Source: Sphyrna mokarran | Taxonomy: Eukaryota | Assembly: GCA_024679065.1 (NCBI GenBank) | Contig: JAGIQG010000013.1 | Coordinates: 48,236,001-48,300,000, forward strand | DNA length: 64,000 nt | Direction: 5' to 3' | In this document: positions 1-64,000 of the stretch, piece by piece | How the letters are laid out: each line of letters begins with the position of its first letter | How positions within the stretch are numbered: position 1 is the first letter of the stretch | The notes under the pieces: generated by a model | The model's database searches: none | The model's input: only the letters and a program-made list of their open reading frames with translations | What the model was told of the DNA's origin: nothing | Position numbers and translations under genes: made by a program

Positions 1-515
1 TAGTCATGACTTTCCCATTAATCTCCATCATTTCTCTTGTTCCCATTTGCAAAAAATTACCGTTCAATGCCACTGCTGCACTACATTTATTTTTATCAAT
101 ATTTCCCGTGTTGTGTTTCAAAAACAAACTTCACAATCGTTAATGAGTTTCTGAGTTTTCTTGTATAAATCTTTATTACATGGTAATTATATCAAAGCGC
201 AGTCTTCATCATCATCACTGTTGATTTAACTGATAAGAGCCAGAAATAATAAGGTAATGCTAGCTGGAAATGTTGACTTTGAAAACCAGCTTTCCTAAAT
301 CTATTAATCAGCATTATCCGTTTAAAAGAAATGGATAATCAGGTAATTATAGATTTTATTTATGATAAACGAGCCCAAAAGTGTTTATTTAGTACTAGAG
401 AAAACCACAAGACCATCAGCAATTCTTTCTAAAGCTCATAAAATTCATAGTAATTAAGAAAAATCAGGAAGAACTTTCTTAACCAGGTATACTGATAACC
501 AAGTATGTACATTAC

Positions 516-671
516 CATATACTGACATTGGTGGTAGTTTAGTTATTGAATCCAGTTTTTCCCAGGAATACGTTGCGCTGGGGATAGCTTCTTTGGAGCT
601 ACAAGTCAGTGTAACATCATTTCCAGTGTCAACAACTCCTTGAAGTTCACACAATGGAATAGTGGGTGGCA
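516..671 (-). CDS. IGSF11: IGSF11 internal coding exon (first half of the C2-type Ig domain), 156 bp, phase 1 to 1
   Basis: (V)PPTIPLCELQGVVDTGNDVTLTCSSKEAIPSATYSWEKLDSITKLPPMSVY, matching recalled human [48 protein letters not shown]. Acceptor cttttctttcag, donor ATG|GTAATG. Phase is compatible with the previous exon. Confidence 0.95.
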
Positions 672-1751
672 CTGAAAGAAAAGATTACAAAACATCAGCT
701 CTGAAAAGCACAGCTAGAGCATCATTAAAACACATCTCCCCCACAAATTAATGAGAGCACAGATGCAAGCAGGCCACATATCGCCTGGGGAAATGCTTAT
801 ATTTATTGCCTCATCATTTTGGTAGGAAAAGCCACAAAGCTCCTGCGTGACCATTCAACTCAACAAATGATCAAAGTTACACATTTTTTGCACAGTTGTC
901 AAGTACTCCCATTACATCTGGTCTGACATTAGCGACAATACTCAGCACCCCAATTTTTGTACTTTTGCATAATGACAAAGTTCTGTTTGGGTACAATTCA
1001 TATTTATCAGAACATTCACCAATTCACAGCAGATTGTGCACTCAGTCAGCTCGTCACTTTGATCTGTGCTTTGACTCAATTTTTAGGATCATTCACAGCA
1101 TTATTTTATATTAAATTCTCAAATTAGAAAGATCACAAATGCTCACAGATCTAATCATGGCTGAAACATTATTCTGCAATAATGCTGCGCCCTTCAATGA
1201 GATGATTGAGTAGGGATCTCATAGCGGGTCGATGGTAATAACTAGTACAGAAAGGATAAATTCAGAATGTTACATTAAGTATAACTATGGCAGAAATCTA
1301 GTCCCAATGTGGCAGAGAGAACTGAGTCGGTTGAGGCACAGAAGTGTACATTGCCAATTGGTGAGAGAGTTTGCCAGCACCATTCTGCCCCCAGATCATT
1401 TTCCTGGAGGCTGGATTCGGGCAGAACCCATCTGCAAAGCGCACGTGAGCAACTGAGATGATTGAAAAGTTCAGAGAGAGGCTGACTGGAAAATTCCAGT
1501 GGGCCCGCAGGTCCTCCACAGCATTGGGGTGGCCTCCCAGTGGCAGAGAAATGTTGGGAGGAGGCAAGCAACGTTCCAGGCTGACTTTGAACTCCTTCCT
1601 TTCCTCCCTCTCATTCCCCCTCTACAATGGTAGTCTGACAGCTGTGGCTTCACAACGCACAGTCCATTCTCTCTCTCTGTCCCTTAGCTACAAGAACGGG
1701 ATGTACTTCATTCCAATGCAGAGGTTTATTGACCCTGTGGTTTTGAAAGCC

Positions 1752-1936
1752 ATGATGTGGAGATGCCGGTGTTGGACTGGGGTAAAACAGAAAGAAATCC
1801 CATAATACCAGCTTAACGTCCAACAAATTTATTTGCAGTAAATGCCGCAAACTTTCAGAACAGGCTGTTCCATCATCAGGTGGCTAGGAGTTCTTGTTGG
1901 ACATTAAGCTGGTGTTGTGGGATTTCTTTCTGTTTT
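1752..1936. mobile_element. Non-autonomous hairpin Penelope-like (pLTR-derived) element with inverted arms and TSD
   Basis: 43-bp inverted arms at 1784-1826 and 1894-1936 (3 mismatches). A leader ATGTGGAGATGCCGGTGTTGGACTGGGG is shared with the element at 38223. A 12-bp direct repeat GTTTTGAAAGCC lies at 1740-1751 and 1932-1943. The spacer holds a hammerhead motif. Confidence 0.75.
1844..1884 (-). ncRNA. Minimal type I hammerhead ribozyme motif (Penelope-associated), core intact
   Basis: Minus strand reads GCCAC-CUGAUGA-U-GGAACA-gcc-UGUUCU-GAAA-GUUU-GCGGC. Both conserved boxes are present, stem II is 6 bp, stem I GCCAC/GCGGC has one mismatch, and helix III has no loop. Confidence 0.65.
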
Positions 1937-2429
1937 GAAAGCCTGACCACCCAATTTAATTGAATAGCAAGTATGTCTATTAGTCACTAGTTCAGACGTA
2001 AAGGCATCAGCTCAAAGATCCTGACACCATTTGGAGGTCTGACCCAGAATGGATAATCCTGCCCCATGGGCTGCATTTTATTGTGAGCGCAGCAATCCTG
2101 TTGTCAGGATGAATTCCAGTCAGGGACCCCAAATATTAAGTATGGGGCATCACGATGGAGCCATGCTATTAACTTTGGCACTCGCTAATATCCAGAATTA
2201 TCAGGATTCTTTTGCAGGGGAAGCAACTCTGCTTGAAAACATTTGCCCATGGATGTGCTGAATAATGCTAATATACTCATTTAAAAGGTAACTTTGCAGA
2301 TTTGTTTCATGAAACACTGTTCCCCTGCTGTGCTCTCGTCTCCGGTGACAAGGCAAGCCACCGACACAGCAGTGATCTGGTGTGCCTCAGACAAACTGGC
2401 ATTGCCCTCAGAAAAGGCCATTACAGAAT

Positions 2430-3310
2430 GCATTAAACACCTTTAATTGGCTTCCCCAAGTTGCCAGGCAGGTTGCCGTCTGCGCATACAGCACGGCTCT
2501 GGGGAAGCGATCCGAAACAAGGAGGTGATTGTGCAGTTGGGAAATGCACTTCAAGATTTTACAGGCCTCCTCTTTCCAAGGGGCCAAAAAAGCTCCCAAT
2601 GCCTTTTTAACAGCCCTCTCAATTTGTCCTGCCACCTTCAAAAGATTTGCATGCGTACACAGCCAGAATCACATCCTCTTTAGCTTACATTGCCTTCCTC
2701 GTTCTCCCTAGCAATATTATTTCACATCTCTCTGCATCGTAAGTCTGTACATTTCAATAGCCTTTGTTCCAAAGTCTCTTCATATCCTCTCCTATGTTGA
2801 CCATAGTTCCAACTTCTGTGCCATCTGAAATGTTTAAATAAAATTGTGTACATTGAAGTTTAGGTCATTAAGGCACATCAAATAGTTCAGTGGTCTGAAC
2901 ATCAATGCCTGGAAGACAGCACTGCACATCCCTAAAGCCTTAAAAACTGTTCACTCCTATTTGCTTTATGTCCCTTGGCCAATTCATATTCACACAGTTA
3001 TGCCTCACTAATTTGAATTTTGCTGACAAATCTATTGTGTGGTATTTTATTAGATAAATTTTGAAAGTCCATCAAGGCAACATCAGCTGCACAGCCACCA
3101 TCCATCCTCCCCATTATTTCATCAAATAATTCAATTCAAATTAATCAAACATGGTTTCTGCCATAATCTGGTTTTCAGTTATTAACCCTTATTTTGCCAA
3201 TTAATTCTGTCTTGGATTAGTGTCTGAACACCAATGTTAGGTTATCTGCTCTAAATTGTCAGGCTTACCATTCTCCCTTTTGGAACAATGCTGTAACATC
3301 TGTAATCCTT
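2430..3310 (-). mobile_element. Decayed CR1-type LINE ORF2 (RT) fragments
   Basis: Minus-strand translation includes 'KVAGQIERAVKKA' (CR1 KVxxQVDKVVKKA). Further degenerate RT-region similarity extends to about 3300. Confidence 0.5.
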
Positions 3311-4299
3311 CATTCCAAAACCTAAGAGATTGCAAGTTGTGACAGGGACTCCACAGTTTCTGCCCTTCCTTCCCTCAGCAAAACTGTGGTGATGGAGGAC
3401 TGCTTTCCTCTGGTTAGATGAACTACAGTCAGTCAAAAAGCTGTCCTCATCCCATATCTATCTGGTGATCTTAAGATATGAGACATAATATAAAATGCTG
3501 GTAAGATTCAGTGGCAGGACATCAATACTTTACCAACCTTTATTTTCTATTGCATTGACAAGCTGTCCAATTTGGACACCACAAATCCTTCCCTTAGCAT
3601 TTAATTGGACTCTCAGCTGTCTATCGACACGTTCAGAGATCTAACACTGAATTCGTGTGGATGTGCTTCACCGCACCAACAGTGGCATTGACAACTTCAT
3701 ACCACACATGGCACGGCAGTGAGGCAGCATGCATCTGTCGATAGATGAGACAGCTTTTAACTAAATAGTAACAGCTACATTCCGACAATAAAATGATCGC
3801 ATAACGCACCATCTGCAATACCTGCTTCACCTTCTGATGGAACATTTCCAAGCCCCATTCAGAGTTGAAAGTATCTGTGAATGCTGAGATTACTGTTGTG
3901 AACAACTAGCTCATGATTCATGCATGTCAGAATGTACTTTAAAGGGCAGCTTGTGGTTTCAGGAATTTAAATTTAACTGTAGAAATTGGGATAAGTGCAA
4001 TTGGGGCAATCTTGGAGTTCATTACTCTCAAAGGTTGGCAAGCCACATGACTGATAATCATGTCTTTCTACCTATTAACCTCATCAAACAGCAGGTAGGC
4101 TTACATAGCCAAAGAGCTGGAGAAATGCTGAATGCAATGCTTGCAAGAACAAAGGCAGCCCAGAGAGATGTTGCTGTTTTGGGAATTTGAGGGAAATTAG
4201 TTTTAAAACATTTAGGAAGTCCTGAAACATGGTAAAATCCAATTACTTAAATCAGATCAAAGAATAAATTCTAAATTTATTGCTCTCTTTCATGAAATT

Positions 4300-4545
4300 G
4301 TTGCTGATCTGCACCACAATTCCCATTTTCTTACTTTTACTCCAAGTACCCATTGCCCCTACCTAACACAAATCTATTTACCTCAGGTCTTGAAAGCTCC
4401 AAGTGCCCAAGGTACCCACTGACTTTCTGGGGACAGAGTTCCAAATTTAAAGCATCCTTTGCATTAAAAAAAAACTTCCTGAAATCACTTCTGAATGACC
4501 TACCTCCAATGTTAAGATAATGTCCCTTGTTTTAGATTTCCCCAT
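4300..4545 (-). mobile_element. Decayed CR1 LINE 3' end
   Basis: Resembles the reverse complement of the CR1 3' region seen at 22900-23100 and 41160-41420 (ctggggacagagttccaa...aaaaacttcct). Confidence 0.55.
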
Positions 4546-5434
4546 AACTCAATTGGGCTGGAAAGGATCTTGTACATGCAACTTGATTTCATTCTATTGC
4601 TTAGAATTTTGCACCAAATTATTTTTTGTTTTTGAGTAAAGCATGGCAGTCGCAGTATGTATCACAAAGAAATCAAAAAGAGATAAATATGTCGCAAGAG
4701 CACCCTCTAGTGCATTGCTTCATTTCTGCATAATATTATAAAGGCAAGTACATATTAAAAATCTAAAAAACACGCCTGAATTATCTATAGAGTGCAACAT
4801 TTTTCCCAATGGTTCTGTTATCCCATGAAAATGCTGTATTCAAAATATTGAAGTTTTCCAAATATATCATCGATTACATTTATTTTTCCACCAATATTTG
4901 CAAAAAACTGTGGCAGAAATGTAGTCTTGCGTAACGCACACAATAATCATGCCAAATATGTATGATAGCTATGCTCAAAAGAAAAGAATAACTTGGTGTA
5001 AAATCCTTTCCAGCCCAATTGAGCCATGGAGAAATCTAAACCAAGAAAACCAAAAATGTGTCTTTGCAGAAATTAATGGCAATAATCTTAATTATTGGTG
5101 CAGGAAAATGATCCAATTTTTTCATTTTATTTTATAAAGGAAAGACATTATGATTTCTAAGTTAAGCCTTTTTTTTAAGATGTGCTCTGGTCTGGTGTCA
5201 TTTGAAACACACTTTGAATACTTCACATTCTTTTTCTTCATGTCAAAATGTTCATTGTAGCTTTCTGCATTCAATTTATTTCTCATCCTTCAAGTCTGCT
5301 TTACTTAAAACTTAGTTAATGACTCTCACTTCTTCTCAAATTAAGTACTAGGGAAGGAAGCAGTCACTCACTATGTGGGGGCAAAGGATTTTCAATTCTC
5401 AACCATGACTTCAAAAGGCCACTGCCATCTTTTT

Positions 5435-5720
5435 TTCTTAGTTATTCTTTCTCAAGAAGTGGGTATTGCTGGCTAGGCCTGGGTATATTGCCCAGCTTCT
5501 TAAACTGTGTAATCCATACAGTATAGGTACACCATTACACTGTTAGGTAGGGATTCCAGATTTTAATCCAAAGATAGTTATATATTTCCAAGTCAGGAAG
5601 GTATGTGGCTTGGAGAGGAACTTGTAAGCAATGATGTTCCTGTGCATCTGCCACCCTTGTTCTTCCAGTTGGAAGAGGCTGCAGATTTGAAGCTTTTTTT
5701 TTTCAAAACAGCCTTGCTGA
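5435..5720 (-). mobile_element. 3' end of a second LINE family (same family as 29000-29770)
   Basis: Reverse complement resembles 29440-29770 and 48315-48520 (gggcaata...tgctggcctagccagc...cccac tail). Confidence 0.55.
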
Positions 5721-6389
5721 GTTGTTTCAGTATCTTAAAGAAAGTTGACTCTGTGTGTCAGTGTGGAATGAGTGAATATTTAAGGCCCGTTCCAAGCACT
5801 TTAAGGCAGCTCTTTCCATCACAAGGTCATAAGCTGAAGTTCTAGGGTCACAAGCTCTGCAACTGCAATGTGTGCACTGGACCTCCAACAATGTTAACAG
5901 CTGCGAGTCCCCTTAAAATTCTTACTTTGGTTTTAAATAGTAGTCAGGGCTTGAAACACCCTGACCTCTGCTGCTGAAAAGGCAGAATCACAAATATGTG
6001 AAGATACACAATGCGCACACAGGAAATGCTATGTTAAGTGTCTGATAGTTTCTGTTAGATTTGCCATTCCATTGATCAAGAGCCAGATTCAGAACTGAGT
6101 GAGATGGTGATCACTGGAGTTGACCTATATACAACAGCACATTTCAGAATTCTGATTCAACTCCTCAGAACACCATGCCATAAGAGCAGAGAAGCCAATA
6201 CCAGAGATCCTAGAAATAAGCACCAAAGATTCAACCAGCAATGACTCCCTGTCAGAAACAGTGCAATGAGAGGAAGGTCTGCTCAGTGCTGAGGTTTTTT
6301 TTTTTTACAGAACATGACTAGACAACACAGTCAAACACACTCGATGGGTTGAATGGCCCTCTTCTGCACTGTACGATTCTATGGATCCT

Positions 6390-6960
6390 AAGATGCTCAA
6401 TAGGACTGATGGGGCAAGGTGAGAGGCAGTGGGAGTCAGACATAAAAATGAGAATTTTTAAATTGTGGTGCTGGTAAACTGACAGTCACAGGCCTGTGAG
6501 CCCAAGAGTGATGAGTGAACAGGATCAGTGGGAGTTGGGATAAGCGCAGTAGAATTTCACGAAGGATGGCAGAAAACAGATTGGCCATCAGAGCATTGAA
6601 ATCATTGTGTGTAGAGATAATAAAAGAAAGATGATGATTTCAGCAGAAGATGGGCCAAGACAGATGGAAATGTAGAATATTCTGAAAGTGGATGTAAGTT
6701 TGCGATGAAGTGGACAAGGGAGTCAGAAATTCAGTTCAGGGTCAAATGGGACATTGGAGTCACGAACAGCCTAGTTTAGTCTGAAACAATAGCGTGAATA
6801 GGATGGTAATGGTGGTTAGAGGTCAGGTTTTGCGGCAGGAACCAAAGGCAATAATTTAGGTCTTCCTAATATTTATCCAGGACTGGATGTTGGATGGAAA
6901 ATAAGAGAGAGCTGGAGGTGAAATAGGAGTATTACCACATCATACAAGTAGAACTTGACA
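6390..6960 (-). mobile_element. Old L2/CR1-group LINE relic
   Basis: Purine-rich degenerate sequence typical of an antisense L2 ORF2; same character as 27740-28640. No intact ORF. Confidence 0.35.
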
Positions 6961-6964
6961 TTAT

Positions 6965-7645
6965 GAGTGGGATTCTCCTAATTTGAGACTAAGTGCTATA
7001 GCAGGAAGAGAAACATGGTGTTTCCCCATTATGGTAGATTTGGAAAACACACCAAATTTTCATCCCCAGTGTTATCATTTATGACCCCAGATGTTTTACA
7101 CCGCATTCCATAGTGCAGCAGGCCTGGATGGCACACTGTCCACCACTGTGTCCAAGTACCAAATTGAAAAGGTGCCCAACATCACTGACTCACCACTGAA
7201 GAAAGGAGGACCTTCTGGAAAAAAAGACAGATCTCCGGGGGCACTCTGACACTGAAGATGGACCACCTCCAGGCCTGATCTGGAAGATTTACCTGCAGGT
7301 ACTTTACCAACTCACTGTGGTGCTCCAGCATCCAGAGTCACCATCCTGAACTCTGAAGGCAGCCTCAGCCTTTGCTCAGATGAATCCCAACATCTGTATG
7401 CCAAATTGTTCCAAATATATTTCATGACAAAGTGTGCTCCTACTGGCATTGCGGAGAATCTGATGTGGGGAAAAGGGCCATTAACGGATGCAAATGAAGT
7501 CCTCTGGCAGGTTTGCTGATCCACCATAGTGGACACCAGCAAAAAGTCCTGCTGTAAATTCACGCAGGATAAAACTAGTTTCTGACCCTCCCATTGTATT
7601 CTCCCACTATGCCCATCAAACACAATAATTGGGGGAATTCTGCCT
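6965..7645. mobile_element. Non-autonomous DNA transposon (PIF/Harbinger-like MITE) with 14-bp imperfect TIRs and 3-bp TSD
   Basis: Left end GAGTGGGATTCTCC (6965-6978) and right end GGGGAATTCTGCCT (7632-7645), both close to GGGCGGGATTCTCC and its reverse complement. TAT flanks both ends (6962-6964, 7646-7648). Confidence 0.55.
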
Positions 7646-7869
7646 TATGATTTCAAAGTGAAGCTTTCACAAAACCAGTGCATACCCTAGGTATCTTTGT
7701 AGCACTTGTTCAGGATAAAAAAAAACAGGAAATGAGAGCACGTGGGTTTTGGGCACAACAACGGAACAGCTTTATCAGATAGCTGTTCACTCCACAGTGG
7801 CTGGATCTGGACTGAGTAAAGCCTGCAAAGTAGTCAATAACATCACAGACTGAACAAAGGAACTATGCA

Positions 7870-8340
7870 TCGCACAATAACGTATAACAATCACATCAAA
7901 TATTTTTTGAATACTACCCAGTGTTTTTCCCTTAGGTTTAACTGTTCATCTCAGCTTGCTGGATTCAATTTACTTCTCATTCCTTTGAGACTGCTTTACT
8001 TGTACTTAAAGACTTGGTTAGTGGCTCTCCCTTCTTCTCAAATCAAATATCAAATTCAATCACATTATGGCCATTATTCCCAAGATGTCCCTTTACCGTC
8101 AGAATGATATCTAATTCTGGCTCATAGCACATCAGTAAATCCAGTATGGCCAATTGCTTTGCCAGTTCTAATACATATTGTTCTAAGGAACTGTCCCAAA
8201 TGCGTTCTAGAAATCCATTGCTTTTATTATTTGAGCTTTTATACTCCACCAGTATCTGAAAATTAAAGTGTCCCAATAATCATTTTTTTCTATACTTGCT
8301 TGCTCTCTGTATTTGTGCAGTCCCTCACTGCCACATCACT
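7870..8340 (-). mobile_element. CR1 LINE ORF2 APE-endonuclease relic
   Basis: ORF 8043-8276 reads MGHFN...FLERIWDSSLEQYVLELAKQLAILDLLMCYEPEL...HLGNNGHNVIEF, corresponding to the CR1 endonuclease motifs GDFN / FLEQYV.EPTR..AILDL / LG.SDH. Confidence 0.8.
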
Positions 8341-9261
8341 TTCAGGAAGGCCAGTGATTTTCAACTGTGCGCTACAGGTAGGGTGCAAGTGTGTTGTGGC
8401 CACATGGTAGATCACAAGTCCTGACTTTATTTTATTTCTCTTTCTGTCAATTCCTGAAGGCTTGGCTTCAATGCCACCATAGCAACTATAGCTAATGGAT
8501 TCAACCTCAATTAACACAAACAACAACTCTTAATCAGGTGGAAGGAATGGAGGTGGTGGAAAGAAAATCCCAGTAGGTCAGAGGAATTTTAAACAATTAG
8601 GGATTTAAGGTACTAAACAAACAATTGACACCAAGTCAAATGGCCTCAAATCAGACTAGCAGTTTAACAGGGAAATTGCCTGCATAAAGACATATAAAAA
8701 TGAGATTTGAATAAGTATTTCTGATTGAGCATATATTTTAAAAACTATTAACTGTATTTTATAAAAATAAATAATTGTGCACTTTAGCCAAGAGCAGCTG
8801 TCGCAGGGGATGATGAGCTAAAGCTTTAGCAGACAGAATCACGAACCTCAGAATGTGAAAGTTCTTATCAGTGAAAGTTGCTAGCATTATGGTTCTCAGG
8901 GCTACTTACAAATAAAGATATTCACACTTTCCAGATAAGAAAGGCATCTTCTTAGGTATAAGAATGTACATCTGTCTCGTTTGATCAGCGATATAACAGG
9001 AGTGGGTGGGAACCTTAACTTTGACCTTTGTAGCTCAGCATCAGGAGTTACCAGACAACAGAGGAAAAAGCAACAGCAATTGAGGGAGGAAGCATCCAGA
9101 TTCTATGGACCAATGAAATCCTAAGATGTCAGAAGGTAGAATGCAATTAGCTAAAGTATGTAGCAAGTGTTATTAATGATTGAGTTATATTGAAAATAAC
9201 TGGTTCACAACTAATGAAAGGTGAGAGAATTTGATATGAAAAATGTATAATCGATCAATTA

Positions 9262-9556
9262 GGGCAGCACAGTAGCACAGTGGTTAACACAGTTGCCTCA
9301 CAGTGCCGGGTACTCAGTTTCAATTTCAGCTGTGGGTTACTGTTTGTGTGGAGTTTGCACAATGCGTGGGTTTCCTCCAGGTGCTCTGGTTTCCTCCCAC
9401 AGTCCAAAGATGTGCGGGTTAGATTAACAGGCCTGCTAAATTGATCTGAGTATCAGAGTAAATATCTGGGATTATGGGAATAAAGCATGGGTGGGATTGT
9501 AGTCAGTGCAGACTCGAACTGAATGGCTTCCTTCTGCACTGTAGGGATTCTATGAT
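9262..9556 (+). mobile_element. HE1-type V-SINE, full length, CR1/HER1-derived tail
   Basis: tRNA-like head (TAGCACAGTGG A-box, GTTTCAATTTC B-box), V-domain GGGTTTCCTCCAGGTGCTCTGGTTTCCTCCCACAGTCCAAAGA, tail GAATGGCTTCCTTCTGCACTGTAGGGATTCTATGA. Confidence 0.85.
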
Positions 9557-10611
9557 TTGTGCATCGTAACCTTAGAGTGACTGGCATTGGAATGCTGAGA
9601 GTTTTTCTTGTAGCAAGGCACCAGACTGCCCCCAATGCTCGCTCTCCCATGGTTAAAAATATTCTTTAAACCGGGACACTGCTTTTCGTGAATCTTTGTA
9701 TGGGCTGAAGTTATAGTGATATGTAACCTCCAGAGAATCCTGCAACAGGAGGGAAAAGGATAAAGGAAGGGAAAGAAAATGGAGCTGAAGAGCATCATAT
9801 TGCTCCAGAAGCTCCAGACCATGAGGGTCTTTGTTGGTGACTTGGGAACGGAAACTGCCAGAGGAGAGCTGGAATGAACTTTCAATGACTGTGGCTCTTT
9901 AAGGAATGTGTGGATAGCATGGAACCCTCCAGGTTTCACTTCTGTGGAGTTTGAAGATCCCAGGGGTGCAGAGGATGCTTTTCAGAAATGAACATCAAGA
10001 TTGACAGAGATTGAGAAATTCTGGGCTTATTTGGAATGACTGGGTTTCGTTCGTCTCTACATACATGTGGATTACATACATGTTTCATACTTTTAAAACA
10101 TTTACTTCCTGAGTCATTCAAGATTTTCAATCCTACCTGTTAAAACATGAGCTGTGTAACTCTCAGATGCGTATGGAAAGTGGCAGAAACAAGAAATAAT
10201 CATTAAGGGGGCTGAAAGCACTTAAGGAGAACCAATTTAAAGTCATGCCTTGTGCCAGTTAATTTTAATTCTGATTCATTCGAGCATTTGTGGCACATAC
10301 AAAATACCAACAGATAACAGGGCAAGTTCTGCACAATCACATTTACAGAACATATCCAGAGCTAGAATGACCTCCAAACGTCTCCTGAACCCCTTAGCTG
10401 TATTTTTGGAGGTGCCACTTTAAAACATTTCAGGAGAACTTGAATTAATAATCAAATTCACAGGCCTTATCATTTCCCAATTTCATGGATATTAACCCGC
10501 ACATTTAAACTAGCAGCATTGCAGCTTCCTCGCTCTGGAAACGATGAATAACATGGGGCACTCCAGCATTTTAACAGTGGAAGGAAATTAAATGCAATTT
10601 ATTTTTGTGCC

Positions 10612-10848
10612 GAAAGCAAAATGCTGCAGATGCTGGACATCAGAAATAGAAACAAAAAAAAACGCTGGAAGTACTTAGCAGGCAGACAGCATCTGTGGAG
10701 ATGGAGAAACAGAGTTAATGTTCCAGGTTGGTGGCATTTCATCAGAACACAACGAAAGGTCATCAAACTGAAATGTCAGTTCTGTTTCTCTCTATACTTG
10801 CAGTCATATCCAGCATACACACTTTTTATTTTTGTTCCAGTTTTTCAG
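10612..10848. mobile_element. Decayed inverted-repeat Penelope-like pLTR element (second family) with eroded hammerhead motifs
   Basis: Head-to-head arms (GAGAAACAGAG...TTTCATCAGAAC versus GAAAGGTCATC...GAAATGTCAGTTCTGTTTCTCTC). Minus strand reads GUU-CUGAUGA-...-GGAA-CAUU-AAC. Confidence 0.55.
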
Positions 10849-11267
10849 TGGGAATGGGGTTGTATGATTACTTTGCGCCAAATCAAATTGAGACAGACAG
10901 AGTATAAATTTCATATTGCCTGTTCATATCAATGACTGTGACGCTCAGCTTAGGGGGAACATGTTGCTGATCTGCTAGCAGAAGGACATAGTTTGAAAGG
11001 GGCTAGCAACTAGGAAAATCTCATTCCCATTTAAGATGCGGATCAAGCAAACATAGTTACACAAGCTCTCAAAGCTGAAACTGGGATTACAGATCCCATT
11101 TCAAGAGATGTCGGTCCCTCACTCTACTGAGGTCTAAGTCCTGATCTCCAATTTGAAGAAGCTCTTCAAGATCAAGGCCTCGATCAAAGTCTTTCTCCAT
11201 CAAACAAGAAAACCACTAACCTTCAGAAAGTTGTCAGACCATCCCAACTACCAGCCCAGACCAGCAA

Positions 11268-11369
11268 TGCACGAGGGTTATGGGGATAGGGCCTTCATAG
11301 GATTGCAGTTGGTACAGACTCGATGCACTGAATGGCCTCCTTCTGCACAGTAGGATTCTATGATTCTAT
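11268..11369 (+). mobile_element. HE1 SINE 3' half / CR1-type tail
   Basis: Matches 9470-9556 and ends ...GCACAGTAGGATTCTATGATTCTAT. Confidence 0.7.
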
Positions 11370-12971
11370 TTCAATAAATTCTTGAGAAGGCAATTGAAAC
11401 AGAAGATATTACATATAGTAGAGCAACACGGCCCTTGCCATCTGACCACTTCTTAATTGGCTTGGAATTTTTAGTTCCATTTTACATGCATCCATTCCAC
11501 AGAAAAATGTTACTACTGTTCACATAGCACGACAGTTATTAATTGGTTGTTGCTAAACAAAATGTATGGCTTGTTCTATGGAGCTCCCTCATTAACTGGC
11601 AGGGTTCAGTAAAAATACTTGTATTTCTTGTATTAAATTTGACACGTTTAGAGAGATTTTGCTTCACTGAACTGCAGCGTGTCAAGTAATGTCTTGAAGA
11701 TTAAAGAATCATGAATTTTTAAAACTCCAAACCAGTTAACTATTTTATCTCTTTCGTTTTTCTCCCACTTCCCAATAATAAAAAAACCTTAATCCACAGT
11801 GTGAAAAGGTGTAAACAGAATCAAAACAACTGCACATGCTGAAACAAATTCGAAAAAGTGCTCAAAACCATCAGCTATATTCATGGAAATAATGGGTCAA
11901 AAAAGTGGGTGTGTCATGGAACTATTTGTCTCACTGAAGCATGTCGTGTTACTGGAAAGATTGGGAACCATTGCTTTAGACAACTCCCAGTCTTTCTGCA
12001 GTCCACAACTTTAAATATCATGCTTTCATTGAGTCAGTTTTAAATACCTCCTTGTTACTGCTGCAATTCTTCCTATTAATCAATATTGCTACTTCTCTTT
12101 TCTCAATATTGTGTCCTTTCTAAAGATCCTACGGCTGGAATTAATTGGATGACAAGCACGCCCTAATTGTAACCATGTCTCTGTTTGCAATAAGCCTGAT
12201 ATGCCAGCAATTTCCTGCTACTTATGTGAGGTTCCTTTGGGGAGTTAGCACATGTAATGGAGAAACTAAGTGAGGGATTCCTGAACAAAATGGTGCAAGA
12301 ATTTTACAAAAACCTACAGGTAGCTTCAAGAAATTAGGAGTCTACAATGCAATTTCATCTTCACCAGTTTCCCTTTCACAGAAGATATGCATATCATCGA
12401 GTTGGTGCAGACATCTGTGCCAGTTCTAGAATCTGAAAGAGAATACAACCCATGAGAAGTGGGATAGTCAGTGGCTTCATGCCTTGATTCCTTCATTTAC
12501 ATTTTTCTGCCATGGATCAGGGGCTGCTTGAGACTTGTTGGAATTTCTGACAGCAGATTTGGAGCAGAAACCTGGCATATATAGAGTTTGTTCCAAATTC
12601 CTACTTGGAGCCATCTCTAATTCTGAAACCCTCAAAACTAAGGAGAAGCAAAAAACTGAGCTGAGGGTTTATAGTGATCAATAGTCACAGAATTATTCAC
12701 AAGAACATAAGCTTTACTCAAAATTGCAATGTTTTAAACTTGGGTCTGAATGAAATAGTATTTGCATATGTATACTAACAGAATGTCTGCACATCCACTC
12801 CTTCTGTGTGTACACTAGCACAATTCTCTCACTATTAGATTGGGTTTGAGTGATTGACCTATAATACCACTGAACCTACTTAGTCAAGTTCACGGAAATA
12901 AACACATAAGCATGTGAAATATTTACAATTTCATGCCTGTTAATCAAAAAAAAGAGGGAAAGGAGAAAAAA

Positions 12972-13152
12972 GATCTTGCATCTAAAATCAGTATCTTTCA
13001 TGACTTCAGGGTGTCCAATTTAATATATCTGAGGTAAAACCACTTTTGTTTATTATGAATATGTGGCAACCAATTTATATTCAGCAAGATAGCACAAACA
13101 GCAAAAGATAAACGATCAGAGGATTTTTTTTTAAAATGATGTTGGTTGAGAA
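12972..13152 (-). mobile_element. DeuSINE (SacSINE1-like) 3' fragment
   Basis: Reverse complement resembles 40725-40800 and the tail at 54690-54790. Confidence 0.5.
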
Positions 13153-14763
13153 AATGGGATTGCTGAATTTATGTTCGGGACCCAGGTGGTAATATGTAAC
13201 AGTATTTCTCAGGGAACTCTAATCAGTCTCTTCACGCTTTAAAGAAATTGTCAATAGCAAATGAAGACCATTGAAAAAAAATGAATCCATAAATTACAAG
13301 GATGTCTTCTTTCAAACATATTGCCCATCAGTTGTGATTGCATTAGGTTCAAAACAATAATGGTCTTTTATCTACTAATGCTAGAGGTAAATTGCACATT
13401 AAAATGGATCTGCAATTACTTCACAATAGGGGAACATGCAAGCATCCATCCAAACTGCTAAAGCATCAGAGAGGTTATAGCTAGGTTTTTGAAGTCATAT
13501 ACAACTTGTAGATTTTACACCAGTTGTGAATGCATTTTCTGCATATTTGACTTTTGACCCAGAAAAATTTGATCATACCTACCTTCCATTTAGAATATTG
13601 GTGAAGAGAAAGCAGTTGCCATTTTAATCACTGTTCCCATTTTTGTCTTAAGCTGCTGAATTCCTCTCTTGTTGAGATATTACAGTAAAGCAAGAGTTCT
13701 GCTCATTTGTTTAGCAAAATACAAATCCACAAGCAAGGCAACAATTTGTTTATCTTTTTTTCCTCTAGGTTAAGGGTCATTTGGCACGCATCAAGCTGGA
13801 AATGAAACTACTGCTGTACCAGAGATGAAGGAGAAGGATCCTGGGCAACATTTATGAGACAAGTCGTCTTTCCCTGGCTCTCTAAATAAACCAGAGGCAT
13901 TATCAGCACCTACAGGTCTTGTGCCCCATTTTACCAAGTAGCTCCACACTGTGATAGTGAAAGACAATCAACAAGAAAACCCAGCAGGAACATGAGCCTC
14001 TCTGCATCCATCAAAATTTAAATACAGCAGATAGGAAGAGATATATTCAAGGACAAGCTATGGGAAGTCTAGCTTGAGACAAAAATGCAGCATAGGCATT
14101 CTCTCCCAAATTTTGTTCCCTTTCTACCACTATCCCACTCAGTTTCTGGCAAGATATTTAATACCTTTCCAAATTATGTAAACTGTATGCTTTACTTTTG
14201 CTCGGCATTTTTTATATTTCATAGACACAGGAGTCATCATGTTTCATAAAGCTCAGCTTTGGTTCCATTATTTGAAATACGATAGCACTTAGATTACAAA
14301 ATATAAAGTGTAAATTCAACAACATTTTGATAAACATTACATTATAAACGCACTATTGAGTGAACTTGATAAACCAATGTTACACAGCTGAATTTGAACA
14401 CAATTTCGTATTGTGGATTGATTTAAAGTGAAAATAGGATTGAAAATGGCAGTCTTAATTTGACCTATAACCCTTAAAAGCCAATTTAAAAAATAAACTT
14501 TCAAGTTATCTATATAGTTTCAATTTGACCATTGATTCTGCTGTTTAAGGATCTCATAATCTGCAGCGTTTCATCTCTTCGGAATATCGAACAACCATGT
14601 AACAAGGGAGATCAATTGATATCAAGATAAGTCATATTGTAGTGTGAGCAGCCTCAAGGTAACTGGAGGCAATAACACTCAAACAAAACGACAAAGTTTT
14701 ATCTAATACATGGCATACAACATCATAATCACTTAAAAAAGGCAGAAGAGTAAATAATTATAC

Positions 14764-14971
14764 CTAATACAGACAACCCAAGTATACCGATGTTCCTCTC
14801 TCCTCTGTCAGGCAGATTGTTCACCAAACACTGGTATGTCCCCGTGTCTGACCGTTGTGTGTTATTAATGAAGATGGAGGCACTTGTGCTGGGCATGGTA
14901 GTGACAAAACCCACTCGGGAATTAAATTGGGTGGCTCCACTAATTACCTGCCCTCCCTGGTACAAAATTAC
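14764..14971 (-). CDS. IGSF11: IGSF11 internal coding exon (second half of the V-set Ig domain), 208 bp, phase 0 to 1
   Basis: [69 protein letters not shown], including the DTGTYQC Ig motif. Acceptor ttttgtcacag, donor TAG|GTATAA. Joins in frame to the 24204-24367 exon (EQ|VILYQ). Confidence 0.96.
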
Positions 14972-15036
14972 CTGTGACAAAAGAAAACAAAATAGGAAAA
15001 ATAAATACATTTAGCTTAAACTAAAACATAGCACAG

Positions 15037-15125
15037 AGTCATAGAGGTTCATAGCATATAAACAGGCCCTTCTGCCCAACTTATCCATGCCATCCTTTTT
15101 TTAAAATCCCTAAACTCATCCCAAT
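15037..15125 (-). mobile_element. CR1 3' tail fragment
   Basis: GTCATAGAGGTTCATAGCATATAAACAGGCCCTTCTGCCCAACTTATCCATGC, the same family as 20607-20700. Confidence 0.6.
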
Positions 15126-17158
15126 TAAGTCCAGTAATATTTCATTCTATGACAAAATTTTAGTTTAAACACCATTGACCACAGCATCAACGCTGCTATG
15201 TAACAGTATAGTTGCACTGAGTTCAGCAACATAAGAAGTTCTATCATGCAGGGCTCCTAAAGAGATGGCAGATTGAGACCCTAACATGTCCAGAGATGGT
15301 TTGCTTGGTCAAAATCTTCATAATAATTTCAGAATTTCACTAATGCAATTAATTGTCAGGGAATGTATACTTCCTTTCAGGTTGAAAATCCCCTACAGGA
15401 GCTTAACCATTTTGACTGAAATTCCACAATCTTGATGCTTTTTTTCCTTTATTACTGGAGATATAACTGAATTGTATGTAATGTACAGCACAGATGCGAG
15501 TTCTTAAATGGAAAATGGTCATGGCTCATATGCAGGCTGCACATGATATTTATTGTCAAAATCATGATGGTCTCTGACACCAAGCTCTATTAACAGTGGG
15601 AGTGTGCACATCAGTGATCCCAAACACTCCATAAAACATCCAGAGTATTAAACAGACCATATGTGTCTTTTAAAATGTAGTACAGTAGTTTAATATATTT
15701 TAGTGCAGAAAAGGTGTAAAGGAATTCAGCATATCCTTAGACACAGGGGATTTAATTCAAAACAGCCCTATTACCCATCCATAAACAGAAAGGTATTTTT
15801 TGATTCCCACCCCTTTTTCACTATTGCTGTATTTTCCCCACCAACTCAATTTTGGAGCAATCCAATCCTCCTTAAATAACCCAACAGCAAACTTGAGATC
15901 AGAGAGTTAGTTTATTTGACACACTCAAAAGGCGAGAAGAGGTTTCACAACATAGCCCGCAGCACATTCACATAATAAGTGAGGCATAAGGGAAAGAAAG
16001 AGGTTCAGAGCAAAGACCACAAACAAAATAAGAATTGTCATTCACATGAGTCCAGAATCAGAAGTCCAATGATTTATTCCTTCAGAGAGATTAATGGCTG
16101 AAACTGATGCATTGTGATCCACAACATGGATCCCAATGTCCAGCATTAGGAACATAATTTCCCTACCTTAGCACATCATTACCAGGCCTCCATACCCAGA
16201 TCATTCCCTTCCCAGCTTAAGAAAGTCCGTTCACATCGGCATGAGGGCAGAACAGCGCAAAACCCGACTAATCTCCCAAGATGTGCTGCTGGCAAGCAGA
16301 GCTCACAGAAACACTCATCTGAGTGTATCACTTAGAGCAGTAAGAGAGGGTCATATCTGGACATTGCCCTGGTACACTTGTGTCCAGGCAGAGCTGGGGT
16401 CAGCAGTTGCATGTTTTATTTTTTCTTCGGAGGGGGTTTTTTCAGGTGAACTAATGTGTATCGGGGTGGCCTTCAGAAATGATGGCCTTCAAACAACTAA
16501 GTTGCTGATGCTATGGGCTCAATCAGCATGACGTTGTGGGACTTACCCCTTGTTATGTCCCAAACTGGAGAAAAACATCTCTTCAAAGCTGCTTTCTCCA
16601 CCACTTGTCATCCTTTGCCAAATTCAGGGAAAATTGTCTATGTTGGCCAGAGTTCAGCCTTTGAAATGTAAAGGGTTTTTGCACATTTCCTTGGAATTTG
16701 ATTTTTGTAGTCACAGAAGACGTAAGCAATCCTTTGGGGTTACAACATCCTTATTGTTTTCTGAAGGATAGTAATTTCTTTTGTGCGAGTCATAGCTGTT
16801 GAGACTTCATTTTAAAAAATAATAATTTTATCAAGTACCCAAAATGATATTTATTTTGCCCTTTGTTTCTTTGGCATAACAACTTAGAAAAACTTCAAAC
16901 TCTTCAAAAACAAAATAGCTGTTGGACGGATGGGAATTACTATTGAAAACAATAGACTTTCTAGTATGTTTGCAGAGTATGATATAGCTGCTTCCTATAA
17001 CACCGAGAATGAATCATTATGTGAGGACCATACATTTATTAACTCCAGTAACAGGATTTCAATCCCAATTAATTACTCATACTCTGATCAATATTTTCCT
17101 TCACACTTGCCCCAAAATGACAATTTTAAAAATTTATATGTTGTTCAATTAGAGTAAA

Positions 17159-17443
17159 GGTGGCACAGTGGTTAGCACTGCTGCCTCGCAGTACCAGAGA
17201 CCCAGATTCAATTCCTGGCTTGAGTCACTGTGCGGAGTCTGCACATTCTCCTCGTGGCTGCATGGTTTCCTCTGGGCACTCAGTTTCCTCCCACAGGCCA
17301 AAAGACATGCTGGTTAGATGGACTGACCATGCTAAATTCTCCCTCAGTGTACCCAAATTGGCGCTGGAGTGTGGCAACTAGGGGATTTTCACGATAACTT
17401 CATTACAGTGTTGATGTCTACTTATGACACTAATAAATAAAAA
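17159..17443 (+). mobile_element. V-SINE with HE1-like head and alternative (non-CR1) tail
   Basis: Head TGGCACAGTGGTTAGCACTGCTGCCTC...GATTCAATTCC, V-domain, then GTGTGGCAACTAGGGGATTTTCACGATAACTTCATTACAGTGTT...TGACACTAATAAAT. Confidence 0.85.
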
Positions 17444-17849
17444 GGTAGGGCATCCACAATATGGATTCTACATGTATGCTTAAGGTGTTTCATTGTCTGT
17501 GAATACGCCACAGAGAAAGATGCTTATTCAAAATGGAGATGGATACTTAAATTTTCTCTGCTAACAAGTTGAAACATTAGCCCAGGTCTGCCGGTCTCCA
17601 TATTGACAGAGACTGAATGTTCCCCTCCTACAGGGCACCTCAAATCCCAAAGCATGATGATTCTGTGAGAACTGCTTGAGAAGTTAATGTTCTCGAATTA
17701 AACCCTGTTGAATTACTAGTTCAGCTAGTTCAAAGCGGGATGAACCGATTCACTTTGAATCGTAAACCACAAATCAAACCTGAAAGAAACTTTCATTACG
17801 CATTTAAACAGGCAGCATTTCAGTGGACTTGACAGCATCGTTGCTAAAA

Positions 17850-18140
17850 AAATGTTTCTCCTGGCTGGGAAACTTAAAACATAAGTTCACCCTTCAGAAT
17901 TGGGGTAGGTCATTTCAAACTGAAAGGAGGAGAAATATCTGCAATCGAAGAATGCAGAAATTCTTTGCTGAATCTTTTGAATTTTGTGTCCCACAGAGCT
18001 ATGGAAACTTACAGTATATTCAAAACCGACATCAATAAAATCTTTGGGTACACTGGGAATACTAGGATATTACAAGAGGATAAAATTGAAATCAGTTGAA
18101 TGGCATAACAGGCTCAAAGAGCCAAATGACTTGGTTCAGT
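17850..18140 (+). mobile_element. Decayed CR1 3' end
   Basis: Collinear similarity to 43015-43315 (TGTTTC.CCTGG...ACTGAAAGGAGGAGAAAT...AGGCTCAAAGAGCCAAATG). Confidence 0.55.
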
Positions 18141-19805
18141 TCCTGGGAGGATTCTCCAGGCCCGCTAGCTCTGATCGCAAATCACAACGGCTCGAGAATT
18201 GGGTGGTGTCGGCACAAAAAAATAGGCTTTCGGCACTAAAAACTGCAGCACCAATTGGGAGGGTGGGAACCTGATGAATATTTAAATTGGCTAGTTAACA
18301 AAGAGATTAATGGGCTTCAAGCCCAATTCAAATACATCCCTCTATTCACTATCTCCCCAATGAGATCTGCAGTAGATGAGCTTTCATATAAGTCAGTAAC
18401 CCCCAGCAACTAGAGGCACCCTCTCCCCCTCCCCCACCATGTGTTATTTATCCCACACGTGTGTTTATCCCTTCCCCCTCAGATCCCCACTCTGTCTCCC
18501 TTTAGACCACATGGCTTGGCAGTGCCAGCCATGCACTTCCTCCTGGCACTAACACCCTGGCCTGGTGCTTTGGGTCTCAAGGGGGCTTGAGAATGGAGGT
18601 CCACTAGCCATTTACCCCACTGCTGCTGCCAGACTACAGGGGAAGGGTCTGTCAAGGGTCCTGGGAGTTGGGTAGGCTTGGGCTGGGGGAAAAAGGTTGA
18701 TCTCACACATCACTGGGATGGGGTTGTCATGGCTGAACTGCCTCTTCTAATCCAGGCATAATGGCAGATCATGCCTAGCACGGCGATTTCAGGTAGCGTT
18801 GTGATCAATATCTGCATTCCTGCTATGCAAATCCTGAAGTGGCCAGGTTACTTGAATCTCCATACCCCCGTCACCTGACAGGATTTTAAATCATTGTAGC
18901 AGTCCATTCTGTAGCAGAGATTTTTCTTTCTTCCTGTCAAAAGCTGCAGATGTGAGCAGACCCTTTGAAGTCCTCTGACAGAGTGTGGATGTAAATTTTA
19001 CCTGGATAGGGTTCCATTCTGAGTGCCATGCACTGAGCCCTAATGTATGCACACAGCTTTGATTTGAAGTTGCTGAGGCTTCCCAGTGAAATGAAATCAT
19101 TGAAACTCTCTCCATTGCACTCAAAACCTTTTATCTGTAACAAACACAACATGCACTGCCTCAAGATTCAATTATCAGCTCAATACTTTTTTTTTAATCA
19201 TTCTCCAGCCACCTGTGTTTAGTTTTATTTCCCATCATAGTTGAATGCACCTCAAGCACCCCACTGATCCTGAACGCAACAGTTAGAGTAAAGCCTGATG
19301 ACAATTTGTGATATAACTTCCTCTTTGAAGTGTTTGCAAAAGCCCACCAAATGGCCCTTAAAGGGGCCATGCTACCACAGGAGACCAATTACAGATTGGG
19401 TGGTCATTTTGCAGAATAGCTCAATTCAGTCCACAAGTATAATCCTAAGTTTCCAATTGCCTGTCATTTTTATTCTCTATCCACTTCTCACTCTGACCTT
19501 CATTGTTCCAATAAAGTTCAATGCAAGTTCAATGGAACTTTACACCTTCTGGACTCACTGAGTTCAACCATTACAGATTATAACTGGCTCCTATTGGTTT
19601 TGGACTGGCATTACTGGCATGGAACTGCTTTTGTCATCTGCAACTTATCCAGACTTGCATTTGTTTCTTCTCTTGACACATTACAAGTTTCTTTCGCTTT
19701 CTATCATGATCATGTCATGTAATTTTTCCTGCTTTCTGAGTGATCACCAACCTGTCTCCCACCCACCCTCCCCCAAACCCATCCGCTCTTCTATTTCAGT
19801 ATTTA

Positions 19806-20051
19806 CTTAGAATCTGCTACATGTCAAACTTCTCCAGTTCCAGTGAAAGGCCATCAACTTGAAATGTTAACTGTTTCCCCGTCCATAGATGATATGGATA
19901 TTTTCAACATTTTTTCTGTTTTTTTGATTTCATAGCCTGTCTCAGTTCTGACTGCACTGTTTTTGCAGCTACCCTGTCTTCTGATACCACATGGATGCAT
20001 TGTGCTTTGCCGTATTGCCTGAAATGGAGCACAATTTCGATAGAGAACGAG
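19806..20051 (+). repeat. Source copy of a ~247-bp local duplication (second copy at 23373-23621)
   Basis: Manual alignment gives about 14 substitutions and 2 small indels (~93% identity). The segment contains an eroded pLTR/hammerhead remnant at 19835-19872. Confidence 0.9.
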
Positions 20052-20309
20052 ATTCACCATTTCCACATTGATCCTGCATGAATTTCCACTAAGCTCCCAA
20101 CAGGGCCATCTTTGACTGCTTCTTCCCTGAAGCAAATATCCAGAGGGGCAGATCCCATTTCTCACTCATCCACATTGAGCAGTTTAGGTTAGCAGTCAAA
20201 TCCTGGTAAAATATGTTCTAAGTGAAAGTTATAGCTTTTAGCTCCTCGCACACAGGTCTTCTCAAAGTGGAAGCAACCCCAAATTAGACTTATGAGATTT
20301 ACTCAGGAG

Positions 20310-20528
20310 AACTTTCTTTACCCAAAGGGTGGTTCGGGAGTGGAATGCCCTGCCTGCAGCAGTTGTAGATGCGCCAAGTTTGGTGGCGTTTAAGAGGTTA
20401 GTTGATAAGTATATGGAAGAGAAGGGAATGGTTTAGTTTGGAGGGGCATTGCTTTTTATATTGGTCGGCGCAACATCGAAGGCCGAAGGGCCTGTTCTGT
20501 GCTGTAATGTTCTATGTTCTATGTTCTA
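20310..20528 (+). mobile_element. 5'-truncated young CR1 (HER1-like) LINE
   Basis: Encodes FFTQRVVREWNALPAAVV-like coding sequence, has the 3' UTR GGCGCAACATCGAAGGCCGAAGGGCCTG, and ends in a (TGTTCTA)3 tail like 22055-23175. Confidence 0.85.
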
Positions 20529-20606
20529 ATACTGTCAATTTCAGGGCAAACGCATTTACTCAGGGAATGGATGGAATATGCCATATTCCACACATGTGGA
20601 GCAGTC

Positions 20607-21010
20607 ATAAGTCATAGAGTTTACAGCATGGAAACAGGACCTTTGGCCCAACTTGTTCATGCTGCCTCTTTTTTCAACCCCGAAGCTACTCCCAATTTCC
20701 TCAATTTGGCTTTTATCCCTCTATTCCACCTTACCCATGTAGTTGCCTAAATGCTTTTCAAAAGGCAAAATTGTACACACCTCTATTACTACCTCTGGCA
20801 GCTTGTTCCAGACAATCACCAGCCTGTGTGTGAAAAAATTGCCCCTCTGGACACTGGGAGGGTGATGGAGGTGGGATGCTTCACATCCTTTAAAAAGTAC
20901 CTGGATGAGTGCTTGGTCTCTCAAGTCTACTCCACCATTCATTAAGGACATGGCTGATCTAATTGTGACCTTCAATTCATATCTGCCCATCCCCTTTCTA
21001 AATGCCTTTA
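20607..21010 (-). mobile_element. Cluster of CR1 3' fragments (minus 20607-20851, short plus piece to ~20915, minus to ~21010)
   Basis: Minus-strand translation NFFTHRLVIVWNKLPEVVIEVCTILPFEKHLGNYM is a CR1 ORF2 C-terminus. Confidence 0.7.
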
Positions 21011-21254
21011 AATGATAACTGCAAGTCATTGCACAAATATGTTCAAAGATTGATGTGGGATTGAAGAGTACCACTGCCCATGGTATGCTGTAGAGAGTCA
21101 CATGGTATTAAACTGTCGAGCAGTCTGGCAGAAACTAGCCTGGAGACAGCACCCGTACACGTCAGTACCGAGGATAAGCACATCATTTTGGATTAACAAT
21201 GAACATGCAAGTAGCGAGACCTCTTAGTGAGACACCAAATAAACTATTACAATG

Positions 21255-21430
21255 TTCAGATAACCACTGACTCCCTTTTCAGTCAAGAATATTTCTGCCT
21301 CAGCTTTGAACCCACTCAATGACCCTGCCTCCCCTGTGCTCTGGGGAAGAGAGCCCCACACATTCGTGACTCTCTGAGAGAAAACAATACTTCGCTTCCT
21401 CATTCCAAATGGGAAACTCCTTATTTTCAA
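21255..21430 (-). mobile_element. CR1 ORF2 C-terminal fragment
   Basis: FSQRVTNVWGSLPQSTGEAGSLSGFKAEAEIFL is the CR1 C-terminal motif. Confidence 0.75.
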
Positions 21431-21610
21431 ATCGTTTAGACTCAGTCTGAATATTTTTTCTGGGCTCTTTTCTTCACGGGGAGAAAAATTGGACTCTGTA
21501 ACACTTGTTCTTTTTTAACTGCTTTCTGGGAATAGAAAATGGAAAGTAGGCAATAGAAAATGAAGTCTGCAGCACACAGCATCAAATGGACATGTTTTGT
21601 TATCAATGTT

Positions 21611-21851
21611 ACAGGTAGGCTTATAGTAACATAGCAATGAAGTTACTGTGAAAATCCTCTAGTCACCACATTCTGGCGCCTGTTCGGGTACACTGAGGAA
21701 GAATTTAGCATGGCCAATGCACCTGACCAGCGCATCTGTGGGAGGAAACCTACACAGGTCCAGGGAGAACATGCAGACTCCATACAGACAGTGACCCAAG
21801 AGGAATTGACCACGGATCCCTGGCGCTGTGAGGTAGAATTGCTAGCCACTG
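21611..21851 (-). mobile_element. V-SINE, alternative-tail subfamily
   Basis: Reverse complement aligns with 17159-17443, with internal deletions. Confidence 0.8.
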
Positions 21852-22054
21852 TCACTGTATAGATGTGTCTGTGGCATCCTGGTAAAATGATTGGTACAGA
21901 CAGGAACCACAAACTCTCACAGTGTGCAGAACAGGCAGATTGCAATGTCAAAGCAGTGTGCAACACCAGTAAGCACCCAGTGTAACCATTTCTGAATGCT
22001 ATCCTCCAACCCTTGTTCACGCTCTATTCTCCTGCAGCTGAACACAATATGAAA

Positions 22055-23175
22055 CCCCATGGTAGGCTACTGCAGAAAGTGCAGATGCATGGGATTGAAG
22101 GTGATTTCGCAGTTGGATTAGGAATTGGCTAGCTGATAGAAGACAGAGGGTGGTGGTTGATGGGAAATATTCAACCTGGAGTGCAGTTACAAGTGGTGTA
22201 CCTCAAGGATCTGTTTTAGGGCCACTGCTGTTTGTCATTTTTATAAATGACCTAGATGAGGGTGTAGAGGGTTGGATTAGTAAATTTGCTGACGATACCA
22301 AAGTGGGGGGAGTTGTAGACAGCGAGGATGGATGTTACAGTTTGCAGAGGGACATAGATAGGTTGCAGAGCTGGGCCGTGAGGTGGCAAATGGAATTCAA
22401 TACGGATAAGTGTGAGGTGATTCACTTTGGTAGGAATAACAAGCATATGAAATATAGGGCTAATGGAAGGACCCTTAATAGTGTTGTCGAGCAGAGGGAT
22501 CTTGGGGTACAAGTACATAGCTCTTTGAAAGTTGGCACCCAGGTTGATAAAGTTGTTAAGAAGGCGTACGGTGTGTTAGCTTTTATTGGTAGAGGGATTG
22601 AATTTAGGAGCCGTGAGGTTATGTTACAACTGTACAAAACTCTGGTGCGGCCGCACTTGGAATATTGCGTACAGTTCTGGTCGCCGCATTATAAGAAAGA
22701 TGTGGAAGCATTGGAAAGGGTGCAGAGGAGGTTTACCAGGATGTTGCCTGGTATGGTGGGAAGGCCTTATGAGGAAAGGCTGAGGGACCTGAGGTTATTT
22801 TCATTAGAGAGAAGAAGGTTACGCGGTGACCTAATTGAGGCATATAAGATGATCAAGGGTGGATAGGGTGGATAGGGTGGATAGTGTGAGCCTTTTTCCT
22901 CGGATGGTGATGACCAACACGAGGGGACATAACTTTAAATTAAGTGGTGGTAGTTTTAGGACGGATGTCAGAGGCAGGTTCTTTACACAGAGGGTGGTGA
23001 GGGTGTGGAATGCCCTGCCTGCAGCAGTTGTGGACTCGCCTACTTTGGGGGCATTCAAATGTTCGGTGAATAGACATATGGATGATATTGGAATAGTTTA
23101 GGTTAGAGGATCCACTGGCCGGCGCAACATCGAGGGCTGAAGGGCCTGCACTGCGCTGTAATGTTCTATGTTCTA
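22055..23175 (+). mobile_element. Young 5'-truncated CR1 (HER1-like) LINE: RT domain C-terminal part, 3' UTR and tail; frameshifted
   Basis: ORF 22150-22866 contains SGVPQGSVLGPLLF, FADD and RPHLEYCVQFWSP. The frame continues in 22859-23101 after (AGGGTGGAT)3 at 22856-22882. Ends in (TGTTCTA)2. Confidence 0.95.
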
Positions 23176-23334
23176 TTAACTTCAATACAAAAATTCTGAG
23201 TAGCCGAATTTAAAAAAAGCTTCCTAGATTCTGGTCTTAATGAAGCTCATTAGATTTTCCACAGATCTTGCTGCCAGCTATACTAGATCTTCTATATCAG
23301 CGTCTACTAACTGTAGAATTTAGTGTGAATAACG

Positions 23335-23915
23335 AGCAGCACAGTGGCACAGTGGTTAGTGCTGCTGCCTCTCTTAGAATCTGCTACATGTCAGACTTCT
23401 CCAGTTCCACTGAAAGGCCATCGACTTGAAATGTTAACTCTGTTTCCCCTTCCATAATTGATATGGGCATTTTCAACATTTTTTATGTTTTTTTGATTTC
23501 ATAGGCTGTCTCAGTTCTGACTGCACTGTTTTTTGCAGCTACCCTGTCTTCTGGTACCACATGGACGCATTGTGCTTTGCCATATTGCCTGAAATGGAGC
23601 ACAATTTCGACAGAGAACGAGGTTAAAGTAAAGCCTGATGATCCAGGTTCAATTCCTGCTTCGGGTGACTGTCTGTGCGGAGTTTGCATATTGCTGCGCG
23701 AGTTTCCTCTGGATGCTCCGGTTTCCTCCCACAGTTCCAACACGTGCGACTTAGATTGACTGGCCGTACTAAATTGCCCTTAGTGTCCCAAGATGTATAG
23801 ATCAGTGGGGTCAACAGGGTAAGTATGTTATGGGGTTACAGGGATCAGGGCTGGGAGAATTGTTGTTGGTACAGGCTCATTGGGCCAAACGGCCTCCTTC
23901 TGCACTGGGGATTGT
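23335..23915 (+). mobile_element. HE1-type V-SINE interrupted between A- and B-box by a ~270-bp templated insertion
   Basis: Head 23335-23371 (ACAGTGGCACAGTGGTTAGTGCTGCTGCCTC) resumes at ~23640 (GATCCAGGTTCAATTCC), followed by the V-domain and the CR1-type tail GGCCTCCTTCTGCACTG. Confidence 0.85.
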
Positions 23916-24203
23916 ACAGTTAAAAGCTCTGCTTTGGTGAGACTCAACTGAGCAGCTGCTCTGAACTTGAGGAGCAAAGTGAACTAAGTAAACTTAAGTT
24001 TTAAAAAAAGATAAGACCAGTCACAGCCTGTGTAAAACACTATTTCTTTCAGTGCAGTTTTATGAATTTTCTTTCTGTGTCAAGAACTTCGCCAACAACT
24101 CGTGCACCAGTAAGGATGAAGAGTGATTTTAACACCAGGGCTGAAGCACTCGGGCAAGTCTAAATTCATCAATTTATGGACACAATGCTTTCAAATAACC
24201 AAC

Positions 24204-24367
24204 CTGTTCTGGCTGATTGACATTGGAGAGGGGTGTCACAGTCCAGATGATGTTGAGTTGATTCAGAGCAGCATTTGTATTGAAGGTGCACGGTAGTTCA
24301 GCTGTTTGACCTCTGGCAACCTGTACACTCTTGCTACTCATAGTCACTTCTAATGATTCCACCCGAC
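24204..24367 (-). CDS. IGSF11: IGSF11 internal coding exon (end of signal peptide plus first half of the V-set Ig domain), 164 bp, phase 1 to 0
   Basis: Translates (G)[54 protein letters not shown], close to recalled human IGSF11 [25 protein letters not shown]...NLNVIWMVTPLSNANQPEQ. Acceptor cttttcttggcag, donor CAG|GTTGGT. Confidence 0.96.
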
Positions 24368-27300
24368 CTGCCAAGAAAAGATTAATAATATTGAACGGAT
24401 ATAAATGCAAACAACTAATGCCATTAAAGTGACCAGTGAACATTTTACAGTACTGCTTATGTGATGCAGATGCAATGAACTGTTCAAATAGTGACTGCAA
24501 GTTGAATTGGAATGTGTGACGAGCCTGCAATACGATCAAGGAGATCAGATGATACCACAGCATGACAATTTGTGGTTTGTGAATTCTATCTCAAGCCCAC
24601 AACCGTGCCACAGAATAGGACATATTATTTATTGCAATCTACATAAGACCAAGATATTTTGTATCAACATAAAATAAAACTTCTATAAGCTGGGCTTGCT
24701 TCAAAATAGCAGATAGCCTGAAAAAAATCAAAGATATTTTTTACAATCGTACCATAATAAGAGATTCTGAGTAGGTGACATGGTTTTCCAATAGATATTT
24801 CACAGGAAGATGACACATTTGAAAACTATTGAGATATTATTCAACACCAAGACATTTGCACATCACAGTACTTTTCCCATCTCAGTGAAGAGCTCTGCGT
24901 AAGAAATATATGTTTCAGTAAAGAAGCATTAGGGGAACTGTGCCCAGCCAATACAAGATGACCTGGGGTTGCAGCAAGATTAATTTACACTCGGCTCAAA
25001 GCTAACTCAGCGAATCAACAGCCCATGTTTCACCCTGGCAGAATTTACATTATATGGACAAATATTGTCAAAACTGTAAATCTCAGACACAGGCTAGGAA
25101 ATGAGCCCCCAAATGATGATCAACTATCATTCTGTGAACTCCGGGGAAAAGACTGAATGAGATAAAATAAATGACTGTGGATTTACAACAAGCCTTTTTC
25201 ACAAATTAGGCAAAGGCCAATTTCACCTCCAGCCTTGCACAAGATCGTCTGGTTAAAAGCTTGTCCATCCAAGAGAGAGGACTGATCACCCCTAATTTTG
25301 ATGTTGCAGACTCATTTCAGGTGGCCAAACATTTAGGATGCCACTGTCCACGTCTATTATTTGTGGTTAACTGACTCAATAAGGAGAATTTGAGGAATTT
25401 CTCACACTTAACATGACAGCAAGGCATAGTATGATAAGGATCAATAGGAAGAGGTATCAACTGAATATCCAGAATATTTCTGTCTAGATGCAAATGATCT
25501 TCACAAAATGTTTGATTTTCTGAAAGTTATCATCATTCATTAACCTTCCCTGTGATGTTCTGGGAAGAGAGTCAGAGAAGAGTCAAATTAACAAATATTT
25601 TAAAGGTGACAAGGCATAAATTTTAATAGAATGGATAAGGACTCTCTTAATATTTGCAAGTACAGTGGTGAAGGAAAGTCATACAAATGCACAAGCCTTG
25701 ACCAGAGTTGACATACAACGGTAAGGATCCTAAAAAAGGTTTCTTATATTACCACAAATAAGGACTGCCGATTCCAGAGTTGCAGCTGTCCATTGCCTGA
25801 AAGATTGATCTTGGAGCCTGTGTGTATCCACGATGGCTCTTGAATACACCAAGTTTCAGGCAATAGCCTATTAGTTCTCGGACTCCAAAACAATAGGTTT
25901 CCTTCACCTCAACCAGAAATGGCAAGGTGGTGATGTCCATGGCCCTTCCCCAATCGTCAACTTTCTTGTGCTCTATCTCTATAATGGTACCTCCCCCAAT
26001 AACATTATCTATTTCTTCAAGGGGAGGCAATCAGAGCTGGCGTATGAGAATGAAAATGCAAGCAACACACAATGTGAAAGAACATGAAGCAGGATGTAGA
26101 TTCAGAATCCCCGTGTGGTCTTTCCTGCTGCATCTCATAAACCACAGTCACAGCATAATTAACGCATGGAGGGCATCTATTTAAAATGGGCCCATCACTG
26201 CCACCTTCTGGTTACTAGTGACCAGTAATAAACATGGTTTGGTAGCAGTTCCCATACACCAAAAATAAAAGATACACAATTAAAACTGCTGCCTACAGTG
26301 CCCCCTCAATCTTGCCCTCTCCCATGGAAAGGAGTAAAAGATACAACAACAATGGTATGGCCTGCTCCTTACATAGCCAACAAGGAAGAAGCTTGTGTTC
26401 TCTTCCCCATGTACCATTTCCATTATTGTTAAAAGATCTCAAGTTAAAAATGGACACGTAAGAATATTTTAGTCTAGACGACTAGGGAACAGAAGGGCAG
26501 CAAAGCCTTCTGTAATAATCCCATCGAGACTGGTCTTTCATCACCATCATCCCTTACTTACAACATGCATGCCACTCGGCAGCTACAGTGTGCAGATCAA
26601 CCCCCAGAACCCTTTGACTGCCAGCCTGAGTCGAGTCAGTTGGTTTTAAACTCCAGTTGCTCCTTCCGTATTGGGCAAGCCTCCACTTGCCTAACAGGGG
26701 TGCTTGTACTCTACGAGACCCACGGAGAGATTGACTAACGATCCCCCACAGCCATCATAACACCTTGTCTTATTTGGACATTGCATCCAAATTGCTCTTG
26801 TAGAAAGATTTGAGCAAATGAAGTGAAGGCTAACATTTAAATCATCTGTCCCAGATGGCATCATTCAGCTAAAGGCATTTAAGTGTTGCCATCACCAAAT
26901 TGAGGGATTCATAGTAGGGATTTTGAACTGTATATGCAATTGCTTTATTGTTGGAAGTGATGGTTAAACATATTGTCAAGTCCAAGTTAAGGAGCTCTTA
27001 ACCATAGTGCAGTGTGAAGGACAATTTGCAGAGTTTACTATTTCAGAGGATGGACAGTGCCCAGGATGCCAAGAGATGATGAGGCACAATTTCCAAGTCA
27101 ACAAACTGGTTTATAAAAACACACGAAAAACAGAAAACAACTTTTAAAGAAGTGTACTGAAGTAATTTTAATTCCTTCACTCATACAGAAACTGGCAGAA
27201 TTAAATTGGCAACCCACTTTATACCTCACGTGATTTTATTTTACAATTAGATAATCCATTGGTTTAGTTAAAATTAAATCAACCACCTTACTGATACACC

Positions 27301-27589
27301 CGCTGTAGGTTAGCATTCAAGCTAAACAATCCAAAACCCTGGTTGGACAAAATTGAAGACAGCCATTTTAGACTGTAAAATCAGAGATTTGTCTTATTTA
27401 ACTGTCAATTGCCCAGAGCTCCAAAATTAACCTTTAGAAATATAGTTCTTTATTAATACCTAACTGTTTCAACCAATTTGCTTCCTTCCCAGTGTTGCAA
27501 AGCTGCAGAAACGGAGATGTCTATAATGGATCAGCTGAGACTGCCTCCCTCTTGGTTAGTTAATTAAATTGAGGTGGGGTATAAAACAG

Positions 27590-27724
27590 GAGGAAACTGG
27601 AGCACTTGCAAGAAGCCTGTGCAGACACAGGGAGAATGTGCAAACTCAACACAGACAGTGATCCAAGGAATCAAACCCACATCCCTGGCACTGTGAGGCA
27701 GCAGTGCCAACTACTGTGTCACCC
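27590..27724 (-). mobile_element. V-SINE 5' half
   Basis: Reverse complement of the HE1 head and the start of the V-domain. Confidence 0.75.
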
Positions 27725-27739
27725 AGTCATACATTATCA

Positions 27740-28640
27740 TCAGCATACTTTAGTTGCAGCATGTAGACAGGAAAGAGGGGGCCACAAGAGGAAAGGTGTA
27801 GTTGGGGGATGAGAAGTTATTGCTAGATGATATTCTAAAAATGACTAGATAAGAATGGATAAGAAAAATAATAAATTAGACATGTTAGAATGGTATTACA
27901 CAGTAGAACAACAATGGGGATGTTTTTGAGGAGGAGAATGTGATCAACTGCATGAAAGTCTACAGCCAAGTTGAGAAAGACAAGGACAGAGATTTTATTT
28001 TGTGGATGTCATTGATGACTTTGACAGGAGCAAGTAGGGTACTGTGCAGAGGAAGAAAGCTGACTGGATGAATTCAAATATGGAATTCCGAAAAAGACAT
28101 GCAAAGATTTGGAAAAACAACTGGATGCTCAAAGAATTTGGTGAGGAAAAAGGGAGATGAGGCAGTAGTTTGCAACATTAATGAGTTAAGAGTGCTGCTT
28201 TTTGAGGATGGTGATGGCAGATTTAAAAGGGAAGAAGCAAAATATGTTCAAATTGGGTCATTAGTAATTTGAGATGAGAATCAAGGGAGGAGGAGGTGGG
28301 GCAAGGTGAGGCTCAAGGCCAAGCTGAGCTTGGACAGGACAGGAGAGGAGATGGGAGAGGATTGAATAGTGAAACTGGAGAAAGATATTAGTTCAGGGCT
28401 GGGACAGGGGTGCAACTCGGTGGATGAGTAAAACGGAGGTATGTGGCAGGGCAGCTGATCACATGGTCTCAATCTTAATGAGAAACAAATCCATGAGCTC
28501 TTCATCCTTACCTCAAACAACAAGTACAAGGAAAATAAGGAGACTGATTTAAGGAAATGCAGTGGAGAAAAGAAGCCAGTAGTTATCCTTACATATTTTA
28601 AATGATCCTGGAATGATGAACTGGTTTAGTAGACTGAAGC
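27740..28640 (-). mobile_element. Old L2/CR1-group LINE relic
   Basis: Long G/A-rich degenerate tract typical of an antisense L2 ORF2. No intact motif was read. Confidence 0.4.
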
Positions 28641-29019
28641 AAGTCCAGAGAGTATAGCCAGAGAATAATTAAAAGCATGGATGCATTAGGATCAGCCCAA
28701 AATGTCACTGTGTCTTAAATGTCTTTTAAAAGCGACATTGTCTATTTTTGCTGAGACAGTGACTATCCTTGACTGATGTGTGGTGTCAAGGAGCCCCAGC
28801 AAATCTGAAGTTAATGGAAGCTAGACAGTTCTTCACTGTTGCTATGATAGCATAAAAAAAATGCGAGGATGTCACTGCACATTTTCTACAGGGTCCCAGT
28901 CCCAAACATCTTTAATTGTTTTATCAAGTGACATTCCCTCCATCATAAGGTTTGAAGTAGATATTTATTGTTGATTGCGTTATTTCAATATCATTTGCAA
29001 GTCCTCAGAGATTGAAGTG

Positions 29020-29770
29020 GTTTACGTCTGTTTGAACAATATTCAAGCTTGGGCTTAAACAGAAAATAATAACTGCACTGTACAAGTGCCAGGAAATGAC
29101 CATCTTCAACAAGACAAAATCCATTCCTCTTCCTTTAATACTCAATTGTATTATTCCCCACTAACATCTTGAGAGTTACCACGGACTTGAAAATGAACTG
29201 GCTGAGCTATCAGTTGCTGGATACAAGAGCTAATAACTCGATTTCATTTCCCCAAATCCCACCATCTGGGCACAAGTTAGGTATGTGATGGAATACTCTC
29301 CACTTGCCTGGTTGGGTGAAGCTCAAACAACATTCAAGGAGCTTTGACACCACGTAGGACAAAACTGCCATTTGATTAACATCCCTTCCGTCACTTTGAA
29401 CCTCCATGACCAATGCAGAATAGCAACAGTATACACCATCTATAAGATGCACTGCAGTAACTCAGCAAGGCTCCTTCAACAGCACCTTCCAAATCTATGA
29501 CTTCTATTACTAGAAGAACATAGGCAGCAAAAATAGTGGGAGAACCAATACCAAATTCTCCTATTAGCCATACACTATCTGGATTTGGAATTATAACGCC
29601 ATTCGTTCAGTATTTCTAGATCAAAATCCGTGAGCTCTTTTTCAAAAGCAATGAGTGTATCTACACCAAATGAACTGCACTGGTTCTACAAGGTTGCCCA
29701 GCACCACTTTCTAAAGGACAGAAAAGGGTGGGCAACAGCTTATCAGTGATATTCAAATCCCATGAAAGGA
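29020..29770 (+). mobile_element. 3' portion of a second CR1-group LINE family
   Basis: Collinear with 42530-42740 plus 43320-43500 and with 48315-48520. Contains an AQVRxxMEYSPLAW-like RT C-terminal motif (GCACAAGTTAGGTATGTGATGGAATACTCTCCACTTGCCTGG). Confidence 0.7.
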
Positions 29771-30057
29771 TATGTATATATTTTCTGAAGTATTTATTTT
29801 GATGAAACTAAACAGAGGAGATAATTGCTCCTAGATATTCGAGGCAAGGAACCTCCCAAAATGTATCTAATGTCATGGAAAGGAGCAGGGCAGTGACACT
29901 GAGAGCCTTTTTCCCTCTTCTCACACACTGCATGTCTTCATTATGATGGTCAAGGTATAATCCAGAATCAGTGAACAAAAACAATTAGCCAAAGAATAGA
30001 CTCAATTTTAGAAAAGTAATTTATTATATTAAAATGAAGTGTACACTCGTGTAGCAC

Positions 30058-30082
30058 TGTTCGTGGAAATTGTTCGTGGAAA
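30058..30082. repeat. Short tandem duplication (TGTTCGTGGAAAT) x~2
   Basis: Read directly from the sequence. Confidence 0.85.
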
Positions 30083-31280
30083 GACAATTATTTTGTCTTG
30101 ATTCACATTGTCATGTAGAGATGAAGGAATCTGATGTGTTCTCAGGATAAATATTGGGTTGAAGGATTTGTCCTGGGGCGAGGAAGTCAAGTCGCTGACG
30201 ACAGAATAGAATACATTAAAAAGGAAAGACTTGAGTGAATATTTACACTGATATCCTTTCCATCAATCACTGAAGAGCAAATTCAATATCATCTGGTTTC
30301 TAATAATCAGTGGGGAACGTGATGAATTAACCTGTTTTAACAAACAAATCATCGATTACCTCTGTCATGCAAAACCAAAATGTGGACTGGTTGATATTCC
30401 TGAAATTGTCTGTTGCTTGCTGATATTCCTTACTTTCCTGACAGGATGAATAGATGCACACTGACATACCTAGAATTCTTAGACAAGCAGTGCACAAGTC
30501 TCCCCAGGCAGTTAAAGACCAGACTGCTCCTGCGACCCACTGTCTAAGCTGGCACTGATTTGCATGCTGCAGAAAAATCACGCTGGTCCTCAACTTGATT
30601 GTATGTGGCTATTTCCAAAATTATAATCTTTGCTCTATATAGTTGCAGTTGGACTGTAGATGTGGAGTATTGTACACTAATGAAGCTTGGGAATCAGCTG
30701 AAGTCACATTTTAAAAAACTTCATGCTATTGATCACTGTTTAATGTGGAAATTTTAGCAATTAGCCAATTCAGTTCAATGAAAGTGACTTACCTTCAGCT
30801 TGTAACATATATATCTGATAAATGAGGATATGTTTCAGATATAAAAGTTAAGTGGAACTAGCATGGAACAAAGAACTAAAAAATATTGTGCCAGAATAGA
30901 ATCATGATCAAATATTTCTACTTTCCACCCTTGTGTCTCCCTCAAAATATCTCCCTTTGAATTTTGGTTTGGTTAAATCAGAAAACTTCCAAAGTTAGAC
31001 ACAATACAATCTGTATTATCCAGTACACACAGGTGATGCCAATTAACAAAGAGTTCCATTCACCAATGAAATATAGCACAACACACGTCACATGAACAAA
31101 TGTTCTAGTGCTTAAGTAAATGACAGCATTAATTCTACTTCTGTTAACAGTACATGAAAATTTAAGTTGATGCACAAAATAATACAGGTATCAGTCCCAA
31201 ATAATAATAACTGCCTATGGTTAGTAAAGTTACGATTCATACTGGCAATCGTAATATCTGAAATTCCAGTTGATAAACAA

Positions 31281-31314
31281 TTCCAATTGCTAGAGTGTTC
31301 CAATTGCTAGAGTG
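31281..31314. repeat. Perfect 17-bp tandem duplication (TTCCAATTGCTAGAGTG)2
   Basis: Read directly from the sequence. Confidence 0.95.
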
Positions 31315-31743
31315 CTACATAGCACAAAATTTACCATACTGAATTAGAAACAATATTTACTCAAATGAACACCACAGAGGTGCAAGTATCAACAATTCAA
31401 ATCTGTAATTACAGATTTATCATGAACCAACATTTTAATGTATAATCTCTGTTTGCTGCCAATAGGGAAATAATTAAAAACAACTGATAAAGAGTTGAAT
31501 GCCTTAAGCTCAGAACTTCTAGGCTAATTCTCTGCACTCTGAAATTCAAACCTCAGGGTAGATTTATATTACTTTCATTTCAGGTACATTTCTCTTGTAT
31601 CTGTCTTGCTAAGAATTGAGAAGTATTTCACCCAATTAAAATTATTTTTCAAATTAAAATCAAAAACCTTTTGCAAGTCATTGGCAATTTTAGGCCAACA
31701 AAAAGGCAAGAACTATCATTTCATTTGCTACCTTTCACAAGCT

Positions 31744-31827
31744 CAGTAAAAAAATCTCACAACACCAGGGTGAAGTCCAGATTTATTTGGAATCAAGTTT
31801 TCAGAGTGCTGCTCCTTCATCAGGTCA
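31744..31827 (-). mobile_element. Single arm of the hairpin Penelope-like family with hammerhead core
   Basis: Matches the 38256-38325 arm. Minus strand reads CUGAUGA-A-GGAG-cagca-CUCU-GAAA-ACUU (core at 31823-31817). Confidence 0.7.
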
Positions 31828-31854
31828 GGACACCTCAATCCCTTCCTCAGCCAA

Positions 31855-32080
31855 TGAGGATAAATGTTGGCCAAGACATGAAGAAAATACTCATGCTTGA
31901 ATTCACACAGTGCCCTGGGATCTTCAATGCCCATCTGAGAGGCCAGTTGACATCTCAGTTTAAAGTCTGATCCAAAAGGCATCACTTGGTACTGAAATTT
32001 CTGTCTAGATATGTGCTCAACTCACTGAATGGGGTTTTGAGCCTATGGCATTCTGACTTAAAAATAAGGGTGCTACCAAT
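31855..32080 (-). mobile_element. DeuSINE (SacSINE1-like), 5' portion
   Basis: Reverse complement aligns with 40497-40730 (tRNA-like head GTCAGAA...GCTCAA; Deu-domain GATCCCAGGGCACT...GGCCAACATTTATCCTCA). Confidence 0.65.
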
Positions 32081-32399
32081 AATCTGGCAATATAAAATAG
32101 TCTGGCTAAAATGAATTCAAATTTAAAGTAGTTGAGATTTATCACCTGCTGTGAGGACAAACACAAGTTCAAATGCCAGAAACGCCAGCAAGGACCACCG
32201 CATAAAAATCTACCTGATGTTTATCTTGTTCAATCCAGGGCTTTCAAGATTAATATTTAAAAAAAAACACAGGCACGTTTAATGTAACGATGGCTAGCAA
32301 TAAATAATTTCTATCTATTGGCCATTAAGAGGAGTATCCTATCCAACCAGAAATATGGGTACATTATTAGGTAATAAATGATTGGATAAAAGCAACATA

Positions 32400-33090
32400 C
32401 AAACATATGAACAGAATGCGGCCATTCAGGTCCTCGAGCCTGCTCTACCATTTGATAAGATCATGGCTGATCTGTTTGTGTTTCATATTTTACCTTCCCA
32501 TCAATCCCAGTAACCTTTGATTCCCTTGTCTATCAAGAATCTATCCACCTTCAAGATATTCAATTGCTCCCAACTCCATCAATTTTTAAGGCAGAGTTCC
32601 AAAGTCACACAACCCTCACAGAAAATACTTCTCATCTCCGATTTCAAACAGTGGCCCAACAAGAAGAAACTTCCTTTCAACATCCACCTTAGCAAGATCA
32701 TTCAGAATCTTGTACACTTGAATCAAGTCACCTTTTCACTCTTTCATACTCCAGTGGAAACAAGACAAGTCTGTCAAATCATTCCTCATAAGACAATTCA
32801 CTCATTCCAGATATCAGTCCAGCAAACTTCCTCTGAACCACATTCAACATATTCACATCCTTCCTTAAATAAATTAGACCAACATTACACACAAACACAC
32901 ATATCAATAAGATGCAGTCTCAACAATGCCCTTTATAACTGAAGTATTTCTACTTACTTTTATACTCAATTCCTTGCTTTATAAAGGATAGCATTCCATT
33001 AGCTTTCTTAACTATTTGCTGTACCTGCATTATAATATCTTGTGATTCATACAATGGAACTCCTAGATCCCTCTGCATTTAGAATTCTGC
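32400..33090 (-). mobile_element. Decayed CR1 3' part with internal deletions
   Basis: GGCCATTCAGGTCCTCGAGCCTGCTCTACCATTTGATAAGATCATGGCTGATCT 3' UTR plus RT-region remnants, comparable to 48840-48995 on the plus strand. Confidence 0.7.
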
Positions 33091-34624
33091 AGACACTCTC
33101 CATTTGCTTTTTTATTCTCGTCATCATTCTGACTACTTTGTGTCCAATGAGAGAATTCTACTGTTGGTGATAGAATTTAGTGCTTCGAAACTGGGTAAAT
33201 TCAGTTGTACTGATTTTTTCTTTGAAAATAAAATATTGTACATTTTGTAAAGTCACAGGAATGTTTAGGGGTTAAAGTTTTAGAAAATAACATGGAATGT
33301 CCACAGTCCATTACGCAACTTTCCTATGCATCTGACAGTGCACCCATGATTTGCAGCCTAAGTGCTATCTAGTTCAAACCAGTATCTCCTCACACTAAAG
33401 CTCATAGTAGGAATTTTCAGGAGTTCTTTCCAAATACCTGTGTGTTTGCCTTCTTTCTGCACGGATGCATGCCTCCTTCTGTTTGAAATCTCTGCATCGA
33501 TTCTTGTATGTTAGAAATAGGATACAGCAAAGGCAGTAGTAATGATAAATAATAAGTATAAAGACAATAACAACAGAGATTCAATTTTCTCTCATGTCTT
33601 TGATCACTACTACTTCATCTGCTAAAGATAGATTTTCATTCAGCCCAACATGAGTGAGATGACAGCTACAAAGAACAGGAATTTTCTTATTGTTGCCCTC
33701 ACAACAGGATTTACAACTAGTAGAGTGGATCAATAGGATGACAGTACTATGGTAACAAGAATAAAAGTGCCAAATATCCTTCGTTGTCATTAGGACTGGA
33801 GTTGAAAAAGTAAACTGCAAAATGGCTATCAAGTAATGAAATTTCCAATCTCATTCTATGGTATAGGTGTCTTATTTGACAGAAAGGAGAGCATCCAAGT
33901 TTTCCAAATCTTTTACATTAATCATTTTAAATGCAAGCTTTCATACGAGAACATTTTCAATGATCCCAGCTTTGAATTGGTCAAGACAGACCTCTGTTAA
34001 ATATGGTCTAATAAATGTACCTCTGGTACCCAGCTGTTGACACTGCTCAATAAAATCATCTTTAAGTGCATACCACATCATAATTGCTACTTCCCATTTT
34101 AAAAGCAGTACTAATTCTACCCAATTCATGTACAAAGCCATCCAGGATTTCTAGTATTTCTAACTTTCAAGATTCTCAATCACTTTGGCCGATGGAAGAA
34201 AACCTTGTCACTGAAAGATCTGGGGAAAAATAAACATCCTAATTCATATTAATTTTTTTTCTGCACTAGAACTATAGGTTCAGAAAACCATCTGAACCCA
34301 CAGCTTTTAATGCAGGAAAAAGTCTCCACTCCTATATATAGTAGCTAATTGCCAATTGCTAATTTTCTTTACCACTGACTTCGTTGAAGAGGAATTCAAC
34401 GAATTCCAGGTGAGATACAAAGCAGGAACCTGATCTACTATATGCAATTTCATGCGCCCACAAAATTGCACTTCACCAACTTTTATCCAATCCTACAGTA
34501 ATCCTAACTTCACTGAACAGCCACTGATTTATTGACATTGTGAGTTTAATCATTTAACCTGCTGACCAGTCTAGGAATATAGTACAGTGAATGAATTGCA
34601 CCAAACCAAAATTTTAAGCTGAAG

Positions 34625-34899
34625 TTTATTTATTAGTCACAAGTAAGACTTACATTAACACTGCAATGAAGTTACGGTGAAATCCTCTAGTTGCCACAGT
34701 CCGGTGCCTGTTCAGGTCAATGAACCTAACCAACATGTTTTTGAGAATGTGGGAGGAAACCAAAGCACCCAGAGAAAACCCATGCAAACACAGGGGAAAC
34801 ATGTAGACTCCATAAAGACAATTCCTGGCTTGGGTCATCGAACACAGGTCCCTGGCGCTGTAAGACAGCAGTACTAACCATTGTGCTACCAAGCCACCC
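34625..34899 (-). mobile_element. V-SINE, alternative-tail subfamily
   Basis: Full head, V-domain and tail ending ...CTTGTGACTAATAAATAAA on the minus strand, with a small internal deletion. Confidence 0.85.
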
Positions 34900-34913
34900 C
34901 TTCTGGTGACATT

Positions 34914-35131
34914 TCTCAGGCAACATTTTGTTACAATTACTTGGCATACCAGCCTACCGATGTCTCTCCAGATACAGCACAAGAAAGTTTTTGATGTGGG
35001 AGTCCTCTCCCATTGACTTTGCCTAGAGATTTCAGAAGCCTAATGCAAACTTTCAGGGAAGACCAGGAGTTTGGATATCCAAAGCCCCAAACAGCTGCAG
35101 TCCCTCCAATTCACTCCAATCAGAAGGGTCA
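34914..35131 (+). repeat. Unclassified ~220-bp repeat, copy 1
   Basis: Collinear with 37770-37996; shared blocks include CTCTCCAGATACAGCACA, GGGAAGACCAGGAGTTTGG and GCAGTCCCTCCAATTCACTCCAA. Confidence 0.85.
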
Positions 35132-37204
35132 ATTGTGAGCTATTCTTAGATCTGTTCTAAATCTGAAGTTACAATTCTTTGGTGTTTAACCGAAGTATTC
35201 TCAGACAGTCTCAACATCTTGAGGTCTATGGAACAGAGTCATGTGCTCCGAGTCTGTAGAAAGTTTACTTAGATTAGACCACAGTGAGGCAATCTAACAT
35301 CAATATGTAATGCAAGAACAGAAAATCCTGGAAATTCTTAGCAAACTGGCAGTATCTATGATGCGAGAAAGAGTTTCAGTTCAAGGACCTACCTTCAGAA
35401 GAAGCAAGGTATTGTATAATGTATATTGGTATTATTCTTTTACATAATCACCTCCAGTTTCTGAAAAGTAATCAAGCAAAACTATTCAATTATTCTTACA
35501 TATTTTCACTATTCAGTTCTCTTGTGCTTCTCTCCATAGAGATTATTCAAGCTCGGCAAAATTACAGCCTTGATAAACTGAAAAATTCATCCTCAGCTTT
35601 GATTTCATCTCTATAGTATTTTATCTCAATCACTCAACATAATCAGAGGCTGCTTAAGGCAAAATAGGTTATTTTTGGAAATGCTGTAAAATTTAATTTA
35701 AAACAATATAGGCCACTACATTTTATAATTCATCTGAAAGTGACTATGTTTGAGAGACACATGCAGTCCCATTTCAATATTACCACCACAGCAATTACTG
35801 TATCTCACTGCACCACACCACTTGGATATAAGGGATTGAACCAAATCTATACTGTTTGATCTAATAGAAATAAATTGTCTCTGATAAATCTTTGATATTG
35901 ATGAAATGTGAGAATTCATTACTGTTTGCTTTTCTAAAATAATTTTACTTCAGGATTTGTAGATTGAAGATGTTTTGTATAGAGAGATGAGTTGTCTTGG
36001 GATTTTCTCAGACTTATCTCAGGATGATTTCTTGAACATCTAATGCTGTCAAACAAAATGCATCTGCTATAAACAAGTGATATAAGAGAGGTATTAATCC
36101 ACAGATTTTGAAAAATCAATTGTATCCCTTAGAGGTCACGTCAATTTTCACTCTGAACTAACGATTTTCTCAGTTCTTCTCCTTCACTGCTTCATACTGG
36201 ACACAGTTCCATGGCGCCTAACAAAGAGCCATTTCCCATATGTGAACCTCAAGCATGTGCGTCAGCAATGTCTTTTCCTTCTCCTTCCATTAATCAAGCT
36301 CTGTCTGCACTGAAAGCTAATAAATATTCACTGCTGCTCAGAGCAGATAAGAAAATAGAAACGCCACATCGTGAAGGGTTATCCTTCCTTCCATTCACTT
36401 TTAAATTAGCTTTTTTATATCATTTAAATAAAACATCCTCTTCCTGAGGAAATGGCTTCTACTTCCTTATTTACATAGATAGAAGACAACTTTATACATG
36501 GTGCATCAAAAATTCAGTCGGATTTCCTAACTACCTACCATTCAACATTAGTAATGCAGATGTTACTATCTAACACAATATGGTACAAAAGTGATATCAA
36601 TAATTCCTAATATAGAGTGATGAACCAGAATTCTGCACCATATTACATAACTTCAGCTATTAAATGACTGTACTTTGATGCTTATGCCATCTTAGGCAGT
36701 GATTAATATTGCTATAAGCAGATTAAGACAGCCCCAGCTGCCAGGAGTTTGTCTCTCTCTGGTCACTACTGAGCAGGACTTGAGAAAGGGGAGCAGGTGT
36801 TTCTTATTGCTATGGAGACAATCCGTTGTAATCCGATTTTAACAACTATTAATAGTCTTCTTCCCTGACAAATGTATATATGTGGTCTACATGAATTCTG
36901 AGAGTTTGTGATGCAGTGTCAAATGAGAAAATTGGCAAAAGCTGACAACTGCAAAAACAACAGATCATTCAGAATCAGCTGGAATACAAGCTTACAATCA
37001 AAGCCACTGAGGTGGATAATGAAAGTCAGGAATTTTCATTGACATTTTTGGTGCCACATTCTGCAAATTAGTTCCTTTCTGATTTAGTCTTGTTCATGTA
37101 AATAAGCCCTTACTATAGACAGTGGAGTGGGTTATGACGCTTGGCATGAATTAAGTTGCAATTTTATTCAACATTCCAAAACTTGGATAAGCTAAAGAAA
37201 GTAC

Positions 37205-37276
37205 TCGGGAACATCAAGGTGGCGGTATGGGCTTGTTGGACCGAAGGGGCTGTTTCCCGTGCTGTTTTGTTCTTTG
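37205..37276 (+). mobile_element. CR1 3' UTR/tail fragment
   Basis: GGCTTGTTGGACCGAAGGGGCTGTTTCCCGTGCTGT is a typical CR1 3' terminus. Confidence 0.55.
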
Positions 37277-37769
37277 CACTCAAAGTGCATTTTTCTTCGT
37301 GTTTCTTAGAAGTGTCTAAAAGAGATGGTGAACACTGGAAATGAAATCTCATGCTTTCAGAGAGATTCAGAAGCTGATGCTCTTCACTCAAGGATTCTGT
37401 AGGTTTTTTTTTAAATAAAAAAGTCTGCTTATTGTAGTTTTTTCTTTGCAGTGAAAAAGTACCCACTTGAAAATCTCTTCACCCTCTGATCCTCGCATAA
37501 ATGCCAGAATCAACTGTACAGTGAAGTCTGGCAGTAACACTGCCAAAATCGGTGATGTCAAGGAGTTCACCAAATTTATAAAGAATAGTGGGTGCCTGCA
37601 TTACTAAAACATCAGGTGCCCAAGAGACAGACCAAGATTGCCTAAAGAGGGTGTCAGATTGAGTGGTCCAAATATAATGCTCAAAGTCTTCCTTCATGAG
37701 GAACGAGAAAAAAATTAATAAATTAAATTTTCTTCCTGGAGCCCAAGCAAGGATCTCCAGGAGGGTCTC

Positions 37770-37996
37770 TCTCAGCAGGCAATATTTGGCACAACTACTT
37801 TTGCTCGGCATACCAGCCCACTGATTACTCTCCAGATACAGCACAGGAAAGCTTTTGATGTGAGAGTCTTTTCCCACTGACGTTGCCTAGAGGATTCAGA
37901 AGCCCAATACAAATTTGTGGGGAAGACCAGGAGTTTGGCTAGCCAAAGCTCCAACTGGCTTGCAGTCCCTCCAATTCACTCCAACTAAAAGGGTCA
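37770..37996 (+). repeat. Unclassified ~220-bp repeat, copy 2
   Basis: See 34914-35131. Confidence 0.85.
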
Positions 37997-38222
37997 TGGT
38001 TTTTTGGTCTCAATTTCTCCTGAAAGTGTTGTAGATAATTCAGATATGAAAATAAAGTAGTTGTGCAGATTTTGATCTAACTCAACAAGATTTGGTTCTC
38101 CATTGTGAAGTCATCCCACACGTGGCAAGCATCTGTTTTATAAAGACTGCAGTGTTTCAGACCCAGCATCTGTTGTCCTTATTTGAATTAAAATCAGTGT
38201 GAATTTAACCATGTGAAATCAA

Positions 38223-38441
38223 GAGATGGAGATGCTGGCATTCAACTGGGATGGGCACAGTAAGAAGTCTCACAACACCAGATTAAAGTCCAACAGATTT
38301 ATTTGGAACCATGAGCTTTCAGAGCCTGTGTGTTTGTGAAGTAAATTCCACTCATCCGATGAAGGAGCAGCGCTCTGAAAGCTCATGATTCCGAATAAAC
38401 CTGTTGGACTTTAACCTAGTGTTGAGAGGCTTCTTACTGTG
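38223..38441. mobile_element. Non-autonomous hairpin Penelope-like element with inverted arms and TSD
   Basis: 70-bp inverted arms at 38256-38325 and 38372-38441 (7 mismatches). Leader GATGGAGATGCTGGCATTCAACTGGG. Flanking direct repeat TGTGAAA(T/C)CAA at 38212-38222 and 38440-38450. AATAAA follows the ribozyme motif. Confidence 0.8.
38352..38388 (+). ncRNA. Minimal type I hammerhead ribozyme motif (U4C core substitution)
   Basis: UCAU-CCGAUGA-A-GGAGC-agc-GCUCU-GAAA-GCUC-AUGA: perfect 4-bp stem I (UCAU/AUGA), 5-bp stem II, palindromic AGCU helix III and a CUC cleavage triplet. Confidence 0.6.
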
Positions 38442-38599
38442 TGAAACCAATGTATTAATCCCATTCAAACAGTTATGGAGAGGGAAGAAAAACAAAAACT
38501 TGGAAACTAAACTGAAATGTGTTTTTATCTTGCTGGCGTGTAATTGATAAGATGGAAAGTGTACGATGAATCAAACATTTAATAGAATGACATAGGCCA

Positions 38600-39164
38600 A
38601 TTCAGTTCTGCAGAACCCAGGGTTCCACTGGACTCATACAAGGGGGCTGCAGTAACCCCTTCCAACCTGACCAGGGGTCGTTTTCACACAGAATAGGCTG
38701 AGTAATGCACCTAACAGTAACCAATCAGCAGGCAATGCATGAGACTTCTGATTTTGATTGCTGGTATCTGAAGCCCATCCAAAGTCAACTGAAAGTCACA
38801 GGCAAGGCCAAGAGCGAAGGTGACCAGACTCAGAGCAAGGTAGTTGTATGCAAAGGGCAGAAGAGGCTGGAGTTGGGATGAAGCCATGGCAGATGGAGCC
38901 AGGAGAGAAACTAGTCTGAGATGAACAGAGGGAGCGTGACAGAGGTGAAAGTGAACATGAGAGGAAAAGGTGAGTATGTGTGCATCAGAGAGAGATGATT
39001 GTGTAAAATAGAAAAGACCTTTACAAATTTGTTTTTGTATGTTTGCACCCATTGTGCAATAATTATTTTGTAGTTTAACTCTTCAACATGATGTTTTTTG
39101 GGGTTCCAACAGTACTTTGGGATGTCAGAAGGGTTCCATGACTGAAACAGTTTGAAAAACCCTG
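38600..39164. mobile_element. Probable non-autonomous hAT-like DNA transposon relic
   Basis: The right end GGGTTCCATGACTGAAACAGTTTGAAAAACCCTG resembles hAT/Charlie-type termini. Subterminal GGGTTCC motifs occur at both ends; the left TIR is eroded. Confidence 0.4.
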
Positions 39165-40496
39165 GCATGGGCTAATGGAGTAAGGCAGCCTAACACAAAA
39201 ACCTAATAGCAACAATCTATAGATGAATAGGAACTGTCATTCCAACTAGATACAGACCTGTAAAAGGAGAAGGAACAAAACTAATCTATAAAGTGCAAAT
39301 ACATATGCATAAACGAGATAAATTATCCATAGTTCTATGTAGCCAGCAGTATATCACACCACAAGGCTGATAAATGTCCCTCATCTTTTGATGTGTTTCT
39401 GAAAGATTAGCTATTATTTCCCAGAACAAATCCAATGGGATGGGATTCCTCAAATTCAAATGCCAACACACTTATCACAATCACACAAGGCACTGGGGCA
39501 AAATTCCATTCTGGGGAAGTAGGGGTAATTACTACCTTCGCTGGCAAAACGGATTGCAAGACTTTAGTCTAGCTAAGGCATCAAGAAACTACAGGTCTGC
39601 TACGAAAGAGACTGAAATAATTCCAGACTATATTTTTTTTCATCTATATCTACTTTGTGCATGCATGCATGTAAATGTTTAAACCTTGAGGAAAAGTGTG
39701 TGCTAGTAGATACCAATCTTTATTTTTAAATTAACAAAACGCTTGCTGCTGGAATCATTTAAATTGGACAAAACGTTCAGGACATTAAGCTCGCCTAGTA
39801 AAGCACTGGATATTAGACAATAATAAAACACAAACTGTCAGTGACAACAAAAACTACTGGAACTGAATATAAAGGGGCAAAAATTCAATTTTGACATTGA
39901 TGTACTGTAACAAATCAACTACTTATTATACACCCTAATGGAAAAGGAGAGCAGGCAACTGAGCATTCATTGTGCATCTTGTGTCCCACAACCACTCCTT
40001 ATTTGCACAAACACAAAGTTATGATTAGACAATATATTAAACAGCTGTTTCATACCACAACAACCCTTGCTTGGGAGCATAACCTCAGATGCATTTTTAT
40101 TTCTAACAATCCTGAGAACACTAATCTCCAGCCTGTTCACCATAATTACATCTGCTGCCAGGTGGAATTGTAAGATGTATCCACAATGTAAATCTCCAAT
40201 CCTTTGACCTAACCTTGAAGTTTAAATACATCACCACATTGTGAAAACATAATGTAATTTTTCATGTATTATTATAATGAAAAATATAATGGGTTACTCT
40301 TCCTTACCAGAAATACTAGCAATTCCTTCTTAAAGAGAACAAAATAAGTGAAATTATTCTTTCCTAATACGCAAGTACGATTAAAATCTTCTGGTTCAGT
40401 TTCGGCACAAGTTTGTGAGTAGTGGATGTTAAGAGTCTTTTGCATTAGACCAAGAAGATTGTTCATTCTAAAGGTTTTTATGATTGCTGGTTAAAG

Positions 40497-40800
40497 TCAG
40501 CCATGGCTCAGTTAGTAACACACATGCCTGTAAAGTCAGAAGGTTGTGGGTTCAAGTCCCATTTCAGTAAGTTGAGCACAAAAATCAAGGTAGACACTGC
40601 AATGCTGTCTGAGAGAATACGGAACTGTACAGAGGTTCTGTTCTTCAGGTAGATCAAAAACATTCCTATGCAGTGTTTTTTTGAACAAAGACAGTGGAAT
40701 TTCCCCTATGTTAGTCAATATTTATCCTTTAAACATCAGTTAATAAAAAAGATCCTCTGGGTGTTTTCACATTGCTGTTTGAAGACTTAATGGCCAAGCT
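40497..40800 (+). mobile_element. DeuSINE (SacSINE1-like)
   Basis: tRNA-like head TGGCTCAGTTAG...GGGTTCAAGTCCC, then Deu-domain-like TTGAGCACAAAAATCAAGG...CAATATTTATCC...CACATTGCTGTTTG. Confidence 0.7.
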
Positions 40801-41159
40801 CCACAGTGACTCCACTTCAGGAGTACGTCACTGGCTGCAAAGCACGTCAGTACATCAGGAAAGTTGTGAAAGGCAGTCCACAGATGCAAGTCACTTCTTC
40901 CTTTCTTCACCACGAGACAAACCTAACCCTCTTCTCTATGATTTCCGACAACGTCCCTTTTGATGTTGAGAATCTAGACGGTGGAATGCGAGGTGTCCTG
41001 ACAGAGTCATTCAGCAGAACTAACCCAATGGGTCAAGGCCTCGGAACCTTTGGTTCAGCATCCCAATTCTGATTATCCAAATAACAAGCAGGTACAGCTG
41101 AGGTGGGAGTAGTGGAATTTTAATGTCAACGACTGATAGTTTCATGTGGAGAGAGAAGG

Positions 41160-41420
41160 GTTACATAAAAACACAAACTAAAAGCAGGATTATTCAGCCC
41201 TTCAAACCAACTCCACCATTCATTTTGATTGTGGCCGATCAATTTCAATATCCTGATCCCTTTAGCCCTAAAAGTATATCTAATTTCTTCCGGAAATCAC
41301 ACAATGTTTTGGTCTCAACTACTTTCTTTGGTAGTGAATTCCACACATCTACCACTCTCAGGGTGAAGAAATTTTTCCTCACTTTAGTCCGAAAAGGTTT
41401 ACCCCTCCATCATCAAACCA
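41160..41420 (-). mobile_element. CR1 3' end
   Basis: GGTAGTGAATTCCACACATCTACCACTCTCAGGGTGAAGAAATT is the antisense of an NFFTLRVVDVWNSLP motif. Confidence 0.75.
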
Positions 41421-41710
41421 TAACTCCTAACCAGTGACCGTTCCCATCAGCTTGCTCAGGAGACTCCATTGCTCAGACCCCTACAGCTAGGTTCTTGTCC
41501 TTTTCTCCAAACTGCCCACTGATCTCTTCCCGCTTTCCCCTCCCCCCCGCAACCTCCACTCAGAGACATTTCCTGCAGCGCAATGATTAACTGCTGCTAC
41601 ATTGATAAAATGGAGAACACATCCTGGTTATATAATATCAGGTCCAGTTACAATACTCTAATCCAATCCCAACCCATCACATCCATTTTAACAGAATCAT
41701 TTTTTTTTTG

Positions 41711-41712
<2 letters not shown>

Positions 41713-41740
<28 letters not shown>
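41713..41740. repeat. (GT)14 microsatellite preceded by T10
   Basis: Read directly from the sequence. Confidence 0.98.
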
Positions 41741-41741
<1 letters not shown>

Positions 41742-42504
41742 GCAAGCCACCAATGTGCTCTCAGGAACAAATTGGTCAGTGAATTCCTTCAGAGGGACCA
41801 TGCGCCTCCATTTCATCTGCAATTTTTAAAACTTAACACATGGAAGCCAGGATTTCTGAGTCTTGGGGAAGACAGATCACATGGATCCAGGAGGCAGGTG
41901 CCTTTACTGCATTACTCATGGGCCAGGAGCAGCAGCTTCATCCAGGCCCAAGAAGCTTACCTCCATTGGATCAGAATACTGTCTTACCCACAACCCCAGA
42001 TGTCCAATTAACCTGATGTGTTTGACCACCCCTGCACCCCCTCAGGCAGTCTGTCAATCTGCGAGCTGCCCGGCTGTAATATTATTGAAAATACTTAAAA
42101 GACTTCTTTCAAGTCAAACCTGTACTTTCAGTTTCCCATTCAAAAGTCCCCCTGTTCTTTACAGCCCCAAGCAATTATCCTGGATATCGTGCTCTCTGCT
42201 TCTCTTTCCCTTTACATTTACAGCTGAGCGGTCTCTAAAGGTTTCATTAGCCAGGTTTCAATGGCAAATGTTGCCCCTAGCAACTAACTGCTGGCATAAG
42301 TAATCAAACTCCTGACCTGGGCACTTTTATTATCTAGCTGTACATTCTAGGTTCCAATATTCAGAGTATTCTGCTATTTCCTTACATAAGCCAATGGCAT
42401 TAAAATTCAAGGGAGAAATAACCTTGGCATGAAATTCACTGATGGAGGCAGCCATATCCAAGATTTTCCCACAACAAATTGTACAGTTCTGTCACACCAC
42501 CTTT

Positions 42505-43500
42505 GTATATTGTAATCCTCAGATACTAAAGCAGTCCGTGTCCATATGCAATAAGATCTGAACAACATTCAAGCTTGGGCTGCCAAATGGTAAGCAATGT
42601 TCATGCCACACAAGTGCCAGACGATGATCATTTATAACAAGAGAAAACCTAACAATTGCCCCTTGACATTCCATTGCATTATCATCACTGAATCCCCCAT
42701 CATCAATATCCTGGGAGTAACCACTGACAAGAAACCAAACTGTGTGCAGGAGTAAAGATCTCTTAGAGCAATTGTATAGATACATGTGAGACTGCATCTG
42801 GATTTTGAGTTTAGTTTTGATTTCTTTACTTAAGGAAGGATATACTTACCACAAGAGGGAGTGCAATGTAGATTCAGCACACTGACTCCTAGGATGGCAA
42901 AGTTGATCCTTTGAGGATAGTTTGAGGAGACTGGGTCTGAGTTCACTAGAGTTTAAAAGAATTCTAGATAATCTCAATGAAAGATGCAAATTTCTTAAAA
43001 GGGTAGACACAGAAAGGATGTTCCGCCTGGCTGGTGGCTCTAGAACTAGGAGCACAGTTTCACAATATGAGATCAGCCATTTAGGACTGAGATGAGGAAT
43101 TTCTTCACTTGTAGGGTAATAAATCCTTGTAAAATCCCCACTCCCACAGGGTTATGGGAGCTCAGTCATGTTCAAGGCAGAAATAGATAGGTGTCTAGAC
43201 AGAGGCAGCAAGGGATAGTGGGATAATGCTGGAAAATATTAAGGCACAAGATTAGCTATAATATAACTGATTGGCAGAGCAGGCCAGAGGGTTAAATGGC
43301 ATACTCCTGCTTTAATGGTCCTACTCATCCTCTACAAGACAAGTCAGGAGTGTGAAGGAATGCTTTCCACTTGCCTGGATGAATGCTGCCCCAGCAACAC
43401 ACAAGCTCAGTAGCATTCCAGAATATGGCAGCTCACTTGATTGACATCCAACAGTTAAAACACTCATACCCTCCATACTAACAGTGCAGCATTGTGCAGG
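42505..43500 (+). mobile_element. Second-family LINE (42505-42742, resumes 43320-43500) interrupted by a nested CR1 3' fragment (~42770-43315)
   Basis: The outer pieces are collinear with 29020-29460. The inner piece has CR1 C-terminal motifs and a 3' UTR (GGCAGAGCAGGCCAGAGGGTTAAATGGCATACTCCTGCT). Confidence 0.65.
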
Positions 43501-45499
43501 TTTCAGCTCACCAGAAGATGAGCTCATACATGAGTTCTGTTTCAGAGAAGTCAATTGAAGAACTCAATAGGCATGCTCTAGATAAAGTCTGATAGATGTA
43601 CACAACCAAATATTTGGTGCACTGGAAAACCTACCACAAACTCTGCACTCAGTGCCAAGGAACATTGAGTCCAGCAATAGTTTGGCTCAGGACTTTGTGC
43701 AGAGCTCAGATTCCATCCTTTCCAATACAGAATGGCAGTCACCTTTGGAGCCCACCATGATGCATTGTGTAATGGATGATATCACAGCTTTGTAAGATCA
43801 GGTTGCTGTTCAAATTATTGCTTTGCAACCTCAGGCTACTGCCTTCATAATGCTGTATGCAACTGTTCAAAAGGGCTTCTACAGAATGTCAAGAGGTCCA
43901 TCAAGCTCTTCCCCAATACATTAGTATGAATGTTAAAACACTGCATAAGAACTTGAGAAATAGCAGCAGATGTTGATCCTGTGGCCTAAAGTACTCTACT
44001 ATTCAATACAATCTTCAGTTTTAACTCCTGGTATCCTTTGATTCAAAAAGGAAATCTGCCTCAGCCTTAAATATATTCAACAACAAAGTATACACAATAA
44101 AGATTGGTCAAGCACGGTCTATCTTTCACAAATCCTTTGGGCTTTCCTTAATTAACTGCAACTCAAGAGCCGACTTAATTCTTCCCTTTTTAATGGTTCT
44201 AAAACTATACCCACTCATGATGTTAAACCAACTGGCTTTTAGTTTACTCAACACGTCTTTGTACCATTTCTTGTGTAGGAGTGTCAAAATTTCACAATTT
44301 GCAATCCACTGCAAACTCAACCGTAACCAGAGAAGATTAGAAGACTATAGTGCCTATCCCCTGCCAGTTTGTTTTAAGCCCTCTCCAACCACACAACTGA
44401 TCCTCCTTTTAAGGAGAGTTATAATCCTCCCCTCTCTGTTGTACATGTGGGTACCAACTTCTGTCTAATTCACTACTTTCTGCAGAATATCTTGCACCTT
44501 CACATGTCCTTTACCATGGAATCAGAGATGCAACACAGTTAATCAGCACATGTAAAGATAGATCAGTGAAGTATTTCAGGCATAACTCTTCACCAGAGCT
44601 AGTTGCTGCTGCCTGAGAAAATAGCTGAAGAACGAGGGAGTGTATCCTTACATATTGACATATATGCCTAATGATCAAGGACTATGATAAGCCACATGAA
44701 TTTAAACTATGATTATTTGCAGAAAATTCGGCTGCTCTGTAAAATTACTACAAACATTTGTCGATGAAGTGGATAAAGATGCTTGTTCTAACAAACAATG
44801 CATCTGTAGCTTGCATGACTTACAATAATGTTGAATCAATGATTTTATCTGCAATGCTTGTCCCTTGTATTCGTCTTTGCAAAACTAGTTTAGATGTTGT
44901 TGCTCACACTACTGCTGGATGAATGCATAGTGCATTTACGATCTCACTCCATCCACTATTTAATGTAATGTTAACCAGATTCATCTAAATAGGTTTTCAA
45001 CACCACTCAAAAAATGTACAAAGGATTGTCATAACAAATACATTAAGCATGGCTAACATTGCCAGTAATAATTTAAGTTTTGTACAGAGGACACTGTTTT
45101 TAAGATTAACAGGCACATAGCACCAGAAATGCAGATCAGGGTTGAAAAAATTTAAAATTCACATCAAAAACCCAACTGTTACATTTGCTTTGAGATTCGC
45201 ATCATCCCTCTTGGCCCATTTCCAGCAGTGCACATTTAATGTTGGAGTCTAAAGCATTGAAACTTGCAGGAATTCTGGTGGGTGGCTCATCTTGATCAAA
45301 GAGAGCAGAAAAGTAGTTGGATGGCCAACAGACCTGCACCCACTTAATCTGGGAATGCTGAAAAGAAAATGATGACCAAGCATAACCAGACCACTCCCCA
45401 AATTTTTCCCTGTTCACTCGGAGAGCAGTACCTCTGTACGTCCAGGGAATGGGAATTCTCCAAGGTTCTATCTTCCGCTCTGCAGATGATATTCTCTTT

Positions 45500-45783
45500 T
45501 TATTTATTAGTAGCACACGTTGGCTTACATTAACACTGCAATAAAGTTGATGTGAAAATTCCCTAGTCACCACTTTCCAGCTCCTATTCGGGTACATTGA
45601 GGCAGAATTTAGTATAGCCAATGTGCCTAATCAGCACATCTTTCAGACTATGACAGGAAACTGCAACAACTGGAGGAAGCCCACACAGACATGGGGAGAA
45701 CATGCAGACTCCACACAGACATTGAACCTGGGTCTCTGGTGCTGTGAGGCAGCAGTGCTACCACTGTACCACCGTGCCATCCC
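45500..45783 (-). mobile_element. V-SINE, alternative-tail subfamily
   Basis: Reverse complement aligns with 17159-17443 from head to AATAAAT. Confidence 0.85.
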
Positions 45784-46492
45784 AAGAAGCTTTTCATGAA
45801 TTGTGTGATATGTAGGATTAACACTTACAATAATCTGTGGATCAAATTAATTATCATCTCACCCTATGACACAATTGGTGCAATATGAAACCAAGCCAGA
45901 AATTTTAAAGGTTAAAGCAACTAAATCACCTTTATTTCCAATTAGATGGAATTATGAAGTACAACAGATTTGAACAAGTATTAACAGTACAGTGCAAAAA
46001 TCTAATGAGTGGTGCATATGATGGCTAATCATTATCGAAGGGGCTCTCAAAAAGGATAAGGTTTAGTGGTTACCAGACATTGTTCCAATCCTTTTAAATC
46101 ACTTTCAAATGTGTGATATGCAACAAAAGAATTTCCTCAGAAGTGATGATAAAAGAATTTTCCACCATGATTTGGGTGGGTGTAGAATTAGAATTCCTCT
46201 AAGTGCACAGCGTAATCCATCACTAACAAAATATTAATCTTTTTGAAGAGATACTCAAACAGTGTCAGCTTACCAGCTCCAGATGCTCTTCTTAATAGAA
46301 AAACTTCTACATTCTACTGATGGAACATGGGTTGCACAGTATCGCTATAGGGTGTTTCTCATATTATTTTGTTTTATGACTGAAAGCAGGAAAACAGCCA
46401 TTTAAATAGTCAATAAATTCTTTAAAACTTTCGTAAACTTTTAATCTTTTTTTCAGAACTTGATCACCCAGTGACTTAACTTGGGGAACATT

Positions 46493-46620
46493 AACTAAGT
46501 TGCTGCTTAGTGTCAGGAGGGATTAGTAGAGTAAATACATGGGGTTATAGAGTGGGAAAGGATTGTTGTCAGTGCAAGTTCAAAGGACCAAATGGCCTCT
46601 TCTAGCACTGTACGGATTCT
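46493..46620 (+). mobile_element. HE1 SINE 3' half
   Basis: Aligns with 23768-23915 and 9436-9556. Confidence 0.7.
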
Positions 46621-48314
46621 TTGAGAATAAAAGAACACGTACTGAGTGTGCGGTGGGAACAGGGTCTTTCAGAAAGGAATTGGATGAGCCGAGGAAAGAA
46701 AGCAAACCGCGGGAAGAGGAAAGGATCGGGTAGTGGGGCTAGCTGAGTTGCTCTTGATCAGGGGCAGCAGGAACTGGACAGGTCAAATGGTTTCCTTTCT
46801 GACCCTTCCATAATCACATTAGCAGCTCACAAATCTCACACCCTCTCACCCCTAAATTGGAACTGCAGTTGACCCAACCACAGTGACTCAGAAGAAGTTT
46901 CTTCCTCTCCTGCTCCTTCCCCCAAACATCCTATCACCCGTCAAACATATAAAGACTGTGTAAAAATCAGGATTTATAATCATTATTATTACACCACTAA
47001 TACAAAGTGCTTCTGAAATCTACTAAATTTATCATCCTTCAATGTGGAATTTTCCCAGACTTCATTGTGCAAATTGGATGTCTTGTTCTCTCATAAAAAT
47101 GAATCAAATGATTATTCAGACTGACATAACGCAGCTGCTTTATATATTATACATAGCTCTTTGCATTCTTTAGCCACTTAGTGCAGAACTTGAGTATCGC
47201 TAAAAAGACAGACATGTTGTTGTTTTACAATGTTGCACTCATCAGGACAAACATGACACGTTTCAAGTAATCACAACAATTTTTGCAGAAGAGGATGCTG
47301 ATTTGTCGTCAGAGGCATTGCCATGAAGAGAGCAAAGGGGAACTATAGGTTCCCCAAGCTCCCCAGTAATTTATAAAAGACTTGAATTTCCTTTTGTTTG
47401 CAGAGAAAGGGGCCCAGCGAATAAATATATGTCGCTTCCAGCCATGTGACAAACTCAACAGTTAAGCTTAAATTGGAAATCAGAACATTTCTGCCTCTGT
47501 AAGTCAGATTTGAGAGAAAGTGCCCCAAATCTTTGTATTTTCACTCTGGGAATAAAAGGTGCCGACAAGAGTCTAACCTGTCGACTCCAGAAATAGGCTG
47601 GAGACAGCCACAAGTTAACAGAGTGCTGAGGTGGATCCTTTCAACAGCCCATTGTGGTGCTCTGAGAATTTGTTCAAAACCGCCCTCATCCCCATTCAAC
47701 CTCCATACACCTCCCATGCCCATCACCCCAAGCACCCTCATTCCCTCCATGCCAACCCATGCCCTCTATGGTGCTTCATAGATTTGTGTCAACTCATACA
47801 ATCCATCACCCCCATTCATCTCCATACCCTTGTGTCAACTTAATGCTAACTCATAAATCCATAGGACCCTGCTCATTCCTGTTGCCCCAATGCCAACTTA
47901 GTGCCAAGACATGCCCAATTTTGTTCCTTACACCTTCCATGCCAACTCACCCCTCACTATGGTACCAAGCACCTCTATTTTTCCCAACTGCAGGCTATTC
48001 TATCTATTCTTAACAATTCCAAGGGGACAGCCAACCTCCCCCCTCCGTTCTCCCCCCCCACTTCCCCAGTAGGCAGCAACCCTCTCTCCACCTCCCCCCC
48101 TCCCACCCCAGGGAAGTCAACCTCTTCAGAAAAAAAAAGACCAGCAGCTTTGGACCTTTTCCTTGAATGTCTAAACCCATAAGTCATGTTTTGACAATCC
48201 TAGTAACAAAAACTGGATCTGTTTGAAGGCAGCCCTACTTCCATATGTTGCAAAATGCGACCTGCACCCATTTCCCTCTAAGATTTAAATATTCATGAAT
48301 AATTTAAAATACAC

Positions 48315-48520
48315 TACATGGGCATACCACCACCTGTAAGTTATCCTGCCTTGAAAAAGTTGCCATTCCTTCAATGCTCTCCCCCAATTGCACTTTGGGT
48401 GTACTTACTTCATGAAATGCAACAAATCAGGAAGGCAGCTCACCAACTCTTTCTCAAGTCAATAACAGATGGGCAATAAATGTTGGCCTAACCAAAAATA
48501 CCCACACCCAAGAATGAATT
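48315..48520 (+). mobile_element. 3' end of second-family LINE
   Basis: AAGGCAGCTCACCAACTC...GATGGGCAATAAATGTTGGCCTAACC...GAATGAAT, comparable to 29690-29770. Confidence 0.6.
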
Positions 48521-48839
48521 TTTCAAAGTCTGATTTCGAATTAAAATATGACAAATATGCTGAATATCAGTTCTTTATTTGCCTAGGATTTTAAAGTTTA
48601 TTTTTCATAAAAATAACTTTGCAACCATGATTCAAATTCACCCTTAAAGCCAATAGGTGCAAACACAGCATTTTTTTCAATATTTTTTGTTTTGAGTCAA
48701 TATTACGAGACTATATATTTCCCCCACCAACATTTGACTAAATACAAGTTTTATCAGCAATACATAAACATAGTTTAATATGATTTTTAAAAAATCAAAG
48801 CTCTTGTTCATTTAAAAATGCAAAATATATATTTTTTTT

Positions 48840-49280
48840 AAAGACAAGGCTAGGCAAATTCTTGATTAACAAAGGAGTGAAAGGCTGGTGAGGTCTAGGC
48901 AGGAATGAAGAGTTTAGGTTAAAATCAGATCAGCCACGATCTTACTGAATAGTGGAGCAGGCTTGAAGGGCCAAATGGCCTACTTCTGGACCTTATTTGC
49001 ATATTTGTATGTTTTGAGTGACTGTGAATATAGTGGTGCTCCCCAGGAATCAGTATCACTTTTCTTATCTATATTGACTGACCAATGATGTACAAGATAA
49101 AATTTCAACATTTGCAATTGATATCAAACTTTGAAGTGTTACGAACTCTGACGAGGATAATGAAACTTCACAGACAGCAGGGGTGTATTGGTAGGAGAAA
49201 TGGCTGATTAAATTTAATGCAGCGATGTATGAAGCAATAAATTATGATAGGAAGAACAAGGAAAGACAATATAAAATAGA
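48840..49280 (+). mobile_element. CR1 fragments (3' UTR 48840-48995; decayed RT piece 49030-49280)
   Basis: AGATCAGCCACGATCTTACTGAATAGTGGAGCAGGCTTGAAGGGCCAAATGGCCTACT, plus degenerate PQGS and FADD-like motifs. Confidence 0.6.
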
Positions 49281-52200
49281 TGTTAGTGAAGATGTAAATG
49301 TAAGTTTAACTGTAGACATAAATGTGAGTGTGAGCATGTACAAAATATTTGTTTCAGGTTTAAATCAAACAAGCCTCATCCAGGACTAGACATTAGAAGC
49401 TAAAAGAATTTCTGGTGCAACCAGAATTGTTGAACTTTCCTTCATCAAACACTTTCACTGGTATTTTAATGAAGATGTTAACATATTAAAACGATTGTGT
49501 AAATCCATGATGAGATGAACTGAATGTGCACCATGGATAATGATTTACTTGATGGGGCGATTTTGTTCCATGACTGCTATTTTTATAGACTTCTCTCACA
49601 TCTTGTGAAACAATGTCATACTTTATGTGATATTATCCTAAAGCAGACAGGCATGATTGCATTACAGGATCATCTCTGCATGATTTCAAACCACAAGGCA
49701 ATCACATAACAGAACACAAGAGTCCATGTTAATAATGAATGCCTCCAGCTGCTCTCGCCTTTGCCCTTGAGAGATGTGAATGAATACAGTAGTCATGTTT
49801 AATCAATTAGTTTGTAATTGCTATTGATCAAAGTTAGGACAGCCATGAACATCACATGAGCAAAACAGCCTTGTTGCTCCAAAAAGATCAGCAAATAACA
49901 CCTTATTATAATCTTTCAGATAACATGGTTTTTAAAACATGACAGGAAAAAACAATAACCCAATCAATGCTGTGCTTAAAAAAGTCCAGATTAATATTTC
50001 ATTTCATACTGGGTTCACAGGTGCAGTATATAACCCAAAATCAAGATTCATCAGCTGCCCATCCCGTCTAACATAAGTGACTGATGGGTGGAACAAAGAA
50101 GGATGAATGACACGTCATATAATCCTCCCAGGCAGGTAACCTATCCAATGAATTGCTGTCCTATATGTTTCATAGTACTATATAGTACAAAACAAAACTT
50201 GGAGTAGGCGGCGTCTGGATAGAATACTTAATTAGAGCAAGAGATCCATTGCAGCAAATAGCTAGATTTAATTAGATATATAAAAAGTGTAGAAATAGGA
50301 AATGGAGAGGAGCAAATCTCTTAATTTTCAGAATATGCTAGTTGTCAGCATATAACTAATAAAGCTTAAGGACTATATGGATAGTTAACTTTAGTCAATC
50401 ACTGAACACTGCTTCAAGAGACAGCTCTGTGTTTGCTGTCTGTTAGAATTTGATGTAGAAATGCTCAGCAAGCTGTCATGAAATGAGTTGAATAACCCTG
50501 AACTCATCTTCAACCAAAATGGAAATAATGCCAGATGAAGCCATTTCTTTCCCTGCTGCTTTGCAAAGAGTTTCTTCCTACAAATCATCAAACAGTTCCA
50601 CAATTGCAACACACATCTCAACAAGCAATTCTGAAGTTTGAAAAATCAGACTAAAGCAGTGCAACCCTGACATTGGTCTGCCATTCCTGAAAAAAAAAGA
50701 GGGAAAATGCTAACATTGAAGCTACAAAGCTCACATTCTCCCACCCCTGCACAAACAGGGTTAACCTTTGAGGTTGATTAATTTTCATCACAACAAAATT
50801 GGTGTTTCTGTGCTGCAAGCATTGAACAATGGGATCATATCACAGGCAGCAGGAATGGTGAACACTGATGGAACAGAGTTTTTAAAAGGAGGCACCCTAA
50901 ATCACTGATTAAAAAGATAACTTTGTTTCAATGTAAAAAAATAAAGTTTATTTCACAATAGTTTATTTTTCTTTAAATGATGTATAGAATTTAAATAGAA
51001 TTAGGTGAATGGACAGAAACACGAATGAGTCGGTTAATTCAAGAGTAAAAGTTAAGGAATCAAAAGAGCTGCCAGTACAGTCAGAGACAGAAACAAGTAA
51101 GAACTTTGTATCCAAAGACCTCACAGCCTTGTCCTGATAACAACTGGAGGAGTAATTAAGAGCAAAACAGAAAGGAAGAAAAACCAATGGGTTTTGAGAA
51201 ATGGATTAAGAGAGCCAGAGAAGAAAGATGATACCAACAGCCCCACTAATTATGGCGATTATGGCGAAAACAAACTTACTTTGGCTATTGTTTTAATACA
51301 ATGCAAATGTATTTTGCACTGTATAGCAATAATTGGATTAATACTAGATGTAAAGTTTATTGGCAATTGTATCAAACAATTTTGCATTACATTCATAATA
51401 ATTGGATAATTTTCATGAACAGAAATAAACTTTATACATAGTTCAAGAATATATATAACCTTGAAAACCAATTTCATCATGATCCATACAGTGAGCATAG
51501 CTCAAGCCAAGTAAGATACTTTCTTTCCGAAAGAACAAGAACTCAATTGATAAGGCACAGGAAAAAGTGACTCAGAAACTCAACTCTCAGGATCAGTTAT
51601 AAGCCAAGGGCCAACTTCCAAGTAAGAAAATCTGAATGCTGTCACTAAGGGCTTTTTTCTCTTCAGAGTATTGACTATTAAGTATTGAGCATAACTTTAA
51701 GTAATACAAAGATTTGTGACACAGTGTCTTGGTGAAAGACATTTCTTTATTGACCAGTGCACATCGGGAGAGAAGGACTGGGTAATCCATCTCTTCTCTG
51801 CAATAATGTCACAGTGGTAATACAATTATACAACTTCCAAAAGACATTTTACCCATTCTCTGGGTCATCATGTGCCAATCCTATTAGTTTAGGTCAATCA
51901 CCATTAGTAAATGTCATATACCTTGACCAAGTACAGATACTATCTGACAGCATGAGAACAATAAGCTCTAGTGGCTTCTGCCCAACTCTCCCATGGCCTA
52001 AACTCTTATCTGATAATATACTTGACTTATTCATTAGTTGTCTGGAATAACTAGCTTGTCCTTGTTCAACAAATGTCTCCTTTATTGGTACTCAGGCTGA
52101 TAAGAGTTATGCTTCTATATTATTAAAAGCAATGTGGTTCATTTTACTGGCCTATTCTCCATGATGCCTTAAAATCCTGTGCTTTTACCAAGATGTATGC

Positions 52201-54689
52201 CTGCTCAATAGTACGCTTTCAAAAAGACATGTTTAAATTCCCTAACTGTGGTTATGTGTTTCTAGGCACACAGTACCTCTGCAGACTATATATGACAGAA
52301 TGTGATTCTTATCCTAAATTAACCCACTCTGTTCTAATATTCTGTGTTAGTATTTTAAATCCCAGAGTATTTTAAGTCCTCTAACACTGTCCAACGCTTG
52401 GCTTAAATGATGATGAAAATAAATCATCCCACATGATTTTCGGGATGCTACTATCTCAAAACCAACCCCAACTTCAAAATTTTCAGAACGTAGTTTCAAG
52501 CATGAAGGAGATTATAAACACAAAGGAAGAATATGTAAGCAAATTTAGCAAATAATTAATGCATGAAACTTATTGAAATGAGATGAGCACGGATATCTTT
52601 TGGGAGGAAAAGTGAGCTATCACACATAAAATTACGAAACTACTTAAGGATAGAAAAGCAGAGATTTATTGGAGTTCAAACCCACATCTTTTAAAAAGGC
52701 AAATGGAGAGAAATGCAGAGAAGAAAGTGAGATGCTGGAGGCGAAATTGGTCCTTGTGCAGAGCACATCAGCAGCCAACTTCCCATTGTGTCCAATATTC
52801 TTGTCATTGAAGTTGATGGAACGATAGTTCGAACATTACCACTTTTACTTGTTCAAAGTGACTGATCAGCAGAGAGGGGACACAGATCACCACAAGACTG
52901 AAAAGATACTCTAAGAAAATCCTTATTTTTCAGGACATGGAATGTTCAACCAGGGAAAAAGTAGAACTCATGATGCTTTTTTTCATAAAATGCAAGTGGA
53001 TATTTGGAAAAAAAAAAGTCACCAGTATACTGAGACCGTGGAATGGGATGTAAAAGAATTCTTTCAGAGACCAGCATAACAACAGCAAAGAAAATAATCT
53101 CTATGAAGTAAAACAGTAACTGACATAATGGCAACACGAAGTGGTTGTCATCCACTGATTTTCCTCTGTGATGGTAAGCAAGCAGACAAGAATCTTAATA
53201 TGCATAGTTGGCCTGTAAGCCCAAAGTTATTCAATCTCATTTTAAAACATCCTTTAATGCTTCTTTACGCACCTCCCAAGGTATCATACGAGTCCAGTCC
53301 ATGTATAGTACACAGAAACAAAGCTATCTCCAGTAATAGTAAGAAAGATTCTGAAGCACATCCAGCTTAATCATTCAGTAAGAGTTAAGTGCCATTTCTG
53401 AACTTGAGGACCTATCCAGTTAAACAAAAATGGGAGAATAAGAAACGAACAAAAAACTTTTTAATAAAAAAAACACATTCCAAAACAGAAATGGATCTTA
53501 GGATTGAGAGATTGCTGCCAAGCTGACCTTTCTACTTCTGGCTGATCTTGGTTGACCATTTCAAAGTATTACTGCCTGACAGCATACCAGAGATTCTATG
53601 TTATCCTAGATTATATAGATACCTACATATAAATGTATGCTGCACTTTCTCATGTTACATAAGTGCAGAACCAGGTGTAATACAATTAAATATTCAAAAT
53701 CACTTAGGGTGGATCTTGACTGTGTAGGTGAGAGCGAGTCTGCAGCCTGATTTACAGCTCAGTCAGGGTTTAATGATAATTGGGAGAGTTAGACAATGTC
53801 AAAAATCTGCCCTGTTGTGCTATAAATTATTTACAGCTTTATCAGACATGCTTACATCAAACAGTCCCCACTTTTGTTTCTTGATGGAAGCAGATGGCAG
53901 CAGACAACACAGAATCATGTCTGCATTAGGTAAACCAGCAAGAGCTTACAACCATTCCAAACTAGAACCCCTGAACAGCTGCACACGATCTCTTTACATG
54001 TTCCAAATCCCAGACGAAATTAGGGATGGTGTGAATTGCAGATAAGTGTTTGTTTAGAGGTAGAATTACCATGACATTGCACTATCCATATTAACCCTTT
54101 GAGAAATCAGCATGCACTCAACTACAATACTTGGATTGGCCAGATTAACCCCTGCAGGTATTTAAAGCATTTCAATGCTACGCCGAATGGCAACAATCAT
54201 ATTATTTAATGAATGCTCCATGATACAACACCTCACTGCTAGAAATCTTTCTCTGCTTCATGACTTCCTCTATGCAATAATCTGTACAAGTGAACCTAGC
54301 AAAGCAGTGGTTCAACCTGTAGCTCAGCACTGTGTGAATCTCATTGAATGTTCCATTGCCAACATCACAATTCAAGCACAAGAGAGACATAGTCCTGTTA
54401 AAAATGAAAAATAGAATTTTAAAATGTAAGCATTTGCATTTTTGAATGTAATTTATTTTAAACAGGATGACACTGATAAAATTGTGCACATAAACATGGA
54501 ATTTGACATAAAGGCATAACCAACATAATAAAATATAGCAGAGTAAAACATCAACTACTGATTTTCCTGACTCCAAACTTGAACTTCCAAAATTTAGTAA
54601 GCACCAGTGGATAGCAATGGCATTTTATACATGAATGCTATGATGTTTTGTTGCAGGGAAATTAGCTATAAAACTATTAGGGCTGTAAC

Positions 54690-54790
54690 TTTGTATATAC
54701 ATTACAATAGTGACTACCTTCAGAAGTATTTCATTGATTGTGAAGTACTTTTGGAAGTCCTGAGGTTGTGACTGGCTCAATAAAAGTCTT
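54690..54790 (+). mobile_element. DeuSINE/L2-type 3' tail fragment
   Basis: TACATTACAATAGTGACTACCTTCAGAAGTATTTCATTGATTGTGAAGTACTTTTGGAAGTCCTGAGGTTGTGA, complementary in character to 12972-13060. Confidence 0.5.
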
Positions 54791-56467
54791 AAAACTTTTT
54801 ATAATTACAAAATATTTACTAATTTGCCATTGATTTTTGTGGCTCTGTTCCTGTTGTATTTGTTGCGTCTGCCTCTTTAAGACAGCACAGCAGAAGAGGA
54901 TCATCTGGCTTGAGGGGCCAATGGAAACAAGGAATGAGTGATCACCCCAGAGAAGGTTTCATTGCCTCTCTGGGGCAGAATACATCTGGAAGCCATGTAG
55001 TAAGCATGTAAAGACTGCAGCAAGGCAATCCTGGGCTACAAACATGTTCTAAGTTTCTCTTTCTTGTCCCAAATGAATTCTGAATTGTTTAGTCGACGCC
55101 TGAAATGTCACTATATAACAGTCTTCAATTAGTTGAGACAAATGCACATACCAGCCAGAAGATCCATCTCAGTTTACAGCAAGGAGGTTTAATGTTGCCA
55201 ACTTCCTTTATTCCAAACAATGGTAAATATTACATCTTGCAGCAAGTTCACATAGAAATGCTTTGGCACTTGTGGAAGATCAAGAAGCAAATAGGCAGAG
55301 AAGTCTAAATCCTTATTAAGCACAAAAGAGGAAATGATTTACTAGTCACAAAAAGAACCAAGATCAGTCTAACTCACATTCTCAGGCAAGTTATGTGCTG
55401 ATGAATCACAGCCATATCAATATCCTAAATCAGTTCCATCGCAATATGTTTTGTGAAATATAAATTCATATAGACAAGCAGAATAGTTGAATTCAATTAT
55501 TTGTAGAAATTTCATCTGTCTGTTGCTCTCATAATGCAGCAGCTCAAATAGTAAAGGTTAAAATTTATAACAAAATCAAACATTTCTACCAAAGCCCTCC
55601 AGCTCAGAAAAGCTACCCAAACCCCTGCTTAAAGAGCCAACTGCTTCCTCAGCTCATTGATTTTGTCCTCAGGTTTGTTTACCTGTTCAAAAAGTACTGA
55701 TCATTATCAGTAGCAGTAGAAAAAGATCAAAAATAGAGCCGAAGTAACCACAGGCTAGCGTTCTCATCAACTCTTGGTCAAATTCATAATAGATGAGAAG
55801 CTGTTGCAAATTTCACTCGCAACAACTTGCTGTCAGGTCACTGATGATTTTTATATTATGGACAGTGTGCAAGAGCTGAACATACAAACCCAGCACATTG
55901 ATGGAGAAAACGCATTGCCTGCAGACCAGGACGCTGGCCTTGATGAATCATGTATTAATAAAAATAATTTTTCTATACATGATGTGATAAGAATATCAAG
56001 GTTCAAGGAGTAGGTTTTATCCACTGGTTGCATACGATATGCTGAGAACAATAAGAGGTGAGGAACTGGTTATTCAATACCAGCAAATCATCAAGAATTG
56101 CTGTCTGACCTCAAAAGCTGCCCAACTGCAGATTTATAGGAAATAACTTTCATGCGTTAGTAATGTTATAACACAGGTAAATGTGACTAATTAGTGACTG
56201 TATAGCTTAAATACAACATGGTACAATTGAGATAAGAGAACTCCAAGCACATGTTTATTAAGCAGCGTTGTGCGCTCAGGGATTTCTGATGTTATAGTTC
56301 AGGATTCATGATAATTCTACTTATGGTGCTGCATAAATGTTGTGGAATTATCATGTTTAAAGCAATTAATTATAAAACAGCATAAACAATTCTTTTCTTC
56401 ATATAAAGATGACGTCATATCCAGAATATTTTGTCCAATGTTGGTTCCAAACAGTTTTATGATACTT

Positions 56468-57372
56468 AAAGAGGCCCTTCAACCCATTGTCTCTGTACCA
56501 ACTATCAAGGACATATCCATTCTAATCCCAGTTTCCAGCACTTGGCCCATAGCATTGTATGCAAAGGCATTTCAAGTGCTCATCTAAATGCTTCTTAAAT
56601 GTTGTGAGGGTTCCTACCTCCGCCACCCTTTCAAGCGATGAGTTCCAGATTCCCTCTGGGTGGGCAAGTTTTACCTAAATTCCCATTCAATCTCCTGCAC
56701 CTTATCTTAAAGGTATGTAGCCTGATTATTGACTTCTCCTAAGGGGAAAAATTTCCCCCTTTCTACTTCATGTCCCTCATAAATTTTCTACACTTCAAAT
56801 CAGGACTTCACTTACCCTCCTCTGCTCTAAGTCAACCCCAGCCTATTCACCCTCTCTTCATAGTTGAAATGCTCCAGTCCTTGGAACATTCTGCTGAATC
56901 TCCTCTGTGTGCTTTCGAGTACAGTCACATTCTTCCTGTAGCATGGCAACCCAAACTGCACACAATATTTTAACTGTGACCTAACAAACATTTCATACAG
57001 CTCCATCATAACTTTCTTGCTCTTACATTCTATGCCTGGGCTAATAAAGGATGTATCCCAAATGTCTTCTTAACCTTACTTGTCCTGCTGCCTTTAGGGA
57101 TCTACAGACATGCACTCCAAGGTGTCTCTGGTTATGTTTACTTCTTACTATTTACTGTGCATTCCTTTTCTTTTTTGGCCACCCAAAGTGCATCACCTTA
57201 CATTTTACGAGTTAAATTCCATTTGCCATTGTTCTGCCCATCTGAGTTGCCTGTCTATATTGTCCCGTAATCAAAGGCTTCTCTCCTTACTAGTTAGAAC
57301 ACCACCAATTTCCATGTCATTTGCAAACTTACTGATCATACCTCCTATTTGTATATCTAGATCATTAACGTA
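56468..57372 (-). mobile_element. CR1 LINE 3' ~0.9 kb (RT C-terminus and 3' UTR), decayed
   Basis: Minus-strand translations YVNDLDIQIGGMISKFAND and LYEMFVRSQLKYCVQFGLPCYRKNVTVLESTQRRFSRMFQGL. Confidence 0.85.
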
Positions 57373-57599
57373 CACTATGGGTGCATAAAGAAAAGGCAGA
57401 CAGGCAAGGGGGCACATGTTAGAGAAAGGATGTAAACGTGTCAGAAAGAGACCGAGGAAGGGAACAAGACAGAAAGCCCAGAAAAGTTTCAAAGAAAAGC
57501 ATTATATTTATACAATTTCAGGACCTTCCATTTCCAAATCAGGGGAGAGAGCTGGGGAATCTAATCTTGGAAAAGTGTAGACATCAACATGTAAATCCA

Positions 57600-57765
57600 T
57601 CAGACTGATTTTAAACTGTATTTGGCCCAGTGAGACCACATCTGGAATATTGTGCAGAATTTTGTTCCCCCAGTTTGAAAAAAGATATTCACTTATTGGG
57701 AAGATGGACAGACATACTACACGGTTCATCTCAGAACTTTAACCAATTTATGAGGAAAGACTGGC
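57600..57765 (+). mobile_element. CR1 RT fragment
   Basis: RPHLEYCAEFCSPSLKKDI motif. Confidence 0.75.
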
Positions 57766-60689
57766 CACCCTGTACTCCACCCTGGGTCCTTTGTTGCCTG
57801 AAAAAGAAACAGTGAACTTATACAATAGAACTGTTTAACTTAAAGCAAATTAGATCCAAGTGAGTTTTTTTTAAAACAGGAATTAATCAGAAAGGCTGTA
57901 GATCACAATTGCATCAGATTCATGCGTTGTGGAACTCCTACTTCAACACATCCCTAAGGGTCCTTTCCTGTTTCAGGCATGAGGGATGACTGCTTAAATT
58001 GAAATTTGCTCAATAATCACAGTAGGCCAGCCTCTAACAGCAAGGCACTGTTAAGTTTCATTAAAATGTTTTCTTATTATCATCCTTTTCACAAATAATC
58101 TATCAACATCTTCTCTGCAAACCTGCAAAAGCTTCATTTAGTGCGCAAAATGAAGCTTTTTCTAAGGCTCTTACATTGGATATTGGCTTTACTTGGATGG
58201 GATGAACTAGCCAACTGCACTGTCAAGCCTTCACACCACCAAGAAAGATCCAGCAGATGGTGAGGATTAAATCAGGGGGAAATACCGCAGCATTTACTTG
58301 AGGCAAAGTGCCTCCAAAGATCCATCTGTTTCAAAGTCTGATCTATGGAGATTTCTATTGCAGGTGAATTGAAACCGCTATTAAATTTGACAAGTCCGTC
58401 AAAACGTTTTACAATCCAGCTGTTTATTTGTCCTTAGAAAAGAATGATGTTTAACCAGACTCAATTCTGAGAAATGACTGCATGACTTTTTCATCTAGCT
58501 GAGAAAAAACAAGAAATTTCTATAATGCTAGCCCTTTGGAACTATTTCGATTTTAAATTCTTTTTAAAACAATTCCAATATGCTAATTAGTGTTAAATTC
58601 ACCTCTACTTGGTGCCATTTCCCTTCATAGCTACAAATGTTTTTTTCCCCCTCTTTTTAAGAAATTTTCTCACTCTAACCAACAGGATTAGCTGTACAAT
58701 TAGTATAAATGTTTTGCATGGGTCCACATTGCTCCATGATGTTTAGCATCATCTCTTTGAAAAGAGCCCAATAGTTCATTCGTACACTATAAAGATTTTT
58801 AATGTGCATAATATTGCTTCTTAAAATTTGGCAATTTTCTTTGCATTCTGATCATTAATCCTTATTGCTGTCAAATGCAATCACATGATAATAACTGGTG
58901 CTTAAAGCTTCAACAATAAGTGCATTGAAGATTTGATTAATCTGATTATTTGATCAAATCCAAGATACTTCACCTCTTGTTGGTTATTTCATACAAAGAG
59001 TCATAAAAATAACCTTCCCTTTGCTTTAGAAATTCCTTCCTTCTCTTACAATTAGCATAATTATTTACGACATCTTGATTCAAAATAATCAGTCTTCTAC
59101 TCTGAAGACAGATACAAACATTTCTGCTGCCGTTTCCTTACTGCCATGTGATGGTTTCTCCTGTCTGTGCCTTTAAGGACAAAGGAAGCTTTAGCTACTC
59201 TCTTCTTTTTCACATACTTGAAAATGTCATGATGCAATAAATGTTCAATATTAATCTTTAATTTCATCAGCTGGTCAAATATATATTTAAAAAATTTTTT
59301 AAAGAGACATCAAGGCAAACAAGACATGTTATAAAGCTACTTTTCAAGCAGAGGCAGAAATTCTTGGAAAATGGAGATGGGTTTTTCCTAGTTCATCCTC
59401 TATTGAGGAGTGATGGCTGGAGCATTAAATAAATTAATCTCCAAGGCCACGGTCTGTCCAGACACGAGCTAATCCATTAATTTTTAGGAACATACGTCAC
59501 TGATAGATAGGTCGTGCAACTAGTATCACCATTGAGAAATCTATTATATTACAACATCCTAATGTTTATGGACAGTCTAGGAGCTATCTGCACATGGGAC
59601 AAATAACACCACCTCTTTTCCATTCTGAAGTTCAAAGCCCCGTCTCTATTATGCTGTGGAATCCAACACAGAGAGAATTTCCATTGAATGGAATCTCAGA
59701 TACCATTGCAACATTTTTGCAAAAGGTGGATTGTTATTTGAGACTGCCTCTAGAAATTGCAGTTAACAATTAGCCTCAAATTTACTGGAGCCTCAAGATT
59801 ACCATGAGAAAATCCATCTCATACAGTGACACTTGTATTCTTTTCCTTTTATCACGACCTTAATTTGACCGAATATTAACCTCTTCAACTGTTAATTTAT
59901 AATTTTGCATGCCTATGCTTCAAAGTTAACTTCCTCTACTGAATAATTTACAAATTTTGCATGTTGTGTGTGTGTATATTGCAGATGATGGGACATGTCC
60001 TGATCTTTGCAGTGTATGACTTTACTGTTTTAAAAACATCTGCATCTGGATGGGCTTTTAGCACAATAAAAACTGTTTAAAATCAAGAAAGCCTGTGGGA
60101 TGGATTCATTTTCAATTAGCACACAAACAGTCAAGTATAGACACAGAATTTATACCTTCACCTTGTATATTCAACAAAAACCCATTATAAATCACTTGAG
60201 AAATGGGAAGGAAAGGCCACATTCTGAGACATGTCCTCACTATTACAATTTAAAACCACTTAACTTCTTTCTATTCCTGGCTGATTTATTCTCATATTTT
60301 ACCTTTACCACTTTTTCCTCAATTTCTTGGTAATTCTTTGCAGGTTTCATAAACACTCCCAATTCTCAGGTGTATTACTATTCTTCTAACAGTTTTTTTA
60401 AAATCTGTTACTGTCCTGAATATTATTTGTAAGCCATAGATACATTTTTTCAATTCGTTTTTACTTTTCAATGAATGTATTTTTGTTGAATATTTTGAAT
60501 AGTTTCTTTACATGTTTGGCACTGTTTATTTTCTGTCATAGCTTGTTGTCTATTTACTTGTTGAACCTCAGCCAGCTCTCCCCTCACACCAATGTCATGG
60601 TTTTAGGTTTAAGATTCCTGTTTGTGATTAGAAAATGTTGTTTTCAAACTTAATGGGGAATCCAATTTTGTTACGATTACTATTTCCCA

Positions 60690-61690
60690 GTTAAACCTTT
60701 ACACCCCATTGCACAATACTAGATCTTAAAATAGCTTAATCTCGAATTGGTTCAGTAGCATATTGCTCCAGGAAACTGTAACTGAAACATGCTACAAATT
60801 CATCTTTCAGGCAAACTTTGTCAATTTAATTGGGTCATTATACAAGATTAAAAGTACTTTGCAACTGTTACATTACTTTGCTTCAAGCTCCCATAATTAA
60901 CTGTTTTTATGTCCTGCTTAATGACATAATAAATATTAAAGGGGCCTATAACTTTTCCCCTTATTTTTCAGCCATTGCTGTTCCCAATTTCTAGCAATAT
61001 GGACTCTACTTCCTGATTTTCTAAGCCAAGAATGTTTCTCAGAAACGTCTTTGCAAATTTTTTTCCTCAGGACCACTCCAGCTTTTCAACTCCACCTATG
61101 CTTTTGAAATGTTATGCACCCATGAATTTCCACTTTTGGTCACCTTTTAAACATGTTTCTGCGATGGAGAAGAATCTAAATCTCTATCTGCATGCTGAAT
61201 GTACACAATAGGGTAATCAACAGCTGGCAGAAATAAAATGATGTCAATTTTCTTTTTTACCACTATTCCCTGCAACAATCTTGCTCTCTAATACGTTATT
61301 GCCATTAAACTCACATTCTGTTCCACATCAATATACTTTCTTGTCTCAACTTTTCTCTAAATCTCCCTTTATTCAAGCCTTCTTCTTCTTATGCCATTAA
61401 TCCCTACCCTGACTATATTTGCTGTTTCATTATGTTTGTATGTTCTGTCTCTTCCTGACACACTGGTTACCATTTCCCATATATCATTACCCTGGTCCAC
61501 TATCTGTCCTGTTTCTAACTTGCAAATTCTTCTGGTCATGTGAACCCTCACCCCATTCCTTAGCTTAAAAGCTCCTTCTGTCTAGTTATATAAATCACCA
61601 AGGCTTTAATCCAAACACTGTTCACGTGATAATCATCCCAACAGTACAACTCCCTTCTTTCCACAGCATACTGTGTCCTCACTTAAAGTT
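60690..61690 (-). mobile_element. Decayed CR1 ORF2 endonuclease N-terminus and ORF1 C-terminus
   Basis: Minus strand at ~60780-60720 reads SFLEQYATEPIRD*AIL (CR1 FLEQYV.EPTR..AIL). 61530-61690 resembles an ORF1 esterase C-terminus. Confidence 0.55.
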
Positions 61691-62779
61691 GCTGCTGCAT
61701 TTTGCAATATTATGTGAAACAACTTTAAGTGAATCGTGGGTTCCCATAGGAATCAATGCCAGAGTTAGATTCCTCTGGACATTTCTCGCTCATAAAAAAA
61801 ATATACAAACTCAAATAATACGTTTGTAGCTTTGTACATTCCTAACTGAAATAATTTGCAAAGTAAAAAATTACTTTTTTTTTCACTAAATACAATGTAA
61901 ATTTTTTAAACAAAAACTTACACTCATCTCCAGTTGAGTACTTTTAGATTGACCAGTCTCCATCCAGTGGCAGAAGTTGGTGAGTGCATATAGTAATTGA
62001 CATCCCAGCACTACCTGTACCAACCTAATTCTGCTACTCAATGTAGCCTCCAATTTGAGTGCAAGTTGAAAACGGGTGCCGGCAGAGGGAAAGAGGAAGC
62101 GCTAAAAGAAAGCCATACGAGTCGGTGGGCCACAAAAAAGGTCAGTTAAAAACAACTTTAAAAAAAAGTGAAACTGGCAACATTGAATACATACGTTTAC
62201 ACTAAAAGTGAAACGTTCAAGGCAGTGTTAAGTGGCAGCTTGCTGCACTGGTGCTGGTGCCGTCTGAATCAAAACATATTTCTCCCACAGTAACCTTTGA
62301 ACCACACATTCAGCTGGCTGATTTTATTTAACCTATGCCAATGTGTTTGTGGTTCAAGTCATAATCCAGAGATTTCCATCCTTGTGGTCCTTTTTAATGT
62401 AGCCCCTGTTGTTCATGCTCCCCCACAGCAGAATCTTGTCCTAACTATGGCATTGATATGCAAATTCACTATGAAAGCTGGATCCTTCTGGCCCCACATG
62501 TATTATTGCTGTGATAAACCCCAGGACTTCCATGGGGAAAACATTGATTGACCTCCCTACAGCACTCGTTGAATACGAGCTCCCTGAGGATTGGTAATTT
62601 ACTAACCAGGTGGCGCCAGAATACTGATCCCTGTATAAAGCAGGCCCAAGTGAGTCCATTATTGTATTGTCCCGATTGGGAGGTATTGTGTTCACCAAAA
62701 GTTAGTAGCTTTGTTTTACTTTACTTTATGCAACAAAGCACTATTCCTTTATAGCTGACTCCTGGAGTTATTATAATTG

Positions 62780-63180
62780 CCTTCTGCACTCTTGCTCTCA
62801 GCTGGAAAAATCCTCCTAACCAAACTATCCCCTACTGCAACCACATTCCTTTCTACTCTACCCATTTCAATGGCTTCCAGCACCATGGTGCCATGGTCAG
62901 TCAGTTCATCCTCCTTGCAGTCCCTGCTCTCGTCCACACAGGCTCAAGCATCTGAAATCTATTGAAGAATTGCAGAGCATGTGGTTCCACCATTACAGCC
63001 TTCTGAGTCCCATACTGGCCGGACCATTCACCCAAATCAGCAGTGCCTAGCTTAAGGTGTAGCTGTCCTAGTACCGGTTACTTTCCATTCTCTGATTGCA
63101 GGCCCTGTCAAAGCTTGGACTGCACCTCCTCACTTCTGAGCCAAAGCTCGTTGAGCTGCAGACACGGTTACCACGGACTA
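62780..63180 (-). mobile_element. CR1 ORF1 relic (zinc finger/leucine zipper plus SGNH-esterase start)
   Basis: Minus strand gives CLQLNELWLRSEEVQSKL (~63163-63110), an NRF motif near 62960, and RNVVAVGDSLVR (GDS block I of the CR1 ORF1 esterase). Confidence 0.65.
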
Positions 63181-63467
63181 GTTCCAATATACAACTATAA
63201 CTCATCACATGTTCTTCCATCTTTGTGCTTATTTCACTCATTAGATTTTACATTTAGAAACATCACTCAACTATTGCAGTTAGACTATTAATTTAATGCA
63301 ATACTTGCTCTACTAAAGAAGAGTAAAACCTATGGGCTCACCTAATCAATGGTTTTGAACAATCAATTACTGGGGGCCGAAAACAAGAGCAACATGTCCT
63401 CTCCTTCTCTGAGCCCAATATCACAGTTAGTGCTCATTCCACCTTGCAATCACCATGGGCACTGGCA

Positions 63468-63735
63468 AGCGCTGCTATCTCAGTGTCAGGGACCTGGGTT
63501 TGATTCCCAGCTTGGATTACTATCTGTGCAGCATCTGCACATTTTCCCCATGTCTGCATGGGTTTACTCGGGGTGCTCCAGTTTCCTCCCACTGTCCAAA
63601 AGACGTGCTGGTTAGATACATTGGCCATATTAAGTTCTCTCTCAGTATTCCCAAATGGGCACCACAGTGCAATAACTAGGGGGTTTCCACAGTAACTTCA
63701 CTGCAGTGTTAATGTAAGCCTGTGACATAATAAAA
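63468..63735 (+). mobile_element. V-SINE, alternative-tail subfamily
   Basis: B-box GGTTTGATTCCC, V-domain, and tail ACTAGGGGGTTTCCACAGTAACTTCACTGCAGTGTTAATGTAAGCCTGTGACATAATAAAA. Confidence 0.85.
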
Positions 63736-64000
63736 TGAACTAATTACCTTTAAACTGTGCTCTCATTCATTTGTCACTCACTTAAGGTAGCACATTAATG
63801 GCAGGGTAGAGAAGCAATCCATGAGTCTCCTCGCCACAAGCTTAATCGCGGCAGAGCCAGGAAGGAAATGAGGGTCCACCATCATCCCAGCCAATTAAAC
63901 TGCCACCCCCCTCATCAAACTTGCCACTGAGAGAGCATAAAATTACCTTAGTTGCATTTTGTAGATGGAAAGAGGGAATGCTGTACTCATGTAATTAGTC

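Follow-up and report, generated by a model that had tools for sequence, protein, structure and literature searches.

A probable truncated Penelope-like insertion with a decayed minimal hammerhead motif in an intron of an Ig-domain gene of Sphyrna mokarran

Results

Architecture of the locus

The window analysed here, to which all coordinates refer unless a profile position is given, is a 64,000-nucleotide stretch of the Sphyrna mokarran genome (assembly GCA_024679065.1, contig JAGIQG010000013.1, positions 48,236,001 to 48,300,000). Close to its start lies an exon of an Ig-domain gene and, 1,080 nt from the acceptor of that exon, a 180-bp insert containing a hammerhead motif (Table 1). A sequence-only reading of this DNA had placed the element about 1.1 kb from the acceptor and in the sense orientation within the intron, and both statements are borne out, host gene and hammerhead being on the minus strand. 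Because of its position in the intron, the insert would be transcribed there. The host gene is putatively IGSF11, the name proposed for it; a PDB sequence search and the ESM Atlas returned nothing more specific than Ig, JAM-like or V-set. The search of sequencing runs yielded a single small-share run, X1, and no listed run recorded as RNA; an 888-nt contig of X1, whose status as RNA is a guess, is identical letter for letter to the window only over 516-673. Two further traces of other Penelope subfamilies lie deeper in the window: head-to-head pLTR ends with hammerhead-like remains on both strands (38223-38453), and a single decayed pLTR end with a CUGAUGA...GAAA motif on the minus strand, which is that of the host gene (31732-31825).

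Table 1. Features of the insert and of the flanking host gene (window coordinates)
Feature	Position	Strand	Basis or remark
Host exon, first half of Ig domain	516..671	-	Pfam Ig_3, E 3e-5; acceptor AG 673-672, donor GT 515-514
TSD, copy at the 3' end of the element, 12 bp	1740..1751		Direct-repeat comparison
One-sided 32-nt tail, ending at the first two letters of the parent start codon	1752..1783	-	Tail of this kind reported in PMC8557442 and PMC11167929
Forward piece of the pLTR (143 nt), spanning family 5'-end hot spot to ATG	1752..1894	-	Profile positions 291-433
Forward-piece stretch pairing with the inverted arm	1784..1826	-	Inverted-repeat comparison
Minimal type I hammerhead	1844..1884	-	Boxes 1879-1873 and 1856-1853; cleavage predicted at 1849/1848
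Hammerhead parts	Stem I 1884-1880 / 1848-1844; CUGAUGA 1879-1873; stem II 1871-1857; GAAAGUUU 1856-1849	-	
Inverted, 5'-truncated second copy, from the inner edge of the tail	1894..1936	+	Outer 5 nt in TSD
TSD, second copy	1932..1943		Direct-repeat comparison
Upstream host coding stretch, end of Ig V-set domain	14765..14971	-	Nearest upstream exon found; joint to 671 putative

The hairpin is exactly as had been claimed: its 43-nt arms are 93% complementary and enclose a 67-nt spacer, the 12-bp direct repeat lies where it was placed, and the motif on the minus strand reads as had been written out. The unit is smaller than the roughly 185 bp first given to it, the insert between the direct repeats (1752-1931) measuring 180 bp. 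The hairpin stands well clear of chance, with a best inverted-repeat score of 71, where 100 base shuffles of region 1000-3000 never exceeded 45, and a fold z of -8.4 that none of 200 shuffles matched. The insert has no ORF of its own and consists of two pieces of one element end—a 143-nt forward piece that comprises the minimal type I hammerhead and a 32-nt tail, and a short inverted copy. The arms begin inside the element end, which leaves the tail on one side only; the outer 5 nt of the inverted arm (1932-1936) double as TSD, and at the inner junction 2 nt (1894-1893) are common to both pieces. This layout, an inverted 5'-truncated copy and a one-sided tail of 30-40 bp, is published for Penelope elements (PMC8557442, PMC3846280).

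Family and parent element

The Penelope origin proposed for the insert is upheld by its relatives, since the same pLTR end both adjoins the ends of GIY-YIG ORFs and precedes the ORF ATG elsewhere in the genome. A search of the genome itself gave 2,807 first-look candidates, 40 of which were scored. Copy number was gauged with a 28-mer spanning the border of arm and tail, which has 208 exact matches (control, 0). The linkage check found the pLTR end behind the ORF C terminus in 24 of 24 loci, at 81-89% identity over 142-143 nt; these loci were chosen with the ORF end of one copy (L029) as query, and the count speaks for linkage, not for frequency. The pLTR end stands directly before the ATG in L029, L070-L073 and others, and L029 and L068-L092 show a pLTR on both sides of the ORF, after the stop and before the ATG. 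In L029 the order is pLTR, ATG, ORF start, internal deletion, ORF end, stop and pLTR. This internally deleted element (L029/L068, G000:C1:128.007-128.011 Mb) lies beside an inverted long ORF piece, and helix II is missing from its upstream pLTR.

No intact ORF of the exact subfamily of the insert was found among the copies examined; the intact frame belongs to a sister subfamily. There, L093 (L093:687-3365) has an uninterrupted frame of 893 aa with matches to RVT_1 (E 1e-9) and GIY-YIG (E 4e-4, 21.1 bits, just under the Pfam cut-off of 22.6), and its N terminus is 75% identical to that of L029. Upstream of the GIY-YIG motif L093 has a Cx4CxxC linker. A zinc finger–like Cx2-5CxxC linker between RT and EN is described as a mark of Neptune/Nematis (PMC8557442), and on this linker type the parent element is likely of the Neptune clade. 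The sister subfamily is young (L093, L035, L037-L041), most copies being 97-99% identical, and has other helix I and II sequences around the same core. One of its members (L040, G000:C1437:21403769-21407275) carries 116 sense-strand A-to-G changes relative to L093 in about 2 kb, the next class of change numbering 16; they begin about 500 nt into the ORF, 19 more lie in an upstream partial copy, and five sister copies have 3-21 in the same span. The pattern looks like RNA hyper-edited by ADAR before its reverse transcription and insertion.

Variation among copies

The insert had been read as a discrete, non-autonomous element of about 185 bp, a part of the reading that is not supported: lengths and junctions differ from copy to copy, and GIY-YIG ORF ends carry this element end as well. 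We sampled 98 of the first 100 listed matches to the 28-mer (208 in total), picked regardless of 5' structure, and dropped one (L157) as a duplicate of L156, which leaves 97; these two, 68 kb apart on G000:C772, share insertion structure and flanks in an apparent segmental duplication or assembly repeat. An inverted partial copy is present in nearly half of the sampled copies (47/97); in 14 the forward part reaches 285 nt or more, and 10 continue beyond the profile into the ORF. Repeats resembling TSDs, 11-16 bp long, flank 38 of the 97 (mismatched-flank controls, 5/300), and the inserts so bounded measure 61-626 bp. In 20 of the 24 TSD-bounded copies with an inversion, 33-43 nt separate the 3' end from the start of the inverted arm, and microhomology of the arm start with the target is mostly 1-7 nt (5 nt at the insert studied here). 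The 47 inverted copies show 47 different pairs of profile ends, the ends being approximate. One other copy, L002, has the inner junction of the 1752-1931 insert, at a 2-nt microhomology on the 5'-end hot spot described below. The hairpin is thus best seen as a by-product of one insertion event, given the variable lengths and junctions and the same end on GIY-YIG ORF ends. As for tandem ribozyme units, the locus has one motif, and its nearest relatives in the window are at 31.8 and 38.3 kb.

The hammerhead in the family and in this copy

The minimal type I hammerhead recognised in the insert is confirmed at the level of the family, by its boxes and by stem covariation. Across 139 copies of the subfamily and 58 others, the CUGANGA and GAAA boxes, U16.1 and H17 are the majority letters in all core columns, and so is the AGCU palindrome, while the stems change. 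In the 129 of 197 motifs that could be parsed (68 could not), pairing is 93% in helix II against 79% with shuffled partners, and 74% against 70% in helix I, neither value being reached in 500 shuffles, although these figures are inflated by relatedness among copies; on 19 haplotype representatives the corresponding counts are 0/500 for helix II and 29/500 for helix I. The second pair of helix I is an A-C mismatch in 51 of the 129 parsed motifs, and the 1752-1931 copy has the same mismatch. At profile position 338, on the 3' strand of helix I and opposite an A, 77 of the 139 copies have C, 37 T and 18 G, so that a mismatch beside the core must often have been present already in the source elements. 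Over 1200-2500 the Rfam covariance-model check matched no hammerhead family at E <= 10 and returned three unrelated weak matches.

The description of the core as intact stands for part of the motif: both boxes are complete in every letter, but the bulge and position 16.2 are mutated. The change of the bulged A to U at 1872 is found in this copy alone (1/139), and that of C to U at position 16.2 (1851), by which AGCU becomes AGUU, in 12 of 139 copies including this one. The copy has therefore lost both the 15.1-16.1 palindrome of the dimer and the bulged A of the family. The core is kept in 58 of 139 copies, and core, palindrome and bulge together in 49, a group to which the 1752-1931 copy does not belong. 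Its divergence is 10 of 125 non-CpG columns (family median, 5.7%). In the family at large, core columns decay by 3.6% and others by 4.8% (p 0.053), with no clear sign of selection on the core after insertion.

Fold prediction places the active fold at +6.6 kcal/mol in the context of the hairpin, with a stem I pairing probability of 0.001; for the motif by itself (1840-1890) the correct fold is predicted, with stem I at 0.77-1.0. Slow cleavage at 1849/1848 is conceivable, as the isolated motif is predicted to fold and the box letters are complete. A working ribozyme at the locus is nevertheless unlikely, because two family-conserved positions outside the boxes are mutated, there is no nearby partner on the same strand and the active fold is predicted to be disfavoured. 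A single min-HHR motif is reported not to have cleaved as a monomer (PMC4209133).

Where copies begin and end

Ends at the 5' side pile up just upstream of helix I, where 47 of 144 segments, forward and inverted pieces together, fall in profile 283-297. At base resolution, 21 of the 114 resolved 5' ends lie at profile 291-293, 44-46 nt upstream of the cut site. The hammerhead cut site itself was considered as the source of 5' ends in this subfamily and rejected, with 10 of 144 segments within 7 nt of it and 2 of 114 resolved ends at 335-339 (30 of the 144 segments do not resolve at base level, and a first rule had given 19 and 4 of 115 for the two base-level counts). The forward piece of the 1752-1931 copy starts on the hot spot, at profile 291 (window 1894); the extra G described next is absent from it, and its 5' end simply coincides with the hot spot.

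The letter that precedes hot-spot 5' ends is often G, also TG, where the parent has C. A first automated test of this was not significant (8/15 vs 23/62, p 0.38; second, p 0.10). Under a stricter breakpoint rule, tightened after the first test, G precedes 12 of 18 hot-spot ends and 14 of 55 internal breaks (p 0.004), and TG 9 of 18 and 4 of 55, respectively. A genome-wide pattern from which C was excluded had 45 matches (G 25, A 10, T 10), sorted by eye into 11 parental-like point variants and 34 breakpoints; removal of two counted previously left 32 new breakpoints, of which 21 have G (p 1.5e-6 against 0.25) and 13 TG. At an internal control position about 8 of 79 matches were breakpoints, 4 of them with G (p 0.43); point variants swamped this control, and its breakpoints are too few for a comparison. 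What stands before the AG of the hot spot in the genome-wide pattern is only G or TG, with no common first-exon sequence. A splice donor for a first exon ending in TGAG was found nowhere within 1.5 kb in three of five long copies, and the matches in L048 and L067 are unreliably mapped.

At the other end, 24 of the 54 copies that end in AT (95 examined) continue with at least ATGAC-like ORF letters, and copies running into the ORF start imply that the template spanned the pLTR-ORF junction.

Discussion

Origin of the insert

Our preferred reading, to which we give a probability of about 0.85, is that 1752-1931 is one insertion, old and truncated, of an EN+ Penelope-like element, likely a Neptune, composed of a 143-nt hammerhead end repeat and a short inverted copy, likely inert and formed by a mechanism that we infer. 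Directly observed are the membership in the family, the linkage to an ORF, the TSD and the tail, the variability of the junctions, the hot spot and the decay of this copy. The insertion would have begun with the RT-endonuclease cutting both target strands in a staggered manner, about 12 nt apart. One target end would prime reverse transcription at the start codon, which is the end of the tail, and the other about 32-37 nt further upstream, through the 5-nt microhomology. The first cDNA would then run 143 nt to the 5' end of its RNA template, the second would halt at a length of about 38 nt, and both cDNAs would be joined by their ends, head to head at their common AG. The template is likely to have been a capped, uncleaved 5' leader, from a transcript that started in the pLTR and extended into the ORF. 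Today the ribozyme would be carried passively in the host pre-mRNA, most likely without cutting.

We lean slightly towards a more general proposal, that the abundant solo-hammerhead stubs of this subfamily are complete cDNAs of the capped 5' leader—from start codon through 143 nt to the cap, recorded as an extra G, often TG—and not random truncations. What points to a capped and uncleaved leader is the 5'-end pile-up, the rarity of ends at the cut site and the extra G. Extra G marks a copied cap in full-length LINE-1 insertions (PMC11702581), MMLV RT adds +CA(A) on capped RNA (PMC6885630), and the Penelope promoter is reported to sit in the pLTR (PMC2377424). By analogy, a Penelope RT may copy the cap in a similar way. 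No cap signature for Penelope elements was found in the literature searched, outside which lay much Repbase and subscription literature and supplements.

Alternative explanations

The alternative that deserves most attention, which we hold to be unlikely though not negligible, keeps the Penelope identity and derives the inverted arm from fold-back self-priming, on cDNA or on an antisense template, and has the pile-up reflect either the RT halting at the folded hammerhead or a 3' splice site, in place of a capped start. For antisense templates, self-priming has been proposed (PMC3846280), and palindromic junctions occur in L023, L114 and L152, but a fold-back of at least 4 nt is present at only 5 of 66 ends, and the inverted arm has a fixed start with microhomology to the target. 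As to the pile-up, the hot spot is a U-rich tract and CAG just 5' of helix I, it resembles the intron end described for Penelope of D. virilis (PMC4209133), and 39 of 144 ends are inside the ribozyme; against a splice site, the AG is preceded by G or TG alone and by no common first-exon sequence.

It is improbable, in our view, that the stub is a discrete non-autonomous mini-element of hairpin form, comparable to a SINE or retrozyme, with transcription as one unit and renewed mobilisation in trans by Penelope proteins. Many short copies do have TSDs and lack an ORF, their sharp common 5' end could be a promoter start within the stub, and trans-mobilisation via pLTRs has been reported (PMC3846280). 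The spread of insert lengths and of (approximate) end pairs nonetheless argues against a fixed unit, as do copies that extend into the ORF start and the absence of the tandem arrays described for retrozymes (10.64898/2026.07.22.740005). The inner junction that L002 shares with the insert would favour such a unit, but it coincides with 2 nt of microhomology at the hot spot and can recur. Least probable is co-option by the host, in which the ribozyme would cut the pre-mRNA or the 43-bp hairpin would affect splicing or editing of the Ig-domain gene. The sense orientation 1.08 kb from the acceptor, the intact boxes and the strong hairpin could be taken to suggest it; they are set against divergence at or above the family median, a mutated bulge and palindrome, exclusion from the 49 copies that keep core, bulge and palindrome, a predicted misfold and a downstream exon that appears cleanly bounded in X1.

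Comparison with known systems

As a truncated Penelope insertion, the insert has counterparts. EN+ Penelope insertions, as drawn in the scheme of PMC8557442 and exemplified by Pen2a_Av of Adineta vaga (PMC3846280), likewise have a direct pLTR with a tail, an adjacent inverted and shorter pLTR, a TSD and a head-to-head junction, whereas the insert at 1752-1931 has no ORF and is 180 bp in all; TSDs are 11-16 bp in this subfamily and 8-10 bp in the Adineta examples (PMC3846280). The hammerhead resembles the min-HHR that Cervera and de la Pena (2014, PMC4209133) describe in metazoan PLEs, with which the family shares a type I core, a long helix II and a short helix I, an unpaired base between A9 and 10.1, a G10.1 pair, a palindromic 15.1-16.1 and a predominance of dispersed single motifs. 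The 1752-1931 copy departs from that description in its mutated bulge and palindrome, and sharks are not named in the text consulted.

A further parallel is PAc, the Poseidon element of Anolis carolinensis (Frangieh et al. 2024, PMC11167929), in which reverse transcription is described as starting internally at two places that delimit the tail, with extension of both target strands and with unprocessed RNA as the template. Its two internal 3'-end sites bounding a tail and its template spanning the pLTR-ORF junction are features of our subfamily too, and neither system, as far as the text of PMC11167929 goes for PAc, gives any sign of ribozyme-cut RNA as template. PAc differs in clade, in an ORF that starts inside the ribozyme and in RT start sites about 111-118 nt into the ORF, whereas in the shark subfamily about 96 nt separate the cut site from the ATG, which lies at the end of the tail, and the linker is of the Neptune/Nematis type. 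Animal non-LTR retrozymes (10.64898/2026.07.22.740005) resemble the insert in being short, non-coding and pLTR-related with a type I hammerhead, but are defined there by tandem units each with a ribozyme, whereas the insert is a single unit accompanied by a partial copy in inverted orientation, with ends that vary. Finally, LINE-1 insertions, both 5'-inverted (twin-primed) and full-length, are described with the discrete TSD, the microhomology at second priming and the extra G at complete 5' ends that we see in this subfamily (PMC11702581). The second start of the subfamily is fixed, however, and its two cDNAs duplicate the same stretch, whereas those of LINE-1 partition the RNA.

Implications

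The locus itself is retrotransposon debris and, as a host regulator, needs no follow-up. The layout of the insert is already known for Penelope elements; its cap-like 5' end in the family is a modest mechanistic lead. How Penelope inverted ends form and what the hammerhead does are posed as open questions in PMC11167929 and PMC4209133. A 5' end that is fixed and bears a cap-like G, together with the near absence of cut-site ends and the run-on into the ORF, offers a testable in vivo counterpart to the uncut RNA template described in vitro. If the stubs are indeed cDNAs of the leader, they would map the start of transcription to the base, they would show that the inserted RNA had escaped cutting by the hammerhead, and they would offer one explanation for the commonness of dispersed single hammerheads in animal genomes.
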